Assembly (NCBI GenBank): GCA_050298055.1
Contig: JBNKTL010000015.1
Coordinates: 26,432 to 90,431, forward strand
Source of the DNA: Spirochaetota bacterium
Lineage (GTDB): Bacteria; Spirochaetota; UBA4802; UBA5550
Reading direction: 5' to 3'
DNA: 64,000 nucleotides
This document shows positions 1 through 64,000 of this stretch, in pieces. The notes below the pieces were generated by a model. It searched no databases. It had not been told where the DNA came from and saw only the letters and a list, made by a program, of their open reading frames with translations. Position 1 is the first letter of the stretch; each line of letters begins with the position of its first letter. The position numbers and the translations under genes were made by a program.

Positions 1-339
1 GGCGACCTTCATCAACCCAAGAACATTGAACAGAAAATAGTCATCCCGTTTTTCACCGGTTTCCGGATTGATTAATTGCGCGGGAAATGCCTGAAAGTTA
101 TCGACTCCAATCTTTTTAAGCAGGTCGATGAGTGATTTGCTGGCAAGCACCGTACCCCCGGTGAGGAAATGCGGCATTGGTTCGCCCACGGGAAAGTCGT
201 GCTCGAAAACCAGCGGTGGTAACTTGGTGGGGTCTATCATGCTGCCCGACGTTACGCTCTGCTCATATCCCAGCTTTGGCGCCTTTCTGAGGCCGTAATT
301 CACGTAATTACTGGATCTCATTTTGAAATATTTCTTCAT
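1..339 (-). CDS. Imm11/DUF1629-like immunity protein (3' end runs off window)
   Basis: Not in ORF track. Manual translation from ATG 339 gives MKKYFKMRSSNYVNYGL...GVDNFQAFPAQLINPETGEKRDDYFLFNVLGLMKVA, a close paralogue of 2422..3003. Confidence 0.8.
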   Translation of the reverse strand, partial: MKKYFKMRSSNYVNYGLRKAPKLGYEQSVTSGSMIDPTKLPPLVFEHDFPVGEPMPHFLTGGTVLASKSLIDLLKKIGVDNFQAFPAQLINPETGEKRDDYFLFNVLGLMKVA

Positions 340-427
340 CGTTCAGTTCTCTTGTGGTTGTACACCGGTTTGTGATAGTTCATCGTCTCTGCGGAAAGAA
401 AGATCCTCCATTTGTTTACCGCAATCG

Positions 428-1018
428 CTAAATCATCACCCAATCTTCCGGAGCGGTAAATCCAAAGGTATTAATACCGGCAGCCTCAATTGTGTTTTTC
501 AATTCCTCACTCACAAGCGTTGTCATCACATTTTCCGCCAGGCGAAACAACTTGACACCATGAGTTTTACTCTTATCAACGGTAAAACCGTTAATGCCGC
601 TATTAATCAAAAGCGCACCATCATTGTTTTTAATCTTTGATTGACTAAAGTCAACAGCACTTATTAAACCAAGAATATTAAAGGCAAACCAATCGTACTT
701 CTCCTCGGTGCCTCTGTAGCTAATCACAGCCGGATAGTAGTGAATATTATCAACACCTGAACTTTCAAGCAATTTTTTCAGACGGGGCGACATCAATGAA
801 ATTGCATCGTCGTAATAATCCGGCGGAGGCCCGGAATATCCAAAATGCGGCGTTGCTTCGATTAAAATCGTTTTTGCCGGCGGGTCCTCCAGTGCAGCTC
901 CCGTATGCCAGCCGCAGCGGGGGTTGGTGATTAATTCCTCATGTATTTCTAAAAACGGGGCATCATCTTCATCTTCATCAATGCCGGGATTATCCAAATC
1001 ATTGATCACATAATACAT
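428..1018 (-). CDS. Imm11/DUF1629-like immunity protein
   Basis: Family motifs PDY...LMSxRLK..L...GVDNI.YYP...FNILG.I.AVD...LFRL.E...LVSEELK; AGGAG RBS. Confidence 0.75.
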   Translation of the reverse strand: MYYVINDLDNPGIDEDEDDAPFLEIHEELITNPRCGWHTGAALEDPPAKTILIEATPHFGYSGPPPDYYDDAISLMSPRLKKLLESSGVDNIHYYPAVISYRGTEEKYDWFAFNILGLISAVDFSQSKIKNNDGALLINSGINGFTVDKSKTHGVKLFRLAENVMTTLVSEELKNTIEAAGINTFGFTAPEDWVMI

Positions 1019-1161
1019 ATAAAAACTCCTGGGGAGATAATTCTCATATTCGGCTGGAAGTATAAAAACCGAGGATGAATCGTTTTTCTTGAGGGTGAAG
1101 CCGTCATGCTTTTTATTCTTGAGATATTTTTGAACAGGAAACGTCTCTCAGTTGAGCCGTT

Positions 1162-1737
1162 CTAAATACCATATCCATCGTAGTTCCTTGTGTTTTCCAA
1201 AACCACACCCTTTAATCCGGCATCAGCCAGGGCTGTGTAAACCCTTTCGCTGAGAATGATTAGACTTCCATCCTCATGGAGACGGAAAATCTCGGCGCCC
1301 ATGGTACGTTGTTCGTCTATGGTGAAAGACTTAAAATCGAAACCATCACCGAACACGTCTTCCTCGACGTCAGAATGTTCTACATCCAGGCAGCTTATGC
1401 GGCCGATGATATTGGCCAACCAGTAGTCTGTATTGATGGTTTCTGATTTGGCATCCATTAACGCAACCGGGAAGTATTGAATATTCTGGATACCGCAGGC
1501 ATCCAGGCATTTTTTCACTTTGTTGGAAAACAGAGTGAACAGACTGTTAAATACATCCGGGTAAAAATCCCCGCCGGTTGGAGTCAGTGCGATATTAATA
1601 GAACCGGGAGCTGGCGAGAGAATCTCGCCGCTGAGCAGTGTGACTGGATCCAATTCAATATCAGAATTAACCTTGCCCAGGACCGCCGAATTTTCGAGAG
1701 TAACTATTCTCTGGTTTATAAAGTAATATTCAGTCAT
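1162..1737 (-). CDS. Imm11/DUF1629-like immunity protein
   Basis: PD...LFSNKVK...GIQNIQYFPV...YWLANIIGRISCLD...IFRLHE...IILSERV. Confidence 0.75.
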   Translation of the reverse strand: MTEYYFINQRIVTLENSAVLGKVNSDIELDPVTLLSGEILSPAPGSINIALTPTGGDFYPDVFNSLFTLFSNKVKKCLDACGIQNIQYFPVALMDAKSETINTDYWLANIIGRISCLDVEHSDVEEDVFGDGFDFKSFTIDEQRTMGAEIFRLHEDGSLIILSERVYTALADAGLKGVVLENTRNYDGYGI

Positions 1738-1782
1738 ATCAATTAGCCTTTTTTGATTTTTTTCTGCATAATCCAGAGCGCT

Positions 1783-2344
1783 TCAAAAGCCGTCATAATC
1801 ACGTGTGTTACGAAGGCGTAAGCCTTCAAGATTGGCGGACTCGATGGCGTTCTTAATGGTTTCATCAATAATGATGAGCATCTGCTCGTCAGTGAGCCGG
1901 AATATCTTTACTCCATCCGTTTTCTGCGGGTCAATTACGAATGATTTCCAATCATACGTTTCAAGTATTTTGTTATATTTACCGTCACTCTGCTCCTTAT
2001 CGATGCAATCGATCAAACCGATTATGTTGGCCAGCCAGTACTTAATGCCGACTTTGCTTTTTGTTTCATGATTGATCATATCGACTTCATAGTATTGGAT
2101 GTTTTCTACTCCCTGTTGATCAAGGATCGCTTTGAGTTTGTCTGAAAACAACGGAAGCATGAAAGTGATGGCATCAGGAAAAACGACTCCGTTAACCGTC
2201 TTGATTTCTATTGGTACGGGGGTGTGGGCAATTTCTTTCTCACTTCCAGTGAGGAATTCCAGGGCATCCAGGTCCCCGGGAACTTTTCTGACCACAGGCA
2301 TATCCGTGCGGGGTATCCTGCTCCAGGATAAAATATTCCGCCAC
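1783..2344 (-). pseudogene. Imm11/DUF1629-like immunity gene with an apparent +1 frameshift near the 5' end
   Basis: AAGGAG RBS and GTG at 2344 give VAEYFILEQDT, the family-type N-terminus. This start is 43 nt from the main ORF ATG at 2301, so it is out of frame. Removing one base from the G4 run at 2310-2313 joins the frames. Confidence 0.6.
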
Positions 2345-2421
2345 TATCTGTTCTCCTTGTATATTTTCAGGGGGCGGGTATGTAAAACGCTACGTTTCCG
2401 GATTACTCCCCGCGCTCTCTT

Positions 2422-3003
2422 TTAGACAACATCAACTTCTTCCACGATGATTCCCCATCCACCCTCCGGCCGGTATTTCACCAGGGCATCGTCAATGCGC
2501 TCGCTGATTATGATAGTAATGGGCTCCTCGGCGAGCCGGAACATGTCAGCATCACCCACCTGATTTCTATTGATGGTAAGTTTTTTGAAAGCAACCAGGG
2601 GCGCATCAATGCCCTCCGGGTTGCCGTCCATCAATCCATCGTACTCTGATTTCTCCAGGTTGGCAACCTTCATAAGTCCAATTACATTGAACAGAAAATA
2701 GTCATCCCGCTTTTCACCGGTTTCCGGGTTGACTAATTGCGCCGGAAAGGCCTGGAAGTTATTGACGCCAATCCTGGTGAGCAGGTCAATGAGCGTTTTG
2801 CTGGCGAGTACCGTGCCCCCCGTCAGGAAATGCGGCATTGGTTCACCCCGGGGAAAGTCGTGCTCGAAAATGAGCGGCGGCAATTTTGTGGGGTCTATCA
2901 TGCTGCCCGACATTTCGCTCTGCTCATCGTCTATTTCCGGCACCTTTGTAAGGCCGTAATCTACGTAGTTATCGTCTTCCAGTTTAAAATATTTTTTCAT
3001 CAT
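2422..3003 (-). CDS. Imm11/DUF1629-like immunity protein
   Basis: GVNNFQAFPAQL...YFLFNVIGLM...MFRLAEEP..IIISERI. Confidence 0.75.
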   Translation of the reverse strand: MMKKYFKLEDDNYVDYGLTKVPEIDDEQSEMSGSMIDPTKLPPLIFEHDFPRGEPMPHFLTGGTVLASKTLIDLLTRIGVNNFQAFPAQLVNPETGEKRDDYFLFNVIGLMKVANLEKSEYDGLMDGNPEGIDAPLVAFKKLTINRNQVGDADMFRLAEEPITIIISERIDDALVKYRPEGGWGIIVEEVDVV

Positions 3004-3074
3004 TCTCTTACCTCGCAGGTTTCACCGTTTTTTGATAGTTCCTTGCGTATTTCGAAAGAAAGATCTTTCATGAT

Positions 3075-3977
3075 TCATTTATCCCGGTTAAAGAGATCCC
3101 ATCTCTGTGCGATCTCCTCTTTAATTGTCTCTCTTTCATCATCTGTTAAAACAGACTCAAAATGATCCAGTTCTTCGGTTCTCCATTTCATATAATATTC
3201 TTTCGAATCATTGAGCAGTTCTTTCCCATGAGCAGTTGATTCATAATCAAGAAACTCCCGGGTAATGTCTTTCAGAAAAACCGTTCTGTTTTCCTTCAGT
3301 TTTATATATCTGTCAAGACCGTTATCAAGAAATTCTTTAAACTGTTGAGTCCCTCCCTGTCCGCAGCAACTTACATTTCTCGCAATTGCAAGACGGGAAG
3401 TTTCTTTACACCAGCCATATTTATCAATGATCTCCTTAATGTGCCATTGTTGCTCGACTTCATGATCCAGGTCGTTTGTTCTTAAGAAATTTATATAATC
3501 AGGGATCCACTTTTTATCTCGATGAACAAGACTCAGGATAGCGTATGTTCCCGCAGGAGGACCTTCGCCGTACTCATCAGCTATCCAGATTCGTGTTCCT
3601 TCTTCCCCATCATCTGTTACCCTGCAATAATCCAGGACTTTAGAGGCCAGGAAATCATGCTTTGATACATTTTCAAAAAATTCTTTTTCCTCGAGGTTTT
3701 GAATATTTCCCTTTTCATCGCTGAATTCTATTACAAACTTCATGCTTTCCAGCCTGTTATTGTGATGATATATCACATCAGTTTGTTCATCAGGATAGAG
3801 TGCTTTTATTTCCTTTACAGAAGAAATCATGGCTTCAAGGATCCGTTCCAGATCACCCCCTGTTAACCATTCATCTGATGCATCTTTATCTAAGATTTTC
3901 TTCCGGTTGATTTCTTTGCTGTCATAATCATCACCGGTGCAACCGTAGGCATTTATTAATATTTTTATTTTATTCAT
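3075..3977 (-). CDS. Hypothetical protein, DUF6138-like; possibly an immunity protein by context
   Basis: Motif GTYAILSL...YINFL...DLDHEVEQ...IIDKYGW. ATG 3977 preferred over TTG 3992. Confidence 0.45.
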   Translation of the reverse strand: MNKIKILINAYGCTGDDYDSKEINRKKILDKDASDEWLTGGDLERILEAMISSVKEIKALYPDEQTDVIYHHNNRLESMKFVIEFSDEKGNIQNLEEKEFFENVSKHDFLASKVLDYCRVTDDGEEGTRIWIADEYGEGPPAGTYAILSLVHRDKKWIPDYINFLRTNDLDHEVEQQWHIKEIIDKYGWCKETSRLAIARNVSCCGQGGTQQFKEFLDNGLDRYIKLKENRTVFLKDITREFLDYESTAHGKELLNDSKEYYMKWRTEELDHFESVLTDDERETIKEEIAQRWDLFNRDK

Positions 3978-4062
3978 AGCAATACTATCCAATATTTGTT
4001 TTTAATAAATTCCGCTGAGTATCAACTACATAAAGCCCGCTCTGCTTTTAACATTAATGATA

Positions 4063-4617
4063 TTAAAATCTATGGGCATCATTCCATCCATCTGCCTGTC
4101 TCATTTCACATCCGGTTATCAGATGATTTGACAGTGTGTTTTTCAATCTCTCAGATATAAAGATTATATCCTGGTACTCATCTGCGCGGAACATATCAGG
4201 CGCGCCATCAGGCAAATTTAACTTTAAACTGAAAACTCTTGCGATCACCGGGCCAAATGTAGAGCAATCAGTATTCTCCCTATCGAAACATTGCATACGG
4301 CCAACTACATTAAGTAAAAAACGGTCTTTAATGACAGAATCTTCAAAGCGGACTTCCACGGGAAAACTCTGATAGTTCTCCACACCAGACTCATTAAGTG
4401 CGTCTAAAAACCTCCGGTTTACCAGGGGAGCGCCGCCGACTTCCAGGTAGTCGGGCAATTCAATTGCGGCAGACTCCACCTCTATGAATAACTCCCCGCC
4501 GGTGAGGCCGGAAGGAAGAAGATCACCTTTCAGGAAATCCAGCCCAAATCCGCCATCTCCTTCATAAACAAGGTGGGAAACTAATTCTACCGGCTTTGAT
4601 TCCAATACATAGTACAT
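4063..4617 (-). CDS. Imm11/DUF1629-like immunity protein
   Basis: Start reassigned to MYYVLES (ATG 4617, AGGAG RBS), which removes the overlap with the upstream gene. PDY...LVNRRF...GVENYQSFPV...LLNVVG...MFRADE...IFISERLK. Confidence 0.75.
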   Translation of the reverse strand: MYYVLESKPVELVSHLVYEGDGGFGLDFLKGDLLPSGLTGGELFIEVESAAIELPDYLEVGGAPLVNRRFLDALNESGVENYQSFPVEVRFEDSVIKDRFLLNVVGRMQCFDRENTDCSTFGPVIARVFSLKLNLPDGAPDMFRADEYQDIIFISERLKNTLSNHLITGCEMRQADGWNDAHRF

Positions 4618-4630
4618 AATTCGCTCCTGT

Positions 4631-5203
4631 TTATATCTCATCAATGGGAAAACATGAAATTTGCCACTTGTCTCCTTTGGGGTTCGGATTATTATCGAGA
4701 GCATATAAAAGTTTTTCATGAACGATTATTATACCGGGTTGTTCTGCAGGTCGAAAAATCAGTTTATCCTGCGTCTTGCCTGGATCAATAACAAGCTTTT
4801 GAAATTTATAAAGGGGTGTTGCATCGCCGGGACGTTTTGCAATTTCAGTTACTGAGGAGGCATCAATATCAGCACAGGCTATTTTACCGATAATATTTAC
4901 TGCGAAATAATAATCCCAGACCTGTTTTGCTTTTTCATTGATCAAAACAGCGTCAAACAGCTGCAAATTATCAACCCCGCATTTTTCAAAGACATTTACC
5001 AAACCCTCAGAGAATGCGGGTACGCTGATCCCCATCACAGCCCCCGGCGGGTCATCGGAAGGGTTATCAACCAAAAACCTCATTGGTTCTTGGAATTTTT
5101 GAGTTAATTGATCCCCCGATGTGAAAAATACCCCAACCGGAACTTCAGGATCTTTTACTGTCCCAAAATCAGAATAAATATATTCTTTTATACGATAATA
5201 CAT
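4631..5203 (-). CDS. Imm11/DUF1629-like immunity protein
   Basis: MYYRI...GVDNLQLFDA...YFAVNIIGKIACAD...IFRPAE...IIIVHEKL. Confidence 0.72.
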   Translation of the reverse strand: MYYRIKEYIYSDFGTVKDPEVPVGVFFTSGDQLTQKFQEPMRFLVDNPSDDPPGAVMGISVPAFSEGLVNVFEKCGVDNLQLFDAVLINEKAKQVWDYYFAVNIIGKIACADIDASSVTEIAKRPGDATPLYKFQKLVIDPGKTQDKLIFRPAEQPGIIIVHEKLLYALDNNPNPKGDKWQISCFPIDEI

Positions 5204-5215
5204 ACAATCAGGTTC

Positions 5216-5764
5216 TCAAATGCCGTCGTATTCCTCAGTCGGTTGCAAAAGTACCGCCGACCATTCATGTTTCATAAGCTCTTCCGCAATCTCCCGGGAC
5301 ACAACAATGAAGCCGGGTCCGTTTTGCAACCTGAAAAAACGGGCGCCATTTACTTTGTTCTCATCAATCACAATCGTGCCGGTAAAATAAGGTCTCTTTA
5401 ACCTGAGGCGATATTCGGAATTCTCCAGGTCAACCGCGTCAATAGAGCCGATGACATTCACCGCAAAGAAGCCCTGGTACTTTTTGCCCTTATCGTTGAG
5501 GGTCACGGGATAGCGGTCAATGTTATTTATCCCCAGGCTCTCCAGGAAAGTCAAAAGTTTTTCCGACATCACGGGGATGGTAGTGTCAAAGAAATCGGGG
5601 AAAACCGTGCCGTAGCTTGAGTCCAGGATCAGCTCCTGGGGAGCGAGTGGTTTTTCAAAAGCCTGTCCGGCAATCCAGTTCAGCTCACCGGTTTCCTTCA
5701 TATGCCCGGCTATCTCGATTATGTTTTGCGCTTTAAACAGGTCCTGCCTGAGAAAATAGTACAT
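5216..5764 (-). CDS. Imm11/DUF1629-like immunity protein (first gene of array)
   Basis: MYYFLRQD...PDFF...VMSEKL...GINNIDRYPV...FAVNVIGSIDAVD...FFRL...IVVSREI. Confidence 0.78.
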   Translation of the reverse strand: MYYFLRQDLFKAQNIIEIAGHMKETGELNWIAGQAFEKPLAPQELILDSSYGTVFPDFFDTTIPVMSEKLLTFLESLGINNIDRYPVTLNDKGKKYQGFFAVNVIGSIDAVDLENSEYRLRLKRPYFTGTIVIDENKVNGARFFRLQNGPGFIVVSREIAEELMKHEWSAVLLQPTEEYDGI

Positions 5765-5918
5765 GTTATCCTTCCTCGAATGTTATTGGTATTTTTCTGC
5801 GAATCTCATTCTTTCTTCGCACTTATTTGTCTTTTTCAGGGGGATTATATGATCTCCTTGAAACCGGTATGCTCCGAATGCCCCTGGCAGAGGCTATGTT
5901 TTGTGGAGTAAAAAAATC

Positions 5919-5991
5919 AGCCAGCAAGCGGAATCGAACCGCTGACCTGCTCATTACGAGTGAGCTGCTCTACCATCTGAGCTATGCTGGC
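5919..5991 (-). tRNA. tRNA-Thr (anticodon CGT), CCA not encoded
   Basis: GCCAGCATAGCTCAGATGGTAGAGCAGCTCACTCGTAATGAGCAGGTCAGCGGTTCGATTCCGCTTGCTGGCT folds as a cloverleaf with loop CT-CGT-AA and a GTTCGA T-loop. Confidence 0.95.
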
Positions 5992-5999
5992 GATGGGTA

Positions 6000-6028
6000 A
6001 AGATAGTAATTGGTAAATTATTCGTCAA
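6000..6028 (-). promoter_or_regulatory. sigma70-type promoter of the tRNA
   Basis: TTGACG-17 nt-TATCTT, ending 8 nt before the tRNA 5' end. Confidence 0.6.
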
Positions 6029-6051
6029 GTCTTCCTTCATTTTTTCCCCAT

Positions 6052-6114
6052 CCCCCTGAGGGGGCGTAAGATTTTATATCATAACTTTCTTATGCTCCCC
6101 TGGGGGGTAGGGGC
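6052..6114. repeat. REP-like GC hairpin pair
   Basis: CCCCCTGAGGGGG and CTCCCCTGGGGGGTAGGGG; a similar CTCCCCCCCTTGTAAGGGGGGAG hairpin lies at ~37596-37618. Confidence 0.4.
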
Positions 6115-6203
6115 CTCCTTCGTGAGCTTTGTTTAGACCTCTTCAGCTCAAAAGAAAATTAATACTTGAAGAAAAAAAAGCTCTCTGCTCTATTGTGAAT
6201 ATA

Positions 6204-8714
6204 ATGAGTGCAAGAGTTATCATAAAAAACATTTTATTTTTCATAATCATAATCCTTCTCCTCGCCGGTTCGCTCTCCGCGGCTTCTCCTGTGATTATCA
6301 ACGAACGGGTAGACGAACTTCCTCTTAACCCTTACCTTGAAATTATGAAGGAGGGAAAAAAGAAGTATTCCCTGGAGGATTTTAAAAAGAAGGAAATTTC
6401 GGATATGTTCGTTTCTTCCCGGAACCGGAACCCGCTTTTTACATTTTCTTCCGCCGTGTACTGGTTCAGGTTCCGTGTGAAAAACGGGATGGGAAGTGAT
6501 TTTAACTGGTTTCTAGAGATATCAAATCCCATGCTTAAAAATATCCATATCTATCTTCTGGACGACCGTGGGAGAATTACCCGGAGGGAAATAAGCGGCG
6601 GGGACTACCCTTTTTCGCATAAAAAGATCAGACACAGAAATTTTGTCTTTAATTTTACCGAAAAAACTGGCAAAGAGCAGGTATACTATATCCGGATCCA
6701 GACCGAGTATTTCACAAACCCCTCTTTCACCATGTATTCAGCCGGGACCTTCCATAAAGTTAATGACAGGGAGCAGGTTGCTCTGGGGATCTACTTTGGC
6801 GCCCTGCTGGTGATGGTTATCTATAACCTCTTTATCTTTTTCAGCCTGCGGGACAAAAGTTATCTCTATTATGTTCTCTACTATTCTGTCTCCCTGCTTT
6901 TCAATCTCAGTCTCACCGGTCTTGCTTTCCGGTATCTCTGGCCAGAGTCAACATGGTGGGTGACAAAAAGTTTTCCTGTCTATATCTTTGTGCTGACGAT
7001 TCTCGGTATACAATTTTCACGGTCTTTCCTGGAACTGCCGCGTTTGATCCCGGAACATGATAATATCTTTAAAGGAATAGCCGTTATCAGCGGGATACTC
7101 ATATTTGTATCCTTTTTCTTTGATTTTCCATTCATACTGAGAACAGGGATCTCCATAATGGTGATCTCAATTGCCCTGGTTTTCGTTGCAATCTACAGGA
7201 TAATGAACAGGAAGTTCAGGCCCGCGCGTTTTTTATTTTTTTCCCTGGGATTTTTCTGTATCGGTACTCTTATCTATGGTTTGATCACAATTACTGTCAT
7301 TCCCGATAATTTCTTTTCCCGGGCGGCATACCAGGCTGCTTCACTTCTCGAGGTTGTAACAATAACCCTCGGTCTTGCCGACAGGATAAACTTCAAGAAG
7401 AAAGAATCAGAGAATATGAGGTTGATCCTGGAAAACCTCGTAAACCGGCGGACAGATGAGCTGAACTCCGCCCTGAAAGAGATGAAGAAGAAAGACCGGG
7501 AACTGCAGATAGAGCTTGGCCTGGCTGCAAATATCCAGGATGGTATACTCCCCCGGATGCCTTATTCCGCAAGGGGGATTAATATCGATGCGTTTCTCAG
7601 CCCCATGGGAAAAGTCAGCGGTGATTTTTATGATATTTTTCAGATGAGCGGAGGCTATCTCGGTGTTGTAGCAGCAGATGTTTCCGGGCACGGGATGCCG
7701 GCGGCATTTATTACGGCCATGGCCAAGATCAATTTTTCCGAGGCTATTCAGAACAACCTCTTTCCCGCGGATATCTTCAGGGAAGTCAACAGTGCTCTTG
7801 TTGATGTCATAAAAACAGATGACTTTCTCACCGCTTTTTTTCTTGTTATCAGTCCCACCTATGAAATTTTCTACTGTAATGGATCTTTCCTGCACCCAAT
7901 GCTCTTTCGAAAAAAAGATTTTACCATAAAAAAGCTTGATACAAACGGTCTCTTCCTGGGTTCGCTTTTAACAGCAAACGAGATGTATGAAGACGGACGG
8001 GACCAGCTTAACTACGGGGACAGAATCCTTCTTTTCAGTGACGGGATCATTGAATCCAGGAACAGAAATAATGAAATATTCGGTGAAAAGAGACTGCGGC
8101 TTCTCTTTCTCCAGACCAGTCACATGTCTGTGAGTGACGCCAGGAATAGATTAGTTTCTGAATGGAAAAATTTTGCAGAAAACCGGGAACAGGCAGATGA
8201 TGTTTCTTTTGTGATTATTGAAATTGACCCTGCATATGAAAACCTGATTAAATACAGGGATGAAGGATTCAGATTTCTTACCCTGGGGAAAATCAAGGAA
8301 GCCATAGATATTTTAAAGCTTGCTGTTGATATTGACAGTAATGACGAAAAAAGTCATCTCTATCTCGGTGAGTCCTACCTGAAGGACAGGAACTATCTGA
8401 AGGCAGTGGAGCACCTGAACAGGTACCTGAAAAATAATGAAATTGATGCCAATGTCTGGTACCACCTGGCACAGGCCTATTTTAACCTGGGCAACTACAC
8501 CATGGCCAATGAGACAGCCCTTAAGGCCGCGAAACTCAGGTCGGATTCGGCGGATGTCCTGGTACTCTCCGGTCTCTCCCTGAGGGACCTGGGGCAGAAC
8601 CGGGAAGCCAGGAAAGTCTGGGAAAGGCTTCTCAGTATAGAACCGAACAACCAGCTTGCCCTCATGGAGCTTAAAATGATTAATGATGTTGATAAAAAGG
8701 ATGAACATCACTAG
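6204..8714 (+). CDS. 7TM-DISM sensor with SpoIIE/PP2C phosphatase and C-terminal TPRs
   Basis: YWFRF extracellular DISMED2-like domain, 7 TM helices, SGDFYD / ADVSGHG / FSDGIIE / DDVS PP2C motifs, TPR tail. Start uncertain (6129 or 6204). Confidence 0.85.
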   Translation: MSARVIIKNILFFIIIILLLAGSLSAASPVIINERVDELPLNPYLEIMKEGKKKYSLEDFKKKEISDMFVSSRNRNPLFTFSSAVYWFRFRVKNGMGSDFNWFLEISNPMLKNIHIYLLDDRGRITRREISGGDYPFSHKKIRHRNFVFNFTEKTGKEQVYYIRIQTEYFTNPSFTMYSAGTFHKVNDREQVALGIYFGALLVMVIYNLFIFFSLRDKSYLYYVLYYSVSLLFNLSLTGLAFRYLWPESTWWVTKSFPVYIFVLTILGIQFSRSFLELPRLIPEHDNIFKGIAVISGILIFVSFFFDFPFILRTGISIMVISIALVFVAIYRIMNRKFRPARFLFFSLGFFCIGTLIYGLITITVIPDNFFSRAAYQAASLLEVVTITLGLADRINFKKKESENMRLILENLVNRRTDELNSALKEMKKKDRELQIELGLAANIQDGILPRMPYSARGINIDAFLSPMGKVSGDFYDIFQMSGGYLGVVAADVSGHGMPAAFITAMAKINFSEAIQNNLFPADIFREVNSALVDVIKTDDFLTAFFLVISPTYEIFYCNGSFLHPMLFRKKDFTIKKLDTNGLFLGSLLTANEMYEDGRDQLNYGDRILLFSDGIIESRNRNNEIFGEKRLRLLFLQTSHMSVSDARNRLVSEWKNFAENREQADDVSFVIIEIDPAYENLIKYRDEGFRFLTLGKIKEAIDILKLAVDIDSNDEKSHLYLGESYLKDRNYLKAVEHLNRYLKNNEIDANVWYHLAQAYFNLGNYTMANETALKAAKLRSDSADVLVLSGLSLRDLGQNREARKVWERLLSIEPNNQLALMELKMINDVDKKDEHH

Positions 8715-9318
8715 GTTCCTTCCTGTTATATCAATGATCTTTCTCCTGTGGGAGCATCCTGTTTTCCCGCAGATAAAAAAACCGGTTGATCCCCATACTC
8801 CTTCCGTTGATTTAAAAAAGAGGAAGAGCGTACAGTTCTACCCGGTGTTTATCGATTTTCCCCGGGATAAGAAGATCAGGGGAAATGTCATTTTTAATTT
8901 CATGAAGATAAGAGTTCCCGGAAAAGAGAATGGAGGCACCCGGTATATAAAAATATCAGATATCAAATCCATAGATTTTCTGAAATGGAGTGGAAAGGAA
9001 TACCGTAAAAATTCATACCTCTTTAAGCCGTCAACCATAAAGATCACCCTTAACGACGGATCTTCTTTGACAATAGAGGGGAACATTCCCCGCCTGAACA
9101 GGATCAGCTTTTTGTCGAATGGGAGGAGCGGAAAGAGAAGAATATACTCGCTGTTTTACGATTACTTTACGAAGGGGAAATGGGTAAATTCCGGCAGGAG
9201 TGAAAAGAGCTACCCTGAAGAAAATCCCCACAGGGAGACCCTGGTAAGGATTCAATTCCTCGAAACAGAAAAAAAAGATATATTAACCGAGGAGATATTG
9301 AAGTTTATCAAAAAATAA
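8701..9318 (+). CDS. Hypothetical exported protein
   Basis: ORF overlapping the upstream stop, with a hydrophobic N-terminus. Confidence 0.6.
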   Translation: MNITRFLPVISMIFLLWEHPVFPQIKKPVDPHTPSVDLKKRKSVQFYPVFIDFPRDKKIRGNVIFNFMKIRVPGKENGGTRYIKISDIKSIDFLKWSGKEYRKNSYLFKPSTIKITLNDGSSLTIEGNIPRLNRISFLSNGRSGKRRIYSLFYDYFTKGKWVNSGRSEKSYPEENPHRETLVRIQFLETEKKDILTEEILKFIKK

Positions 9319-9370
9319 ACCCCGGTCCCCGTAGAGGCGTTGCATGCAACGCCTCTACGGGGACCGGGGT
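9319..9370. repeat. Perfect 52-bp palindrome with a REP-like core
   Basis: ACCCCGGTCCCCGTAGAGGCGTTGCA|TGCAACGCCTCTACGGGGACCGGGGT, immediately after a stop codon. Confidence 0.9.
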
Positions 9371-9435
9371 AAAAAAAACCTTGACAAATCTCTCTATTAG
9401 AAATCTATGCATATTTGTCAGCTAATGAGTATACA

Positions 9436-9672
9436 ATGACTTTTGAAAGAGGAAATCTCGGCTATTTCATAGCATTTATTCTGATTGGAGCAATTCTTGG
9501 ATCATCAGTAGGTACTCTTCTCGCCAGGATTTTCCCTGCCCTGTCGCTTATCAAAGAGAGTCTCACAGGGCCTGTGGGTTTTAACTTGGAAATCGTTAGC
9601 TTCAGTATAAAGTTAAACCTTTCGGCGATTATCGGGCTGGTTCTCGGTTTTATTCTTTTCTGGAAGGTTTAG
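9436..9672 (+). CDS. Small membrane protein, DUF4321-like
   Basis: GAILGSSVG...FNLEIVSFSIKLNLSAIIGLVLG pattern. Confidence 0.65.
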   Translation: MTFERGNLGYFIAFILIGAILGSSVGTLLARIFPALSLIKESLTGPVGFNLEIVSFSIKLNLSAIIGLVLGFILFWKV

Positions 9673-9939
9673 GCCGTGCTCACGGCTATCAATTGTGCCG
9701 GTTGTAATACCGGTCCATAGTTTAAACCGGTGGGAAAACCGGTTGCCGCCATCCATAGTGTTGAGGCATTTTTTTAAATGAGTGTTTAAATGATGCAATA
9801 TGCATCTTATTCGGTGATAGAGCTTATTGACAGTCAAGCTGTCCTTGATATGCAGGGGGTTTTCTCAGTCAACTCTGCTCTCAGCCGGAAATATACCAGT
9901 GAATACAGGGTAATTTCACAATACCAGGGGGTAATATAA

Positions 9940-10827
9940 TTGTCAGTAGTATCAATGAAAGCTTTATTGGAATCAGGGGTTCACTTTGGTCACCAGACCA
10001 GGAGATGGAATCCCAAGATGTCAAAGTTTATTTTCACTGCAAGGAATGGTATTCACATCATCGATTTGCAGAAGACAATGCAGAGGATCAAACTCGCTTA
10101 CAGCTCAATGAAAGAAGTGGCAGAGAATGGCGGCAAAATCCTTTTTGTGGGTACAAAAAAACAGGCGCAATCAGCTATTGTTGAATATGCTGAAAAATGT
10201 GAGATGTTTTATGTTTCAGAGAGATGGCTGGGCGGACTGCTCACTAACTTTAAGACCGTGAGTAATTCTATTCAGCGGCTTAAAGAACTGGAAGCCATGC
10301 AGCAGAATGATAACTGGGATGCCGAAACAAAAAAGGAGAAACTCGATCTTCAGCGGGAACTGGAAAAGAAAGACAAGGTCTTTTCCGGAATAAAAAATAT
10401 GAGCAAACTTCCCGATGCCCTTTTTGTCATTGATCCGAAAAGGGAAGCTATTGCGGTCAATGAAGCGAAAAAGCTCGGTATTCCTATTTTTGCAGTTGTG
10501 GATACAAACTGTAATCCTGATGAAATAGATTTTCCCATACCCGGAAACGACGATGCCATACGGGCTATTGCACTTTTTCTGGACACAATGGCGCGGGCAA
10601 TCAATGAGGGTAAATCCGGCGGACAAACTGAAATTTCTGAAGAGGATGCAGAAGAAACAGACGAAGCTGCAGATGAAGAAGATGAAGGTTCTTTTAGTGA
10701 AGAGGCCGAGGTAAAGGCTGAAGCGGAATTGACCGAAGAGGTTTCTGAAAGCGGTGATGAAGCGGCGGTAGATAAAACTGCCGGGGACGGGACATCTTCC
10801 GAAGAGGGAAAAAGTGATAACTGGTAG
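9940..10827 (+). CDS. rpsB: 30S ribosomal protein S2, with acidic tail
   Basis: [30 protein letters not shown]. Confidence 0.98.
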
Positions 10828-10882
10828 GATTCTCTCTTGAGAACAAAATCGTAAATATTATGAATAATGGAGTTTGAGAAAA

Positions 10883-11479
10883 GTGGCGGAAATAACATCG
10901 GATATGATTAAAGAGTTAAGGCATAAGACGCAGGCCGGTATGCTTGATTGTAAAAAAGCCCTTGGTGAGACTGATGGCGATATGGAGAAGGCTGTTGATC
11001 TTCTCAGAAAAAAAGGGCTGGCTTCGGCTGCCAAGAAGATGGGTCGTGAAGCAACAGAGGGTATCATTGCATCGTATATCCACTCAAACCAGAAGGTGGG
11101 GGTACTCCTGGAACTCAATACCGTGACAGACTTTGTGGCGCGAAATGAAGATTTTCAGGGACTGGCAAAAGAACTCTGTATGCAGGTAGCTGCGGCAAGT
11201 CCTCTCTATATAAATATTGAGGATGTCCCTGAGGAAGATCTCGCCAGGGAAAGGGAAATCTATAAAGAGCAGATGAAAGATTCGGGTAAACCCGAAAATG
11301 TTGTCGACAAGATCGTTGACGGAAAACTGAACAAGTTCTATTCGGAAGTCTGTCTCATGGAACAGGAGTATATTAAGGACCCGAAGGTGAAGATCAAGGA
11401 CCTTATCAAGGAAAAAGTAGCTTCGTATGGCGAAAACATTGCCGTTGGCAAGTTCAGCAGGTTCCAGATAGGATCATAA
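10883..11479 (+). CDS. tsf: Elongation factor Ts (short form)
   Basis: [29 protein letters not shown] start at 10883. Confidence 0.97.
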
Positions 11480-11480
11480 A

Positions 11481-12227
11481 ATGGGTACTGCTTCCAGCCA
11501 TTCATCAGGGGAAAAGAGGGCTTCGGGCTATAACAGGATCCTCCTTAAACTGAGCGGGGAAGCCCTCGCCGGTGATAAAAAACAGGGTATTGACCCGGTC
11601 ATCATCAAGAGTATAGCTTCAGATATTAAAGAAGTCCGCACCCTGGGGATTCAGGTCGCTGTTGTTGTCGGTGCCGGAAATATTTTCAGAGGGTCCCTTG
11701 GAGTTGAACTGGGACTGGGAAGAGTGACCGGGGACTACATGGGAATGCTGGCCACAGTGATGAATTCCCTGGCTTTCAGAGATATCCTGAACGGTATTGG
11801 TGTTGATACCAGGGTCATGACCTCGGTAGGAATGAACGAAGTGGCTGAAAAATATACAATAGACAGGGCCCTGCGCCACCTTGATGAAGGCAAGGTCGTA
11901 ATAGCCGCAGGGGGTACGGGGCATCCCTATTTTACCACAGATACCGCGGCAGGTCTGCGGGCGGTTGAACTCAGGGCGGATGTGTTATTAAAGGCTACGA
12001 GGGTTGACGGTGTTTATACGTCTGACCCGGAAAAGGACACGGATGCGGAGAAGATACCTGATATGTCGTACATTGAATATATCAGCAGGAAATTAAGAGT
12101 CATGGACCTGACTGCTGTTTCTCTCTGCATGGATAACGGGTTGCCCATAGTGATATTTGATCTTTTTCGAAAAAATTCATTAAATGACATAGTCCTCGGC
12201 AAGGATATCGGGACAAAAATTTCATAG
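11481..12227 (+). CDS. pyrH: UMP kinase
   Basis: RILLKLSGEAL, GDYMGMLATVMN, PYFTTDTAA. Confidence 0.97.
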   Translation: MGTASSHSSGEKRASGYNRILLKLSGEALAGDKKQGIDPVIIKSIASDIKEVRTLGIQVAVVVGAGNIFRGSLGVELGLGRVTGDYMGMLATVMNSLAFRDILNGIGVDTRVMTSVGMNEVAEKYTIDRALRHLDEGKVVIAAGGTGHPYFTTDTAAGLRAVELRADVLLKATRVDGVYTSDPEKDTDAEKIPDMSYIEYISRKLRVMDLTAVSLCMDNGLPIVIFDLFRKNSLNDIVLGKDIGTKIS

Positions 12228-12246
12228 ATGAACTTGAGGTGTATTT

Positions 12247-12804
12247 ATGGTTGATGAGATTCTTAGGGAAACAGAAGAGAGAATGAAAAAAAGCATTACA
12301 AATCTGCAGAAAGAGTTTGCCGCTATCAGGACCGGGAGGGCCAATCCGGCAATGTTTGACGGGATTAACGTTGAAGCCTATGATTCTCAGATGCCCCTCA
12401 ACCAGGTTTCAACCATATCGATTCCTGAACCGAGACTTGTCGTGATCCAGCCGTGGGACGCGTCAAACCTCGGAGCAATTGAAAAGGCCATCCTGAAATC
12501 GGACCTTTCACTCAATCCCACAAATGACGGCAATCTTATCCGTATCCAGATACCCGATCTCACGGAAGAGAGAAGAAAGGAATATGTGAAAATGGCCAAA
12601 CAAAAATCTGAAGATTGCAAGGTGGCAATCAGGAACATCAGAAGAGACGGAAATGACCTTGTGAAGGGTCTCGAAAAGGAGAAGGATATCTCCGAGGATG
12701 AATCGAAGGCCGGACTCAGCGATGTACAGGACCTTACAGACAGGTATGTTGAAGAGGTGAACAAGCTCACCGAAAACAAGGAGAAGGAAATACTGAGTCT
12801 TTAA
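12247..12804 (+). CDS. frr: Ribosome recycling factor
   Basis: IRTGRANP, LTEERRKE, AIRNIRRD. Confidence 0.98.
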   Translation: MVDEILRETEERMKKSITNLQKEFAAIRTGRANPAMFDGINVEAYDSQMPLNQVSTISIPEPRLVVIQPWDASNLGAIEKAILKSDLSLNPTNDGNLIRIQIPDLTEERRKEYVKMAKQKSEDCKVAIRNIRRDGNDLVKGLEKEKDISEDESKAGLSDVQDLTDRYVEEVNKLTENKEKEILSL

Positions 12805-12814
12805 TTCTGTTTAT

Positions 12815-13531
12815 ATGGAAAACTATCAGAATCTTATAACACCGGATTCTGTTCCCGGACATATTGCCATAATAATGGACGGAAACGGGAGATGGGCAAA
12901 AATGAGATCCCTCCCCAGATCAGAAGGGCATAAAAAGGGAGCAGAAGTTATTGAACCTCTTGTTGATGCCGCTCTTGATATTGGTGTAAAAGCCATATCG
13001 CTTTACGCCTTTTCGGTTGAAAACTGGCTGAGACCAAAATTTGAAGTTGTTAAGCTCTGGTCGCTGCTGGAATACTTTTTTAAAAACAACATCGAGAAAA
13101 TAAAAGATAAAAATATTAAGGTAAAACATACGGGGACATTGAAGAGACTTCCTCCGTCAACGAAGAAAACCATAAAGAATGCTATTGAAGAGACTTCGGG
13201 AAACAGTAAAATGGTCCTTAATTTCTGTATTAATTACGGAAGCAGGCAGGAAATCGTACAGGCGGTTAATGACTGGCTCGATAATCGGAAGGGGAGTGAA
13301 AAACTTACCGCAAAAAAGATGGAAAAATTTCTCTCCACTGCGGATCTTCCTGAGATAGATCTCATGATCAGGACCAGTGGTGAGTACAGGATCAGCAATT
13401 TCCTTCTTTGGCAGCTGGCTTATGCGGAACTCTACTTCACAGACGTGCTCTGGCCCGATTTTACCCCTGAACATTTATTTAAAGCAGTCTATGAATATCA
13501 AAACAGAGAGAGGAGATTCGGAGGAATATGA
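12815..13531 (+). CDS. uppS: Undecaprenyl diphosphate synthase
   Basis: HIAIIMDGNGRWA, YAFSVENW, IRTSGEYRISNFLLWQ. Confidence 0.97.
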   Translation: MENYQNLITPDSVPGHIAIIMDGNGRWAKMRSLPRSEGHKKGAEVIEPLVDAALDIGVKAISLYAFSVENWLRPKFEVVKLWSLLEYFFKNNIEKIKDKNIKVKHTGTLKRLPPSTKKTIKNAIEETSGNSKMVLNFCINYGSRQEIVQAVNDWLDNRKGSEKLTAKKMEKFLSTADLPEIDLMIRTSGEYRISNFLLWQLAYAELYFTDVLWPDFTPEHLFKAVYEYQNRERRFGGI

Positions 13532-14415
13532 GTAAAGCAGGCCATTCCACGTTAAAGAGGATTTTGAGTGCCCTGGTTGCGCTCCCCGTATATATATTTT
13601 TTATTATATCAGATAGTTTTAATTCAATTACCATTATGTTGATCTCACTCCTGGTGTCCCTTATTTGTCTCTATGAGTTTTATCTGATAACTGACAGGGG
13701 TGATGAGGGGAGGTCTTTTACCAAAACGGGTATGGCAGCTGGGGCAGCAATAAATATTGCTTTTTACCTGTTTGCCTTCGGGAAGGTCTATGGGTATGGA
13801 AGGTATATGGGAATTTTTGATGCCAGGGTGATCACTGCCCTTATCTTTCTTTTTCTGGCTGTCATTCTTGTTCTCCAGGTCTTTACCCGTTCAATACGCG
13901 GTGGGATCTATTCCGTATCCATAACTTTCTTCGGTGTGCTCTATATTGTCCTTTCATTTTCTCATATAATACTTGTCAAGGCCCTGGCAAACGGCGTCTT
14001 TTACCTTTTGTTTCATAATTTAATAATAATGTTCAATGATATCGGGGCATATTTCGGCGGGATTTTTCTGGGGAAGCACAAGACGGGTTTCCCCGTATCA
14101 CCAAATAAATCGTGGGAAGGGTACTTTTCCGGTCTTCTCTTTAGCATTGTTTTTTCACTGGTTATAAATGAATTTTATATATCCTTTTTCAGCAGGGAGC
14201 TTTTCACTACCCTGGAAGCAGCGGTAATCGGCATAGTTCTGAGCGTACTTGGAAATATCGGAGACCTGGTTGAGTCTGCCATAAAGAGGGACAGCTCCAT
14301 AAAGGATTCAGGATCGATCATTCCCGGTCACGGTGGCATGTGGGATGTTTTTGATGCCATTATCTTTTCAATCCCGGCTTTTTATTACTATCTGCTTTTA
14401 ATAGGTGTTCCGTAA
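13528..14415 (+). CDS. cdsA: Phosphatidate cytidylyltransferase
   Basis: SPNKSWEG, GDLVESAIKR, KDSGSIIPGHGGMWD. Confidence 0.95.
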   Translation: MSKAGHSTLKRILSALVALPVYIFFIISDSFNSITIMLISLLVSLICLYEFYLITDRGDEGRSFTKTGMAAGAAINIAFYLFAFGKVYGYGRYMGIFDARVITALIFLFLAVILVLQVFTRSIRGGIYSVSITFFGVLYIVLSFSHIILVKALANGVFYLLFHNLIIMFNDIGAYFGGIFLGKHKTGFPVSPNKSWEGYFSGLLFSIVFSLVINEFYISFFSRELFTTLEAAVIGIVLSVLGNIGDLVESAIKRDSSIKDSGSIIPGHGGMWDVFDAIIFSIPAFYYYLLLIGVP

Positions 14416-14418
14416 AAT

Positions 14419-15585
14419 ATGTTGAAAACCGTAACAATTCTCGGATCTACCGGCTCTATCGGTGTATCGACCCTGAGAGTGGTAAAATTCCTGAATGATG
14501 AGTACACAGTTTACGGTCTCACTTGCCAGAAGAATATTACTCTCCTGGAAGCCCAGATCAGGGAATTTCATCCGAAGGCGGTGGCTGTTGAGTCAACTGA
14601 AATTGTAACATCGGATGAGTATGGGAAACTAAAGAAGAAGTATACGGAAGTAGAATTTCTTGACGGTGAAGATGGAGTGATGGAACTTGCCGGCAGGCAG
14701 GTTGATCTTCTTGTTTCCGCAATTGTGGGAGCTGCCGGGTTAAAGCCCACCCTGAATGCGGTTGGAAGGTGTAAAAGAATAGCCCTGGCAAATAAGGAAA
14801 CCCTTGTAATGGCGGGGGATATTTTTACGGGAAGAATAAGCAGTGAAAAAAAAGAACTTATACCTGTAGACAGCGAACACAGTGCTATATTTTCACTTCT
14901 TGACAATGTTAAGAACAGCTATGTTGAAAGGATTATACTTACAGCATCAGGGGGAAGTTTAAGAAATCTTCCGATTGAGAAGATGGATGAGGTAACACCT
15001 GAAATGGCCCTGGACCACCCAACCTGGAATATGGGGAACAAGATAACCATCGATTCCGCGACGCTGATGAATAAGGGGCTTGAAGTCATTGAAGCTCACT
15101 ACTTATTTGGCTTTGAATACGAAAAGATCGATGTGCTGATCCACCCTGAAAGTATTGTTCATTCGATGATTGAACTTGTCGATGGAGCGCTCCATGCGCA
15201 TATGGGGGTGGCTGATATGGCCCTTCCCATACTCAACGCCATGAAGTATCCTGAGAAAGTCAGGAATGAATTTGGAAGGCTGAAGCTTGAGGAGATTGGG
15301 AGTCTGCACTTTGCTGTATACGACAGGAAACGATATCCTTCACTGGAACTCTGCTACAATGCGGGGAAAGAGGGAGGGACCATGCCTGCGGTGCTGAATG
15401 CCGCCAACGAGGTTGCCGTAGATGCGTTTTTAAGTAAGAAGATAAGATTTACTGACATAGTCAGGGTTGTTGACAGGACCATGGAGAAACTGTCAAACAT
15501 AAATGATCCGGATATAGATGATATTATTACTCGTGATTCTGAATCCAGAGAAATATCTAATAGTATAATTGAAGAGGTAATGTAA
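14419..15585 (+). CDS. dxr: 1-deoxy-D-xylulose 5-phosphate reductoisomerase
   Basis: ILGSTGSIG, LANKE, PVDSEHSAI, HPTWNMGNKITIDSAT. Confidence 0.97.
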   Translation: MLKTVTILGSTGSIGVSTLRVVKFLNDEYTVYGLTCQKNITLLEAQIREFHPKAVAVESTEIVTSDEYGKLKKKYTEVEFLDGEDGVMELAGRQVDLLVSAIVGAAGLKPTLNAVGRCKRIALANKETLVMAGDIFTGRISSEKKELIPVDSEHSAIFSLLDNVKNSYVERIILTASGGSLRNLPIEKMDEVTPEMALDHPTWNMGNKITIDSATLMNKGLEVIEAHYLFGFEYEKIDVLIHPESIVHSMIELVDGALHAHMGVADMALPILNAMKYPEKVRNEFGRLKLEEIGSLHFAVYDRKRYPSLELCYNAGKEGGTMPAVLNAANEVAVDAFLSKKIRFTDIVRVVDRTMEKLSNINDPDIDDIITRDSESREISNSIIEEVM

Positions 15586-17118
15586 ATGATGCCATTGACT
15601 TATATTTTTGCGGCCCTTATCCTTCTCGGGCTCTGTATTTTTGTTCATGAACTGGGGCACCTCCTGGGGGGTATGCTTGTAGGGATAAAGGCCAGGGTCT
15701 TTTCCATGGGATACGGGAAAGGATTTATCAAGAAAAAGATAGGGGATACAACCTACCAGGTAACACTCATTCCCATTGGCGGATACTGCCAGTTTTACGG
15801 TGATGAGCCGGGCGAAGAGAGAGAGGGGAAAGAGTATGAATTCCTCAGTGCCGCCCCCTGGAAAAGAATTGTTACCGTGGCAATGGGGCCCATTTTCAAC
15901 CTTATTTTTGGAATACTTCTTTTCTTTATGATGAATCTTATCGGTTACAAGACAGAAACCAACAGGATCATCATCCCCGAGGAACTGAAATCGGGAGAGT
16001 CTGTTTCTGCCGCGCATAAAGCTAAAATGAAAAGCGGTGACAGGATAGTCCGGATTAATCACAAGAAGATAGTCAGCTTCAGCGATATCCAGAGCAAGGT
16101 GATCTTTTCCGAGGGGAAGACACTCTCTGTAACAGTAGAGAGGGCCGGGAAAAAAATTGATCTAAACGTTACACCTCAGACTTCGGGGAAATCCACCAGG
16201 TATTCCATCGGAGTTATTCCTTATGGAGATAAAGTCATGCTGGGCGGCGTTGTCGAAGGCGACGTGGCAGAGAAAGCCGGTTTGAGGCAGCTTGATGAAG
16301 TCATCAGCATTGACGGGAAAAAAATCAGCAGTGGAGCGGAATTCACGGATTATATTAAGAAGAAGGCGAACAGGGAAGTAACATTAAAAATCGTACGTAA
16401 AGATAAAGAGAGTGACATAAAACTCATTCCGAGAAGTAACGAAGTGATTACAATGGACGGGAAGGTCATGTTTGACATGGCCATGGTCAAAAAAGGCATC
16501 GCAAAGAAAACCCTTAAACTCAATGGTGTGCCTGTTATTGATGCCGATGTATTCAAGAAGGCTCTTTCTGACAGCAGGAGGAAGAGTGTGGAAATAGAAT
16601 ACAGTGACAGTAAAATAAAGGGCATTCCGGGAATAGAGAGCAGGGGATTTATGGGAGTCTACCCTGTTGTTTCACCGGAAATGGTTGACGTCAGGTATGG
16701 GCCGGGTGAAGGACTTGTTCAGGCCTTTGTTGAGCCCTATGAGTTTATTGTTCTCAACCTCAAGGGAATCGGGATGCTCTTTTCCGGCAAAGTAAATGTC
16801 AGGGAAAATCTCTCAGGTCCCATCAGGATCGCGAAGATTGCGGGAGACGTCGCGTACTACAAGGGTGTTTCTGCCTTCATAATCCTCATGGCAAAGATAT
16901 CAATTATCCTCATGGTAATGAATTTTCTTCCCATCCCGGTTGTTGACGGCGGACACCTCGTATTCTATACGATTGAAGCCCTGAGAGGAAAACCGTTAAA
17001 TGAAAAACTCATGGAGCGAATTCAGACAGTGGGAGTCATTGTCCTCATAATGCTCGGAGTGTTTGTCATAATAAATGATATAATAATGCTTCCCATATTT
17101 CAGAAGCTCTTTAACTGA
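15586..17118 (+). CDS. rseP: RIP metalloprotease RseP
   Basis: HELGH, PDZ domains, NFLPIPVVDGG. Confidence 0.93.
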   Translation: MMPLTYIFAALILLGLCIFVHELGHLLGGMLVGIKARVFSMGYGKGFIKKKIGDTTYQVTLIPIGGYCQFYGDEPGEEREGKEYEFLSAAPWKRIVTVAMGPIFNLIFGILLFFMMNLIGYKTETNRIIIPEELKSGESVSAAHKAKMKSGDRIVRINHKKIVSFSDIQSKVIFSEGKTLSVTVERAGKKIDLNVTPQTSGKSTRYSIGVIPYGDKVMLGGVVEGDVAEKAGLRQLDEVISIDGKKISSGAEFTDYIKKKANREVTLKIVRKDKESDIKLIPRSNEVITMDGKVMFDMAMVKKGIAKKTLKLNGVPVIDADVFKKALSDSRRKSVEIEYSDSKIKGIPGIESRGFMGVYPVVSPEMVDVRYGPGEGLVQAFVEPYEFIVLNLKGIGMLFSGKVNVRENLSGPIRIAKIAGDVAYYKGVSAFIILMAKISIILMVMNFLPIPVVDGGHLVFYTIEALRGKPLNEKLMERIQTVGVIVLIMLGVFVIINDIIMLPIFQKLFN

Positions 17119-17143
17119 CAGAAGCGCTCTCTGAAAAAGATTA

Positions 17144-18313
17144 TTAATTGCAGTGAGGGTGGTTGAGGGGCAGTGTAACAGAAAAGGTTGTGCCGAAATT
17201 TTCATCTGAAGAGAACGTGATCTCTCCTTCAAGATATTTTTCTGTTAAGAGCTTCATGCTGTAGGTCCCCAGACCCCGTCCGGCTCCCTTGGTGGAAAAG
17301 GATCTCTGAAAAATCTGTGATTTTGCTTCTTCAGACATATGTCCGGGATTGTGGACATGAAACTCTATGTCAGTTTCAGTGAACATGTATCCAATTGTTA
17401 CGGTGTCGCCTTTCCTGCTTGCTTCAAGTGCGTTTTTGAGAATATTTATCAGCACTCTCATTAAAAGCCTTTTATCGGTAGAGAGAATACAGGTCTCTTC
17501 CGGGTTTTTCAGTTGGATGGTTTTTCCCAGGGCGGAATAATGCTTTTCAAGATTGTGGATGGCATCTTCAACAAGATCGGAAACCATGAATTTTTTGCAT
17601 TCCAGTCTCAGATCATTACTTTCGGCGGAAGTAAGTATTCTCTGTGCATTGATCTCTTCCAGAAGCGAATCGCTGCAGGTTTTAAGAAGCGGCAGGGAAC
17701 TGTGGGTAATTTCCGGATTGTCACTATCAAGAAGAAAGTCAACATGGCCCTTTAGCCCGAAGGCTGTGTTTGTCACGTCATGGAAGAATATTCTTTCAAG
17801 AGCACGGCGGCGTTTCCGGTCGCTGATATCCTGAATGGTAAGCATATAATACCAGTTTTCCTGATGCCTGAAAGGTTTGGATGTAACCTGGATATCAAAG
17901 TGAACGGTCTCTCCGTTTAATTCGGAAGTGATTCGTGACTCACCGGTTACCTCTTCTTTTGTTCTCTGGCTTTTCAATATTATGTTTACCGTGCCGCAAA
18001 AACTGCATTCATGTGAAGTTCCGCATCCGGCCTCCATTACTTCAGAATGGATACAATGCAAAACCTCGCCGGGGCGCATACCAATTATGTCGTTTAATCT
18101 TTTAATTCCAAGTTGATGTATCAGCGTTTTGTTTGAATAGACAATCTGTCTTTCCTCGTTCAGAATCATGATAATTACAGGAACGGAATTAAAGACCTCT
18201 TTTAAAAGGGCCGCATGTGTAAAACTCTGATATTGTCCATTAATTTCCCTTGATTGCAGCCTTTCCGGAGGGGCAAATTCAGTTATGAGCATTGTGTTCT
18301 TTTCCATTTTCAT
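17144..18313 (-). CDS. PAS-domain sensor histidine kinase
   Basis: Cys-rich PAS-like region, H-box FFHDVTN, NILKNALEA, FSTKGAGRGLG. Confidence 0.85.
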   Translation of the reverse strand: MKMEKNTMLITEFAPPERLQSREINGQYQSFTHAALLKEVFNSVPVIIMILNEERQIVYSNKTLIHQLGIKRLNDIIGMRPGEVLHCIHSEVMEAGCGTSHECSFCGTVNIILKSQRTKEEVTGESRITSELNGETVHFDIQVTSKPFRHQENWYYMLTIQDISDRKRRRALERIFFHDVTNTAFGLKGHVDFLLDSDNPEITHSSLPLLKTCSDSLLEEINAQRILTSAESNDLRLECKKFMVSDLVEDAIHNLEKHYSALGKTIQLKNPEETCILSTDKRLLMRVLINILKNALEASRKGDTVTIGYMFTETDIEFHVHNPGHMSEEAKSQIFQRSFSTKGAGRGLGTYSMKLLTEKYLEGEITFSSDENFGTTFSVTLPLNHPHCN

Positions 18314-18585
18314 ATAAAGAAACAGGGTGTTGACATCACATCATTGTAATTAATAAAATAATAAAAATTTTCAAAGAGTCAACAATTTTAAGGAATCTCA
18401 TAAAATATTTTATTTTTATGTTTCACCGGGTCACATGAGTAAAAAAGGTGTTACTACTCGGTGGGGAAAGAACAATTCATAGAGTTTATTATCTGCCTGT
18501 CCATTCTTCGCTTTAATAGTTGACTTTTTTGTATTAATATATACCAATGTTAATATTCAATACATCATTCAGAAGGAGATTATTT

Positions 18586-19086
18586 ATGTTACGAAAGATA
18601 TTGGTTGTCCTTGTTTTTATTGTGTTCCTGGCTGCTGATATGACTTATGGTCATCCCGGAAGACTTGACAGCAAGGGGGGGCACTGGGACCATAAAACAA
18701 AAACCTACCACTATCACAGGAATGGCAAGATTGTTGTTGATAGATCAAAAAAGTATCCATCTTCAATGAAATCGTCCGGAAAGACGTCAGGAAAGCAACA
18801 ACAAAAGAGAGGCCAAACAGCATCAAAAAAGAAATCAAACAGGATGGGCAAAAAGGCGTCGGGAAAGCAACAACAAAAGAGAGGCCAAACAGCATCGAAA
18901 AAGAAATCAAACAGGATGGGCAAAACGACGTCGGGAAAGCAACAACAAAAGAGAAACAAAAAGTCATCTAAAAAGAAATCAACAGAGATGAGCAAAAAGT
19001 CATCTAAGAAGAAATCAACAAAGAAGAGCAAGAAATCATCGAAAAAGAAATCATCAAAGACAAGCAAAAAAAATAATAAGAAGTAA
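18586..19086 (+). CDS. Exported YHYH-domain protein with Lys/Ser-rich repeat tail
   Basis: AGGAG RBS and ATG 18586, signal peptide, HPGRLDSKGGH...TYHYH motif, tandem repeats. Confidence 0.75.
   Translation: MLRKILVVLVFIVFLAADMTYGHPGRLDSKGGHWDHKTKTYHYHRNGKIVVDRSKKYPSSMKSSGKTSGKQQQKRGQTASKKKSNRMGKKASGKQQQKRGQTASKKKSNRMGKTTSGKQQQKRNKKSSKKKSTEMSKKSSKKKSTKKSKKSSKKKSSKTSKKNNKK
18787..18954 (+). repeat. 72-bp coding tandem repeat (~2.3 copies)
   Basis: Units start at 18787, 18859 and 18931 (SGKQQQKRGQTASKKKSNRMGKxx). Confidence 0.9.
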
Positions 19087-19097
19087 AATCCAGGCAA

Positions 19098-20537
19098 TCA
19101 GTTTATGCTGCTCAGTGCAGCATAAACTGTATCATACCTGTTTTGTGCATTCCAGAAGAGATATCCTTTCCCTCCTGCATCATCGGACGCTTTAATCTGT
19201 TTAATAATATATTTACTGTTATAGTTTGAAACCTTCAGGTTAAAAGCCTGGAGCCAGGGCCTTACTGTAATGCTGTTATTTGTAAGTTCCATGACTTTTT
19301 TGCATCCCTCGTAGATATAGTAGTAGGGGTGGTCAGCGGGATTTTCCCACTGGTCAAAATTTTCGTTAAAGTGAGAAGGATAGAGCATTGGCGATATAAT
19401 ATCACAGTATTTATAAAGCATGCTGATATTCTGCCCGGTTTTCACAATATCAACTTTTTTGCCCCAGGCAACAACCCCGAAGATATCTATGGAGAGCAGC
19501 GTATTTCTGGCGGATATCTCTTTATAGGCTCTTTTGAGAAAGCCTGTTATGACCCCGGTATTGCTCATCCTTCCTGCTGTGTAGCTGAAGAGGGCGTCAC
19601 GGAGATTTCCCGAAGTGGGAAACCTGATGTAATCAAACTGTATTTCATCAATGCCCATTTCTGCAAGTTCAATGGCAATCTGGATATTATAGTCCTGGAC
19701 CATTGTGCTTGTAGGATCACACCAGAGTTCTCGTCCGGCTTTCCACTTTCTTCCTGTTCTTTTCGATTTTATCGCAAACTCCGGATGAGACCGGTACATA
19801 TGCTGATCATGGAAGACCGCCAATCTTGCAATTGTATGGATCTTCATATCTTTAAGCTTTCTGATCAGCAGCCTGATATTCCGGATGGGCCGCTTTGAAT
19901 GGGACCTGTATTTCTTTACCATCTCTCCGCTGCTTCGGTAATTGACTATGCCTGTAATATCCTTTGCATCAAAGACCACGGAGTTGATACCGAGTTTTTT
20001 AAGTTGAGAGAGTCTTTCAATTGAGTTCAGGTTCCCGGCTGTAGACCCGGTATAGTAGAGGCCCTTTATATGTATTATCGCAGGTTTTTCCCGGTTCCGT
20101 AAATCGAGAGTCTGGGCGGTGAGAGAATTTGGTATAATAAGTATCTTTCCTTTTTCGGCATACTTTCCCTCCAGCATATTTAATCTCTTTATGTCTCTGA
20201 GCAGCCCTGAAAGGGTATAGGAGGATGTATATTCAATAATAGCATCTGCAATAGCAGAGAGTCGGGTTTTTCCCTTTGCCCTGTAGTAGAGGAGAAAACC
20301 GGTTTGTGTAAATCCTTCGGGAATTTTCCCGTATGTGGCGGTATAGTCTCTGTACTTGCCATGGACTATTACCGAGAGATTCCTGCCCAGGCTTTTTTCT
20401 CTTCCTGAAATTGATATTATCCTGCTGCGCAGTTTGTCACTGAAATATCGTATACTGTTTATATTATTATAAATAATGAAGAGTAAGATAAGAATTACTG
20501 CAGCAAAGAGGGTTAACTTTCTTGTTGTAAATATCAT
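19098..20537 (-). CDS. Putative glycoside hydrolase, DUF4015-like
   Basis: VVFDAKD, IARLAVFHD, GIDEIQFDYIRFP, SPMLYPSH, VRPWLQAF. Confidence 0.8.
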   Translation of the reverse strand: MIFTTRKLTLFAAVILILLFIIYNNINSIRYFSDKLRSRIISISGREKSLGRNLSVIVHGKYRDYTATYGKIPEGFTQTGFLLYYRAKGKTRLSAIADAIIEYTSSYTLSGLLRDIKRLNMLEGKYAEKGKILIIPNSLTAQTLDLRNREKPAIIHIKGLYYTGSTAGNLNSIERLSQLKKLGINSVVFDAKDITGIVNYRSSGEMVKKYRSHSKRPIRNIRLLIRKLKDMKIHTIARLAVFHDQHMYRSHPEFAIKSKRTGRKWKAGRELWCDPTSTMVQDYNIQIAIELAEMGIDEIQFDYIRFPTSGNLRDALFSYTAGRMSNTGVITGFLKRAYKEISARNTLLSIDIFGVVAWGKKVDIVKTGQNISMLYKYCDIISPMLYPSHFNENFDQWENPADHPYYYIYEGCKKVMELTNNSITVRPWLQAFNLKVSNYNSKYIIKQIKASDDAGGKGYLFWNAQNRYDTVYAALSSIN

Positions 20538-20611
20538 TTTAATCTGGTTTTTATTTTTAATAATTTGAATGACATATATTCAAATAGGGGTTTTCAGTAA
20601 ATAAAATTTTT

Positions 20612-20751
20612 TAACTACTCAACTGTATGGATAAAAAATATACTTAGTCATGAAAATATTATCAGATATGTCCCCGCCGCGGTCGGCAGCGGAGACTTAT
20701 CTGTTATGTTTTTTCATTAAAATTTATTTTATATATAATGCTGAGTAGCTG
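20612..20751. mobile_element. MITE-like hairpin element, copy 1 (inverted relative to the others)
   Basis: TAACTACTCAACT...ATATGTCCCCGCCGC-ggtc-GGCAGCGGAGAC...GCTGAGTAGCT. Confidence 0.65.
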
Positions 20752-20828
20752 CAAATTTTTATTGATAATATTAAATGTTATAATATTATCGGTGTTTCCA
20801 AAGAGAGATCCAGAGAAAGATTTATTGT

Positions 20829-21626
20829 ATGAATTTAGAGCAGGTAAATATAGCAGGGAAGGTTGGCCGGGGAGCGATCAACTACTGGAATGGAGTGATA
20901 AACTTCAGGGATTTTGTTATTTCAATTATTGTTTCCTTTAAATCCTTACGGTATCTCAGGTTCAGATCAATATATGACATCATAATCAACCAGACCCGTT
21001 TTACCGGTATCCATGCACTCCCCTTTGTTGTTTTCATTGCGCTTCTTATCGGGGGTACTGTCATCATTCAATCCATGACACAGTTTCCAAAGTTCGGTAT
21101 TGAAGGATTTATCGGTAATCTTCTTGTTATTATTATCGTGAGGGAAATGGGACCGCTTGCCACCGCATTAATAGTTATCAGCAGATCAGGTTCTGCAATT
21201 ACCGCAGAGATTGCCACTCAGAAGCAGAACAGGGAGATCCTTTCACTGGAAATCATGGGTATTGACACCAAGCTCTATATTGTCTTTCCGAGGATTGTTG
21301 CTTCAATTATCTCGATTTTTTCATTGATGGTAATATTCGATATTGTCGCATTTTTAGGCGGATATATTATCTCGCTTTTGACGATTTTCATTCCGGTTGA
21401 TATATTTGCCCAGACGATCCTGGATGCTTTCAGTGCCGTGGACCTGATATCAACACTTCTGAAAAGCCTTATCTATGGAACCCTTATCCCTCTGATATGC
21501 TGTTATTACGGCTTTAAACCTAAATCAAAATTTGAGGTCCCAATATATGTTTCCCGGGCTGTTATCAGGACCCTGTCGATCATCTTTATCACAAATGCGT
21601 TGATTTCTGTGGTATTTTACCTCTAG
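20829..21626 (+). CDS. mlaE: MlaE-family ABC permease
   Basis: VREMGPLATALIVISRSGSAITAEI, FPRIVA. Confidence 0.88.
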   Translation: MNLEQVNIAGKVGRGAINYWNGVINFRDFVISIIVSFKSLRYLRFRSIYDIIINQTRFTGIHALPFVVFIALLIGGTVIIQSMTQFPKFGIEGFIGNLLVIIIVREMGPLATALIVISRSGSAITAEIATQKQNREILSLEIMGIDTKLYIVFPRIVASIISIFSLMVIFDIVAFLGGYIISLLTIFIPVDIFAQTILDAFSAVDLISTLLKSLIYGTLIPLICCYYGFKPKSKFEVPIYVSRAVIRTLSIIFITNALISVVFYL

Positions 21627-21647
21627 ATAAAGAATAGATGTTTAATA

Positions 21648-22406
21648 ATGAATGAACACCTTTTAGAGATTGAAAACCTTACCTATCATTCACCTGATGG
21701 AGATTCGCTTTTTAATATATCCTTTGTGGTTGAAAAGGGTGAGAATATTGTTTTCTTCGGGCCTGAAAAATCGGGTCTGGATCTCATATGTACTCTCATC
21801 ATAGGTTTTGAAACCGGTTATGAAGGTGATATCCTTTACAGGGGCAGGTCAGTTAAGGAGCTTGATTACATCGAAAGCATGAACTACAGGAAGGATATGG
21901 GGTTTCTTCATCCTGACCATGGATTAATAGCGAATATGTCAGTAGAACAGAATATATCTCTGCCGCTGGAATATCATTCAAAATTAAACAGGGATGAAAT
22001 CAAGAAATATGTTGATTTTCTTATCGATGAACTCAATCTTGATCACTGTAAAAAATTTCGTCCTGTTGATCTGTCAAATTCAGAGATCCTCAGAACATCA
22101 TACGGAAGGGCAATTGCCCTGGACCCTGATATGCTGATCCTTGAACATGCTTTCGAAAACCAGTCACCATTGAATATCCAGTCATTCATAAAAAATTTGA
22201 AAAAGAGGATTGATTCCAGAGAAAAATCTGTAATTTTTGTCACTTATGAACCTGAAAAATTTGTTGATTATGCGGAAAAGTTTGTTATGTTCTTTAACGG
22301 GAGGATAGTTTTCCGGGGAAGCAGTTACGATTTTCTCCATTCCGATAACAGTTATTTGAAACAGTATATAGAAATGAGCAATTGCGGCCCAATGACTATT
22401 CTTTAA
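21648..22406 (+). CDS. MlaF-like ABC ATP-binding protein with degenerate catalytic motifs
   Basis: ABC fold (SVEQNISLPL, RAIALDPD) and position between mlaE and mlaD, but Walker A reads GPEKSGLD. Confidence 0.8.
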   Translation: MNEHLLEIENLTYHSPDGDSLFNISFVVEKGENIVFFGPEKSGLDLICTLIIGFETGYEGDILYRGRSVKELDYIESMNYRKDMGFLHPDHGLIANMSVEQNISLPLEYHSKLNRDEIKKYVDFLIDELNLDHCKKFRPVDLSNSEILRTSYGRAIALDPDMLILEHAFENQSPLNIQSFIKNLKKRIDSREKSVIFVTYEPEKFVDYAEKFVMFFNGRIVFRGSSYDFLHSDNSYLKQYIEMSNCGPMTIL

Positions 22407-22427
22407 AACCGGTTGATTGAGGATATT

Positions 22428-23114
22428 ATGGCAAAATTCAAAAAAAATGAAATCAGAGTCGGTTTATTTCTGCTTGTTCCCATTGTCATACTCATGATTG
22501 TCATATCATTGAAGCTGGGTTATTCAGTGGCAAGTTCGACTATTGATGTATATCTGAAAATTGACAGCCTGACTTCAGTAAAGAAGGGAACGCTGGTTAA
22601 ACTGAAGGGCTATACAATCGGAAGAGTTGTGGAACTCACCCCTGTTTATACTCCCGCCCTGCACTTTCTGGCCACAATGAGAATTGAAAGAAGTATCAGG
22701 CTTTCTGAAAATTGCTCAGCTGTGATTCAGAACCAGAATGTTATCGGAGACCCTTCCATTGATATGAAAAATCCGGAAGTGGAAGGCGGGCCCTTGCAGA
22801 ATGGTGATGTTATCGAGGGTATTGAATATGTTAACCTGGAGGCAATTCTTCAGGATGCGCATATACTCCTGACCACTCTTTCAAATACGGTAAATATCGT
22901 GAAACAGATTTCACTGGACAGCCGGCACAATCTCCGTGTCATGCTTTCTAATCTTTCATCAAGTATAAGCAGTATTAACAAGATCCTTGACAATTCACAG
23001 AAGGATATTGTTGAATTTATGTCCGCTTTCAGGGAAACAGCTATTACCATGAAGGAAATTTCAAAAGAACTTAAGAAGAGCCCTATGAAATTCCTGCTGA
23101 AGGGCAGGGATTAA
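22428..23114 (+). CDS. mlaD: MlaD/MCE-domain protein
   Basis: EIRVGLF, TM helix, GTLVKLKGYTIGRV, helical C-terminus. Confidence 0.82.
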   Translation: MAKFKKNEIRVGLFLLVPIVILMIVISLKLGYSVASSTIDVYLKIDSLTSVKKGTLVKLKGYTIGRVVELTPVYTPALHFLATMRIERSIRLSENCSAVIQNQNVIGDPSIDMKNPEVEGGPLQNGDVIEGIEYVNLEAILQDAHILLTTLSNTVNIVKQISLDSRHNLRVMLSNLSSSISSINKILDNSQKDIVEFMSAFRETAITMKEISKELKKSPMKFLLKGRD

Positions 23115-23144
23115 ACGAGGGAAAGGGGGTTATTGAAGGTCCTC

Positions 23145-23492
23145 TTATTTAGCAGCTGCCTGATACTGTTTGTCCCATTTCCAGTAGACCTTGTCACATT
23201 CAGGCATTATCTTGTCTGCGAACTCCACGAGCTTGGCCCTTTTAATAGTATTGATAACGACTTCCTTTACGAATTTGTTTCTCTCATCCCTTGAATTGCT
23301 CATGACTTTGCTGAAGACCGTGTTTCTCTTTTCAAGAGCATCAATAAGTGCCTGTGTTGTGAAGACCCTGATTGAACCACGGGGATTTTTTATAACATCC
23401 TCTATCATTGATGTGAGCATGGACATAAGGATTTCCTGGTCATCACTTCCCTTGAGCATTTTTTTGTTTTGGAGAGCCTGGCTGTTTTTCAT
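23145..23492 (-). CDS. Hypothetical protein
   Basis: 115-aa ORF filling the intergenic gap, convergent with mlaD. Confidence 0.55.
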   Translation of the reverse strand: MKNSQALQNKKMLKGSDDQEILMSMLTSMIEDVIKNPRGSIRVFTTQALIDALEKRNTVFSKVMSNSRDERNKFVKEVVINTIKRAKLVEFADKIMPECDKVYWKWDKQYQAAAK

Positions 23493-23680
23493 CTTTTTTA
23501 CCTTTACGATAATTCCTTAATTTTATTCCTCTCAGGGAATGTGAAATAAGATCCTTGAGATTATAATAATTAAAGATAATGACTTCGTTCCGGTCTGTCA
23601 AAATAAAGTTGAATATATTGTTTGAAGAAAAACCTGTATAAACAAAAGTACTCTTGGCATGTTAATTAATACATAAAAGT

Positions 23681-23818
23681 TTATTACTCAGTTATGTATA
23701 AGAATAATAATATTTAACAAAAAATATAACTGGTATGTCCCCGCCGCCGAAGGCGGCGGGGACATACTGTTGATGTTATTAGCAACTATGAGATTTTATT
23801 CATATAGCTGAGTAGTTA
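23681..23818. mobile_element. MITE-like hairpin element, copy 2
   Basis: TTATTACTCAGTT...GTATGTCCCCGCCGCC-GAA-GGCGGCGGGGACATAC...AGCTGAGTAGTTA. Confidence 0.75.
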
Positions 23819-23836
23819 GCATTAAAGTTAAATTTA

Positions 23837-24826
23837 TTATTTGCTCATATTGATGGTTTCTTTTATCCAGTAGGGGTGTTTATCCTGTGCCTCATGGTAA
23901 ATCCTTATTAATATTTCAGCCAGGATGCCCATCTGAACAAAAAGAAGGCTGAGTATTACAAGCATAACGGTCAGCATGAGAAAGGGGTTTCCGGTCATAT
24001 CCTGGTTGTAGAGAATTTTAACAATTATAACTTCTGTGAGACTCAGTATCGCAAAGGCAAGCATAATAAAACCGGTCCCACCGAATATATAGATAGGTTT
24101 TGTGGAATATGTCCCCATGAACTTAACCGTGATAAGATCCAGGATGACCTTAAAAGTTCTCTTTATCCCATATTTTGACCGGCCAAACTGTCTGGAGAAG
24201 TGGTTGACCGGTATCTCGGTAATTTTTGCTCCTATCCATGATGCGTGAACAGGAATAAATCTGTGCATTTCCCCATAGAGGTTTACCTGTCTGAGCAGAC
24301 TGCCCCTGTATGCTTTCAATGAACATCCGAGGTCGTGGAGTTTAACACCCGTTACTTTGGATATCAGCTTATTGGCAATCATAGAGGGGAGTCTTCTTGA
24401 CAACATTTTGTCCTTTCTCTTTTTTCTCCAGCCGCTTACCACATCGTAACCTTCATCAATTTTTTCAAGGAGCTTTTTTATATCTTCCGGATCATTCTGC
24501 AAATCTGAATCCATAAAGACAATAATCTCACCACTTGAAAAATCGATTCCCGCTGACATTGCGGCTGTTTGCCCAAAATTCCTTCTGAATATAACAAGCT
24601 TTATCCTCTTATCTTTTTGAGCAATTTCTGTAAGCTTTTCCGTGGAGGTATCGGTGCTTCCGTCATCGACGAATATAACTTCAAATTTTTTCTTGAGGAA
24701 TGAGAGCGCATTAATAATTTTCTCATACTGGAGATTAATGTTCTCCTCTTCATTATACACCGGTAAAACAATAGAGAGGTATATACCGCCTTTGATGTTC
24801 TGCTTTTTCTTTACGGCACTGCTCAT
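23837..24826 (-). CDS. GT2 glycosyltransferase (ArnC/DPM1-like)
   Basis: SIVLPVYNEEENI, VDDGSTD, RNFGQTAA, MDSDLQNDP, two C-terminal TM helices. Confidence 0.9.
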   Translation of the reverse strand: MSSAVKKKQNIKGGIYLSIVLPVYNEEENINLQYEKIINALSFLKKKFEVIFVDDGSTDTSTEKLTEIAQKDKRIKLVIFRRNFGQTAAMSAGIDFSSGEIIVFMDSDLQNDPEDIKKLLEKIDEGYDVVSGWRKKRKDKMLSRRLPSMIANKLISKVTGVKLHDLGCSLKAYRGSLLRQVNLYGEMHRFIPVHASWIGAKITEIPVNHFSRQFGRSKYGIKRTFKVILDLITVKFMGTYSTKPIYIFGGTGFIMLAFAILSLTEVIIVKILYNQDMTGNPFLMLTVMLVILSLLFVQMGILAEILIRIYHEAQDKHPYWIKETINMSK

Positions 24827-24850
24827 TATTCATATCTCCTGGAGCTGAAT

Positions 24851-25038
24851 TTATTACTCAAAACTATATATCAGTATAATATATACAAATCATTTTTACC
24901 GGTAAAGAAAGATTTTATTTTTGCGAATTTGTCATTGTTAAAAATATAACTGATATGTCCCCGCCGCCAAGGCGGCGGGGACATATTACTGATTTTTCTT
25001 CAAAATACAAAAATTTTAGACATATGACCGAGTAGTTA
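24851..25038. mobile_element. MITE-like hairpin element, copy 3 (left boundary uncertain)
   Basis: Core ATATGTCCCCGCCGCC-AA-GGCGGCGGGGACATAT and right end ACCGAGTAGTTA. Confidence 0.65.
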
Positions 25039-25112
25039 CAAAACTTGAAATTATTTTTATCTCCAGTTAAATTAACCATAAGAAAATTCCTCTTGAAAAA
25101 ATATATTATAAT

Positions 25113-25252
25113 TTACTATTCAGCTATGTATACAAATAGACATGTTTATGAACAAAAGATATCTGATATGTCCCCGCCGCCCAAGGCGGCGGGGACATAT
25201 TGTTGGCATTTTGTTGAATATGTTTATTTTAAGCCATACAGCTGAGTAGGTA
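25113..25252. mobile_element. MITE-like hairpin element, copy 4
   Basis: TTACTATTCAGCT...ATATGTCCCCGCCGCC-CAA-GGCGGCGGGGACATAT...AGCTGAGTAGGTA. Confidence 0.75.
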
Positions 25253-25343
25253 CTCTTATCATTATAAACACTCAGTGTCATGAACGTATGATAAAAAATA
25301 CTGCATGAATAAATTCAAATAATGTATTTGGAGCAGAATAATA

Positions 25344-26399
25344 ATGAATAAATCGGAACTCAGCATAAAGATTGATCCATTAAGGGAACTCATGGGAGAT
25401 TATGCAACAGTCATGAATGGATACAGGGAGAGGACAGGTAAAAAAATTGCCGGTTTTAGCTGTGAGATTTTACCCTTTGAGATTATCCATTCCTTTGGAA
25501 TACAGCCTCTCACAATTCCTCTTGCATATTCACAAAAATGCTGTTCCGGAGGCGGTGAATATGCAGATATGTTTGATGTTTTAATCTATCCCCGCAGGTG
25601 CAGCTGTTTAAGTGGTCCGGATAAAGAGACTCGTAACGAAAAGGGCGTTCCCCTTTATCTTTATGATACATTTTCAGGATATGGCAGGGACGCATCAATT
25701 GCCCTCCATGAATCAACCGGTAAAATGCTGAAATCCCTGTTCAATTTTGACATTAAGGATATTGATATCAAAAACCTGGCCGGCTCTGTTACAATTTACA
25801 ATGAGTTAAAAAGTCTTGTCAGAGGAATTCTTGAACTCAGAAAGAAAAACCCTGCGGCAATTTCAAACAACGATTTGTATGCGGTTCTTGATGCGGCATT
25901 TTCACTGCCGCCTGAAATCGTTAAGGAATACCTTTTGAATATATTTAAAACACTGAAGGCATCAGGTGAAAGTGGAACGGGTTTTCGGGTAAACGTTCTG
26001 GTCTATTCATCCCGGTATGGCGCGGGAAAGCTCCTTGATGAGATTGAAGATGCAGGCTGCCATGTGTATGAAGATGACCTGTGCGGAGGAAGAAGGAGAT
26101 TTGATCTTTCCTATAATGCATCATCGGAGTATCTCTACTACGAGATACTTGATTCATTTTCCTATGGGCCGCTCTGTCCTTCAATACGGGATGTAAATGA
26201 AAGGTCCGAGCTGTTATATAAAATGATTAAAAAACATGGGATTGACGCTGTCATCTTTATCAAAGATAGTTGCTGCCCTGCCAGGGAAGAGCAGATTGAA
26301 GATCTGCGTATTATGCTCATGAGGTCCTGTGTTGATGCGGTTGTTGTAACAGCGGAGAACTGCCTGGATTGTGTGAAAGATTATGCAGAGAACCTGTAA
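25344..26399 (+). CDS. 2-hydroxyacyl-CoA dehydratase subunit family protein (HGD-D)
   Basis: GFSCEILPFEIIHSFG, IEDAG..VYEDDLCGGRR, IDAVIF..SCCP. Confidence 0.7.
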   Translation: MNKSELSIKIDPLRELMGDYATVMNGYRERTGKKIAGFSCEILPFEIIHSFGIQPLTIPLAYSQKCCSGGGEYADMFDVLIYPRRCSCLSGPDKETRNEKGVPLYLYDTFSGYGRDASIALHESTGKMLKSLFNFDIKDIDIKNLAGSVTIYNELKSLVRGILELRKKNPAAISNNDLYAVLDAAFSLPPEIVKEYLLNIFKTLKASGESGTGFRVNVLVYSSRYGAGKLLDEIEDAGCHVYEDDLCGGRRRFDLSYNASSEYLYYEILDSFSYGPLCPSIRDVNERSELLYKMIKKHGIDAVIFIKDSCCPAREEQIEDLRIMLMRSCVDAVVVTAENCLDCVKDYAENL

Positions 26400-26406
26400 T
26401 GACTTG

Positions 26407-26462
26407 ATAGTCTCAACCGTATAGTCTCAACAACGTTGTTGAGACTATACGGTTGAGACTAT
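26407..26462. repeat. Perfect 56-bp palindrome built from 14-bp units, between convergent genes
   Basis: ATAGTCTCAACCGTATAGTCTCAACAAC|GTTGTTGAGACTATACGGTTGAGACTAT. Confidence 0.9.
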
Positions 26463-26474
26463 ACGGTTTAAAAT

Positions 26475-28457
26475 TTATTTTGCCGTTTTTAATATTTTGT
26501 AATAGTCACCTGTTACATTTATGGCTTCCTTAAGGAAAAGGTCATTTTTCAGATCAATGAGATTTTTCCCGTCTTTGCTGTGGATACCTTTTTTCATGAC
26601 ATCTTCTTTCTGTTGCGAGAGTTTCGACTCTTCCTTGAGGCTTATTGTCTTATTGTTCAGCTGTTTTTTGAATGTTTTAATTTTTTTTAACAGTTCAATA
26701 TAGTCACTGTCTCCATTGATTCTCTTTTCTGATTTTTTCTTAAGTGCGGAAACAAGCTTGTTGTTAACAAATCCGTACCTGGTGAACCGGGTGCTCTTGA
26801 TCTTTTTCCATTTCAGGGGGTATTTCGTCTTTTGTTCCCCTATGTCCCATATGGAACTGAGAGAAGGGATTATTATATCGGGCTTTATTCCGTAGAGCTG
26901 GTTCGAGGTCCCCGAGGGCTGATAGAATATATGAGTTGTGACCTTAATCGCTCCAAGATTTCCCGGAAGAACATTATATGACTGGACCGTCCCCTTCCCG
27001 AAAGTATTTGTGGGTCCCAGCACAAGTCCCCTGCCGTAGTCCTTTATCGCACCGGCGAGAATTTCCGAAGCGCTGGCGCTGAACTTATTAATAAGGAGAA
27101 CTAATGGCCCTCTGTAGATTGTTCCCCCGTCATTGTCATATATAACCTGGGGCGGAATGCTTGATTCGTCTCCGGGACTGCTTCCTCCCTTTAGCTGAAG
27201 GATCGGACCGTTCCTGTTGTCAATGAAGAGCCCGGCAATTTCAATTGCATCGTTTAGTCCGCCGCCCGGGTTCCCTCTCAGATCGAGTACGATGATATCA
27301 GATTTCTGTTTAACCATCTTTTCCACATGGTACTTCGTATCTCCCGAAGAACTCTTGCCGCTTCTCATGTCCCTGTAGAATGACGGCAGCTTAATATATC
27401 CGATTCTGATTTTCTGTCCGTTTGTTTTATATGTATAAAGTTCAGATTCTGCATCGGAATCCTGGAGCTTTATCTCTTCCCTGATAATAGGAACAACCAT
27501 CCTTTCCGGCTTATTGTCTTTCCCCACATCCCTGATAATCGTAAGCCGTACTTCCGTCCCTTTTGGGCCCCTGATCTTTTTGACCACATCCCGCAGTGCC
27601 ATATCAATAACATCAACAGGCTCGCCATCTTTCTGCGCCACAGCGACAATTTTGTCGTTAGGTTTAAGTCGTATTTCCTCCGGAAGTTTGTCGGTGGCAC
27701 CGCCCGGGATGATCGATTCGACGATGACAAAACCGTCCTCGGAACTGAGCCTGACCCCGATCCCTTCAAGTTTAAGTTCCATGGAAATCTTGAAGTCTTC
27801 GTTTTCAGACTGCGAAAGGTAGTTTGAATGGGGATCAAGAGCCGTTGAGTATGCATTAACAAAACGTGTCAGGAGCATTGACTTGTCAATCTCTTCGGTT
27901 CTTTTTTCCATGAGATCAAATTTTTTCCTGAGCTTTTCTTTTGCCTTCTTTATGTCCTTGTCCGCGGAGAGATAGTTAAGAAGCTGAAGTTTGATGTTTT
28001 TTCTCCACCTCTCTCTCATTTCATTTTTATCTGCGGCATAGTCGACTTTGTCCCTGTCGACAATTATTGTTTCATCCCTGTTGAAGTCATATTTTCTTTT
28101 TATCAGCTCCTGGAAAAGATTCATGTTTTCTTTGAAGCGTATTTTATAGACTTCAAAGACCTTATAAACAAAATCATATCTTTCATTTGCAATATCATCA
28201 TCAATAAGTTTTTTACGTTTCTGGAATTCATCAATGTCCTTTTTATAGAAATAGTATTTACTATAGTCAAGAGAACTGATATAGTTATTAAGTATCTTTT
28301 CTGATATTTCATCATTAAGCCTGTGATACTCTGCATGCATTGTGAGGAACTTTCTTACAAGGGCCGGGATATTTGATTCCTCGAGGCCGGATGTTCTCCC
28401 TTTGCATGAAAAAACCAGTATCATCATTATCATTAACAGTAATCGTTTCTTCAACAT
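26475..28457 (-). CDS. prc: Carboxy-terminal processing protease (S41, Prc/Tsp), putative lipoprotein
   Basis: LDPHSNY, PDZ, DLRGNPGG, SASASEI, TFGKGTVQ; lipobox-like LVFSC after ATG 28457. Confidence 0.88.
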   Translation of the reverse strand: MLKKRLLLMIMMILVFSCKGRTSGLEESNIPALVRKFLTMHAEYHRLNDEISEKILNNYISSLDYSKYYFYKKDIDEFQKRKKLIDDDIANERYDFVYKVFEVYKIRFKENMNLFQELIKRKYDFNRDETIIVDRDKVDYAADKNEMRERWRKNIKLQLLNYLSADKDIKKAKEKLRKKFDLMEKRTEEIDKSMLLTRFVNAYSTALDPHSNYLSQSENEDFKISMELKLEGIGVRLSSEDGFVIVESIIPGGATDKLPEEIRLKPNDKIVAVAQKDGEPVDVIDMALRDVVKKIRGPKGTEVRLTIIRDVGKDNKPERMVVPIIREEIKLQDSDAESELYTYKTNGQKIRIGYIKLPSFYRDMRSGKSSSGDTKYHVEKMVKQKSDIIVLDLRGNPGGGLNDAIEIAGLFIDNRNGPILQLKGGSSPGDESSIPPQVIYDNDGGTIYRGPLVLLINKFSASASEILAGAIKDYGRGLVLGPTNTFGKGTVQSYNVLPGNLGAIKVTTHIFYQPSGTSNQLYGIKPDIIIPSLSSIWDIGEQKTKYPLKWKKIKSTRFTRYGFVNNKLVSALKKKSEKRINGDSDYIELLKKIKTFKKQLNNKTISLKEESKLSQQKEDVMKKGIHSKDGKNLIDLKNDLFLKEAINVTGDYYKILKTAK

Positions 28458-28693
28458 GTATGTTCTCCGGAAAATAATTTTGATGATGTTCTCTTCAGCC
28501 TGAAAATTAGTCAATAAGATTTTAGATGAATAAATGAGATAATTTATTCATAATGATTCAATTCTGTATAAGAATAATCATTTTCATGAAAACATTAAAG
28601 ATATGTTCCTGCTGCCTTGGGCGGAGGGAAGATACCAGTTTATATTTTATTAAACTTTGCATATTGTATTGTAATAAAACGGGCATGATATAT

Positions 28694-29767
28694 TCATCCC
28701 TGCATTGTATTAATAAAACCGATAATTTCTTTTATATTCATCTGAAATTCCGCTCCTCCATTCAGTACCGCTTCTCCGGGCATTCCGAATACGACACAGG
28801 AGGCTTTGTCCTGGGCAATAGTCTTTGCACCGTTCTGTCTCATCTCCAGGAGCCCGTCCGCGCCGTCCCGTCCCATACCGGTACAGAGGATCCCTGCGGC
28901 AGAGTTTCCCGCCGCCTTACTGACTGACCTGAACATGACATCAACGGAAGGCTTAAACCTGTTAACGGGGGGACCGTCATTAACTTCAACCATGTACTTT
29001 GTCCCCCTGTTTCTAACAACCAGGTGCTTTCCACCGGGCGCGACAAGTGCCATCCCCCTGTAAACAATGTCATCCTGTTCCGCTTCCTTTACATACAGCG
29101 GGGTCATGCGGTTTATCCTGTTGGCGAATTCATAAGTAAATTTTACCGGCATATGCTGAGTAATCACAATGCCGGGAGAGTTCTCGTCGATGTTTAAGAG
29201 GATATCTTCAATGACAACTGTCCCTCCAGTAGATGCTCCGATGGCAATAATCTCTTTACTGTTCTGTTTCTTCATGAAAGTGTCTTTTCGGGGGAGTGTT
29301 TCATCTGCAGTCAGTTTCTTTTCAATCTCCTTCATCCCGGACGCTGTCTGTTTCTTTATTCGGGAATTGGCGGCATTGATGACTTTTTCACGGAGTGAGA
29401 TTTCAAACTCTTCCCTGCTGAGGTTATTTTCCGCGGAGGGTTTGCAGATAAAATCGAGAGCTCCCCGTTCAAGGGCTTTCAGGGTTTCCTTCGCACTGCC
29501 TGATGTCAGTGAACTTACCATTATCACAGGCATCGGATTGGATGTCATCAGCCGGGAAAGGAATGTCAGCCCGTCCATTCTTGGCATTTCAATATCGAGA
29601 GTCAGCACGTCGGGACTGAATCTTTTTATTTTATTAATTGCTATGTAGGGGTCCGGGGCGGATGCAACCACTTCGATTTTCGGGGAACAGGACAACAGAT
29701 TGGTGAGGTACTGCCTCATGACTGCAGAGTCATCGATTATAAGGACTTTAACTTTTTCCATTGTCAT
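28694..29767 (-). CDS. cheB: Chemotaxis protein-glutamate methylesterase
   Basis: REC domain (TLDIEMPRMDG) plus GASTGG, QHMP, TGMGRDGA. Confidence 0.95.
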   Translation of the reverse strand: MTMEKVKVLIIDDSAVMRQYLTNLLSCSPKIEVVASAPDPYIAINKIKRFSPDVLTLDIEMPRMDGLTFLSRLMTSNPMPVIMVSSLTSGSAKETLKALERGALDFICKPSAENNLSREEFEISLREKVINAANSRIKKQTASGMKEIEKKLTADETLPRKDTFMKKQNSKEIIAIGASTGGTVVIEDILLNIDENSPGIVITQHMPVKFTYEFANRINRMTPLYVKEAEQDDIVYRGMALVAPGGKHLVVRNRGTKYMVEVNDGPPVNRFKPSVDVMFRSVSKAAGNSAAGILCTGMGRDGADGLLEMRQNGAKTIAQDKASCVVFGMPGEAVLNGGAEFQMNIKEIIGFINTMQG

Positions 29768-29794
29768 TTCATGCAGTTTAATAATATTAAAAAG

Positions 29795-30019
29795 TATCTA
29801 CTCAGCTATAAGGTAAAATATAGTTATTTCGAAAAATTATTTTTAATAATGTCATTCCCACGGAAGCGGGAATCTATCATTTTCAATAAAATGGATCCCG
29901 GAAAAAGCAGGACGCTTTGCATGTCGGATTTGACATGGAAGTCAAAAATCCGACCTCTATGCTTCGGCCGGGATGACAGACTTATTTGTTACAAAAGTAT
30001 AACATTAATTTTTCCTTAT
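29795..30019. mobile_element. Variant element: same left end as the MITE family, but a GTCATTCCC...GGGATGAC (dRS3/RPE-like) core
   Basis: CTACTCAGCTAT end; GTCATTCCCACGGAAGCGGGAATC...CGGGATGAC at 29851-29977; inverted AT-rich arms. Confidence 0.6.
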
Positions 30020-30127
30020 TGTCAAGACAAATGAACCGGTCAATTCTCCTGTTCATTCAATTATTGAGCGGGGTCCCCTCTTTTTTTATTGACACTGCCT
30101 GTGATATTTGTTTTCTGATCAATGGAA

Positions 30128-30245
30128 TAACTGAATCAGCTATGCATAAGAATAATCATATTTGAAAAAAAGATAACTGATATATCCCCGCCGCCTTGGG
30201 CGGCGGGGATATATTGTTGATGTTTTATATAAGTATTTTAAAAGC
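30128..30245. mobile_element. MITE-like hairpin element, copy 5 (right end absent, abuts gatA)
   Basis: TCAGCTATGCATAAGAATAA...ATATATCCCCGCCGCC-TTG-GGCGGCGGGGATATAT. Confidence 0.65.
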
Positions 30246-30257
30246 ACAGGAAACATA

Positions 30258-31706
30258 ATGTTGACAGATAAAAGTGTTACAGAATTGAAAGAACTCCTGG
30301 GAAGAGGCGAAGTCAGTGCGTCTGATATTGCCGGTTCATTCCTCGGGAGAATAAAATCCCTGAACGGTGACCTCAATTCATTCATAACGGTGGATGAAGA
30401 AAGACTCATGGATGCCGCGGTTGAATCTGATAAAAGAAGGAAGAGCGGGAACACTCTTTCAGAGTATGACGGAATCCCCGTAGCAGTGAAGGACAATATC
30501 TGTACGGAGGGGATGAAAACCACCTGCGGTTCAAAGATCCTTGAGAGTTTCGTGTCACCTTATAACGCTACTTCATACAGCAGGCTTTCTGAAAAGGGGT
30601 TCATACTGCTGGGTAAAACAAACATGGATGAATTTGCCATGGGGTCCACAAATGAAACATCATATTTCGGACCGGCGAAAAATCCCTATAACCTGTCTCA
30701 TGTTACCGGGGGAAGTTCAGGGGGATCGGCAGCGTCAGTGGCCGCACGGATGGCCCCTCTTGCCCTGGGTTCCGATACAGGGGGTTCCATACGTCAGCCT
30801 GCGGCTTTCTGCGGTGTTGTGGGAATAAAGCCTACATATGGAAGGGTCTCCCGGTACGGGCTGGTTGCATTCGCGTCCTCCCTGGACCAGATTGGGGCAT
30901 TCGGCAACACTGTGGATGATGCGGGAATACTTCTTTCCGCTGTTTGCGGATATGACAGCAGGGACACAACATCGGTTGATGCTGAGATTGATTTTCCTGT
31001 TGATGCCATCACCGGTGATATCAGCGGCATGGTTGTGGGTGTGCCCGAGGAGTACTTCCAGGGTATTGCTCCTGAAATCAGTGATGCAATTAATAAAAAG
31101 CTGGGTGAGCTTGAAGAATCGGGCGTGCGGGTGGAAAAAATTTCACTCAAGTATACCGAGTACGCCATTCCTGTCTATTACCTCATCGCAACAGCCGAGG
31201 CGTCATCAAACCTTGCCCGCTTTGACGGAATAAAATACGGCTACAGGACGCCCGGTTCATCGGACCTCAGTTCTCTTTATAACCGGACAAGGAGTGAGGG
31301 TTTCGGGAAAGAGGTCAAGCGAAGGATAATCCTGGGGACTTTCTCTCTCAGTTCCGGGTATTACGATGCCTATTACCTCAAGGCCCTGAAAGGACGCAAA
31401 CTGATCATAAACGACTTTAAAAAGACTTTTGAAAAAGTCGATGTCATTATCACCCCCACAACAACTACAACTGCCCCGGTGTTCGGAGAACTTGTGAGCG
31501 ATCCTCTCCAGATGTATATGTCTGATATTCTTACAATATCCGCGAATCTTGCGGGCATTCCCGGTCTCTCCCTCCCCGTGGGACGTGACAGCAGCGGGAT
31601 GCCTATCGGGCTCCAGATAATGGGAAACCATTTTCAGGAAAAGAAGATACTCAACATGGCAAAGAAGATTGAGAGTACCTGTGAATCGTTCAAACCTGAT
31701 ATATAA
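30258..31706 (+). CDS. gatA: Asp/Glu-tRNA amidotransferase subunit A
   Basis: GKTNMDEFAMGS, GGSSGGSAA, GSDTGGSIRQPA, EVKRRIILGTFSLSSGYYDAYY. Confidence 0.96.
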   Translation: MLTDKSVTELKELLGRGEVSASDIAGSFLGRIKSLNGDLNSFITVDEERLMDAAVESDKRRKSGNTLSEYDGIPVAVKDNICTEGMKTTCGSKILESFVSPYNATSYSRLSEKGFILLGKTNMDEFAMGSTNETSYFGPAKNPYNLSHVTGGSSGGSAASVAARMAPLALGSDTGGSIRQPAAFCGVVGIKPTYGRVSRYGLVAFASSLDQIGAFGNTVDDAGILLSAVCGYDSRDTTSVDAEIDFPVDAITGDISGMVVGVPEEYFQGIAPEISDAINKKLGELEESGVRVEKISLKYTEYAIPVYYLIATAEASSNLARFDGIKYGYRTPGSSDLSSLYNRTRSEGFGKEVKRRIILGTFSLSSGYYDAYYLKALKGRKLIINDFKKTFEKVDVIITPTTTTTAPVFGELVSDPLQMYMSDILTISANLAGIPGLSLPVGRDSSGMPIGLQIMGNHFQEKKILNMAKKIESTCESFKPDI

Positions 31707-32136
31707 ACCTCTTCTCCTGGCGCTTCTGCTGACCGGCTGTTATTCATACAGGCCCTTTGTCATTAAAACAAAAATCACTGTTAAGGATATTGTTCCCTCT
31801 GAGAAAAACAGCAAAAAGTATTTTATAAAAAAAAATCTCAAGTATTTTGTCTATATAAGATCATCGTCACCCATTGCCGGAATAAACAACAGGGGTGTTG
31901 ATCTCGCGTTGGAGGGAAGGTTCCATGATGCAGAGTCCCTGTTCAGAGAGTCAATCCGGGAGGAGAGTGACCAGGCGGCGGTATACAACAATCTGGGGAT
32001 TATCTATGAAATATTCCGGTTAAGAAAAAAAGCGTTTGATATGTACTCACAGGCATGTATAAAGGAACCGGATAACAGTTATTTCAGAAATAATTTTTTA
32101 TCCTTTGTAAATCCTCAGAAAGATCAGAGCAGGTAG
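31669..32136 (+). CDS. TPR lipoprotein
   Basis: LLLTGC lipobox, AAVYNNLGIIY TPR; start uncertain. Confidence 0.65.
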   Translation: MRVPVNRSNLIYKPLLLALLLTGCYSYRPFVIKTKITVKDIVPSEKNSKKYFIKKNLKYFVYIRSSSPIAGINNRGVDLALEGRFHDAESLFRESIREESDQAAVYNNLGIIYEIFRLRKKAFDMYSQACIKEPDNSYFRNNFLSFVNPQKDQSR

Positions 32137-32139
32137 TCA

Positions 32140-32733
32140 ATGGTTTTTTATGAAACAAAAATATTCAGGTACTCCCTTATTGTAATACTCTGTGTTGCGG
32201 GGATTTTTCGTCCCGGCCGCTGTGATGCCGGTGTTTCCGAACAGGCGGGTCCTGTTATCATTGCTTCTGAAAAGAGAACGGTTGAAAATCTCTTTGTTGA
32301 AAAAAAAGAGGAGGTGTCGCTGACAACCACGCTCCTCCTCGATTTTACACTTCCCGGAGGGGGCCATTTTTACAGGGGTGATTACCTTACGGGGAGCGCT
32401 TTTCTGGCTCTTAAGATTACCGGTGGCCTCATGACCTGGTATTTTGTCACAAACTGGAAAGAAGCCGAAGAGAGTTATAATAACAGTAAAAGCGCAGGAG
32501 TTTCCGCTGATGAATTAGAGAATGAAAGGCGCCGTTATGACAAGTCGGCGCAGTATGTAACATTTACTGTTGCGCTGAATATCCTGGTTTACGGTGTGTC
32601 TGCCCTGATAAACTATAACAGTGTCACGAAGACAAATGAGAGAGCATTTCCCGCGTTAAACATTTCTCTGTCGGGGGGGAATGAGTACTCTGATGAATAT
32701 ATACTTAATTTCGGAGTGAGAATGAGGATCTAA
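32140..32733 (+). CDS. Hypothetical membrane protein
   Basis: LPGGGHFY motif followed by TM segments; operonic spacing. Confidence 0.6.
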   Translation: MVFYETKIFRYSLIVILCVAGIFRPGRCDAGVSEQAGPVIIASEKRTVENLFVEKKEEVSLTTTLLLDFTLPGGGHFYRGDYLTGSAFLALKITGGLMTWYFVTNWKEAEESYNNSKSAGVSADELENERRRYDKSAQYVTFTVALNILVYGVSALINYNSVTKTNERAFPALNISLSGGNEYSDEYILNFGVRMRI

Positions 32734-32735
32734 GA

Positions 32736-33734
32736 ATGCTTGTTGACAGTTTTTCAAGGAAACATAACTACCTGCGGATATCCGTTACTGATAAGTGTAA
32801 CCTGAGATGCAGTTACTGTATGCCTGCTGAAGGTGTAAAACTCCTGGAGCATGACCAGGTCCTCAGAAACGAGGAATTCCTGAGAATAATCGGGATCTTT
32901 TCCCGGATGGGCATTAACAAGATAAGGTTTACCGGGGGAGAGCCTTTTGTCAGGAAGGGGTTTATGGACCTGCTCGGGAGTGTCAGGAAGGAATTCAGCG
33001 AGATGGAGCTGTGTTTGACAACCAACGGCATTCTCCTCGGCAGGCATCTGGACGAACTGGTGGATTTAAATATCAGGAAAATCAATATAAGTCTCGATAC
33101 ACTCTCCCGGGAGAGGTACAGGGAGATTACGGGGTCCCATATGATAGAGACTGTCATATCCGCCATTGAAGACGCCCACCGCAGGGACTTTTTTGATCTC
33201 AAGATCAACTCTGTTCTCTTCAGGGAGACACTGGATGAACTGGACAGCTACCTGGAATTTTTCAGGGAGAAGAACATTCTCATCAGGTTTATTGAAAGGA
33301 TGCCTTTTCCCCGGGTGGACGTTACGCAGTCTTTTGTCTCATCAGATCGGCTGGTTGAGGCACTTGAATCGCGAGGCGTTCTCATAAGAAATACGGAGTC
33401 GGATACGAAGGTGGCATCCATGTATGACTTTACCCACAAAAGCGGTTATAAAATCCAGCTTGGCATGATACCGCCAATTACACACAAGTTCTGTTCTCAG
33501 TGTAACAGGTTGAGGCTTACTGCGGACGGGATGCTGAAAACATGTCTTCATTCGGCAGATGAGATAAACCTGCAAGACAGGTTGAGAAGTAAGGAGAGTG
33601 ATGATGCGATTATGGAAATCATAGCTGAAGGCGTTAACAATAAAAAAAAGGAACATGGAATTACCTGTGATCCGCTCAATGGCGGATGTTCCGCATTGAC
33701 CGGTTCCCGGACAATGTCAAAAATCGGAGGATAA
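32736..33734 (+). CDS. moaA: GTP 3',8-cyclase (radical SAM)
   Basis: YLRISVTDKCNLRCSYCMP, FCSQCNRLRLT..G..KTCL, C-terminal MSKIGG. Confidence 0.95.
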   Translation: MLVDSFSRKHNYLRISVTDKCNLRCSYCMPAEGVKLLEHDQVLRNEEFLRIIGIFSRMGINKIRFTGGEPFVRKGFMDLLGSVRKEFSEMELCLTTNGILLGRHLDELVDLNIRKINISLDTLSRERYREITGSHMIETVISAIEDAHRRDFFDLKINSVLFRETLDELDSYLEFFREKNILIRFIERMPFPRVDVTQSFVSSDRLVEALESRGVLIRNTESDTKVASMYDFTHKSGYKIQLGMIPPITHKFCSQCNRLRLTADGMLKTCLHSADEINLQDRLRSKESDDAIMEIIAEGVNNKKKEHGITCDPLNGGCSALTGSRTMSKIGG

Positions 33735-33741
33735 TCATTTT

Positions 33742-34566
33742 ATGGCTGTAACGGTAATGGATATATATACAAATCTCCTGCCTAAAACAAACTGCGGCGA
33801 GTGCGGTCATCCAACATGCTTCGCGTTTGCCAGCATGGTTGTGGTTGAAAAATATGACCTGAACAGGTGCCCCTACCTGGAGAGCAGTAAAAAGGAAGAG
33901 TTCCGGGAGGAACTTGACCGGCAGCATGCCCAGGGAAAGTGGGTCAAAAAGGACATAGCGGCCGATGCCCTTGAATGGGCCCGGGAGAGGTCGGCGTCCA
34001 TGGATATTGAAAACCTTCCCGGGAGGATCGGCGGTGATCTTACGGATGTTGACGGTGAAAAAGCACTGGAGATGCCCTACTTTAACCGGAAGATTCTCAT
34101 AAGAAAAAACATTATTACAACACTTGAGGGAAAGGAACTCAATCCCTGGGAGCAGGTCTTTATTTTTAACCATATGGCACAGGGGGGAAGTTCTCTGCCT
34201 GCCGGAAAATGGATATCTTTCCAGGAAATTCCCAATACAATCCCGAAGATGGTATCCATGAAGTCCGAGGTGGAAGAGCCTCTTGTGAAAAGGTTCGGCG
34301 GAAGGCTGGGTGAGCTGAAAGAAGCGGCTGAATCACTGGGCGGTGCAGAGACCGGCGAGACCGGGGGGTCAGCGGACGCGGTTTTTCTTTTCAGGGCATT
34401 CCCCAGGATCCCGGTTCTCCTGAACTTCTGGGATGAGGACAAATCGGAGGGTTTTGGCGCTGAGGCAAAGCTTCACTTTGATGAAACAATTACCGAACAC
34501 CTGGATATTGAATCCATTGTTTTTCTCAGTGAAAGGTTAAGGCAGCTGCTCTGCGGTGAGGAGTAG
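33742..34566 (+). CDS. Fe-S cluster domain plus DUF3786-like protein
   Basis: LPKTNCGECGHPTCFAFA...CPY; FPRIPVLLNFWDED. Confidence 0.78.
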   Translation: MAVTVMDIYTNLLPKTNCGECGHPTCFAFASMVVVEKYDLNRCPYLESSKKEEFREELDRQHAQGKWVKKDIAADALEWARERSASMDIENLPGRIGGDLTDVDGEKALEMPYFNRKILIRKNIITTLEGKELNPWEQVFIFNHMAQGGSSLPAGKWISFQEIPNTIPKMVSMKSEVEEPLVKRFGGRLGELKEAAESLGGAETGETGGSADAVFLFRAFPRIPVLLNFWDEDKSEGFGAEAKLHFDETITEHLDIESIVFLSERLRQLLCGEE

Positions 34567-34721
34567 ACAGCCACTGCGTGTCCCGGTGACTTTTCGTCCC
34601 CTGATCAGAATGTTTTTGTTTTTTGGGCAAAACCATTAAAGATGAGACAGGATAACAGGAAAAACCCTCCGGGCCGGAAAAAAGTACTTGAAATATTGGG
34701 ACATGATATCTGTCATAAAGC

Positions 34722-34895
34722 ATGAGAAAGAAAATAATCAAACTCACCCTCCTCGTTATTGCGATTTCTGCCGCTTTATTTTATCTCAACAGCAGGAGAA
34801 TAACTCCGGAAGAGCAGCTGATGAAAGAGATGGGTAACATCCTGAAGGATGCCTACGGCCGGGATACGCGGCAGAACTTTGAAAAACTGAAATAG
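34722..34895 (+). CDS. Small protein (57 aa) with N-terminal TM or signal segment
   Basis: Below ORF-track cutoff: MRKKIIKLTLLVIAISAALFYLNSRRITPEEQLMKEMGNILKDAYGRDTRQNFEKLK; ends 12 nt before the next gene. Confidence 0.5.
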   Translation: MRKKIIKLTLLVIAISAALFYLNSRRITPEEQLMKEMGNILKDAYGRDTRQNFEKLK

Positions 34896-34907
34896 GACCT
34901 GCCCGCT

Positions 34908-35360
34908 TTGTCTGAGAGAAGAATACAGCCAGAAGAAATAAACGACTACCCGGTGAGAGTGGAGATCCCCGTAGCATGGGGTGAGATGGATTCCTTCGGC
35001 CATGTGAATAATACTTACTTTTTCCGGTATTTTGAAACCGCGCGGATAAAATACTTTGAAAGCATCGATGTCACCCGGGCCATGAAAGAAAGCGGTGTGG
35101 GGCCCATCCTTGCGGAGACCCGGTGCAGGTTCCTGAAACCTGTCTATTACCCGGACAGGCTGACTGTGGGGGTCCGGATAAAATCCATGGGAAGGACAAG
35201 CGCGGTAATGGAGTACCTTATCGTTGCCGAAAAGGCCGGTGTTGCCGCCACGGGGAATTCGGTCATTGTCATGTTAAATTACAAAACATCTGAGAAATGT
35301 GAGATCCCGGGAGAAGTCAGGGAGAAAATAAACAGGATTGAAACCGGTTCTCCTGCGTGA
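34908..35360 (+). CDS. Acyl-CoA thioesterase (4HBT/hotdog)
   Basis: VAWGEMDSFGHVNNTYFFRYFETARI. Confidence 0.9.
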   Translation: MSERRIQPEEINDYPVRVEIPVAWGEMDSFGHVNNTYFFRYFETARIKYFESIDVTRAMKESGVGPILAETRCRFLKPVYYPDRLTVGVRIKSMGRTSAVMEYLIVAEKAGVAATGNSVIVMLNYKTSEKCEIPGEVREKINRIETGSPA

Positions 35361-35369
35361 GATCGATCT

Positions 35370-35696
35370 CTATCCGGGTGGCCGCCGTTCCGGGATCTGT
35401 GCGGGTATCTTTCCTTCCGCAAGGAAACCGGGAAGAATATAGAGGCCGCAGAAGCAGTGCCCGTACTCCTCCTGGTCTTTTTTACAATACTCACAGGGAC
35501 AGATGATGTCTTTGTCCTTCTCTCTCTCTCCGTCGGCGTCCCTGCAGGGACATGAATAGTATCCATACCTGTTATAGTTCTTTGTGAGACCCGTTACAAT
35601 GTTCTCAAAGAATTCTCCGTGGGGATGGAGCTCCCAGTTGTTTTTCCGGGAAACCATGGTCACGAATTTCAGTGTGTGGCTGTACTCCTTTTTCAT
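35370..35696 (-). CDS. Ferredoxin:thioredoxin reductase catalytic-subunit family protein
   Basis: YGYYSCPCR...ICPCEY...GHCFCGLY. Confidence 0.88.
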   Translation of the reverse strand: MKKEYSHTLKFVTMVSRKNNWELHPHGEFFENIVTGLTKNYNRYGYYSCPCRDADGEREKDKDIICPCEYCKKDQEEYGHCFCGLYILPGFLAEGKIPAQIPERRPPG

Positions 35697-35717
35697 CTGT
35701 TGTCTGCCCTGTTTTTC

Positions 35718-36017
35718 CTAAGAGGAGAATTTTTTTTCCCAGTCCGGCCTGTAGAAACCCACAAGGGATTTTTCATCATCAATGGTCAGGAAAGGGAAGG
35801 AGACAGAGAGCCGGTATTTATTTTTCAGCTCTCCTTTCAGTCTCTGTTTTATGTCATGATCAAGTTCATCCACAAAAACATATTTAAACCTGATTGAGTT
35901 GTCTTTCAGGAACGCCAGTGCCTGTTTGCAGAAACCGCAGGTCGAGAGGGCGTAGAGGGTGAGGTCTCCGAAGTCTTTACTTCCCTCTTCAAAGGTAAAT
36001 GTTATCCCGCTGATCAT
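35718..36017 (-). CDS. Glutaredoxin/NrdH-like protein
   Basis: YALSTCGFC, SFP, VGF. Confidence 0.85.
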   Translation of the reverse strand: MISGITFTFEEGSKDFGDLTLYALSTCGFCKQALAFLKDNSIRFKYVFVDELDHDIKQRLKGELKNKYRLSVSFPFLTIDDEKSLVGFYRPDWEKKFSS

Positions 36018-36102
36018 AATTTTTTAATTTACTTTTTTTTTATGTTAATTTATTCTTTCCAATAAGTCAAGTGATATATGTATCCTTCAACAGGGACAGG
36101 CT

Positions 36103-36591
36103 ATGAAGATAGGTATTGCGGGAAGCATAAACGGGATAACGGAGAAGCAGGGAGAAGCCTTTGTGAAACTCATGGCACGGTACAGGCATAAATACGGCGA
36201 CCTCTCCTTTCATCACGGGGGATGCCGCGGGGCCGATGAAACGGTGCAGAGGCTCATTCTTGAAAACACCCTGGCAAAGAGTGTTGATATCCATCCTCCC
36301 ACAGATAAGGGTCTCCTCTGGACATTGGAAAGGGCGGACAGGGCCTCCGACGGCGGGAGGATAAAGCTGAACCGCCACAAAGAGAGGCCCCACCTGGGAC
36401 GGTTTTATGACATCATTGACATCTGCCAGCTCCTGGTAACATTTCCCGAGGAGGAGAAGGAGATAAAGGATTCCGATGTCTGGGCCTCGGTGAGATATGC
36501 CAAGACAAAGAAGAAGAACATCATAACCTTTTTCAGGGACGGCAGGGCAACCAAGTGGCCCGCGGTGAAGGCCGCGGGGAAGGGTTTTTGA
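36103..36591 (+). CDS. SLOG-superfamily (YspA/DUF2493-like) protein
   Basis: KIGIAGS, HHGGCRGAD, LLVTFP, WASVRYA. Confidence 0.55.
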   Translation: MKIGIAGSINGITEKQGEAFVKLMARYRHKYGDLSFHHGGCRGADETVQRLILENTLAKSVDIHPPTDKGLLWTLERADRASDGGRIKLNRHKERPHLGRFYDIIDICQLLVTFPEEEKEIKDSDVWASVRYAKTKKKNIITFFRDGRATKWPAVKAAGKGF

Positions 36592-36654
36592 TTTTTTTAC
36601 CCTGATAAAGCCTTCTTTATCTTATTGAAATAATGACAATCTTTATCCCCTGTT

Positions 36655-37245
36655 CTAAGGGAAAATATTCTTCACGATCTCCTCTACTTCCTTCAGCCAT
36701 CTCCTTCTCTGTTCCATTGTACTGTTAACGACAATGCCGAACACCTTGCGGTATGACCTTTCTATCCCGCAGAAGTGAAAGATGCATTTCTTCCAGATAT
36801 TTTCCAGGGGGTCTCCGAATACCTCCTTTTCCCTCTCATGGGGAGTGTCCGAGGTGTTGAATACCAGGGCCCTCTTCCCCCTGAGAAGACCGGCCGGTAT
36901 CCCTTCACCGCTGTCTCCCTCCCTGAACTCGTATGCCGTACCGGGCCGTATGACCCTGTCTATCCATCCCTTGAGGATTGCGGGGGGCTGTCCCCACCAG
37001 TTGGGGTGAACAAAGATCATCCCGTCACATTCCGTGAGCTCCCTGCACTGTTCCTCTATAAGTGGATCAACGGCACCCTTTTCCCGGATTTCCCTGAAGG
37101 GGAGGAGAGGATCGAACTTTTCATGGTAGAGATCGTGGAACACCACATCATGTCCCGAATTGCCCAGGGTGACCAGGACCTGGTTCGCGATGGAGTGATT
37201 AAAACTCTTCCTGTTGGGGTGCGCAAGTATGACCAGTATTTTCAT
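36655..37245 (-). CDS. NAD(P)H-dependent oxidoreductase, flavodoxin-like fold
   Basis: ILAHPNRKSFN, DLYHEKFDP, PNWWGQPPAILKGWIDRV. Confidence 0.9.
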   Translation of the reverse strand: MKILVILAHPNRKSFNHSIANQVLVTLGNSGHDVVFHDLYHEKFDPLLPFREIREKGAVDPLIEEQCRELTECDGMIFVHPNWWGQPPAILKGWIDRVIRPGTAYEFREGDSGEGIPAGLLRGKRALVFNTSDTPHEREKEVFGDPLENIWKKCIFHFCGIERSYRKVFGIVVNSTMEQRRRWLKEVEEIVKNIFP

Positions 37246-37323
37246 GAATTATCTTTCCTTTGTGTGAAACCTTTTCCTGTTGTCCCGGAACCGGTAATTT
37301 GAAACTCGGAATCCGGAAGTAAA

Positions 37324-37491
37324 TTAAGCCGGACGTTTGCGGTAAACAGCGCCTTTATTGTAAAGCCTTCTCTCCAACCAGGACCTTCTTTCATTGATCC
37401 TTCTGTCAATACCGGTATATCCGTATGATGGGAAAGACCGTCTTTCGAAAACTCTCCGTGAAAAGCATCTTTTATCGGTATAGAAGTACAT
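37324..37491 (-). CDS. Small Arg-rich protein (55 aa) with repeated [DE]RR motifs
   Basis: Below cutoff: MYFYTDKRCFSRRVFERRSFPSYGYTGIDRRINERRSWLERRLYNKGAVYRKRPA; AAAGG upstream. Confidence 0.5.
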   Translation of the reverse strand: MYFYTDKRCFSRRVFERRSFPSYGYTGIDRRINERRSWLERRLYNKGAVYRKRPA

Positions 37492-37648
37492 GATTATACG
37501 CCTTTTTTTATGATAGTTGTCCGTATCATTTATATCGGTCTTTTGCGGGGTACAATTAAGTGCCTCTGTGGCAAATTCTTCTTTTTATATGAAATCTCCC
37601 CCCCTTGTAAGGGGGGAGAAAAAGAGGGGATTGTTTCAATTTCTATTC

Positions 37649-38071
37649 TTAATAATTAGGACAATTGGGGCAACCGCCGGGACCGCGGCCGTATCCTCTT
37701 CCCGGGCCTTTCCCGTAACCTCCTCTGCCCGGCCCTCTGAAGCTGTTGAATTTTTCTTTTTGTTCTTTTGTAAGAACCTTCTCAATTGCCTTTCTGTGTT
37801 CTACATGGATCTCCATTATCTTTGTCCGGTCGGCGCGGTTTTTGAAGTACTTTTCCCTGAATTCAGTATCGATCTTAAAGATCTTTTCTACCTGCTTTTC
37901 AGAGAGTCCCAGTTCCTGTTTCAGAAAAACATATTTCCCGGCACCGCATCCTCCGTAAAATCCCGGACCGGGTCCTCTTCTTCCGCCTCTCCCGTATCCC
38001 TGCGAAAAAGCATCAGCCGCTGTGAGAGAAATCAGTGTAACAACAGCCAGTGTAAGTATTCCTTTTTTCAT
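37649..38071 (-). CDS. Spy/CpxP/ZraP-like periplasmic protein
   Basis: Signal peptide, LGLSEKQ and VLTKEQ (LTxxQ) motifs, Gly-rich ends. Confidence 0.75.
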   Translation of the reverse strand: MKKGILTLAVVTLISLTAADAFSQGYGRGGRRGPGPGFYGGCGAGKYVFLKQELGLSEKQVEKIFKIDTEFREKYFKNRADRTKIMEIHVEHRKAIEKVLTKEQKEKFNSFRGPGRGGYGKGPGRGYGRGPGGCPNCPNY

Positions 38072-38290
38072 CTTCTCTATCTCCGTTTTTTTTAATTTTA
38101 CCGGTTTGACCCTTTATTATTTTAAAGGGTTCCATTTTTTATTTTCTCCAACAATTTTTTACTCCAATGTATAAGTAAACTAAATCAAGATTTGCCACAG
38201 AGGCACGGACACAGAGAATTTTTTTTCTCCTTGCAAAATTTATTTATTTCATGTTTACTATGATTATAAAATGAATAAGCGGAAAAAAAA

Positions 38291-40609
38291 TTGAATGGAG
38301 AGACTTTACATCCCGCTGTTATAAATGAAATATACTCATTTGTAACCGGTTACTATGATGACAGCAGGCTGGCTGATTATCTCCTTCATATCTTTTCAAT
38401 CGACCGCGAAAAGATCACAGAATCAAATATAAGCTACGACAGGTTCTTTACCATCCTTCATTATCTCCAGAAGATGACCGGTGATATCAATCTCTGCTAT
38501 AAAGCGGGAAAACACTATGCAGAAAACAGGCTTCTCCATGGTCTCAGGTTCTCGTTCTTTTCTTTATCGGTAGGGCATTCTTACAGAAAACTTGATAAGA
38601 TTTTGAACGAGATATTTCCCGTTTTTACATTCAGTATCGTAAAAATCGGCAGCAGAAAAATGAAACTTGCCATAAAATCATCGGGGAAACATCCTGAGCC
38701 CGATTATTTTTTTATTGAGTTTATCAGGGGGATCATTGCGGCGGTTCCGGGACAGTGGGACCTGCCCCATGCAATGGCTGAAGTGAGGTCATATTCATTC
38801 AGTGCCGGGGAGTTTCTGGACGATCTCGATATCCTCTACCAGGAGGGGGAATGCGCCATCTTTAACTACGAAAAGAAGATCGCGGATGAAGTGAAAAAGA
38901 ACATCTATTTTCCCGGGGAGAGTGATACGGAAACTCTGCAGGTCATTTCAAGCGACCTCTATACGAGGTACGCGTATATTCCAAGGGACACTCTTCTCAA
39001 GGCAGACCGGGTGGAGATAGATATCAGCTGGCACAATATCAGGTTTGCCGCCCGGGCCCTCTACTTCCTTCTTATGCTCCTGGGTGTCCCCCTTTACGGA
39101 TTTATCCATTACATGAAGCTCTCCCCCGTCCCCCTCCTTGTGAGCAACTTTTTGCTCTATGAAGTTATTATCCTTCTACTCCTCAATTCCCACAGGAAGA
39201 AGGGACTGGCAAACCTTTACAGAAAAATTGAAACAAAAATGCAGGGAGAGCTGGGACTCCTCAGGGAGGTTACCGGTGAAGCACTGGCTGATACGGGGAG
39301 CAGGGTCAGGGCCATTGAGAACCTCATGGAGATAAGCAAGTGTATTATCCACAGCGATGATATCGCCCACCTCTTTGACGATATCAGGCACCTTACCGCC
39401 AAGGCCCTTGACGCGGACAGGGCCACGGTTTTTCTCCACGACAGGGAGAACAGGGAATTGAGGTCCGGTCCCGAATACAGTGAAGAGGCGGAAGAGTTCA
39501 AGATACCGGAGGACAAGGGGATTGCCGGGGAAATATTCAGGCTGAGAAAAGTCGTAAACATTAAGGACGCCTATAACAACCCGAATTTTAACAAGTCTGT
39601 GGACAGGCAGACTGGCTACGAGACCAGAAACATGCTGGGTGCGCCCCTGATGGACATGAATGACCGGCTTGTGGGGATTATCCAGGTCCTGAACAAAAAG
39701 GGGGGGCACTTTGAAAAGATAGACGAGCAGATACTGGAATCCCTCTCCGCCTTTATTGCCGCCGCGCTGAAAAACACCATGAATATCCGAAAACTGGAAC
39801 TCCGGGGTATCGATCCCGATATTGTCACGGGACTCAGCTCAATTATCGGGCATATCTACCGGGAATACAGTGAGATCAAGGAGGTCCTCTACCAGTCGGG
39901 ACAGGAAGTTATATTGCCGGTTGCGGACAAGCTGAGAGACATTACCCGGCTCCTTGAAACCCTGGTCATTCTCTTTGATGAAGAGTATAAATCGGAGGAG
40001 ATCGATCTGACCATCGAGGACTTTGACAACAGGTTCAGGATGTTCATTGACGAACATGCCGGGGAGAGGGATATTGACTACAGCTTTGAATCAACACTTC
40101 CCCGGGAACATGAATTTACCCTTCAGATTGATGTCCTTGACAGGGCGGCGCTCTCGGTCCTTAAAAACAGCATAGAAGCAGTGGGGAAGTCGGGTACAAT
40201 TAAAGTCCGTGTTTATTACTCTGTGGAACTGCCTAACGACCTTCAGCACAAATACGCGCTGCAGGGGCTTATTACCGGTTATAACAAGTTCAGCGAAGAA
40301 AACTCTTCGGGATTTATCCAGTATGTAAAGAGCAGAAAGCCCCTCCTGGACCCGGACCTTGATGAACTGAGGGAAGCCATGAAGGAGTTTGTGGCCGTTG
40401 AAATTTTTGACGACGGTGAAAGCCTGGAGAAGAAGAACAAGGGCAGGCTCTTCCACCCCTTTTTCTCCACAAAAAACCACTTTGGCCTGGGGCTCGCGGT
40501 TTCAAAGAATGTCATACGGAGGACCGGCGGTGAAATAGAAGAGCCCCGTGAAACGGAAAACGGAAAAGTGGTGAGGATGCTGATCCCGCTGGTTTATAAT
40601 ACTGTTTAA
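38291..40609 (+). CDS. Membrane GAF-domain protein with C-terminal HATPase (atypical histidine kinase)
   Basis: 2 TM helices, GAF (GIAGE...DAYNNPNFN...TGYETRNML), KNSIEA, LFHPFFSTK..GLGL. Confidence 0.75.
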   Translation: MNGETLHPAVINEIYSFVTGYYDDSRLADYLLHIFSIDREKITESNISYDRFFTILHYLQKMTGDINLCYKAGKHYAENRLLHGLRFSFFSLSVGHSYRKLDKILNEIFPVFTFSIVKIGSRKMKLAIKSSGKHPEPDYFFIEFIRGIIAAVPGQWDLPHAMAEVRSYSFSAGEFLDDLDILYQEGECAIFNYEKKIADEVKKNIYFPGESDTETLQVISSDLYTRYAYIPRDTLLKADRVEIDISWHNIRFAARALYFLLMLLGVPLYGFIHYMKLSPVPLLVSNFLLYEVIILLLLNSHRKKGLANLYRKIETKMQGELGLLREVTGEALADTGSRVRAIENLMEISKCIIHSDDIAHLFDDIRHLTAKALDADRATVFLHDRENRELRSGPEYSEEAEEFKIPEDKGIAGEIFRLRKVVNIKDAYNNPNFNKSVDRQTGYETRNMLGAPLMDMNDRLVGIIQVLNKKGGHFEKIDEQILESLSAFIAAALKNTMNIRKLELRGIDPDIVTGLSSIIGHIYREYSEIKEVLYQSGQEVILPVADKLRDITRLLETLVILFDEEYKSEEIDLTIEDFDNRFRMFIDEHAGERDIDYSFESTLPREHEFTLQIDVLDRAALSVLKNSIEAVGKSGTIKVRVYYSVELPNDLQHKYALQGLITGYNKFSEENSSGFIQYVKSRKPLLDPDLDELREAMKEFVAVEIFDDGESLEKKNKGRLFHPFFSTKNHFGLGLAVSKNVIRRTGGEIEEPRETENGKVVRMLIPLVYNTV

Positions 40610-40618
40610 GGTTAAGTA

Positions 40619-41560
40619 ATGGAACGGGACCTCATTGAAAAGCTCTATACCCTTGACCACATCCCGGCGCTTCCCCCGGTCTGGAAGAGCGTAAACAGTA
40701 TGCTTGCCGGTGTTGATCTCAGCAACCCGGACCTTCTGGAATATGTTTCGGGCCTTATCTGTTACGATCCCTCTCTCACCCTGGAACTTCTGAAGATCGC
40801 CAATTCGGAAGTTTACGGCTTTAAGAGGAAAGTCTCCTCTGTCCTGGACGCGCTCAGGGTCATCAATAATGACCTCATCAGGCTTATTTTTATCCAGCAC
40901 CCGGTACTTCCCGATCTCAACATGTATGATGAAAGGCTGAGGGAAGAGCTGTCTCTCCTGGTCAGGCACTCCATTGAGGTGAACATCTGTGCCGATGAAC
41001 TGATGAAAGTCATGGGGGTGGAAGAAGGCGGGGAGAAAATAGTGAGAGAAGAGGTCCTTGCCGCTGCAACAATTCATGATATCGGGATCTACTTCCTGGC
41101 AGTCTATTTTCCCCGGGAGTATGTTCCCTGGATAGAAGGTGTCAGGGAAACCGGACTGCACATGAGAAAAAGGAGGAGGGAAATTCACGGGCTTCCCGAC
41201 CATTCCCTTGTTGGTTCAGTGCTGTCTGATACCTGGAACCTGCCCCTTTCAATAGTCAGGTCAATAGCCCTCCACCACTCTCCCTGGGCAGGGTATGAAA
41301 AGTGGGGCCGGGAAACAGACATCCTCTATCTTGCCGACTGCTTCTCCCCCCACTATTACCGGCTCTACTATGGCGAAGATGTTTATACGGTCTATGAGCA
41401 TATCGCCATGAAAAACAAGATCACCGATACCATGGAGAGGCTTAAAATCGATTATAAAGACACCCCGGGGATCATCAACCGGGTAAGTGAGAGGTCCGCA
41501 ATTGTTTTCAGTGAACTGGGCCTGGGGGCCGGAGTCGTTACTAATTCTCCTGCCTCATGA
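40619..41560 (+). CDS. HDOD-domain protein
   Basis: IPALP, DPSLTLELLKIANS, IHDIG, DHSLVGSVLSDTWNLP...HH. Confidence 0.88.
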   Translation: MERDLIEKLYTLDHIPALPPVWKSVNSMLAGVDLSNPDLLEYVSGLICYDPSLTLELLKIANSEVYGFKRKVSSVLDALRVINNDLIRLIFIQHPVLPDLNMYDERLREELSLLVRHSIEVNICADELMKVMGVEEGGEKIVREEVLAAATIHDIGIYFLAVYFPREYVPWIEGVRETGLHMRKRRREIHGLPDHSLVGSVLSDTWNLPLSIVRSIALHHSPWAGYEKWGRETDILYLADCFSPHYYRLYYGEDVYTVYEHIAMKNKITDTMERLKIDYKDTPGIINRVSERSAIVFSELGLGAGVVTNSPAS

Positions 41561-42905
41561 ATATTGTGTACTCAATATCCGAAACGGAAACCAGGAGGAG
41601 AACAAGTCCCGTGGCGAATGAGAGGCCCACGGAGAGGAGATAGCCCGTGCCCATGGGTACAACCGGGTAGAAGACGAAGAGGAGATTAAACGCGGCATTG
41701 AGAACGAAAAACATGAATACCAGGTAAAAACTGAACCGGCTCAGGTCAAAGTACATGAGAAAGATAATAATATAGAGGAACATTACCTGGGCCCCTGCGG
41801 CGAAGAAGAGGACTCTCAGAACAATGATCGATTGGGGAAGGAGCCCGAACCATGCTCCGATAAAGGGAGCAAGGACAAATGCCGCCAGTGAACTGGTAAA
41901 CTGTATCATGAAGAGCCTGAAGATACTCTCTTTCAGTATCCTGATCAGGTTCTTCTTATATTCCAGGATGTTCCCCAGGGGCTCTTCCGTTATTGAGTCG
42001 AAGAACTTCCTGTGGGCAAGGTAAAACCTTGTCTCGGATTGAATAAGAAAATACGCCAGTGAAGGGATGATGATCAGGTAGGCGAGGAATACCGGCGTAT
42101 CATAGAGATTGTATCCCTTGAAGTTCCCGAAGATCTTCTCCCCGTGAAAGTACCACCCCAGAAGCTTGTCGGTCCAGAGCCCCAGGTTGTAAAAGAGCCC
42201 CGTGAAGAGTATGTAGGGGAAACGGAATATATACTTAAATAAGTCCCTGTTGAAAAAACCGTGAAAGGGGAACTCCCTGATAATAAAGTAGAGGAGCGAA
42301 AGAAGAATGATCATCTGTCCCGCTGTGTACCCCGCAAGGGAACCGGTCATCCCGAAAAAGCGGCCCATGACCGGCGCCAGGACCAGGGCCAGCCCGCTTC
42401 CGATAAAGAACGAGGCGATGATCCCCGTATAGTTCTTCGAACAACTCAGGAAATCCATCAGGGTCCAGATTGAACAGATGGTCACAAAGAGAAGAACGCT
42501 TATCCCCCTGAAGAGAAGACTCCCCGCTCCGTAGAATATATACCAGGGGAGTGAGACCGAGAGCGCTATTGTTGTGCTTAACATGAGCCCCGAAAAAAGC
42601 CCGGAGAGCATCTTCTCCTTTTTCTTGAGGTACTCCATATCAGCCAGGTAGCGGGTGAGGATGAACTGCACCGGTCCCGTTAAAATAAGCGAGAAGGCAA
42701 AGGTATAGACAATGGTAATGCTAATGGATGAGAACTTCTCTCCGGGAGTAAAGATCCCGCTGAGGACCCCGATAAGCCCCAGGCAGATTATTGAGAGTAT
42801 CCACGGTCCCGATGTTATGATGGACGCGAAGATGTACGCCTTTGCCTTCTGGAGGAAAGACTCATCCTCGATAAGTTTTTGCAGCTGGAACCCTATCCCC
42901 GCCAT
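41541..42905 (-). CDS. pelG: Exopolysaccharide Pel transporter PelG
   Basis: MAGIGFQLQKL, SGPW, TRYLAD, WTDK, YDTPVFLAY, ETRFY. Confidence 0.9.
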   Translation of the reverse strand: MAGIGFQLQKLIEDESFLQKAKAYIFASIITSGPWILSIICLGLIGVLSGIFTPGEKFSSISITIVYTFAFSLILTGPVQFILTRYLADMEYLKKKEKMLSGLFSGLMLSTTIALSVSLPWYIFYGAGSLLFRGISVLLFVTICSIWTLMDFLSCSKNYTGIIASFFIGSGLALVLAPVMGRFFGMTGSLAGYTAGQMIILLSLLYFIIREFPFHGFFNRDLFKYIFRFPYILFTGLFYNLGLWTDKLLGWYFHGEKIFGNFKGYNLYDTPVFLAYLIIIPSLAYFLIQSETRFYLAHRKFFDSITEEPLGNILEYKKNLIRILKESIFRLFMIQFTSSLAAFVLAPFIGAWFGLLPQSIIVLRVLFFAAGAQVMFLYIIIFLMYFDLSRFSFYLVFMFFVLNAAFNLLFVFYPVVPMGTGYLLSVGLSFATGLVLLLVSVSDIEYTIFMRQEN

Positions 42906-44343
42906 CTCTCTCCGCCGGTAAATCCTGAAATTTTTCCCATGAACTGAATTTTAAATAGATGTCCCTGTAGCTTTTGATGACGTCCTTTACGTCATAGTTG
43001 AGCTTCACCATCCTTTTCCCTTTCTCTGTGAGTTCGTGCCTCAGATTTTCATTTTTACAGAGCCTGATGATTGCCTCCGCGGTCTCTTCGGGCTCACCCG
43101 GTGTTGTAATAAATCCAAGGTCTTCAAGCATTTCCCTGCAGCACCCCACGTCGGTGGCGATTGTGGGCATTCCCACGCACATCCCCTCAAGGAGAACAAG
43201 GGGCTGGGCCTCCCGCACGCTGGTGAGGACCAGTATGTCAATCTTTGGATACATATCCGTCATTTTCACTCTCCCCGTGAAGATGATTTTCTCCTCCAGG
43301 TTGTTCTCCTTCACCAGCTCAACACATTCCTCGTAGTATTCCGGGTCTTCGTCCTGGGGGCCGATTATGTAGAACTCCGCGTTCTCTACCTCTTTCGCCG
43401 CGATCCCCGCCGCCCGGATGAAGGTCTTGACGTCCTTGATAGGCACCACCCTCACAACAGTCCCCACCCTGATTTTCCCCGGGGAGGGTATTTTTTTCAG
43501 GGATGAGTAGAGGTCGATATCAACACCGTTGGGGATTATTTCCGATTTGTCCACGTCCGCGTTGTTTGAGACTTCAATGAAGAGGTTCCCCCTGTAGAGT
43601 GTGATAATCTTGTCGGCGAATGAGTAGGAGATCCGGCAGAGGCTGTGATAGAAGTTTATCCAGAGCTGCTTCTGGTCTTCGTCGATGAGATTGGAGTTTT
43701 TCAGTTCATCCTCTCTCTCCATTGCGTAGATCCCGTGTTCCGTAAGGACAAAGGGTATGTTGTATTTTATCTTTGCAATGGCTGCCATGATCCCGGCAAA
43801 TCCCGTGCTTACGGCATGGTACATGTCCGCTCTGGGCAGGTCAAAGCTTATGGTCCTGAGAAGGGGGAGATGTGTTGATTTCCAGGTCCAGAAGTATTTC
43901 ATGAAACCCGAACTGCTCCCTGTCTCCAGGTAGAGCTTGAAAAGGCTGTCGATGGCGTCTTTCGATTTTGTGAGGTCATCCAGGATAAAGGGATTTGTCC
44001 TGTTGTCATGAAGCATTTCCGCGATGTTTTTAAAAAAGCCGTAATTTTTCAGCTTCATGGAGTAGTGGAATTCTTTCAGTTCACCGAAGAGCTCCTTCAT
44101 TTCCTGTCCGGAACCCCCTTTTTTATGCCCGAAGTAGTCGATATCCAGCCATATTTCGATCACTTCCCGGACATTAGGGGGAAGATCGTACTTGTAGTCC
44201 TTGCCCCTGTAGGATGAGGGAAGGATCACCAGGAGCGTAAAGTCAACATCCCTGATCTCTTCAATCAGCTGGTGGCACCATGCTGATACTCCCCCTGTGA
44301 TATAAGGATACGCTCCTTCAACGACCATGCAGACATGCGGCAT
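42862..44343 (-). CDS. pelF: GT4 glycosyltransferase PelF
   Basis: EGAYPYITGGVSAW, YHAVSTGFAG, LTEHGIYAMER, RVVPIKDVKTFI, EAQPLVLLE; start MPHVC at 44343. Confidence 0.9.
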   Translation of the reverse strand: MPHVCMVVEGAYPYITGGVSAWCHQLIEEIRDVDFTLLVILPSSYRGKDYKYDLPPNVREVIEIWLDIDYFGHKKGGSGQEMKELFGELKEFHYSMKLKNYGFFKNIAEMLHDNRTNPFILDDLTKSKDAIDSLFKLYLETGSSSGFMKYFWTWKSTHLPLLRTISFDLPRADMYHAVSTGFAGIMAAIAKIKYNIPFVLTEHGIYAMEREDELKNSNLIDEDQKQLWINFYHSLCRISYSFADKIITLYRGNLFIEVSNNADVDKSEIIPNGVDIDLYSSLKKIPSPGKIRVGTVVRVVPIKDVKTFIRAAGIAAKEVENAEFYIIGPQDEDPEYYEECVELVKENNLEEKIIFTGRVKMTDMYPKIDILVLTSVREAQPLVLLEGMCVGMPTIATDVGCCREMLEDLGFITTPGEPEETAEAIIRLCKNENLRHELTEKGKRMVKLNYDVKDVIKSYRDIYLKFSSWEKFQDLPAERDGGDRVPAAKTYRG

Positions 44344-44524
44344 ATGGATACCCGTATAAAATAAGTATTCTTTCGGATAAGTGTATAATGATAACTGGTG
44401 CATATCAAGTGATTTTTATGCCGGACCAAAAGTTGATCTCTCTCTGTCCGAAATTATCTTGACTTTAAGGTATTTTTATCAAAATTTTACGTAAATATCA
44501 AATTAAAGTTAGCGGGGTTAATCT

Positions 44525-46354
44525 ATGTGTGGGATAATCGGTTATATCGGCGATAAAAACGCCAGTGAAGTTATTATTAATGGGTTAAAACGTCTTGAGT
44601 ACAGGGGATATGATTCCGCGGGAATTGCTCTCGTTGACGGCGGCCTGTTTGTGGGGAAGAAGAAGGGAAAAATATCCGACCTTGAATCTATACTCGACTA
44701 TGAAAAAATAAAGGGATTTAAGACCGGTATAGGGCATACACGATGGGCCACACATGGTGAGCCCACTGACAGGAACGCGCACCCCCATACATGCTGTAAT
44801 GGGAGAATATCAATCGTCCATAACGGTATCATAGAAAACTATGCCGTAATAAGGAAGATGCTCATCGAGAAGGGTCATACCCTGAAGAGTGATACGGACA
44901 CCGAGGTCATTGTTCACCTTATTGAATACTTCTACCAGAAAAGTTCTCTCCTGGACGCGGTGCTTGCCGCACTGAAGCAGCTTGAAGGCACATACGGTCT
45001 CCTGGTTGTTTCCAAAGATGAACCGGGCAGGATCATTGCCGCACGGAACGGGAGCCCCCTCATTCTCGGAGTGGGTAATGATGAGATGATCGTTGCCTCG
45101 GACGCCAGTGCCGTTGTGGAGTATACCCGGGAGGTCATCTACCTGGAGGATGATGAAATTGTGGAGATTACCCAGAACCAGTTCAAGACCTATGATATCC
45201 ACAAGCAGAAGATCCCCAAGAGCATTGAGAGTATTGAGTGGGACATCGGCGATATTGAGAAAGCGGGATATGACCATTTTATGCTGAAAGAGATCTTTGA
45301 GCAGACGGACACCATTCACAACGCTTTCAGGGGAAGGCTTCTCTGGGACGCGGGGACTTCAAAGCTGGACGGCCTTCAGCTTACGGAAAAGGAGTTTAAC
45401 AATATATCCAGGATAACCTTTATCGCGTGCGGGACGTCGTGGCACGCGGGAATGATCGGCCAGTACCTTGTGGAAGAGTACGCGCGGATTCCCGCAAAGA
45501 TAGAGTACGCGTCGGAGTTCAGGTACAGGAAACCGATTTTCATGGATGGTGAGATCGTTTTCGTCATAAGCCAGTCAGGGGAGACAGCGGATACACTGGC
45601 AGCGCTTCGTGAGGCAAAGTCCAAAGGGGTAAAAGTCCTGGGAATTACAAACACCGTGGGAAGCACCATTGCCAGGGAAACAGACGGGGGTGTCTACATC
45701 CACGCGGGACCGGAGATCGGGGTTGCTTCAACCAAGGCCTTTACTTCGCAGGTGTCGGTCCTTATCCTGCTGACAATTCTTCTCTCCCGGAGAAGGGACA
45801 TGACCCATGAAGAAGGGAATATTTACCTCGATTATCTCTCACAGGTTCCGGATATGGTGAAAACTATCCTGCAAAGCAGTGATTATATCAGCGAGATCGC
45901 GGAGATCTACAAGGACAAGAAGAACTTTCTCTATCTTGGCAGGGGGATCCACTTTCCCGTTGCCCTTGAAGGGGCCCTTAAATTAAAAGAGATCTCATAT
46001 ATCCACGCGGAAGGCTACCCCGCCGCGGAGATGAAACATGGCCCCATTGCCCTGATTGACGAGGACATGCCTGTTGTTTTCATTGCCACAAAGGATGAGA
46101 TCTACAGTAAGGTGATAAGCAACATGGAGGAGGTGAAGGCCAGGAAGGGAAAGATCATTACAATCGCCAATGAGGGGGACGAGGAAATTAAAAAGTATTC
46201 GGACCATGTGATCTATGTTCCCGGTATAAGAAAGATGCTTTCGCCTCTGCTTTCGGTTGTTCCCCTGCAGCTTCTGGCCTATCACATCGCAGTTAAGAGG
46301 GGGTGTGATGTTGACCAGCCGAGAAACCTTGCCAAGAGCGTGACGGTTGAATAG
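44525..46354 (+). CDS. glmS: Glutamine-fructose-6-phosphate aminotransferase
   Basis: MCGIIG, LEYRGYDSAG, GHTRWATHG, PRNLAKSVTVE. Confidence 0.98.
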   Translation: MCGIIGYIGDKNASEVIINGLKRLEYRGYDSAGIALVDGGLFVGKKKGKISDLESILDYEKIKGFKTGIGHTRWATHGEPTDRNAHPHTCCNGRISIVHNGIIENYAVIRKMLIEKGHTLKSDTDTEVIVHLIEYFYQKSSLLDAVLAALKQLEGTYGLLVVSKDEPGRIIAARNGSPLILGVGNDEMIVASDASAVVEYTREVIYLEDDEIVEITQNQFKTYDIHKQKIPKSIESIEWDIGDIEKAGYDHFMLKEIFEQTDTIHNAFRGRLLWDAGTSKLDGLQLTEKEFNNISRITFIACGTSWHAGMIGQYLVEEYARIPAKIEYASEFRYRKPIFMDGEIVFVISQSGETADTLAALREAKSKGVKVLGITNTVGSTIARETDGGVYIHAGPEIGVASTKAFTSQVSVLILLTILLSRRRDMTHEEGNIYLDYLSQVPDMVKTILQSSDYISEIAEIYKDKKNFLYLGRGIHFPVALEGALKLKEISYIHAEGYPAAEMKHGPIALIDEDMPVVFIATKDEIYSKVISNMEEVKARKGKIITIANEGDEEIKKYSDHVIYVPGIRKMLSPLLSVVPLQLLAYHIAVKRGCDVDQPRNLAKSVTVE

Positions 46355-46377
46355 GTTAAAATAATGGAGACAATTTC

Positions 46378-49300
46378 ATGAGGAAGAAACTTGTTGTTTT
46401 AATAACATGTGCTGTTTGGGTGATCCTGAATAGTGAGAAGATTTCAGGAGCATCCGGTTTTGAGTTAGTTGTACAGAACGGTCATTCCGGAGGGATTAAA
46501 TCTCTGGCCTATTCAAGAGACGGCAAATTTATTGCTACGGGATCTGCGGACCACAGGATTTTTATCTGGAGCAGTAAGACCGGGAGCCTTATCAGGCGTC
46601 TGTCCGGTCATAAAAATTACGTCACCAGTGTGGACTTTTCTCCCCGGGGCTCTCTGCTTGCAAGCGGATCAATGGATGGTAAAATAATTTTATGGAGTCC
46701 TGACTCTGATGTTCCGGTCAAAACGATTAATACCGGGTTCGGAGCAACAGGAAAGGTGCTCTTCTCCCCTGACGGGAAGTACCTTGCATACGGGAAAAAG
46801 GAGATTTCTCTTCTCGAGAGTAAATCCGGAAAGAAAAAAATGACCATTCAGAACCCGCATCCAGGTTTTATACGGGTGGGGGCTTTTTCTCCCCATGGGA
46901 GATATCTTGCCGCTCTCACAGGAAAAAACAGGATTGATATATTTGATATTGAAAATCAAAAAGAGGTAAAATCACTTTCCGGTCACACAGGCCTGGTCCA
47001 GGCGGTAGCCTGGTCCCCTGACGGAAAAATGCTGGCCAGCGGTTCTCTGGACGGGACTGTGAGAATATGGGACATTAACAGCGGAAGAGGGCGAAAAATT
47101 AATCCGGGGAATGTCTTTGCCCTGGGGTTTTCCCCTGACGGAAAAAAAATTGCCGCGGGTGTCAGCAAAAACTACAGGTACAGCCTCATAGTGATATCGG
47201 CATTAACGGGCCGTATCCTCTACACCAGGGATACGGGAGGAGACCTGGTTACCTCTCTCTCCTTTTCTCCCCATGGGAAACAGATCGCCTCGGGAAGTTC
47301 CGAAAAAAAACTCACGTTGTGGGACAGCGGCAGCGGGCATATCCTGAAAACAATGTCCGGAAGGGCAGACACTGTCTATAATGTGGAATTTACACGGCAG
47401 GGGCGGTACTTCCTGAGCAGCAGCTGGAACAGGATCAGTATCTGGGACAGGGAAACAGCCTGTGAGACAGGTTCTCTTTCGGGTCATCCCAACTTTGGAG
47501 TGGGCTGGTTCGCCCTTTCGGGGAAAGGGGATCTTTTACTCAGCGGAGGCAGGGACAAGATTCTGAGTATTTACGAGGTCCCTTCGGGTAAAGCCCTGAA
47601 GAGAATTAAAATAAATAAAATAATTGCGGGTATATCGGCTTCTCCGGATGGAAGAAATGCCGCGGTCATTCTTGAAGACGGTATGGTTCAGATCTATTCC
47701 CTCCCGGGTGGCAGGAGAGTAAAATTAATAAAGACCGGGATGCCAGCATCCACGGGAGAGGGCTTCAGGCTGGCATTCTCTCCTTTGAAAAGTCTTTTTG
47801 CCGTAGCAACGTCGTATGAACCGGTAAGGATTTTTAACTACCGGTCCGGGAAAATGATCGGTGAATTGAAGACGCCTGATATGGGCACCTGGATAACAAA
47901 GAAATCACGGTTCGGATTAAGCAGGACCATGGAGAGACCTGCCGGTTACAGGGGGCTTTCCCCCGGGGCGGAAAAAATTGTCTTTTCTCCTGACGGGAAG
48001 TATCTTGCCGCGGGGTCCAATGACATGACTGTTAAACTCTGGGATGTTTCAAGCGGGAAACTTGTTCGCGTGATGAGGGGGCACAGGAAAACCGTATCGG
48101 CCCTGGCTTATTCCCCCGCCGGAGACATGATTGCCAGTTCAACATATAACGGCAGAATATTTCTCTGGGACCCCGGATCGGGAAAGCTGCAGGGGAAATT
48201 GAAAGGGCACTCCAGCATGGTCAGAAACCTCTCATTCTCACCGGACGGAAATGCGATAATAAGCGGTTCCAATGACGGAACGGTAAAATACTGGAACAGG
48301 GAGAGTGAAAATGAAGTCTGTACCTTTGCTTCTTTCGGCTCTGGCCGTGACTGGATCGTCTATACGGGGGACGGATATTTTGACTCGTCCCGGAAGGGAG
48401 GTAAATACCTCGGTATCCGGAAAGGCAGGGAAGTTTTCAGTATTGATCAGTTTGCCCTGCAGAGAAATCGTCCGGATATTATTCTCCAGAGGATGGGTAC
48501 GGGGAAAAATGAGATAAGAGAGCATCTCAAACACCGGTATATGCGAAGACTTAAAAGGGCCGGTTTCTCCTCCGGCGCTTCCGGGGAGCTTCACGTCCCC
48601 GGGGCAAAGATTATTTCCGGCAGGAGGGAAGGGAAATTTTTCCACATAAAGTTTTCCCTGGAGGACAGTAAATACGATCTGAAAAGCTACAATGTCTTTG
48701 TAAACAATGTTCCCCTGTTCGGTGCCCGGGGAAAATCTCTGGATGATGACAGTGTAACAGTAAATGAGAAAATTGAGCTTACTCACGGAACAAACAAGAT
48801 TGAGATAAGCTGTATTAATGAAAAGGGTGCCGAGTCCTACAGGGCCATGACCATATCTGAATATGCGGTTAAATCTCCGGGGGATCTCTACTTCCTGGGG
48901 TTCGGAGTGTCAGAGTACAGGAACACTGCCCTTAATCTGAAATATGCCCATAAAGATTCTCTCGATTTAAAAAAGATCTTTGAAAGGATGGCAGGAGGGC
49001 GAAGCTACGGGAAGGTGTATACCAGGGTCTTCACAAATGAACAGGTAACACCGGAGGCAATAAGAAACGCAGGGAGTTTTATTAAAAACGCAAAGCCTGA
49101 TGACACATTCATCCTCTTTATCGCGGGGCATGGTCTCCATGATACCGATCCCGCGGCCACCTATTACTATCTGACTTTTAATGCCGATATTAGTAATCTT
49201 GCGGGAACATGTGCCAGTTTCGAAGAGATTGAAGGTTTGCTCCAGGGCATCGCTCCCCGGAAGAAGCTCTTCCTTATGGACACCTGTGAATCGGGTGAAG

Positions 49301-49710
49301 TTGAAGATAAGATTGAGAAAGCGTATTTCAGTTCCGCGCAAGAAAGGAGGGGCAACGCCAGGGCGGTAAGGGGATTCACGATTAAAGCAAAAAGAACGGT
49401 AAAACCGAGGCCCTGGCTTCTCCAAAGGGAGCGATTTATTTATAATGATCTTTCCCGGCGTTCAGGGGCCATTGTCTTTTCTTCCAGTAAAGGGGGAGAA
49501 TTTTCCTATGAAGGAGGCTCTGTTAATAACGGTTATTTCACCGCGGAGATCATTAACTGTTTAACCGGGAGCAGGAAGAAGATTATATCAATGGAATATC
49601 TTCGCGAGTTTGTCGGGGGGGCGGTTTCAAAGAGATCGGGGGGAATGCAGAACCCCACTGTGGACAGGGACAATCTTTATCTTGATTTTTCCCTCCCCGG
49701 AGTGCGTTGA
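46378..49710 (+). CDS. Exported WD40-repeat protein with C-terminal caspase-like (C14) peptidase
   Basis: Signal peptide, many GH...FSPDG...WD repeats, FIAGHG and MDTCESG catalytic dyad, QNP. Confidence 0.88.
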   Translation: MRKKLVVLITCAVWVILNSEKISGASGFELVVQNGHSGGIKSLAYSRDGKFIATGSADHRIFIWSSKTGSLIRRLSGHKNYVTSVDFSPRGSLLASGSMDGKIILWSPDSDVPVKTINTGFGATGKVLFSPDGKYLAYGKKEISLLESKSGKKKMTIQNPHPGFIRVGAFSPHGRYLAALTGKNRIDIFDIENQKEVKSLSGHTGLVQAVAWSPDGKMLASGSLDGTVRIWDINSGRGRKINPGNVFALGFSPDGKKIAAGVSKNYRYSLIVISALTGRILYTRDTGGDLVTSLSFSPHGKQIASGSSEKKLTLWDSGSGHILKTMSGRADTVYNVEFTRQGRYFLSSSWNRISIWDRETACETGSLSGHPNFGVGWFALSGKGDLLLSGGRDKILSIYEVPSGKALKRIKINKIIAGISASPDGRNAAVILEDGMVQIYSLPGGRRVKLIKTGMPASTGEGFRLAFSPLKSLFAVATSYEPVRIFNYRSGKMIGELKTPDMGTWITKKSRFGLSRTMERPAGYRGLSPGAEKIVFSPDGKYLAAGSNDMTVKLWDVSSGKLVRVMRGHRKTVSALAYSPAGDMIASSTYNGRIFLWDPGSGKLQGKLKGHSSMVRNLSFSPDGNAIISGSNDGTVKYWNRESENEVCTFASFGSGRDWIVYTGDGYFDSSRKGGKYLGIRKGREVFSIDQFALQRNRPDIILQRMGTGKNEIREHLKHRYMRRLKRAGFSSGASGELHVPGAKIISGRREGKFFHIKFSLEDSKYDLKSYNVFVNNVPLFGARGKSLDDDSVTVNEKIELTHGTNKIEISCINEKGAESYRAMTISEYAVKSPGDLYFLGFGVSEYRNTALNLKYAHKDSLDLKKIFERMAGGRSYGKVYTRVFTNEQVTPEAIRNAGSFIKNAKPDDTFILFIAGHGLHDTDPAATYYYLTFNADISNLAGTCASFEEIEGLLQGIAPRKKLFLMDTCESGEVEDKIEKAYFSSAQERRGNARAVRGFTIKAKRTVKPRPWLLQRERFIYNDLSRRSGAIVFSSSKGGEFSYEGGSVNNGYFTAEIINCLTGSRKKIISMEYLREFVGGAVSKRSGGMQNPTVDRDNLYLDFSLPGVR

Positions 49711-49800
49711 TTTTATCATAAATAAACAGAGAGAAAAATATCTTGAGAGCAGTTGAACACGCATGAACAGGTATAGTTATTATCGATTATCTCCAATAAG

Positions 49801-50769
49801 ATGGTTTTTTTTTGTTTTCTTATAACTTCAATTAACGGAACAGATCTTACCGCGGAAACCATGCGGATCAATTACCGCCGGGAGATGCGTTCTTTCATTG
49901 AGCATATCAGCAGGAGTGCCAGAAGAGAACGTCCCGGATTTATCATCATTCCCCAGAACGGACTTGAACTTCTTACGGAAAACGGAAAGCCGGGAGGGAC
50001 CCCGGTAATCTTATATCTTGATGCCATTGACGGTGTGGGATGTGAAGAACTTTTCTACGGGCACAGGGGAGACGGCAGGGTCACGTCTTTGGATACAAGG
50101 AATTACTTCTTAAGTTATCTGCTGAGATATAAAAAAATGAAGAAAGCTGTTCTTGCCATAGACTATGTTAAAAACAGTTCCCAGGCCGGGATCTCTTTTA
50201 AGCTGTCAAAGAGATATGGGTTTATCTCTTTTCCGGGTGAGAGGTCCCTGCGGATGGTCCCCCGTAAAGCATACGGGTTGAGCAGAAAGAACATTGTCCG
50301 GCTCCGGGAGGCCGGTAATTTTCTCTACCTGATCAATTATTCGGGGTTCAGGTCTCCTGATCACCTGCTTTCGAAACTTAAAACAACCGGTTATGACCTG
50401 CTCATTCTTGACGCGTTTTTCTGGGAAAAACTTCTTACAAAAGAGCAGGTCAACGCACTGAAAAAGAAACCGGGTGGGGGTAGGAGGCTGGTTCTCTCAT
50501 ACCTCTCTATCGGGGAAGCGGAGGATTACCGGTACTACTGGAAGAACGGCTGGAAGAAAAAACCTCCTCCCTTTCTTACGAGAGAGAACCCGGAGTGGAA
50601 AGGGAATTACAAGGTACGGTACTGGATGGATGAGTGGAAGGAGATCATCTCGGGGAGAGAGGACAGCACCGGTTTTGCCGGAAGCTACCTGAAGAAGATA
50701 CTGGATGCAGGCTTTGACGGTGTGTACCTGGATATTATTGACGCGGCAATGTATTTTGAGGGACGGTAA
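49801..50769 (+). CDS. GH114/TM1410-like endo-alpha-1,4-polygalactosaminidase family protein
   Basis: FIIIPQNG, SYLSIGEAEDYRYYW, ENPEWKGNY, AGFDGVYLD. Confidence 0.82.
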   Translation: MVFFCFLITSINGTDLTAETMRINYRREMRSFIEHISRSARRERPGFIIIPQNGLELLTENGKPGGTPVILYLDAIDGVGCEELFYGHRGDGRVTSLDTRNYFLSYLLRYKKMKKAVLAIDYVKNSSQAGISFKLSKRYGFISFPGERSLRMVPRKAYGLSRKNIVRLREAGNFLYLINYSGFRSPDHLLSKLKTTGYDLLILDAFFWEKLLTKEQVNALKKKPGGGRRLVLSYLSIGEAEDYRYYWKNGWKKKPPPFLTRENPEWKGNYKVRYWMDEWKEIISGREDSTGFAGSYLKKILDAGFDGVYLDIIDAAMYFEGR

Positions 50770-50877
50770 AGGAGAAGTTCCGAGTTTTGTGTTCCGAGTT
50801 CCAAGTTGAAGATTCTTTGCGACTTTAGCTCCCGGGTGGGCCCAAAACTCTTCCTTTCCATAAAAGAAAAATTAATC

Positions 50878-50906
50878 TTGATGTTTCCCGGTAGTACGTA
50901 TATATT
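50878..50906 (+). promoter_or_regulatory. sigma70-type promoter
   Basis: TTGATG-17 nt-TATATT upstream of the small ORF at 50933. Confidence 0.5.
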
Positions 50907-50932
50907 AGGGAAAATAGATACGAGGAGGGATT

Positions 50933-51037
50933 ATGGATTTAAATCTGGTGAGATTGATCTTAGGTATTCTCGTCATGGGGGGCTTGCTTTTACTTGCCAT
51001 ATTGACTGACATGTCATTTATGTGCGCATCAATCTGA
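50933..51037 (+). CDS. Small hydrophobic membrane peptide (34 aa)
   Basis: GAGGAGG RBS; MDLNLVRLILGILVMGGLLLLAILTDMSFMCASI. Confidence 0.6.
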   Translation: MDLNLVRLILGILVMGGLLLLAILTDMSFMCASI

Positions 51038-51076
51038 CAGGGGATCTTTTGTACCTGAGAGGCAGCCTCACTCCTC

Positions 51077-51664
51077 CTAATGGAGCTGTTCCTCAACCTT
51101 CTTATAGAGGGCATAGAGTTCAAACTTGGAGTGGGTCCCGGTCTTTTTGTAGATATTCAGGATGTGGTTCTTGGCTGTTCCCGATGAGATAGAAAGCCGT
51201 TTGCCGATATCCTTGGTAGGTGTCCCTTTTAACAGGAGTATGAGGATCTCAGTCTCTTTTTTTGTGAGATTAAAATTCTTAATAAATGTTCCCCTTTCAT
51301 CCGAGGTGTTTTCAATTATAGTTTTCGTATAGTGGGCGTCATCTTCCGGTTCCGAGCTGTGAATTTTAAATTCAAACTCTCCGAAGGAAATAGTAAAGTT
51401 ATTTTCAAGCCGGGTCTGTTTATCAATTTTTTCATTATTCACCAGGGTGCCGTTTGTGCTGTCCAGGTCGATAATATATATTTCTCCCTTCTCAACCAGA
51501 AACCTTGCATGTTTTCTGCTGATATTCACCGAATTAAGGCAGAGATGACATCCCGTATTTCTGCCCACGATAAAGGGGAACCTGTCCAGGGGAATAAACC
51601 ATGATCTGCCGTCGGGCATGATTCCCTCAAGATGCCAAAAAAAGTATTCGTCTAATAAACCCAT
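51077..51664 (-). CDS. FHA plus LuxR-HTH transcriptional regulator
   Basis: VGR...ISRKHARF...DLDSTNGTLVN; LTKKETEIL...TKDIGKRLSISSGTAKNHILNIYKK. Confidence 0.88.
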   Translation of the reverse strand: MGLLDEYFFWHLEGIMPDGRSWFIPLDRFPFIVGRNTGCHLCLNSVNISRKHARFLVEKGEIYIIDLDSTNGTLVNNEKIDKQTRLENNFTISFGEFEFKIHSSEPEDDAHYTKTIIENTSDERGTFIKNFNLTKKETEILILLLKGTPTKDIGKRLSISSGTAKNHILNIYKKTGTHSKFELYALYKKVEEQLH

Positions 51665-51843
51665 ACACTACTGATCCCGGAAACCGGGTTATTTTTCAAT
51701 CAATTTTTTCACTTCGGACGTGAATTAAATTCCGGGAAAATTTCCTCTAATCAAAAAAAGTTTTAATGAATCCGGTTCCATAATCGTATTAATAGCGAGG
51801 AATAATCGTAATCCTGATCAAATTTACCTGGAGGTTAAAGATT

Positions 51844-52311
51844 ATGAGGACCACTATCAATATTGACGAGGAACTTCTTGAAAAACTGGAAGAGGCCGCG
51901 GATGCACTCCGTCTCTCTAATAATGAAATGATCTCACTTCTTCTTGCACGGATTATCAGGAAAAAAGAGTTTAAACCCAGGCCTTATGAAAGAGTCACAT
52001 ACCAGAAAAGGAATAAGGACGTTGTCGTCTGGGAAAAAGAGCATATTAACATCGATTCTGTTTTCTATGAGAAGTACCTGGATTTAAGAAGGAATTTTAA
52101 GTTTTCCGTTTCCTGGTTTATTGCTTTTGCTATTAGGAATTATCTTGATGAACTTGTTTATGATCTGAGTAATCCCAGGAATCATGAAAAGATACTGGAT
52201 AACTATGAACGAAATTTTATGTATATTACACGAATGCTGGGTACAGTTCCTCTTTTTATCTCCATTCTTGGGTTTCCGGAACTAAAACACCTGGAAAGAC
52301 TCATGCTCTAA
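51844..52311 (+). CDS. Ribbon-helix-helix-like DNA-binding protein
   Basis: MRTTINIDEELLEKL N-terminus; LDLRRNFKFSVSWFIAFAI; GGAGG RBS. Confidence 0.55.
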   Translation: MRTTINIDEELLEKLEEAADALRLSNNEMISLLLARIIRKKEFKPRPYERVTYQKRNKDVVVWEKEHINIDSVFYEKYLDLRRNFKFSVSWFIAFAIRNYLDELVYDLSNPRNHEKILDNYERNFMYITRMLGTVPLFISILGFPELKHLERLML

Positions 52312-52519
52312 CCAAAATTCCAGCCTAAAAACCAAAAAACTTCCCCAAACACAATACCGGTTTTATCCCGGAATTTCAATCACGTTCCTCACTTCATTTG
52401 TGCCGGACCGGAAATTACCACATGAAAAAAATTAAAACTTTTCCCTCAACCATACCAAATGGCATATTTTCTTAATCCTCAAATTGCATATATTGAGAGC
52501 AATATGCAAGGAGTGAGAT

Positions 52520-53365
52520 ATGGAAAATAAAATGACTATTCCCAAAAACGTAGAGAGCCATCTGGATGGACTTCTTTCGGTGATGGAAAATACCGATGTT
52601 ACCCTGGATGACCTGGAATCCGTCTGGATTGAAAAAGAGCTTCTGTTCGAGAAACAGACAAAGTCCCTGGATATGAGAGAGGTTGAAGAATTTAAAGCTG
52701 ATGACCCCGGGGGAGCAATAGTGCTTACTTTTTCAGGATCCCTTATATCCCTCTACAGCACCCGGGACAAGAGAAGAAGGGTGGAATACGCATCCATTAA
52801 AATGAGAAGCGATGTTCCGGACATTGTGACGTCGGAATGTGCGGAATTAAAGGAAAGGATCACTCTCAATAATCCTGCGGCATTTACCGGGGGAGAAGTA
52901 AAAAAAACATCATCTGTGTATAAAATATTAACCTTCGAGGACGACGTCCCCTCTTCCGAACAGGACAAGAGAATCCGCGAAGCAACGATTTTTCTCACCA
53001 ACGGTTTTGTGCGGATCAACAGGACCTTATCCGTGCTTCCTGAAAATTCACCGGACCAGTTTGATATGAGATCGATGGTTCGATATATAGCGGGAAAGAA
53101 CAATCTCTCCCAGAAGCAGGTGAAGGACCTGCTGGAGGATTACCTCTCGGTTCTGAAAACGGGGCTGATCCTTTCGGGAAGAGTCTCCCTGGGCAGCATA
53201 GGCAACCTCTACCTTAAATTACAGAACGCCAGGGGAGCCAGGGTCATGAAAGTTCCGGGGAAAGAGGAAGAAATTACGGTAGGAGCAAAGCCTCAAATGT
53301 TTGTTCCGAAGATCTCATTCAGCAGCAGGCTGAAAGAGGATGTTTCCGGGATTGAAATCAAATAA
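52520..53365 (+). CDS. Unknown N-terminal domain fused to an HU/IHF-like DNA-binding domain
   Basis: C-terminal MVRYIAGKNNLSQKQVKDLL...VSLGSIGNL...ARGAR...PGKEEEITVGAK...PKISFSSRLKE; N-terminal part paralogous to the next gene. Confidence 0.75.
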   Translation: MENKMTIPKNVESHLDGLLSVMENTDVTLDDLESVWIEKELLFEKQTKSLDMREVEEFKADDPGGAIVLTFSGSLISLYSTRDKRRRVEYASIKMRSDVPDIVTSECAELKERITLNNPAAFTGGEVKKTSSVYKILTFEDDVPSSEQDKRIREATIFLTNGFVRINRTLSVLPENSPDQFDMRSMVRYIAGKNNLSQKQVKDLLEDYLSVLKTGLILSGRVSLGSIGNLYLKLQNARGARVMKVPGKEEEITVGAKPQMFVPKISFSSRLKEDVSGIEIK

Positions 53366-53386
53366 TAATTTATTAAGGAGAAAAAA

Positions 53387-53923
53387 ATGAGTGCATATTT
53401 TGAAATGATCCCTTCCGGGGTCAAAGAACAGATCAGGGAGATCACAAAATCCTCGGGTTTCGATGACAGTGATGAAGCCCTGGAAATGATGGCCGAAGCA
53501 TGGATCGAAAAGCAGAAGATCTTTGCGGAAAAGATACATAAATATGGCATGTCCGAAGCAGCCTCCTTTGAAAGGGAGGATCCCCGGGGAGCGCTTCTCA
53601 TGACCTATTCCGGTTCACTGGTAAATATTGGCCCCGTGATCGACCAGAGGCGCGAATCTGAATACACAAGTATCGGGCTGAGAAGCGACGTACCCGATTC
53701 AGCCCTCAATGATGATACGGTACTGGCCGATGATGCGGAACTGGATGAAATCCTCAGGTTCGAGAAGGGCCCGGTGAGCAGCACGTCACAAATATTCAAG
53801 ATCGCGATTATGGATAATGAAAATCTCACCCCCGAAGAGACACAGGAGACTCTCAAAGAGCTCAGAACATTGATCACCGATGAATTTGTAGATATAAACA
53901 AGACAATTATAAGCAATGGCTGA
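53387..53923 (+). CDS. Stand-alone paralogue of the unknown domain
   Basis: Shares WIEK, DPxGA, T[FY]SGSL, EYxSI..RSDVPD, TS...KI and FV.IN.T with 52520..53365. Confidence 0.75.
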   Translation: MSAYFEMIPSGVKEQIREITKSSGFDDSDEALEMMAEAWIEKQKIFAEKIHKYGMSEAASFEREDPRGALLMTYSGSLVNIGPVIDQRRESEYTSIGLRSDVPDSALNDDTVLADDAELDEILRFEKGPVSSTSQIFKIAIMDNENLTPEETQETLKELRTLITDEFVDINKTIISNG

Positions 53924-53932
53924 TAAAACGGG

Positions 53933-53970
53933 AAACAGTAACTGCTCTTAGAAAAGGGCAGTTGCTGTTT
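53933..53970 (+). terminator. Intra-operon stem-loop (terminator or RNA-stabilising hairpin)
   Basis: AAACAGTAACTGCTCTT-AGAA-AAGGGCAGTTGCTGTTT, 17-bp stem with G:U pairs. Confidence 0.55.
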
Positions 53971-53978
53971 GTAAGACT

Positions 53979-55010
53979 ATGAATAAAGAAATATCCGCCA
54001 TAAAATTAAAAATTGTGAAAAATTATATTAACAGGAAACTCCCTGATAAAAGTGATTTTATGAATCAATTACACGAAGTAAACTGGGTTCTGGAGAATGA
54101 GGGGCCGGATATCCGTCCTTTGGACAGGAACAGGGAAACAGGGGGGCTTATCTATCTGAAGAAAAATATCCCCGTAATAATCGTCCCGGATCTTCACGGA
54201 AGAGGGGACTTCCTCCTTAGCGTCCTGTTCAGTAAACACAATGGGGAAAAAAGTATTCTGGAACATTTACAGGAAGACCGGATGCAGCTGGTTTGCATCG
54301 GTGACGGGATGCACGCCGAATCACGGGAACTGGAGAGATGGAAGCAGGCTTTCGAAGAGTATAAGACCGATTACCTGAACAATGAACGTATGACCGGGGA
54401 AATGACAGAGAGCTTATTTGTCATGCAGACTGTGATACTCCTGAAAACACATTTTCCCGGGAATTTCCATTATCTCAAGGGAAACCATGACAATATTCTC
54501 AATGAAAACGGTAACGGGAACTATCCATTCGCCAAGTTCTGCTATGAAGGAGAGATGGTTACGCATTTTATGAAAAAATTCTATGGAACGGACTTTCTCC
54601 ATGACTATTCCCGGTTCGAAAAAAATCTTCCCCTGTTGTGCATCGGGGAAAATATTTTGATCTCCCACGCCCGGCCCTCCGCGTTTTTTTCAAAAGATGA
54701 GATAAGAGAATACAGAAGCAATCCCGGCGTTGTTTACGGTCTCACATGGACAGATAACGGGGCTTCACGTCCGGGGAGCGTGAAGCGGATGATTGACACT
54801 TTTATTGAAAATGATTCACAGGGGAACCGATACCATTTTGGAGGTCACCGTCCGGTACAGGGACTGTTTCGTCTTTTCAAGGATGAAAATTATGTGCAAT
54901 TCCATAATCCGGATAAATTTCTCATTGTTTTCATAAAACCGGGGAGAGAAATCTCCCTTGACCGGGACGTTGTTGAATTAAAGAATATTCAGGTTATCAT
55001 CGACCAATAA
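53979..55010 (+). CDS. Calcineurin-like metallophosphoesterase (PPP-like)
   Basis: PDLHG, IGDGMH, KGNHD, SHA, LTWTD, GGH. Confidence 0.8.
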   Translation: MNKEISAIKLKIVKNYINRKLPDKSDFMNQLHEVNWVLENEGPDIRPLDRNRETGGLIYLKKNIPVIIVPDLHGRGDFLLSVLFSKHNGEKSILEHLQEDRMQLVCIGDGMHAESRELERWKQAFEEYKTDYLNNERMTGEMTESLFVMQTVILLKTHFPGNFHYLKGNHDNILNENGNGNYPFAKFCYEGEMVTHFMKKFYGTDFLHDYSRFEKNLPLLCIGENILISHARPSAFFSKDEIREYRSNPGVVYGLTWTDNGASRPGSVKRMIDTFIENDSQGNRYHFGGHRPVQGLFRLFKDENYVQFHNPDKFLIVFIKPGREISLDRDVVELKNIQVIIDQ

Positions 55011-55030
55011 TTATTACCGGAGTCCAGAGA

Positions 55031-56953
55031 ATGAACAGTAAGACGAAAAAAATCGGAAAATACCTCATCAGGGGAATGATAGCGGAAGGGGGAATGGGTA
55101 AAATATATAAGGCAAAGCACCCGACGCTGAAAAACGATGTCATTTTGAAAAAGCTTACCCTCAGCGGCAATTCCTCCATCGCCGACAGGTTTAAGAGGGA
55201 AGCACAGCTCATGCTGGATTTCAGCAATGATAATATCGTCAAGGTCTATGATCACTTCAAAGAGGGGAACTCCTATTATATAGTCATGGAGTATATCGAC
55301 GGTATCAGCCTGGAAAAACTTATTGAGAAAAACAGGTTTCTCCCCGATGAGGTGGCCCTTTTGATCTACCGGGAAACATGCAAAGCTCTTCACTACGCCC
55401 ACATGAAGGGCGTTATCCACAGGGATATAAAACCGGACAACGTTCTCATCTCAAAAAAAGGTGAGGTCAAATTAACCGACTTCGGCATCGCTAGAAGTAA
55501 AAACTATGATGAGGAGGGGCTCACCTCCGCGGGCATGACCCTGGGAACACCTACTTTCATGTCACCGGAACAGATAGACGACTCGTCGAAAGTTGATAAA
55601 AGAACCGATATCTATTCCATGGGTGTTATGCTTTATGTCATGGTTACCGGAAAGAGCCCCTTCCCCTCCAACCTCATACCCCAGACCATCAATGCCATAC
55701 AGAAAGGGAAATATGTAAGACCGGAAAAACACAATCCAAAACTCTCTTCTGTCATTAAGCGCCTTATCAGAAAAAGCATGCACTGCAAAATAAACAGAAG
55801 ATACGCTTCGGTTGAACAACTGGTAAAGGTTTCCGGTAAAAAATTAAAAAAATACAGAACCAACGAGGAAATTAACACCGCCATAAAGGAATACGCCTAT
55901 AAAAAGAAATCAGACGGTTCCAGAAGCAGAAAAGGGAATGTCTTAACCGGTATACTCAGAGGCATATCAGCCATCATAACAGCTTCTCTTATAGCCGGGG
56001 GATTGCTGTTTTACCTTTACCTCAACGGATATCATTACGAGTATCTCTATCCCGGGAAGTACGGGGCAATAAAAATTATCCTGCATTCCCGTAAAAGCTA
56101 TAAACAGCCCGAAGACCTTTATAAAAAGATCGCGATTTATAAAAGAGTCAAAGGGAAGTATGGAAAGGAAACATCCGTTGTCACCGGTTTTAAGATTGAA
56201 GACCGGAAAAATTATTTTCAACTCATAAGCGGTAAACTGTATCTTTCAACGGGAAGATACAGAATAAAAGTTTCTTTTGAAAATCAGCTTTTCCAGAGGG
56301 ATTTTTACCTCTCACCGAGGGTCATTCAAAGAGAGAAGAAGGCAACAGCTGAAGCCGCCCTGATTGAAATATTTAACAGGGAGATGACGAAACTTCCCGT
56401 TGAACTGGATTATTCAATCAGGGACAATGACCGGGATATAACAAAAGAGGCAAAGCTTTACATCAGGTACGGCAAAACATGGCTTTTATGGGACGATTAC
56501 AGAAAGAAAGGGATACCCTTCGTTTCGGGGAATTCCTATTACTTTAAGGCCGTATCCGTTGATTATTATCCCGGTTACGAGAGTGTGTCTCTAGAGCCAA
56601 ACCAGACGTATCTCAACCTTCAGCTTGAACTGAACCCGATCCCCGGTTATATTTTTTTAATGTCATCCGCAACAGATTACAGGTTTTCTATAAACAACAG
56701 CGAATACTATCATGATGAGCAAAACGGAGAAGTATTAAAAAAATATTCTCTCCCGTCAAAACGGTTTGCCCGGTATTCTTTTCCTCCCGGGGATTATCTC
56801 TTGCAGGTGGAACTGGATGAGAACACCGGGAAAGCCGTCCGGATAACCGTCACATCAGGGAGCAGGACCATGATAAAGATCCTCGCTGATCATTCAAAAA
56901 AGACTATTTCATTTTCCCGAAAAATCGGAGGGCGTTATGTCAATATTGATTAG
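55031..56953 (+). CDS. Membrane-anchored Hanks-type Ser/Thr protein kinase
   Basis: EGGMGKIY, HRDIKPDN, DFG, GTPTFMSPE, DIYSMG, then a TM helix and an extracytoplasmic domain without PASTA repeats. Confidence 0.93.
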   Translation: MNSKTKKIGKYLIRGMIAEGGMGKIYKAKHPTLKNDVILKKLTLSGNSSIADRFKREAQLMLDFSNDNIVKVYDHFKEGNSYYIVMEYIDGISLEKLIEKNRFLPDEVALLIYRETCKALHYAHMKGVIHRDIKPDNVLISKKGEVKLTDFGIARSKNYDEEGLTSAGMTLGTPTFMSPEQIDDSSKVDKRTDIYSMGVMLYVMVTGKSPFPSNLIPQTINAIQKGKYVRPEKHNPKLSSVIKRLIRKSMHCKINRRYASVEQLVKVSGKKLKKYRTNEEINTAIKEYAYKKKSDGSRSRKGNVLTGILRGISAIITASLIAGGLLFYLYLNGYHYEYLYPGKYGAIKIILHSRKSYKQPEDLYKKIAIYKRVKGKYGKETSVVTGFKIEDRKNYFQLISGKLYLSTGRYRIKVSFENQLFQRDFYLSPRVIQREKKATAEAALIEIFNREMTKLPVELDYSIRDNDRDITKEAKLYIRYGKTWLLWDDYRKKGIPFVSGNSYYFKAVSVDYYPGYESVSLEPNQTYLNLQLELNPIPGYIFLMSSATDYRFSINNSEYYHDEQNGEVLKKYSLPSKRFARYSFPPGDYLLQVELDENTGKAVRITVTSGSRTMIKILADHSKKTISFSRKIGGRYVNID

Positions 56954-57824
56954 AAGAGTTTACCTGGTCCTCATGGGACTCATAGCCGGAACAGCAGTCT
57001 TGCCGGTCATAGAGATCATCCTGAGCAACCAGGAAAAGATGCGGAGCTATTTCCTTCTCAGCGCAATATCCGGCATGATCTTCGGCTCTTTCATCGGCGC
57101 GTTCTTCGGAACCATCAACGGTATTGTATTGAGAAACAGGAACAGGATGCTCAAAGGGGCCGTAAGCGGAATAGCAGGGGGAGCCTTGGCCGGGATTCTC
57201 GGCTTCCTGGTAAGCCAGGGAGTTCTCTTTATCGTCGGACAGTACCTGCTGCAGAACATGAGAAGCTTTCACAGCATCGGCCTGCCGGTATCCCGGGCCC
57301 TGGGTTGGGCGGTCATGGGCGTTTTTATCGGGACCGTGGAAGGGATCAGGGCCAGGTCTGTTACGAAAGTGAAGATCGGGATACTGGGTGGATTTACGGG
57401 AGGTCTGTCGGGAGGCTTTGCACTGGAGTATCTGGTCTATCTCTGGCCCCACATTGTTTTCGCCAGGTTTGCCGGTCTGCTGATCTTCGGGGCAATGCTG
57501 GGATTTTTCTACGGACTCATGGAAAGCAGAATCTCCTTCGGCAGGCTCACTTTATTGAACGGAAAATATAAGGGAAAGGAATTCATCATCAATCAGAAAT
57601 CCCTGGAGATCGGGAAGAAAAAATCAAATGATATCATACTCAGTGATTACAGGCAGATACAGGACAACCACGCCCGGCTGAAAGTCATAAAGGACGAACT
57701 GTTCATCAAACCCGGCGCTCTCAACGGGAAAGTCCTGGTAAACGACATTCAGGTCAACGAACATAAATTGATACGGGATGACGTTATACAGATAGGCAAC
57801 GCGAAATTAATCTACAGGTTTTAA
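56937..57824 (+). CDS. Gly-rich multi-pass membrane protein with C-terminal FHA-like domain
   Basis: About 6 TM helices; GKYKGKEF...IGKK..NDI...NHARL...VND...L..DDVIQIG. Confidence 0.8.
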   Translation: MSILIRRVYLVLMGLIAGTAVLPVIEIILSNQEKMRSYFLLSAISGMIFGSFIGAFFGTINGIVLRNRNRMLKGAVSGIAGGALAGILGFLVSQGVLFIVGQYLLQNMRSFHSIGLPVSRALGWAVMGVFIGTVEGIRARSVTKVKIGILGGFTGGLSGGFALEYLVYLWPHIVFARFAGLLIFGAMLGFFYGLMESRISFGRLTLLNGKYKGKEFIINQKSLEIGKKKSNDIILSDYRQIQDNHARLKVIKDELFIKPGALNGKVLVNDIQVNEHKLIRDDVIQIGNAKLIYRF

Positions 57825-57836
57825 CAGGAGCAAAAA

Positions 57837-59258
57837 ATGAAAAGGATATTTATACTGCTGATACTATTATCCGTCCCCGGTGTTACCCGGGGGAACAGCC
57901 TGACCATTACCCAGGTTGACACATCCCAACTGTTCTTAAAGCAGAAGGTCAACCTCTATGTAAATCTCAGCGATAACACCGGGAACCCCATAAGAAATAT
58001 TACAAAGGAGAATATCCGCCTTTATGAATCGGGGACACAACCCGGGAGCAAAAGAAACGAAATCGAGAATAAGAAAATAACGGTAGAACCCTTTGTGAAC
58101 CGGAACAATGGTATAAACTTTTTCCTGATGATAGACAATTCCGGCAGCATGCGGCAGACAATGGAAGGGAGACAGACAAAAGTTGAGAGCCGGAGAAGGA
58201 TCTACCTGGCAAAAAAAACAGTGGCATCATTTCTTGATTCCATGAACAATCCCAATGACAGGGTCGGCCTGGCATCCTACAATACCAATTATGATTCACT
58301 CTCCTCACCCACTGCCAATATTCAAAGAGTGAAAAACTACCTCTTTGATATCGCAAAACCGGTATCGGAAGAAGGATACACCGAGATATACGGCAGCCTT
58401 TCCCTTGCGGTATACGATTTTAAGAAGATCCGGGGACGAAAGGTTATCATCCTTTTAACCGACGGGGTGAATCAGCCCTATTACAGGCTCACCGGCAAAG
58501 TTCACGACATTTTCGGAAAAAAAACCTTTACATACAAAGAACCGGTCATGCTCTGCAATGAAGAGGGTATCTCCGTATTCCCGGTCTATTTTGGACCCCG
58601 GGGGGGTATGAAGGACCGTCACCTTGACGAGATAGCGAAGGAGACAGGGGGGATGGTGTTCAGCGCCCATAACAAAGGTGAGCTGGCAGACGTTTACACA
58701 AAAATAAAACGGCAGATCCTCAACGAATACCTGGTCTCTTATCCGGCGTCCATGTTCCCCGCAAACAGGAAGACCGTCAGGATGGTCTATGGAAAAGGGC
58801 GGAATAAGGTTTCATCCGAAAGATATTATTTTTCCGGTTCCGTGTTCGGGCTTCCCGTAGATGAGATTGCCTGGTGGCTCGTTTTACCTCTCCTTCTGGG
58901 GCTGGCTCTTTTCGCGGGACTCATCTCCCTGAAGTATGAAAATAAAAATAAAGGGGCCTACCTGGAGTTATTGGAAAGGGGAGTTGCCAGAGTATCCACC
59001 AGAATGTTTTCCATAAACAGCGTCAGGACAGTTATCGGGGGAACAGACAATGCGGATATGACCATTGTCGGCAATAATAAGAATCTTAAAAACAGCCAGG
59101 CTACCATTGTCTTTGATAAGAAGAGTAACCGGTTTACCCTGATCAGCAAAGGAACAACAAAGGTCAATAACAGGAAGATCAGTTCCAAGGTCCTGGAGCC
59201 GGGAGACGTCATCGATGTCTGCGGCACCACGGTGATCTTTGACAACAATAAGATATGA
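57837..59258 (+). CDS. Exported vWA domain, TM helix and FHA-like domain
   Basis: Signal peptide, MIDAS DNSGSM...T...LLTDG, IAKETGG, TM, TKVNN...LEPGDVIDVCGT. Confidence 0.82.
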   Translation: MKRIFILLILLSVPGVTRGNSLTITQVDTSQLFLKQKVNLYVNLSDNTGNPIRNITKENIRLYESGTQPGSKRNEIENKKITVEPFVNRNNGINFFLMIDNSGSMRQTMEGRQTKVESRRRIYLAKKTVASFLDSMNNPNDRVGLASYNTNYDSLSSPTANIQRVKNYLFDIAKPVSEEGYTEIYGSLSLAVYDFKKIRGRKVIILLTDGVNQPYYRLTGKVHDIFGKKTFTYKEPVMLCNEEGISVFPVYFGPRGGMKDRHLDEIAKETGGMVFSAHNKGELADVYTKIKRQILNEYLVSYPASMFPANRKTVRMVYGKGRNKVSSERYYFSGSVFGLPVDEIAWWLVLPLLLGLALFAGLISLKYENKNKGAYLELLERGVARVSTRMFSINSVRTVIGGTDNADMTIVGNNKNLKNSQATIVFDKKSNRFTLISKGTTKVNNRKISSKVLEPGDVIDVCGTTVIFDNNKI

Positions 59259-59264
59259 GAAAAC

Positions 59265-59981
59265 TCATTGGCGGTTTGTTCGGTCCTTAAGGAAACGCCT
59301 GTATACTTTGTAATGTTCCGTTTCCTCATATTCGATGACACGTACCGGGAGAAAATCGAAACTGTATATCCTGGCCCCTTCACAAGCCAATAACAGGGGA
59401 GAGTGAGTGGCAATAATAAACTGCGCATGTCCGGCCTGACTATTTTCCCCAATTATCTCAAGTAATTCCAGCTGGCTTCGCGGCGAAAGCGCCGTCTCGG
59501 GCTCATCCAGAAAATAGATACCCTTTATCTGATAGCGTGAACGAAAATAGGACATCATCGATTGACCGTGTGATTGGGTCAGCAGGGATTTCCCCCCAAA
59601 ATACTTCAACTGCCCCGGATCTGTTGCCGCCCATTCCTCGAGGATACCGGCAAAATCCTTGAATATATCTGATCCGAAAAATGCCCCCGGGACCTGCCCG
59701 TTGGACCATTCCGGAGCCAGGTACCTGTATAGTTCTTTTTCATACCTGTTGAATTGATACCGGCTCCCTTCCGGCTTGCTCCAGATATGAATACCACTTG
59801 CCCGGGCCAGGGCCTCCAGCAGGGTCGATTTCCCCGTGCCATTCTCACCGGCAAATAATGTCACAGGTGTATCAAATACGATCTGCCTTGTTTGATTAAG
59901 AACAGGCAAATTGAAGGGGTAATGCTCCTTTGTGGGGAATTTCTCCTGCAGCAGGGTCATATTTTTGATATAAGTTGTCAT
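59265..59981 (-). CDS. ABC/AAA-type ATPase (COG3910-like)
   Basis: GENGTGKSTLLEA, QSHGQS, LDEPETALSP, IATHSP. Confidence 0.85.
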   Translation of the reverse strand: MTTYIKNMTLLQEKFPTKEHYPFNLPVLNQTRQIVFDTPVTLFAGENGTGKSTLLEALARASGIHIWSKPEGSRYQFNRYEKELYRYLAPEWSNGQVPGAFFGSDIFKDFAGILEEWAATDPGQLKYFGGKSLLTQSHGQSMMSYFRSRYQIKGIYFLDEPETALSPRSQLELLEIIGENSQAGHAQFIIATHSPLLLACEGARIYSFDFLPVRVIEYEETEHYKVYRRFLKDRTNRQ

Positions 59982-60020
59982 TGTATTTCCGTGATCTTAT
60001 CCGGTTTTCCCTCAGTTGCA

Positions 60021-60060
60021 TTACAACCCGGCATCTCCTGCCTGGCCGGTGCTGTTATGA
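60021..60060 (-). other. Degenerate or truncated attC-like site downstream of the ankyrin gene
   Basis: Minus strand TCATAACAGCACCGG...CCGGGTTGTAA hairpin ~70 nt after the stop; too short for a full attC. Confidence 0.35.
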
Positions 60061-60132
60061 TTTAATATTGTAATTAATAGAGCTGGTTTTTTATCAAGAA
60101 TATTTTGGAATTGAATATTGGGTAATATGCCA

Positions 60133-61569
60133 TTAATCTGAACTAACTTGACTTTTTAAAAAATCAACAAGCTTATCGTTTCCCTGGGAAACAGCTAGAT
60201 CCAGGGGAGTTTTCCCACTGTCATCTAAAGCATGCAAGTCAGCCCCTTTTTCAAGTAACAGCCTGCTTGCCTCAACCCGGCCATGCCAGGCAGCATAATG
60301 TAAAGAAGACCAGCCATTTTCTCCCTTTTCATCAATAAGAGCCGGTTTTTTTTCAATTAAATCTTTAATCAACCAGATCATCCCGTACATACAGGCGTTA
60401 AGAAAAACAGTATCACCTCTATTGTTTTTTACACAGGGATCAGCGCCATGTTCATATAAAAACTTAGTAATATCAGGATTTTCCATTGAGTGGAGCAATG
60501 GAGTCCAACCCTCATCATTAGGCTGGTTAACATTCAGCCCCATTTCAACCAGTTTTTTTACCAGATTTAGATTTCCGCTATGCACAGCATTAATTAAAAC
60601 AGTATAACCCTGTTCATCAAGTATGTCCACATCGGCTCCAGCAACAATAAAAGCTTCAACTACTTCCATGTTAGCTTTTCTAAGAGCATAGGCAAATTCA
60701 CTTTGTAGAATTTGTTTATCAATACCGCTCTTTATTATCAGCTTAACAGTATCCGCCATATCATTGAATATAGCCCAATAAAGAGCTGTATACTTATCTT
60801 TTGTAATAATATTAACATCAGCACCCCGGTCTATTAAATATTCTGCCACATTAGAGTGTTTATCTCTGATAGTCTCTGTTAGGGGTGTTCTATTGCTTGA
60901 ATCTTTGGCATCAATGTCACAATTCATTTGAATTAATATTTTTACGATATCAAGATGCCCAAAATGAGCTGCTACATGCAGTAGAGTCTGGTTGTAATAT
61001 GGACAAATCATTGCTTTTGTTTTTTCAGTAAGCAGCTCATTTACTTTTTTAACATCACCTGATTTAACTGCATTATATAGTTCATACTCATTATCTGTTA
61101 ATCCCCTTGCTTTATAAATCAATTCCTTTATTTTATCATCATTAATATTTGCGGCTAAATCAAGATGGTGTGTAACCAAATGTGCTTTAGGGTCTGCCCC
61201 CCTGTTAACTAACAACTCTACTATTGCAAAATTTTCATATTTTACAGCAACACATAAAGGAGTTTGATCTTCATAACCATCTCTCATATCAATTTTAGCA
61301 CCATTATCCAATAAAAGTTCTACAATGTTTAAATGACCATTGTCCACTGCATAGTAAAGAGCCGACATGCCGGCATAATCCTGGTAATTGGGATCAACTC
61401 CCTTTTCCAGGAGCAGCTTTACAATCTCAGAATTGCCTGTTGTGGCCGCTTCAAAAAGCGGTGAATTCCAATATTCATCATTTGATTTTAGTTCAATACC
61501 ACTTTCAATTATTTTCATTACATCTTTAATTTTATTGTTTTTAATAGCTTGATTTAGTTTGTCTAACAT
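60133..61569 (-). CDS. Ankyrin-repeat protein (cassette-like, AT-rich)
   Basis: About 13 TPL/SAL..A...G...IV.LL...GAD repeats. Confidence 0.92.
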   Translation of the reverse strand: MLDKLNQAIKNNKIKDVMKIIESGIELKSNDEYWNSPLFEAATTGNSEIVKLLLEKGVDPNYQDYAGMSALYYAVDNGHLNIVELLLDNGAKIDMRDGYEDQTPLCVAVKYENFAIVELLVNRGADPKAHLVTHHLDLAANINDDKIKELIYKARGLTDNEYELYNAVKSGDVKKVNELLTEKTKAMICPYYNQTLLHVAAHFGHLDIVKILIQMNCDIDAKDSSNRTPLTETIRDKHSNVAEYLIDRGADVNIITKDKYTALYWAIFNDMADTVKLIIKSGIDKQILQSEFAYALRKANMEVVEAFIVAGADVDILDEQGYTVLINAVHSGNLNLVKKLVEMGLNVNQPNDEGWTPLLHSMENPDITKFLYEHGADPCVKNNRGDTVFLNACMYGMIWLIKDLIEKKPALIDEKGENGWSSLHYAAWHGRVEASRLLLEKGADLHALDDSGKTPLDLAVSQGNDKLVDFLKSQVSSD

Positions 61570-61598
61570 AGTTAAAATTAATCCTTAGTCATTTATCA

Positions 61599-61772
61599 TA
61601 ATAACGTTAAAGCTTAACCGACGTTGCCATGATTGCGTAATGTATTTAAAAGAGTTGAATTTATTTTTGCAACTAAATTTTTAGAAAGCAACAATGGGCA
61701 ATGTGCCGAAGGCCGAGCACCGCAGGCGCGGCCTTTTGCGCCGAGGAGCGGAGCGGTTAAGCTTAGTTATTT
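61599..61772 (-). mobile_element. attC-like integron cassette recombination site
   Basis: Minus strand AAATAAC-T-AAGCTTAACCG ... CGGTTAAGCTT-TAAC-GTTATTA, with internal TCGGCCTTCGGCACATT. Confidence 0.65.
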
Positions 61773-61840
61773 GCAGTGGGCGCAAACAGCAATAGTATTT
61801 TTGTAATTTTGACATGGACGTCAAAATTATTAGAGTTAAT

Positions 61841-62743
61841 CTATTCTGCATACCCAAATATACATTTCTTTATTATTCCAATTTTGCCTTTATACCAATA
61901 AACTTGTTGTTCATAAGCATTGTAATCTTTGTTTTTGGGCAAATTAGGGCAATCTTTTGCAACTCTATCATACTGTTGAAAAATAAATTTATCATCATGC
62001 CATTTATTCATATATTTATTACTTTTTATTAAATAATGTGTTTCATATACGGTTTTTCTTTTAATTCCATCAATAATTTCTAAGCTCCTGGTAGCTCCAG
62101 TACCATCATCAATAGCAATGTATCGCTTTGATTTCGAGACATCAATAATACTTGGACTATATGCTTTTTTTGGCAAATTTAAAAAAGTTTTATTATAAAA
62201 ATCAAAAATACCAGCAAAGAATAATTCTCCAATATTAAGTTTAATAGATATTAAAAAATACCTTTTATTAAATGTATTTGAAAAATTTTTAATAGTATAA
62301 CTGAAGTCTTTAAATTTTAAATTATCAACATGTGTATAATCATTAAAGCTTTCTGGATTAAACTTTTTAGAGAAATATATCTTATCGTTAAGAATGGATT
62401 TTATCAATAATTGATTTTTTTGAAATTTAATTATAAAACCATCTTCTTTATTTAGTATGGAATCACCTTTACTTATTAGTTTAATGTAATCTTTATAAAT
62501 AAATCCTTCTTTTTTCTTATGACTTATTTTATACCATTCTTTAAATTTATTCTGCGTTTCAATTTTTTTAATAACTGACACTTTATCATATTTATTTAAT
62601 TGCAAGACAACTTTACTTTCTGTATTTGGTTTGTTTCTGATATTTACTAGATCTCCAATAATAACACCTTGGTCATTTTTTCTTTTACAACCAAAACTAT
62701 AATAAATCATAAAACAGATTGATATAATTTTTATTACTTTCAC
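61841..62743 (-). CDS. SH3b-domain lipoprotein (cassette-like, very AT-rich)
   Basis: Lipobox-like SFGC; VNIRNKPNTESKVV...EWYKI...EGFIYKDYI. Confidence 0.82.
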   Translation of the reverse strand: MKVIKIISICFMIYYSFGCKRKNDQGVIIGDLVNIRNKPNTESKVVLQLNKYDKVSVIKKIETQNKFKEWYKISHKKKEGFIYKDYIKLISKGDSILNKEDGFIIKFQKNQLLIKSILNDKIYFSKKFNPESFNDYTHVDNLKFKDFSYTIKNFSNTFNKRYFLISIKLNIGELFFAGIFDFYNKTFLNLPKKAYSPSIIDVSKSKRYIAIDDGTGATRSLEIIDGIKRKTVYETHYLIKSNKYMNKWHDDKFIFQQYDRVAKDCPNLPKNKDYNAYEQQVYWYKGKIGIIKKCIFGYAE

Positions 62744-62802
62744 TTAAATTGTCTCCAGTATAATATAAAAATGGCGCATGGATGCGCCAAATAGAGTTTT
62801 GC

Positions 62803-63450
62803 GGTACAACCCGAAGACATCGGTAACGAAAATGTCTCGACACATCGGTAACACTCTATAGAGCTTTTCGTACCTTTATAGAATCTTCTTCAAAAATAAT
62901 CAAGCCAGTTATTTCATCAAGAACACCAATAAGAAAATCGTCAAACCATATTTTAATACGGCTATGCTGTTCTTTGATGGCAACATTGTATCCGGCGAAC
63001 GGATTTCCGACAAAGATTCTTTTTCCCTTGTAGTTGCAAAAACCACGATCATTTACCATACGACTTATAAATCCTCTCCCGTAAACGATCAAGACATCTT
63101 CTGGTTCATATTTTCTTTCAGATTTTGTATATAATTCAGCAGGGGTTTTCATGCCTAAGGCTTGGTGAGGTCTGATAGTATTAAATACCTCGCACCATTG
63201 ATCGAATACTTTTTGGTGTTCGTTTAAATTGCCATCTATTTGACCTTCCAGTTCCTGTGTCATGTCCCGGTGCATTCGTTCATGCCCACCGTTTTGATAA
63301 GGGCATCCAGGATCTATTCTATCAAGTTTAATACCAAGAGACATCCACCAGACTGAGAGTTTGCTTAAACCAAGGGCATTAAATGAACTGGCAAAGGGAG
63401 GCCCATTATCTGATCGAATGATTTCAGGGAGCCCATATTGGGTAAAAATG
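62803..63450 (-). mobile_element. IS481-family element, 3' part (transposase interrupted by IS21)
   Basis: Frame continues upstream of the ORF call as YGLPEIIRSDNGPPFAS...LSVWWMSLGI...PYQNGGHERMHR. Terminus has repeated ACATCGGTAAC at ~62817 and ~62842. Confidence 0.85.
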
Positions 63451-64000
63451 TGTCAATTTTCACGATATTGACCCCCTCGTAATCGCAATGCTGACCCCCT
63501 GAAAATCGGTATACTGACCCCTCTTAAAAATAAATAACGGCCTCAGAATGGAAACTGGAGGCTGTGAGAATTGGACAAGAGGACGAAAGACATGTATTCA
63601 ATACAGGACATAATAGAAGACCTGCTAAACAAAAAGAAGATAAAAGAGATAGCGAGAGTAAGAAAAGTATCCAAGAATACTGTAAAGAAATACCGTAAAA
63701 TACTTGAAGGAATCCTTGAAAAGAAACCTGAATATCATGGTTCTTTGGATAACATTTTGGATGAAATCAGGAAACAAAGGCAAGAAGAAAAGTATTCAGA
63801 AAATTTTGGGTGGCTCAAGAAAAACAATGAACTGGTAGAAAAGTTATCCCAGGGTTGTGATAACTATGTCCGGCTTGTTGAGGTATTAAACGAGAAGGGC
63901 TTCAAAGGGAGTTATTCATCTCTGTTAAGGTATATTGAAAAAAACAGAGTTAATTCAGAAAACCCGATAGTCAGAATAGAGACCCGCCCCGGGGAAATAG
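63451..64000 (+). mobile_element. IS21-family element, left end
   Basis: TGTCAA terminus, three TGACCCC repeats, istA start. Confidence 0.85.
63571..64000 (+). CDS. istA: IS21 transposase IstA (partial)
   Basis: GGAGG RBS and TTG; KEIARVRKVSKNTVKKYR HTH; GFKGSYSSLLRY...VRIETRPGE; runs off window. Confidence 0.85.
   Translation, partial: MDKRTKDMYSIQDIIEDLLNKKKIKEIARVRKVSKNTVKKYRKILEGILEKKPEYHGSLDNILDEIRKQRQEEKYSENFGWLKKNNELVEKLSQGCDNYVRLVEVLNEKGFKGSYSSLLRYIEKNRVNSENPIVRIETRPGEI

Follow-up and report, generated by a model that had tools for sequence, protein, structure and literature searches.

The window, meaning the whole 64,000-nucleotide stretch of DNA analysed here, carries a conserved multi-gene phospho-signalling system of spirochaetes. 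In this system a receptor-type Hanks kinase is encoded together with a PPP-like phosphatase instead of a PP2C enzyme, and with an uncatalogued domain (domain X) that also occurs fused to an HU domain; the original prediction had proposed this combination, and our analysis supports it. With slightly better than even confidence, we read the system as envelope-to-DNA Ser/Thr signalling and not as defence. To our knowledge, Ser/Thr signalling in spirochaetes has been little studied. The features of the locus are as follows.

51077..51664, minus strand: FHA-LuxR, 195 aa (Pfam FHA 1.6e-19, GerE 3.2e-13)
51715..52384, plus strand: dispersed repeat of ~670 bp between FHA-LuxR and X-HU; not a part of the system
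51844..52311: ORF with an RHH domain (RHH_1 match) inside the dispersed repeat
52450..52474, plus strand: candidate promoter/operator element (putative function), ~70 bp 5′ of the X-HU gene
52520..53365, plus strand: X-HU, 281 aa; domain X at about residues 1-172, HU/IHF domain at 185-275
53387..53923, plus strand: stand-alone domain X, 178 aa; first gene of the core operon
53979..55010, plus strand: PPP-like metallophosphoesterase, 343 aa, motif II altered; probably the cognate protein phosphatase
55031..56953, plus strand: receptor-type Hanks RD Ser/Thr kinase, 640 aa (Pkinase 1.4e-54)
56937..57824, plus strand: TMFHA, 295 aa; about six helices in a glycine-rich membrane domain, then a cytoplasmic pseudo-FHA
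57837..59258, plus strand: vWA-TM-pseudo-FHA (vWA-FHA), 473 aa (VWA 8.3e-13)

The six tightly spaced, co-directional ORFs of the original prediction are present at these coordinates and lengths, with intergenic distances of 21, 55, 20, -17 and 12 bp. The extent assigned to the locus was correct for these six genes but not at its boundaries, as it left out a seventh member, FHA-LuxR, on the minus strand. A promoter and terminator scan of the operon ends returned nothing informative.

A single-protein scan found no relatives in GTDB, whereas a scan with an alignment did find loci. Among the 63 related loci in which X is followed by 6.2 kb or more of downstream sequence ("roomy" loci), X, kinase, TMFHA and vWA-FHA occur together in 62, and the order X-PPP-kinase-TMFHA-vWA is kept in 54; the predicted co-occurrence across genomes is thus observed. 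Within 301 sampled Spirochaetota genomes, orthologues of vWA and TMFHA are found in an identical set of 41, all of which also have X and 38 of which have the PPP-like phosphatase. The full form is present in 41/301 genomes (~1 in 7), and a strong match to the phosphatase was identified in 28 further genomes beyond the 41. Several families retain the system throughout (12/14, 4/4 and 3/3 genomes); its distribution is patchy within the family of the host (5/26) and in one genus (3/11). Based on gene-distance correlation across 45 loci, the top pair is TMFHA-vWA (0.85), X correlates with the other genes at 0.41-0.54, and TMFHA and vWA are fused in 4/80 loci. Apart from the core families, the largest recurrent neighbour cluster occurs in 13/80 loci and resembles a sigma-54 activator.

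The kinase was predicted to be an intact RD enzyme with a transmembrane (TM) segment and an extracytoplasmic domain, and both parts of this description are confirmed. Residues K40, E57 and N137 and the HRD, DFG and PE motifs are invariant in 60/60 sequences, window included (Pkinase 185.7 bits), giving the complete Hanks-type RD set (Lys, alphaC Glu, HRD-x-K-P-x-N, DFG, PE), and a single TM segment lies near residues 304-330. Mean identity is 25% in the ectodomain of ~300 aa, compared with 58% in the kinase domain. Pfam matches to PEGA (5/60 members) and CarboxypepD_reg (4/60) suggest that the ectodomain probably consists of PEGA/carboxypeptidase-regulatory-like beta-sandwiches; the ectodomain profile aligned to PDB entries only weakly (E 0.019 and up).

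Of the two membrane proteins said to carry FHA-like tails, both do have FHA similarity, by fold in TMFHA (Z 18.2, rmsd 1.3, 97 residues aligned to GarA) and by profile in vWA-FHA (match to the FhaA FHA, E 2.6e-5). We compared them with the canonical phosphothreonine-binding motifs G-R, S-x-x-H and N-G, as given in the accessible part of 10.64898/2026.01.23.701218, and neither tail has the full set. In the TMFHA family the R is found in 9/63, the S in 9/63, both in 3/63 and the H in 56/63; the window TMFHA keeps H and N-G, with K and Q replacing R and S. In the vWA-FHA family the R is found in 1/60 and S-x-x-H in 0/60. Because the G-R and S-x-x-H motifs are missing, both tails are unlikely to be phosphothreonine readers and are probably scaffolds. 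The AF2 model of TMFHA (pLDDT 90.8) has six long helices over residues 3-199, and hydropathy supports a membrane domain. Fold-search lists for TMFHA were filled by FHA matches and barely probed this domain, and the ESM Atlas gave only sub-0.9 leads for it (Planctomycetota and Chloroflexota clusters). The exported vWA with an intact MIDAS proved accurate: the protein has DNSGS plus T182 and D209, a signal-like N-terminus and one TM segment, and D100, S102, S104, T182 and D209 occur in 60/60 sequences, T182 and D209 being assigned by position, not structure.

FHA-like domains of SctD/YscD or EssC polymerise as scaffolds, and in the T6SS threonine-phosphorylation pathway phosphorylation switches assembly. 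The locus might likewise encode a membrane assembly platform that is gated by the kinase and serves adhesion, secretion or cell shape, in which the pseudo-FHA scaffold would polymerise, the vWA would be an adhesin-like or assembly subunit, phosphorylation would switch assembly, and X-HU would only regulate or tether. We consider this unlikely. It would agree with the top Pfam score of TMFHA, which is to Yop-YscD_cpl (2.8e-13), with the missing phosphothreonine motifs of both tails, with the many invariant glycines of the TMFHA membrane domain and with the tight coupling of TMFHA and vWA; however, no secretion, pilus, ATPase or outer-membrane gene is a recurrent neighbour in 80 loci, and the kinase-phosphatase pair survives without the membrane genes.

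Under envelope-to-DNA signalling, the metallophosphoesterase would be the eraser, a role for which the original prediction cited calcineurin-like motifs. The metal-site motifs of that superfamily (D-x-H, G-D, G-N-H, H, G-H) are all present, with D71/H73, G108/D109, G168-N169-H170, H230 and G289-H290-R291 invariant in 65/65 sequences, but the canonical PPP motif II is not. PPP protein phosphatases, a family that includes PP2A, have G-D-x-x-D-R-G at this position, whereas the present family has G-D-[GY]-[FV]-H-[AS]-E, with H112 and E114 in 65/65. Metallophos matched 44/65 family members (best E 1.8e-6), and the window protein itself had no relevant Pfam match. The best PDB matches, BSU1 and PP1, are weak and local (E 0.0025 and up), and nearly all PDB matches are protein phosphatases. 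Of the 63 roomy loci, 5 lack the gene and 3 have it at another position; in 20 loci outside the full operon it adjoins the kinase in 17, and 9 have a small FHA-PPP-kinase arrangement. Adjacency to the kinase and the weak PP1/BSU1 matches point to a probable cognate pSer/pThr protein phosphatase. The operon has no PP2C/PPM enzyme of the kind that defines vWA-kinase-FHA-PP2C operons; no PP2C family match was found among the window genes, and no PP2C gene recurs as a neighbour in the 80 loci.

A different possibility, which we regard as quite improbable, is that the substrate of the metallophosphoesterase is a nucleotide or another small phosphoester, with X as a ligand-binding partner of the enzyme, which would mix protein phosphorylation with second-messenger signalling. 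The altered motif II, the weak and local nature of the PP1/BSU1 similarity, the invariant S/T/R/K residues of X and the retention of the enzyme in 5/6 genomes that have X and lack the vWA would all suit such an enzyme. Nevertheless, its association outside the full operon is with the kinase and, in 9/20 loci, a canonical FHA gene, nearly all its PDB matches are protein phosphatases, and no cyclase recurs beside the operon in 80 loci.

As predicted, the first two genes encode paralogous proteins (167 aa aligned at 32% identity, E 6e-28), one of which is an HU fusion, with a C-terminal PF00216 match in X-HU (34 bits against a cut-off of 22.4). The X-HU family profile matches HU and IHF structures, and the intercalating arm proline P246 is invariant (103/103), while the window arm has three residues outside the family consensus (N245, T248, G249); DNA bending and dimerisation as in HU/IHF are putative for X-HU. 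The C-terminal domain resembles the HU/IHF superfamily in being a DNABII domain with an arm proline. Fusions named HU-HIG and HU-CCDC81 have been described (PMC5499826), but both profiles score below cut-off for X-HU; the main text of that source does not mention a kinase, FHA, vWA or phosphatase, HU architectures being listed in its supplement. X-HU has 292 homologues and neighbours the core operon in 42/80 loci (35 divergent, 7 downstream). Its place as a fixed operon member is contradicted by its absence from 38/80 loci and its usually divergent orientation where found, and the HU fusion is loosely linked to the operon. Since X-HU is absent from these loci and some operon-bearing genomes have a single X match only, DNA output is not obligatory. 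The idea that X-HU is the genome's sole HU was ruled out when a Pfam search found an ordinary HU that the local profile had missed.

Stand-alone X has no Pfam match and one trivial NCBIfam match far below cut-off. Its AF2 model (pLDDT 89.4) shows a beta core flanked by a helical hairpin. Foldseek found no PDB match at E≤0.001, a viral library yielded none at that threshold either, the best VIA-align match among 48,161 chains had a Z of 5.0 (90 residues aligned at rmsd 4.0) and was followed by helical-bundle matches, and the ESM Atlas gave no usable match; this absence of a clear match is not proof of a new fold. The invariant S/T/R/K residues of X are numerous and could bind phosphate. The C-terminal Thr173 is a candidate kinase substrate site: it is invariant in 90/90 sequences of one alignment and present in 72/80 GTDB loci (68 by pattern, 4 by eye), although this conservation is inflated because one scan pattern included the T173 motif. 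In 7/80 loci a D or N stands in place of T173, and distant X proteins often lack it. In one protein, found on 5 contigs, the vWA-TM part is fused to X where the FHA tail normally sits, and some genomes have, far away from all operon genes, a divergent X or a fusion of X with another helical domain.

FHA-LuxR joins a canonical FHA, with all three motifs (G-R, S-R-K-H, N-G), to a LuxR/GerE HTH, and probably both reads phosphothreonine and acts as a transcription output. An orthologue with 66% identity is directly divergent from X-HU in the related loci L152/L153; with the window protein as query, the full-length fusion was not found in 60 related genomes. A small FHA gene lies ≤200 bp from a core gene in 28/80 GTDB loci, and the pattern G-R / S-x-x-H / N-G or N-K is found in 26/28 GTDB and 25/27 metagenome small FHA genes, one subtype having N-K instead of N-G. 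Some small FHA proteins have the N-terminal acidic-Thr motif that is known in GarA and OdhI.

We found no match of this composition among published systems, as had been anticipated, and a literature search, with most subscription papers outside its scope, found no description of the locus. Clusters of the general kind (kinase/phosphatase/FHA/vWA) are already known, which limits the surprise; sets of the yegL-pphC-yegI type are named the TerY-P triad. The comparisons that follow draw on the accessible parts of the cited sources. The Deinococcus radiodurans operon DRA0331-DRA0334 (10.64898/2026.01.23.701218) encodes a vWA, a membrane Ser/Thr kinase, a canonical FHA and a PP2C with a KI-FHA, and includes a degenerate FHA that docks kinases, an architectural precedent for the system proposed here; however, the phosphatase here is PPP-like, the vWA is anchored in the membrane and ends in an FHA-like tail, and the accessible text makes no mention of domain X, an HU fusion or a 6TM pseudo-FHA. 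The Sulfolobus archaellum regulatory network ArnA/ArnB/ArnC/PP2A, which controls gene expression (PMC7472852, PMC6509490), shares an FHA, an intact-MIDAS vWA, a Hanks kinase and a phosphatase, which there is PP2A. The predicted use of a PPP-like enzyme in place of PP2C stands for this operon but, PP2A being a PPP-family enzyme, has an archaeal precedent. As these sources describe it, the Arn network is archaeal and soluble, and its FHA (ArnA) reads the vWA protein ArnB itself, which is phosphorylated on C-terminal threonines, whereas the membrane layer, X and X-HU are additional here. The window vWA is not a soluble cytoplasmic protein like ArnB and, being exported (signal-like N-terminus, TM after the domain), is not a possible FHA ligand. 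The actinobacterial GlnH-GlnX-PknG-OdhI/GarA cascade (PMC9769921) is a further architectural precedent, with the same logic of extracytoplasmic binding protein, polytopic transducer, kinase and small FHA; no homology was seen in sensor or transducer, the present kinase carries a TM and an ectodomain of its own, and the output here appears to be DNA-binding proteins and not 2-oxoglutarate dehydrogenase. In E. coli, yegL-pphC-yegI (10.1101/819920) likewise places a vWA, a phosphatase and a membrane kinase side by side, but with a PP2C, an atypical two-pass kinase lacking a sensor domain and, in the text available, no FHA, X or HU.

For the activities, contacts, phosphosites, signal and DNA targets of the system, we infer a chromosomal, layered envelope-to-cytoplasm Ser/Thr pathway whose core would be the single-pass Hanks kinase and its cognate PPP-like phosphatase. 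The vWA-TM-pseudo-FHA and 6TM-pseudo-FHA proteins would form a membrane co-receptor, in which the exported MIDAS would bind a ligand of the periplasm or envelope and the tails would dock the kinase or X without reading phosphothreonine. The kinase would phosphorylate exposed T-I-I-type threonines in the X tail and the N-terminus of some small FHA proteins, and perhaps the linker of FHA-LuxR; the mark would be read by a canonical FHA protein and erased by the phosphatase. Output to DNA, which is suggested and not proven, would pass through X-HU and, in the lineage of the window, also through FHA-LuxR. More tentatively, and doubtful as a whole, domain X may be a new phospho-switch, with an X/X-HU hetero-oligomer docked on the co-receptor tails and X-tail phosphorylation by the receptor kinase, which a new PPP subfamily would reverse, releasing or remodelling a dedicated DNA-bending HU. 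If this joint reading is true, spirochaetes have a direct pathway from an integrin-like ligand through a receptor kinase to the nucleoid; should the output be X-HU, this protein would tie envelope sensing to DNA architecture as a dedicated, co-inherited link. Of interest in the locus are domain X, which is uncatalogued, the PPP-like subfamily, whose active-site motif is altered, and the pseudo-FHA proteins of the membrane. The system is testable because cultured species have named homologues of single components (Sediminispirochaeta smaragdinae for X, Spirochaeta africana for TMFHA).

An anti-phage or conflict role, which the original prediction had allowed for and in which the vWA would sense envelope breach, the kinase would trigger dormancy and X-HU would act on DNA, is very unlikely: patchiness in the host's family and one genus, the calcineurin-like and FHA domains of described conflict systems (PMC7159879) and the ties of certain HU clades to conflicts (PMC5499826), both per the accessible text, would favour it, but context does not support it, as PADLOC (2023 library, E 0.01) matched 0/5 non-kinase operon proteins and only the generic kinase domain of the kinase, defence or mobility neighbours do not recur in 80 loci, a variable effector slot is absent, no X relatives were found in the viral contigs, phages and plasmids searched, whole families retain the system, and two class labels each require one tree change (with only 2 rows Leptospiria and 15 unlabelled).

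In divergent intergenic regions 5′ of X, we identified a 36-bp motif (LL 252 vs 105-111 for shuffled sequences) that scores at least 10 bits in 32/41 de-duplicated regions and reads as an extended -10 promoter-like element with a weak upstream box; no copy was found 5′ of the window genes (1.2 bits). A 24-bp motif from the first motif search 5′ of X was rejected; by position, its best sites lay in the divergent X-HU coding start. The RHH repeat has 21 protein copies genome-wide, window copy included, and six further sites in the genome match its DNA at 74-85% identity along ~665 bp; the repeat is missing from the corresponding position in L152. A look-up of sequencing data covering the locus listed no RNA run; DNA contigs from two runs of one study, one of which may be the source, cover all 30 bins and end inside the RHH repeat. 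When up to 4 mismatches are allowed, the element at 52450..52474 is single-copy in the genome, and it is found with ≤5 mismatches at equal distance in the related loci L152/L153 and L063.

Six co-directional genes occupy 52520..59258 of the window; the window's ORF listing bore out the coordinates and strand of the original prediction. We refer to the last five, X to VWA, as the core.

52520-53365, co-directional with the other five: X-HU, an uncatalogued domain (X) joined to an HU domain
53387-53923, co-directional with the other five: X, the same domain standing alone
53979-55010, co-directional with the other five: PPP, a PPP-like metallophosphoesterase
55031-56953, co-directional with the other five: KIN, a receptor-type Hanks kinase
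56937-57824, co-directional with the other five: TMFHA, a protein with about six transmembrane helices and a pseudo-FHA tail
57837-59258, co-directional with the other five: VWA, an exported vWA-TM-pseudo-FHA protein

The intergenic gaps, in order, are 21, 55, 20, -17 and 12 bp. X aligned to the N-terminal part of X-HU at 32% over 167 aa, in agreement with the predicted pair of paralogues of an unnamed domain. A 25-bp stretch (52450-52474, + strand) precedes the first gene by ~70 bp and has counterparts equally far upstream in loci L152/L153 and L063; it is a candidate operator or promoter element.

Scanning GTDB with the X profile yielded 276 related stretches, and the best 80 of these were retained. 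The host is spirochaete-like: 76 of the 80 loci carry spirochaete titles (the others are three "uncultured bacterium" and one Neomarinimicrobiota), and a quick tree placed the window on a long branch beside two Leptospiria-labelled rows. KIN was identified in 78 of the 80 loci, PPP in 73, TMFHA in 68, VWA in 66; X-HU was present in 42. In 63 loci the sequence continues for at least 6.2 kb after X; X, KIN, TMFHA and VWA occurred together in 62 of these, and all five core genes occurred in the window's order in 54, a co-occurrence in other genomes that fits the predicted system. PPP is absent from five of the nine exceptions, and in three it follows VWA on the opposite strand; the remaining one lacks both membrane genes. 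X-HU is divergent upstream in 35 of the 80 loci, downstream in seven and absent from 38; it is upstream and co-directional only in the window and in L152/L153. The pair L152 and L153 probably represents a single organism with two assemblies.

Across 301 genomes sampled evenly from the phylum, matches were found to X in 47, PPP in 68 and VWA in 41; TMFHA occurred in the same 41 hosts, plus one weak match. All 41 VWA-bearing genomes contain X, and 38 contain PPP; no P value was assigned to this co-occurrence because related genomes are not independent. Retention is high in some families (12/14, 4/4, 3/3), patchy in the host's own family (5/26) and nil among the genomes searched from certain others (0/53, 0/37). 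The locus is real and conserved.

X had zero matches in a Pfam search and a single trivial match, far below cut-off, in an NCBIfam search; those homologues that have a name are called "hypothetical protein" and come from Spirochaetota. The X profile matches ~200 clusters at 50% identity (203 at E≤0.001), and the confidently predicted structure (pLDDT 89.4) sets a long helical hairpin alongside a beta core. The C-terminus reads N-K-T-I-I, and its Thr is invariant in our alignment of X (90/90) and kept in 72/80 GTDB loci (68 by pattern, four by eye; D in four, N in three, unreadable in one). The scan patterns inflate these figures, and in distant X proteins the Thr is frequently missing. K-T-I-[IM] recurs in the linker of FHA-LuxR, a seventh gene missed by the original prediction, and many small FHA proteins carry an N-terminal D/E-T-[IV]. 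We infer from these motifs that all three may be kinase sites. The loci with Asp in place of Thr (L083, L090, L095 and L100) form one clade, accompanied by a small FHA subtype with an acidic tail and without the N-terminal Thr motif.

In a third X form (P0270, P0276, P0278, P0282, P0285, P0293, P0316, P0322 and P0325), the C-terminal partner is a domain of ~120 aa that differs from HU and lacks a Pfam match. In P0282 (701 aa; five contigs, a single cluster), VWA-TM is followed by X and another helical domain, which together take the place of the FHA tail; this fusion puts X at the cytoplasmic face of the vWA receptor. Divergent X proteins also occur away from operon genes, and at one locus (L116:8104-10026, + strand) a divergent stand-alone X directly precedes a pair of HU-like genes, a single case in which X and HU are neighbours without the operon. 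The window's X-HU arm departs from the family consensus, proline excepted; because the genome also encodes an ordinary HU, X-HU is an extra HU.

We examined 20 PPP loci that lie apart from the full operon, from 19 of 28 genomes with strong PPP and no VWA and from one with VWA elsewhere. A kinase orthologue adjoins PPP in 17 of them, which makes the kinase-phosphatase pair the core of the system, and the order small FHA-PPP-KIN occurs in nine. PPP is therefore most probably the protein phosphatase that partners KIN, although its motif II is G-D-x-x-H-x-E, the canonical form being G-D-x-x-D-R-G, and similarity to BSU1 and PP1 in PDB is weak. Of four kinase matches in the window's genome, KIN is the sole short, receptor-type one; the others are frames of 1871 and 2135 aa and a contig-end fragment. 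TMFHA and VWA act as one evolutionary unit, based on their shared hosts, their fusion as one 761-768-aa protein in 4/80 loci and the highest distance correlation among gene pairs (0.85 over 45 loci).

Of the predicted FHA-like tails of the two membrane proteins, that of TMFHA has the FHA fold (Z 18.2 to GarA); however, the phosphothreonine pocket is degenerate in both. Pocket Arg and Ser are jointly present in 3/63 TMFHA tails, and among VWA tails the Arg occurs in 1/60 and S-x-x-H in 0/60, so we regard both as pseudo-FHA. A canonical small FHA gene lies ≤200 bp from a core gene in 28/80 GTDB loci (26 fitting the motif pattern) and was found in 27/80 metagenome loci (25 fitting). In the window, this slot holds the divergent FHA-LuxR (51077-51664), a putative second DNA-binding output contributed by the window. 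In L152/L153 its orthologue (66% identity) and X-HU directly face each other; a search of 60 related genomes with the window's FHA-LuxR as query turned up no full fusion. Beside X in two other loci (L126:8487-8927; L127:2087-2518, - strand) is a small FHA with an N-terminal CxxC...CxxC zinc-ribbon, which we take to be the architecture of archaeal ArnA. A second, unrelated vWA-like/TM/FHA protein in the window's genome (G000:C1:174724-176196, + strand) has a more canonical FHA (G-R, S-x-x-H, N-G).

From the composition, order, fusions and motifs observed here, we infer every activity and contact of a mechanism to which we give a slightly better than even chance, running from envelope ligand through kinase to X/FHA and DNA. 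A ligand would bind the exported MIDAS of VWA, and the VWA/TMFHA complex would modulate the receptor kinase via its beta-sandwich ectodomain. The kinase would phosphorylate X and an FHA partner, the canonical FHA would read the phospho-mark and PPP would erase it, and X-HU and FHA-LuxR would act on DNA. The loci without X-HU, the deviant HU arm in the window and the X proteins away from operon genes argue against this mechanism. A membrane assembly platform is an unlikely alternative reading of the locus, and one in which PPP acts as a nucleotide phosphoesterase and X as the ligand-binding protein is somewhat less probable. Least probable is anti-phage defence, an option in the original prediction that is disfavoured here, as PADLOC matched only the generic kinase domain and we found no recurring defence neighbours and no phage, plasmid or viral copies.

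The proposed signalling mechanism has known counterparts: the Deinococcus DRA0331-34 operon (vWA, kinase, FHA, and a PP2C whose degenerate FHA interacts with kinases; 10.64898/2026.01.23.701218), the Sulfolobus Arn network (FHA, vWA, kinase and PP2A; PMC7472852; PMC6509490), the vWA/PP2C/kinase triad yegL-pphC-yegI (10.1101/819920) and GlnH-GlnX-PknG-OdhI (PMC9769921), to whose trans-envelope logic we liken the spirochaete locus. The locus resembles these four in working and is a member of none, because it lacks PP2C and its vWA is exported; as predicted, a PPP-like phosphatase stands where kinase/FHA/vWA operons usually have PP2C. The accessible portions of PMC5499826, PMC7159879 and 10.64898/2026.10.19.760177 give no account of it, and a search mostly of papers outside subscription found no published description; the locus is apparently an unpublished variant of kinase/phosphatase/FHA/vWA signalling. 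Its distinctive features are the uncatalogued domain, the HU fusion and the pseudo-FHA membrane partners, to which the window adds the co-directional gene arrangement and the FHA-LuxR fusion.

Between FHA-LuxR and X-HU in the window lies a repeated cassette (51715-52384, + strand; ORF 51844-52311) encoding an RHH-domain family with 21 copies in the genome. Several copies sit within a conserved ~670-bp unit (74-85% DNA identity), inside which no transposase was seen; it looks like a dispersed selfish element or an expanded regulator. Further upstream, a 1110-aa WD40 protein (46378-49710, + strand) precedes a GH114 protein; we take its C-terminal part, by eye, to be caspase-like (H-G and D-T-C motifs), a domain absent from the Pfam matches listed. 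Beyond the operon lies a low-GC stretch (60133-63999, 33-36%), likely an insertion unrelated to it; its products include one ankyrin-repeat and one SH3b protein, and by eye two of its ORFs resemble transposase fragments.
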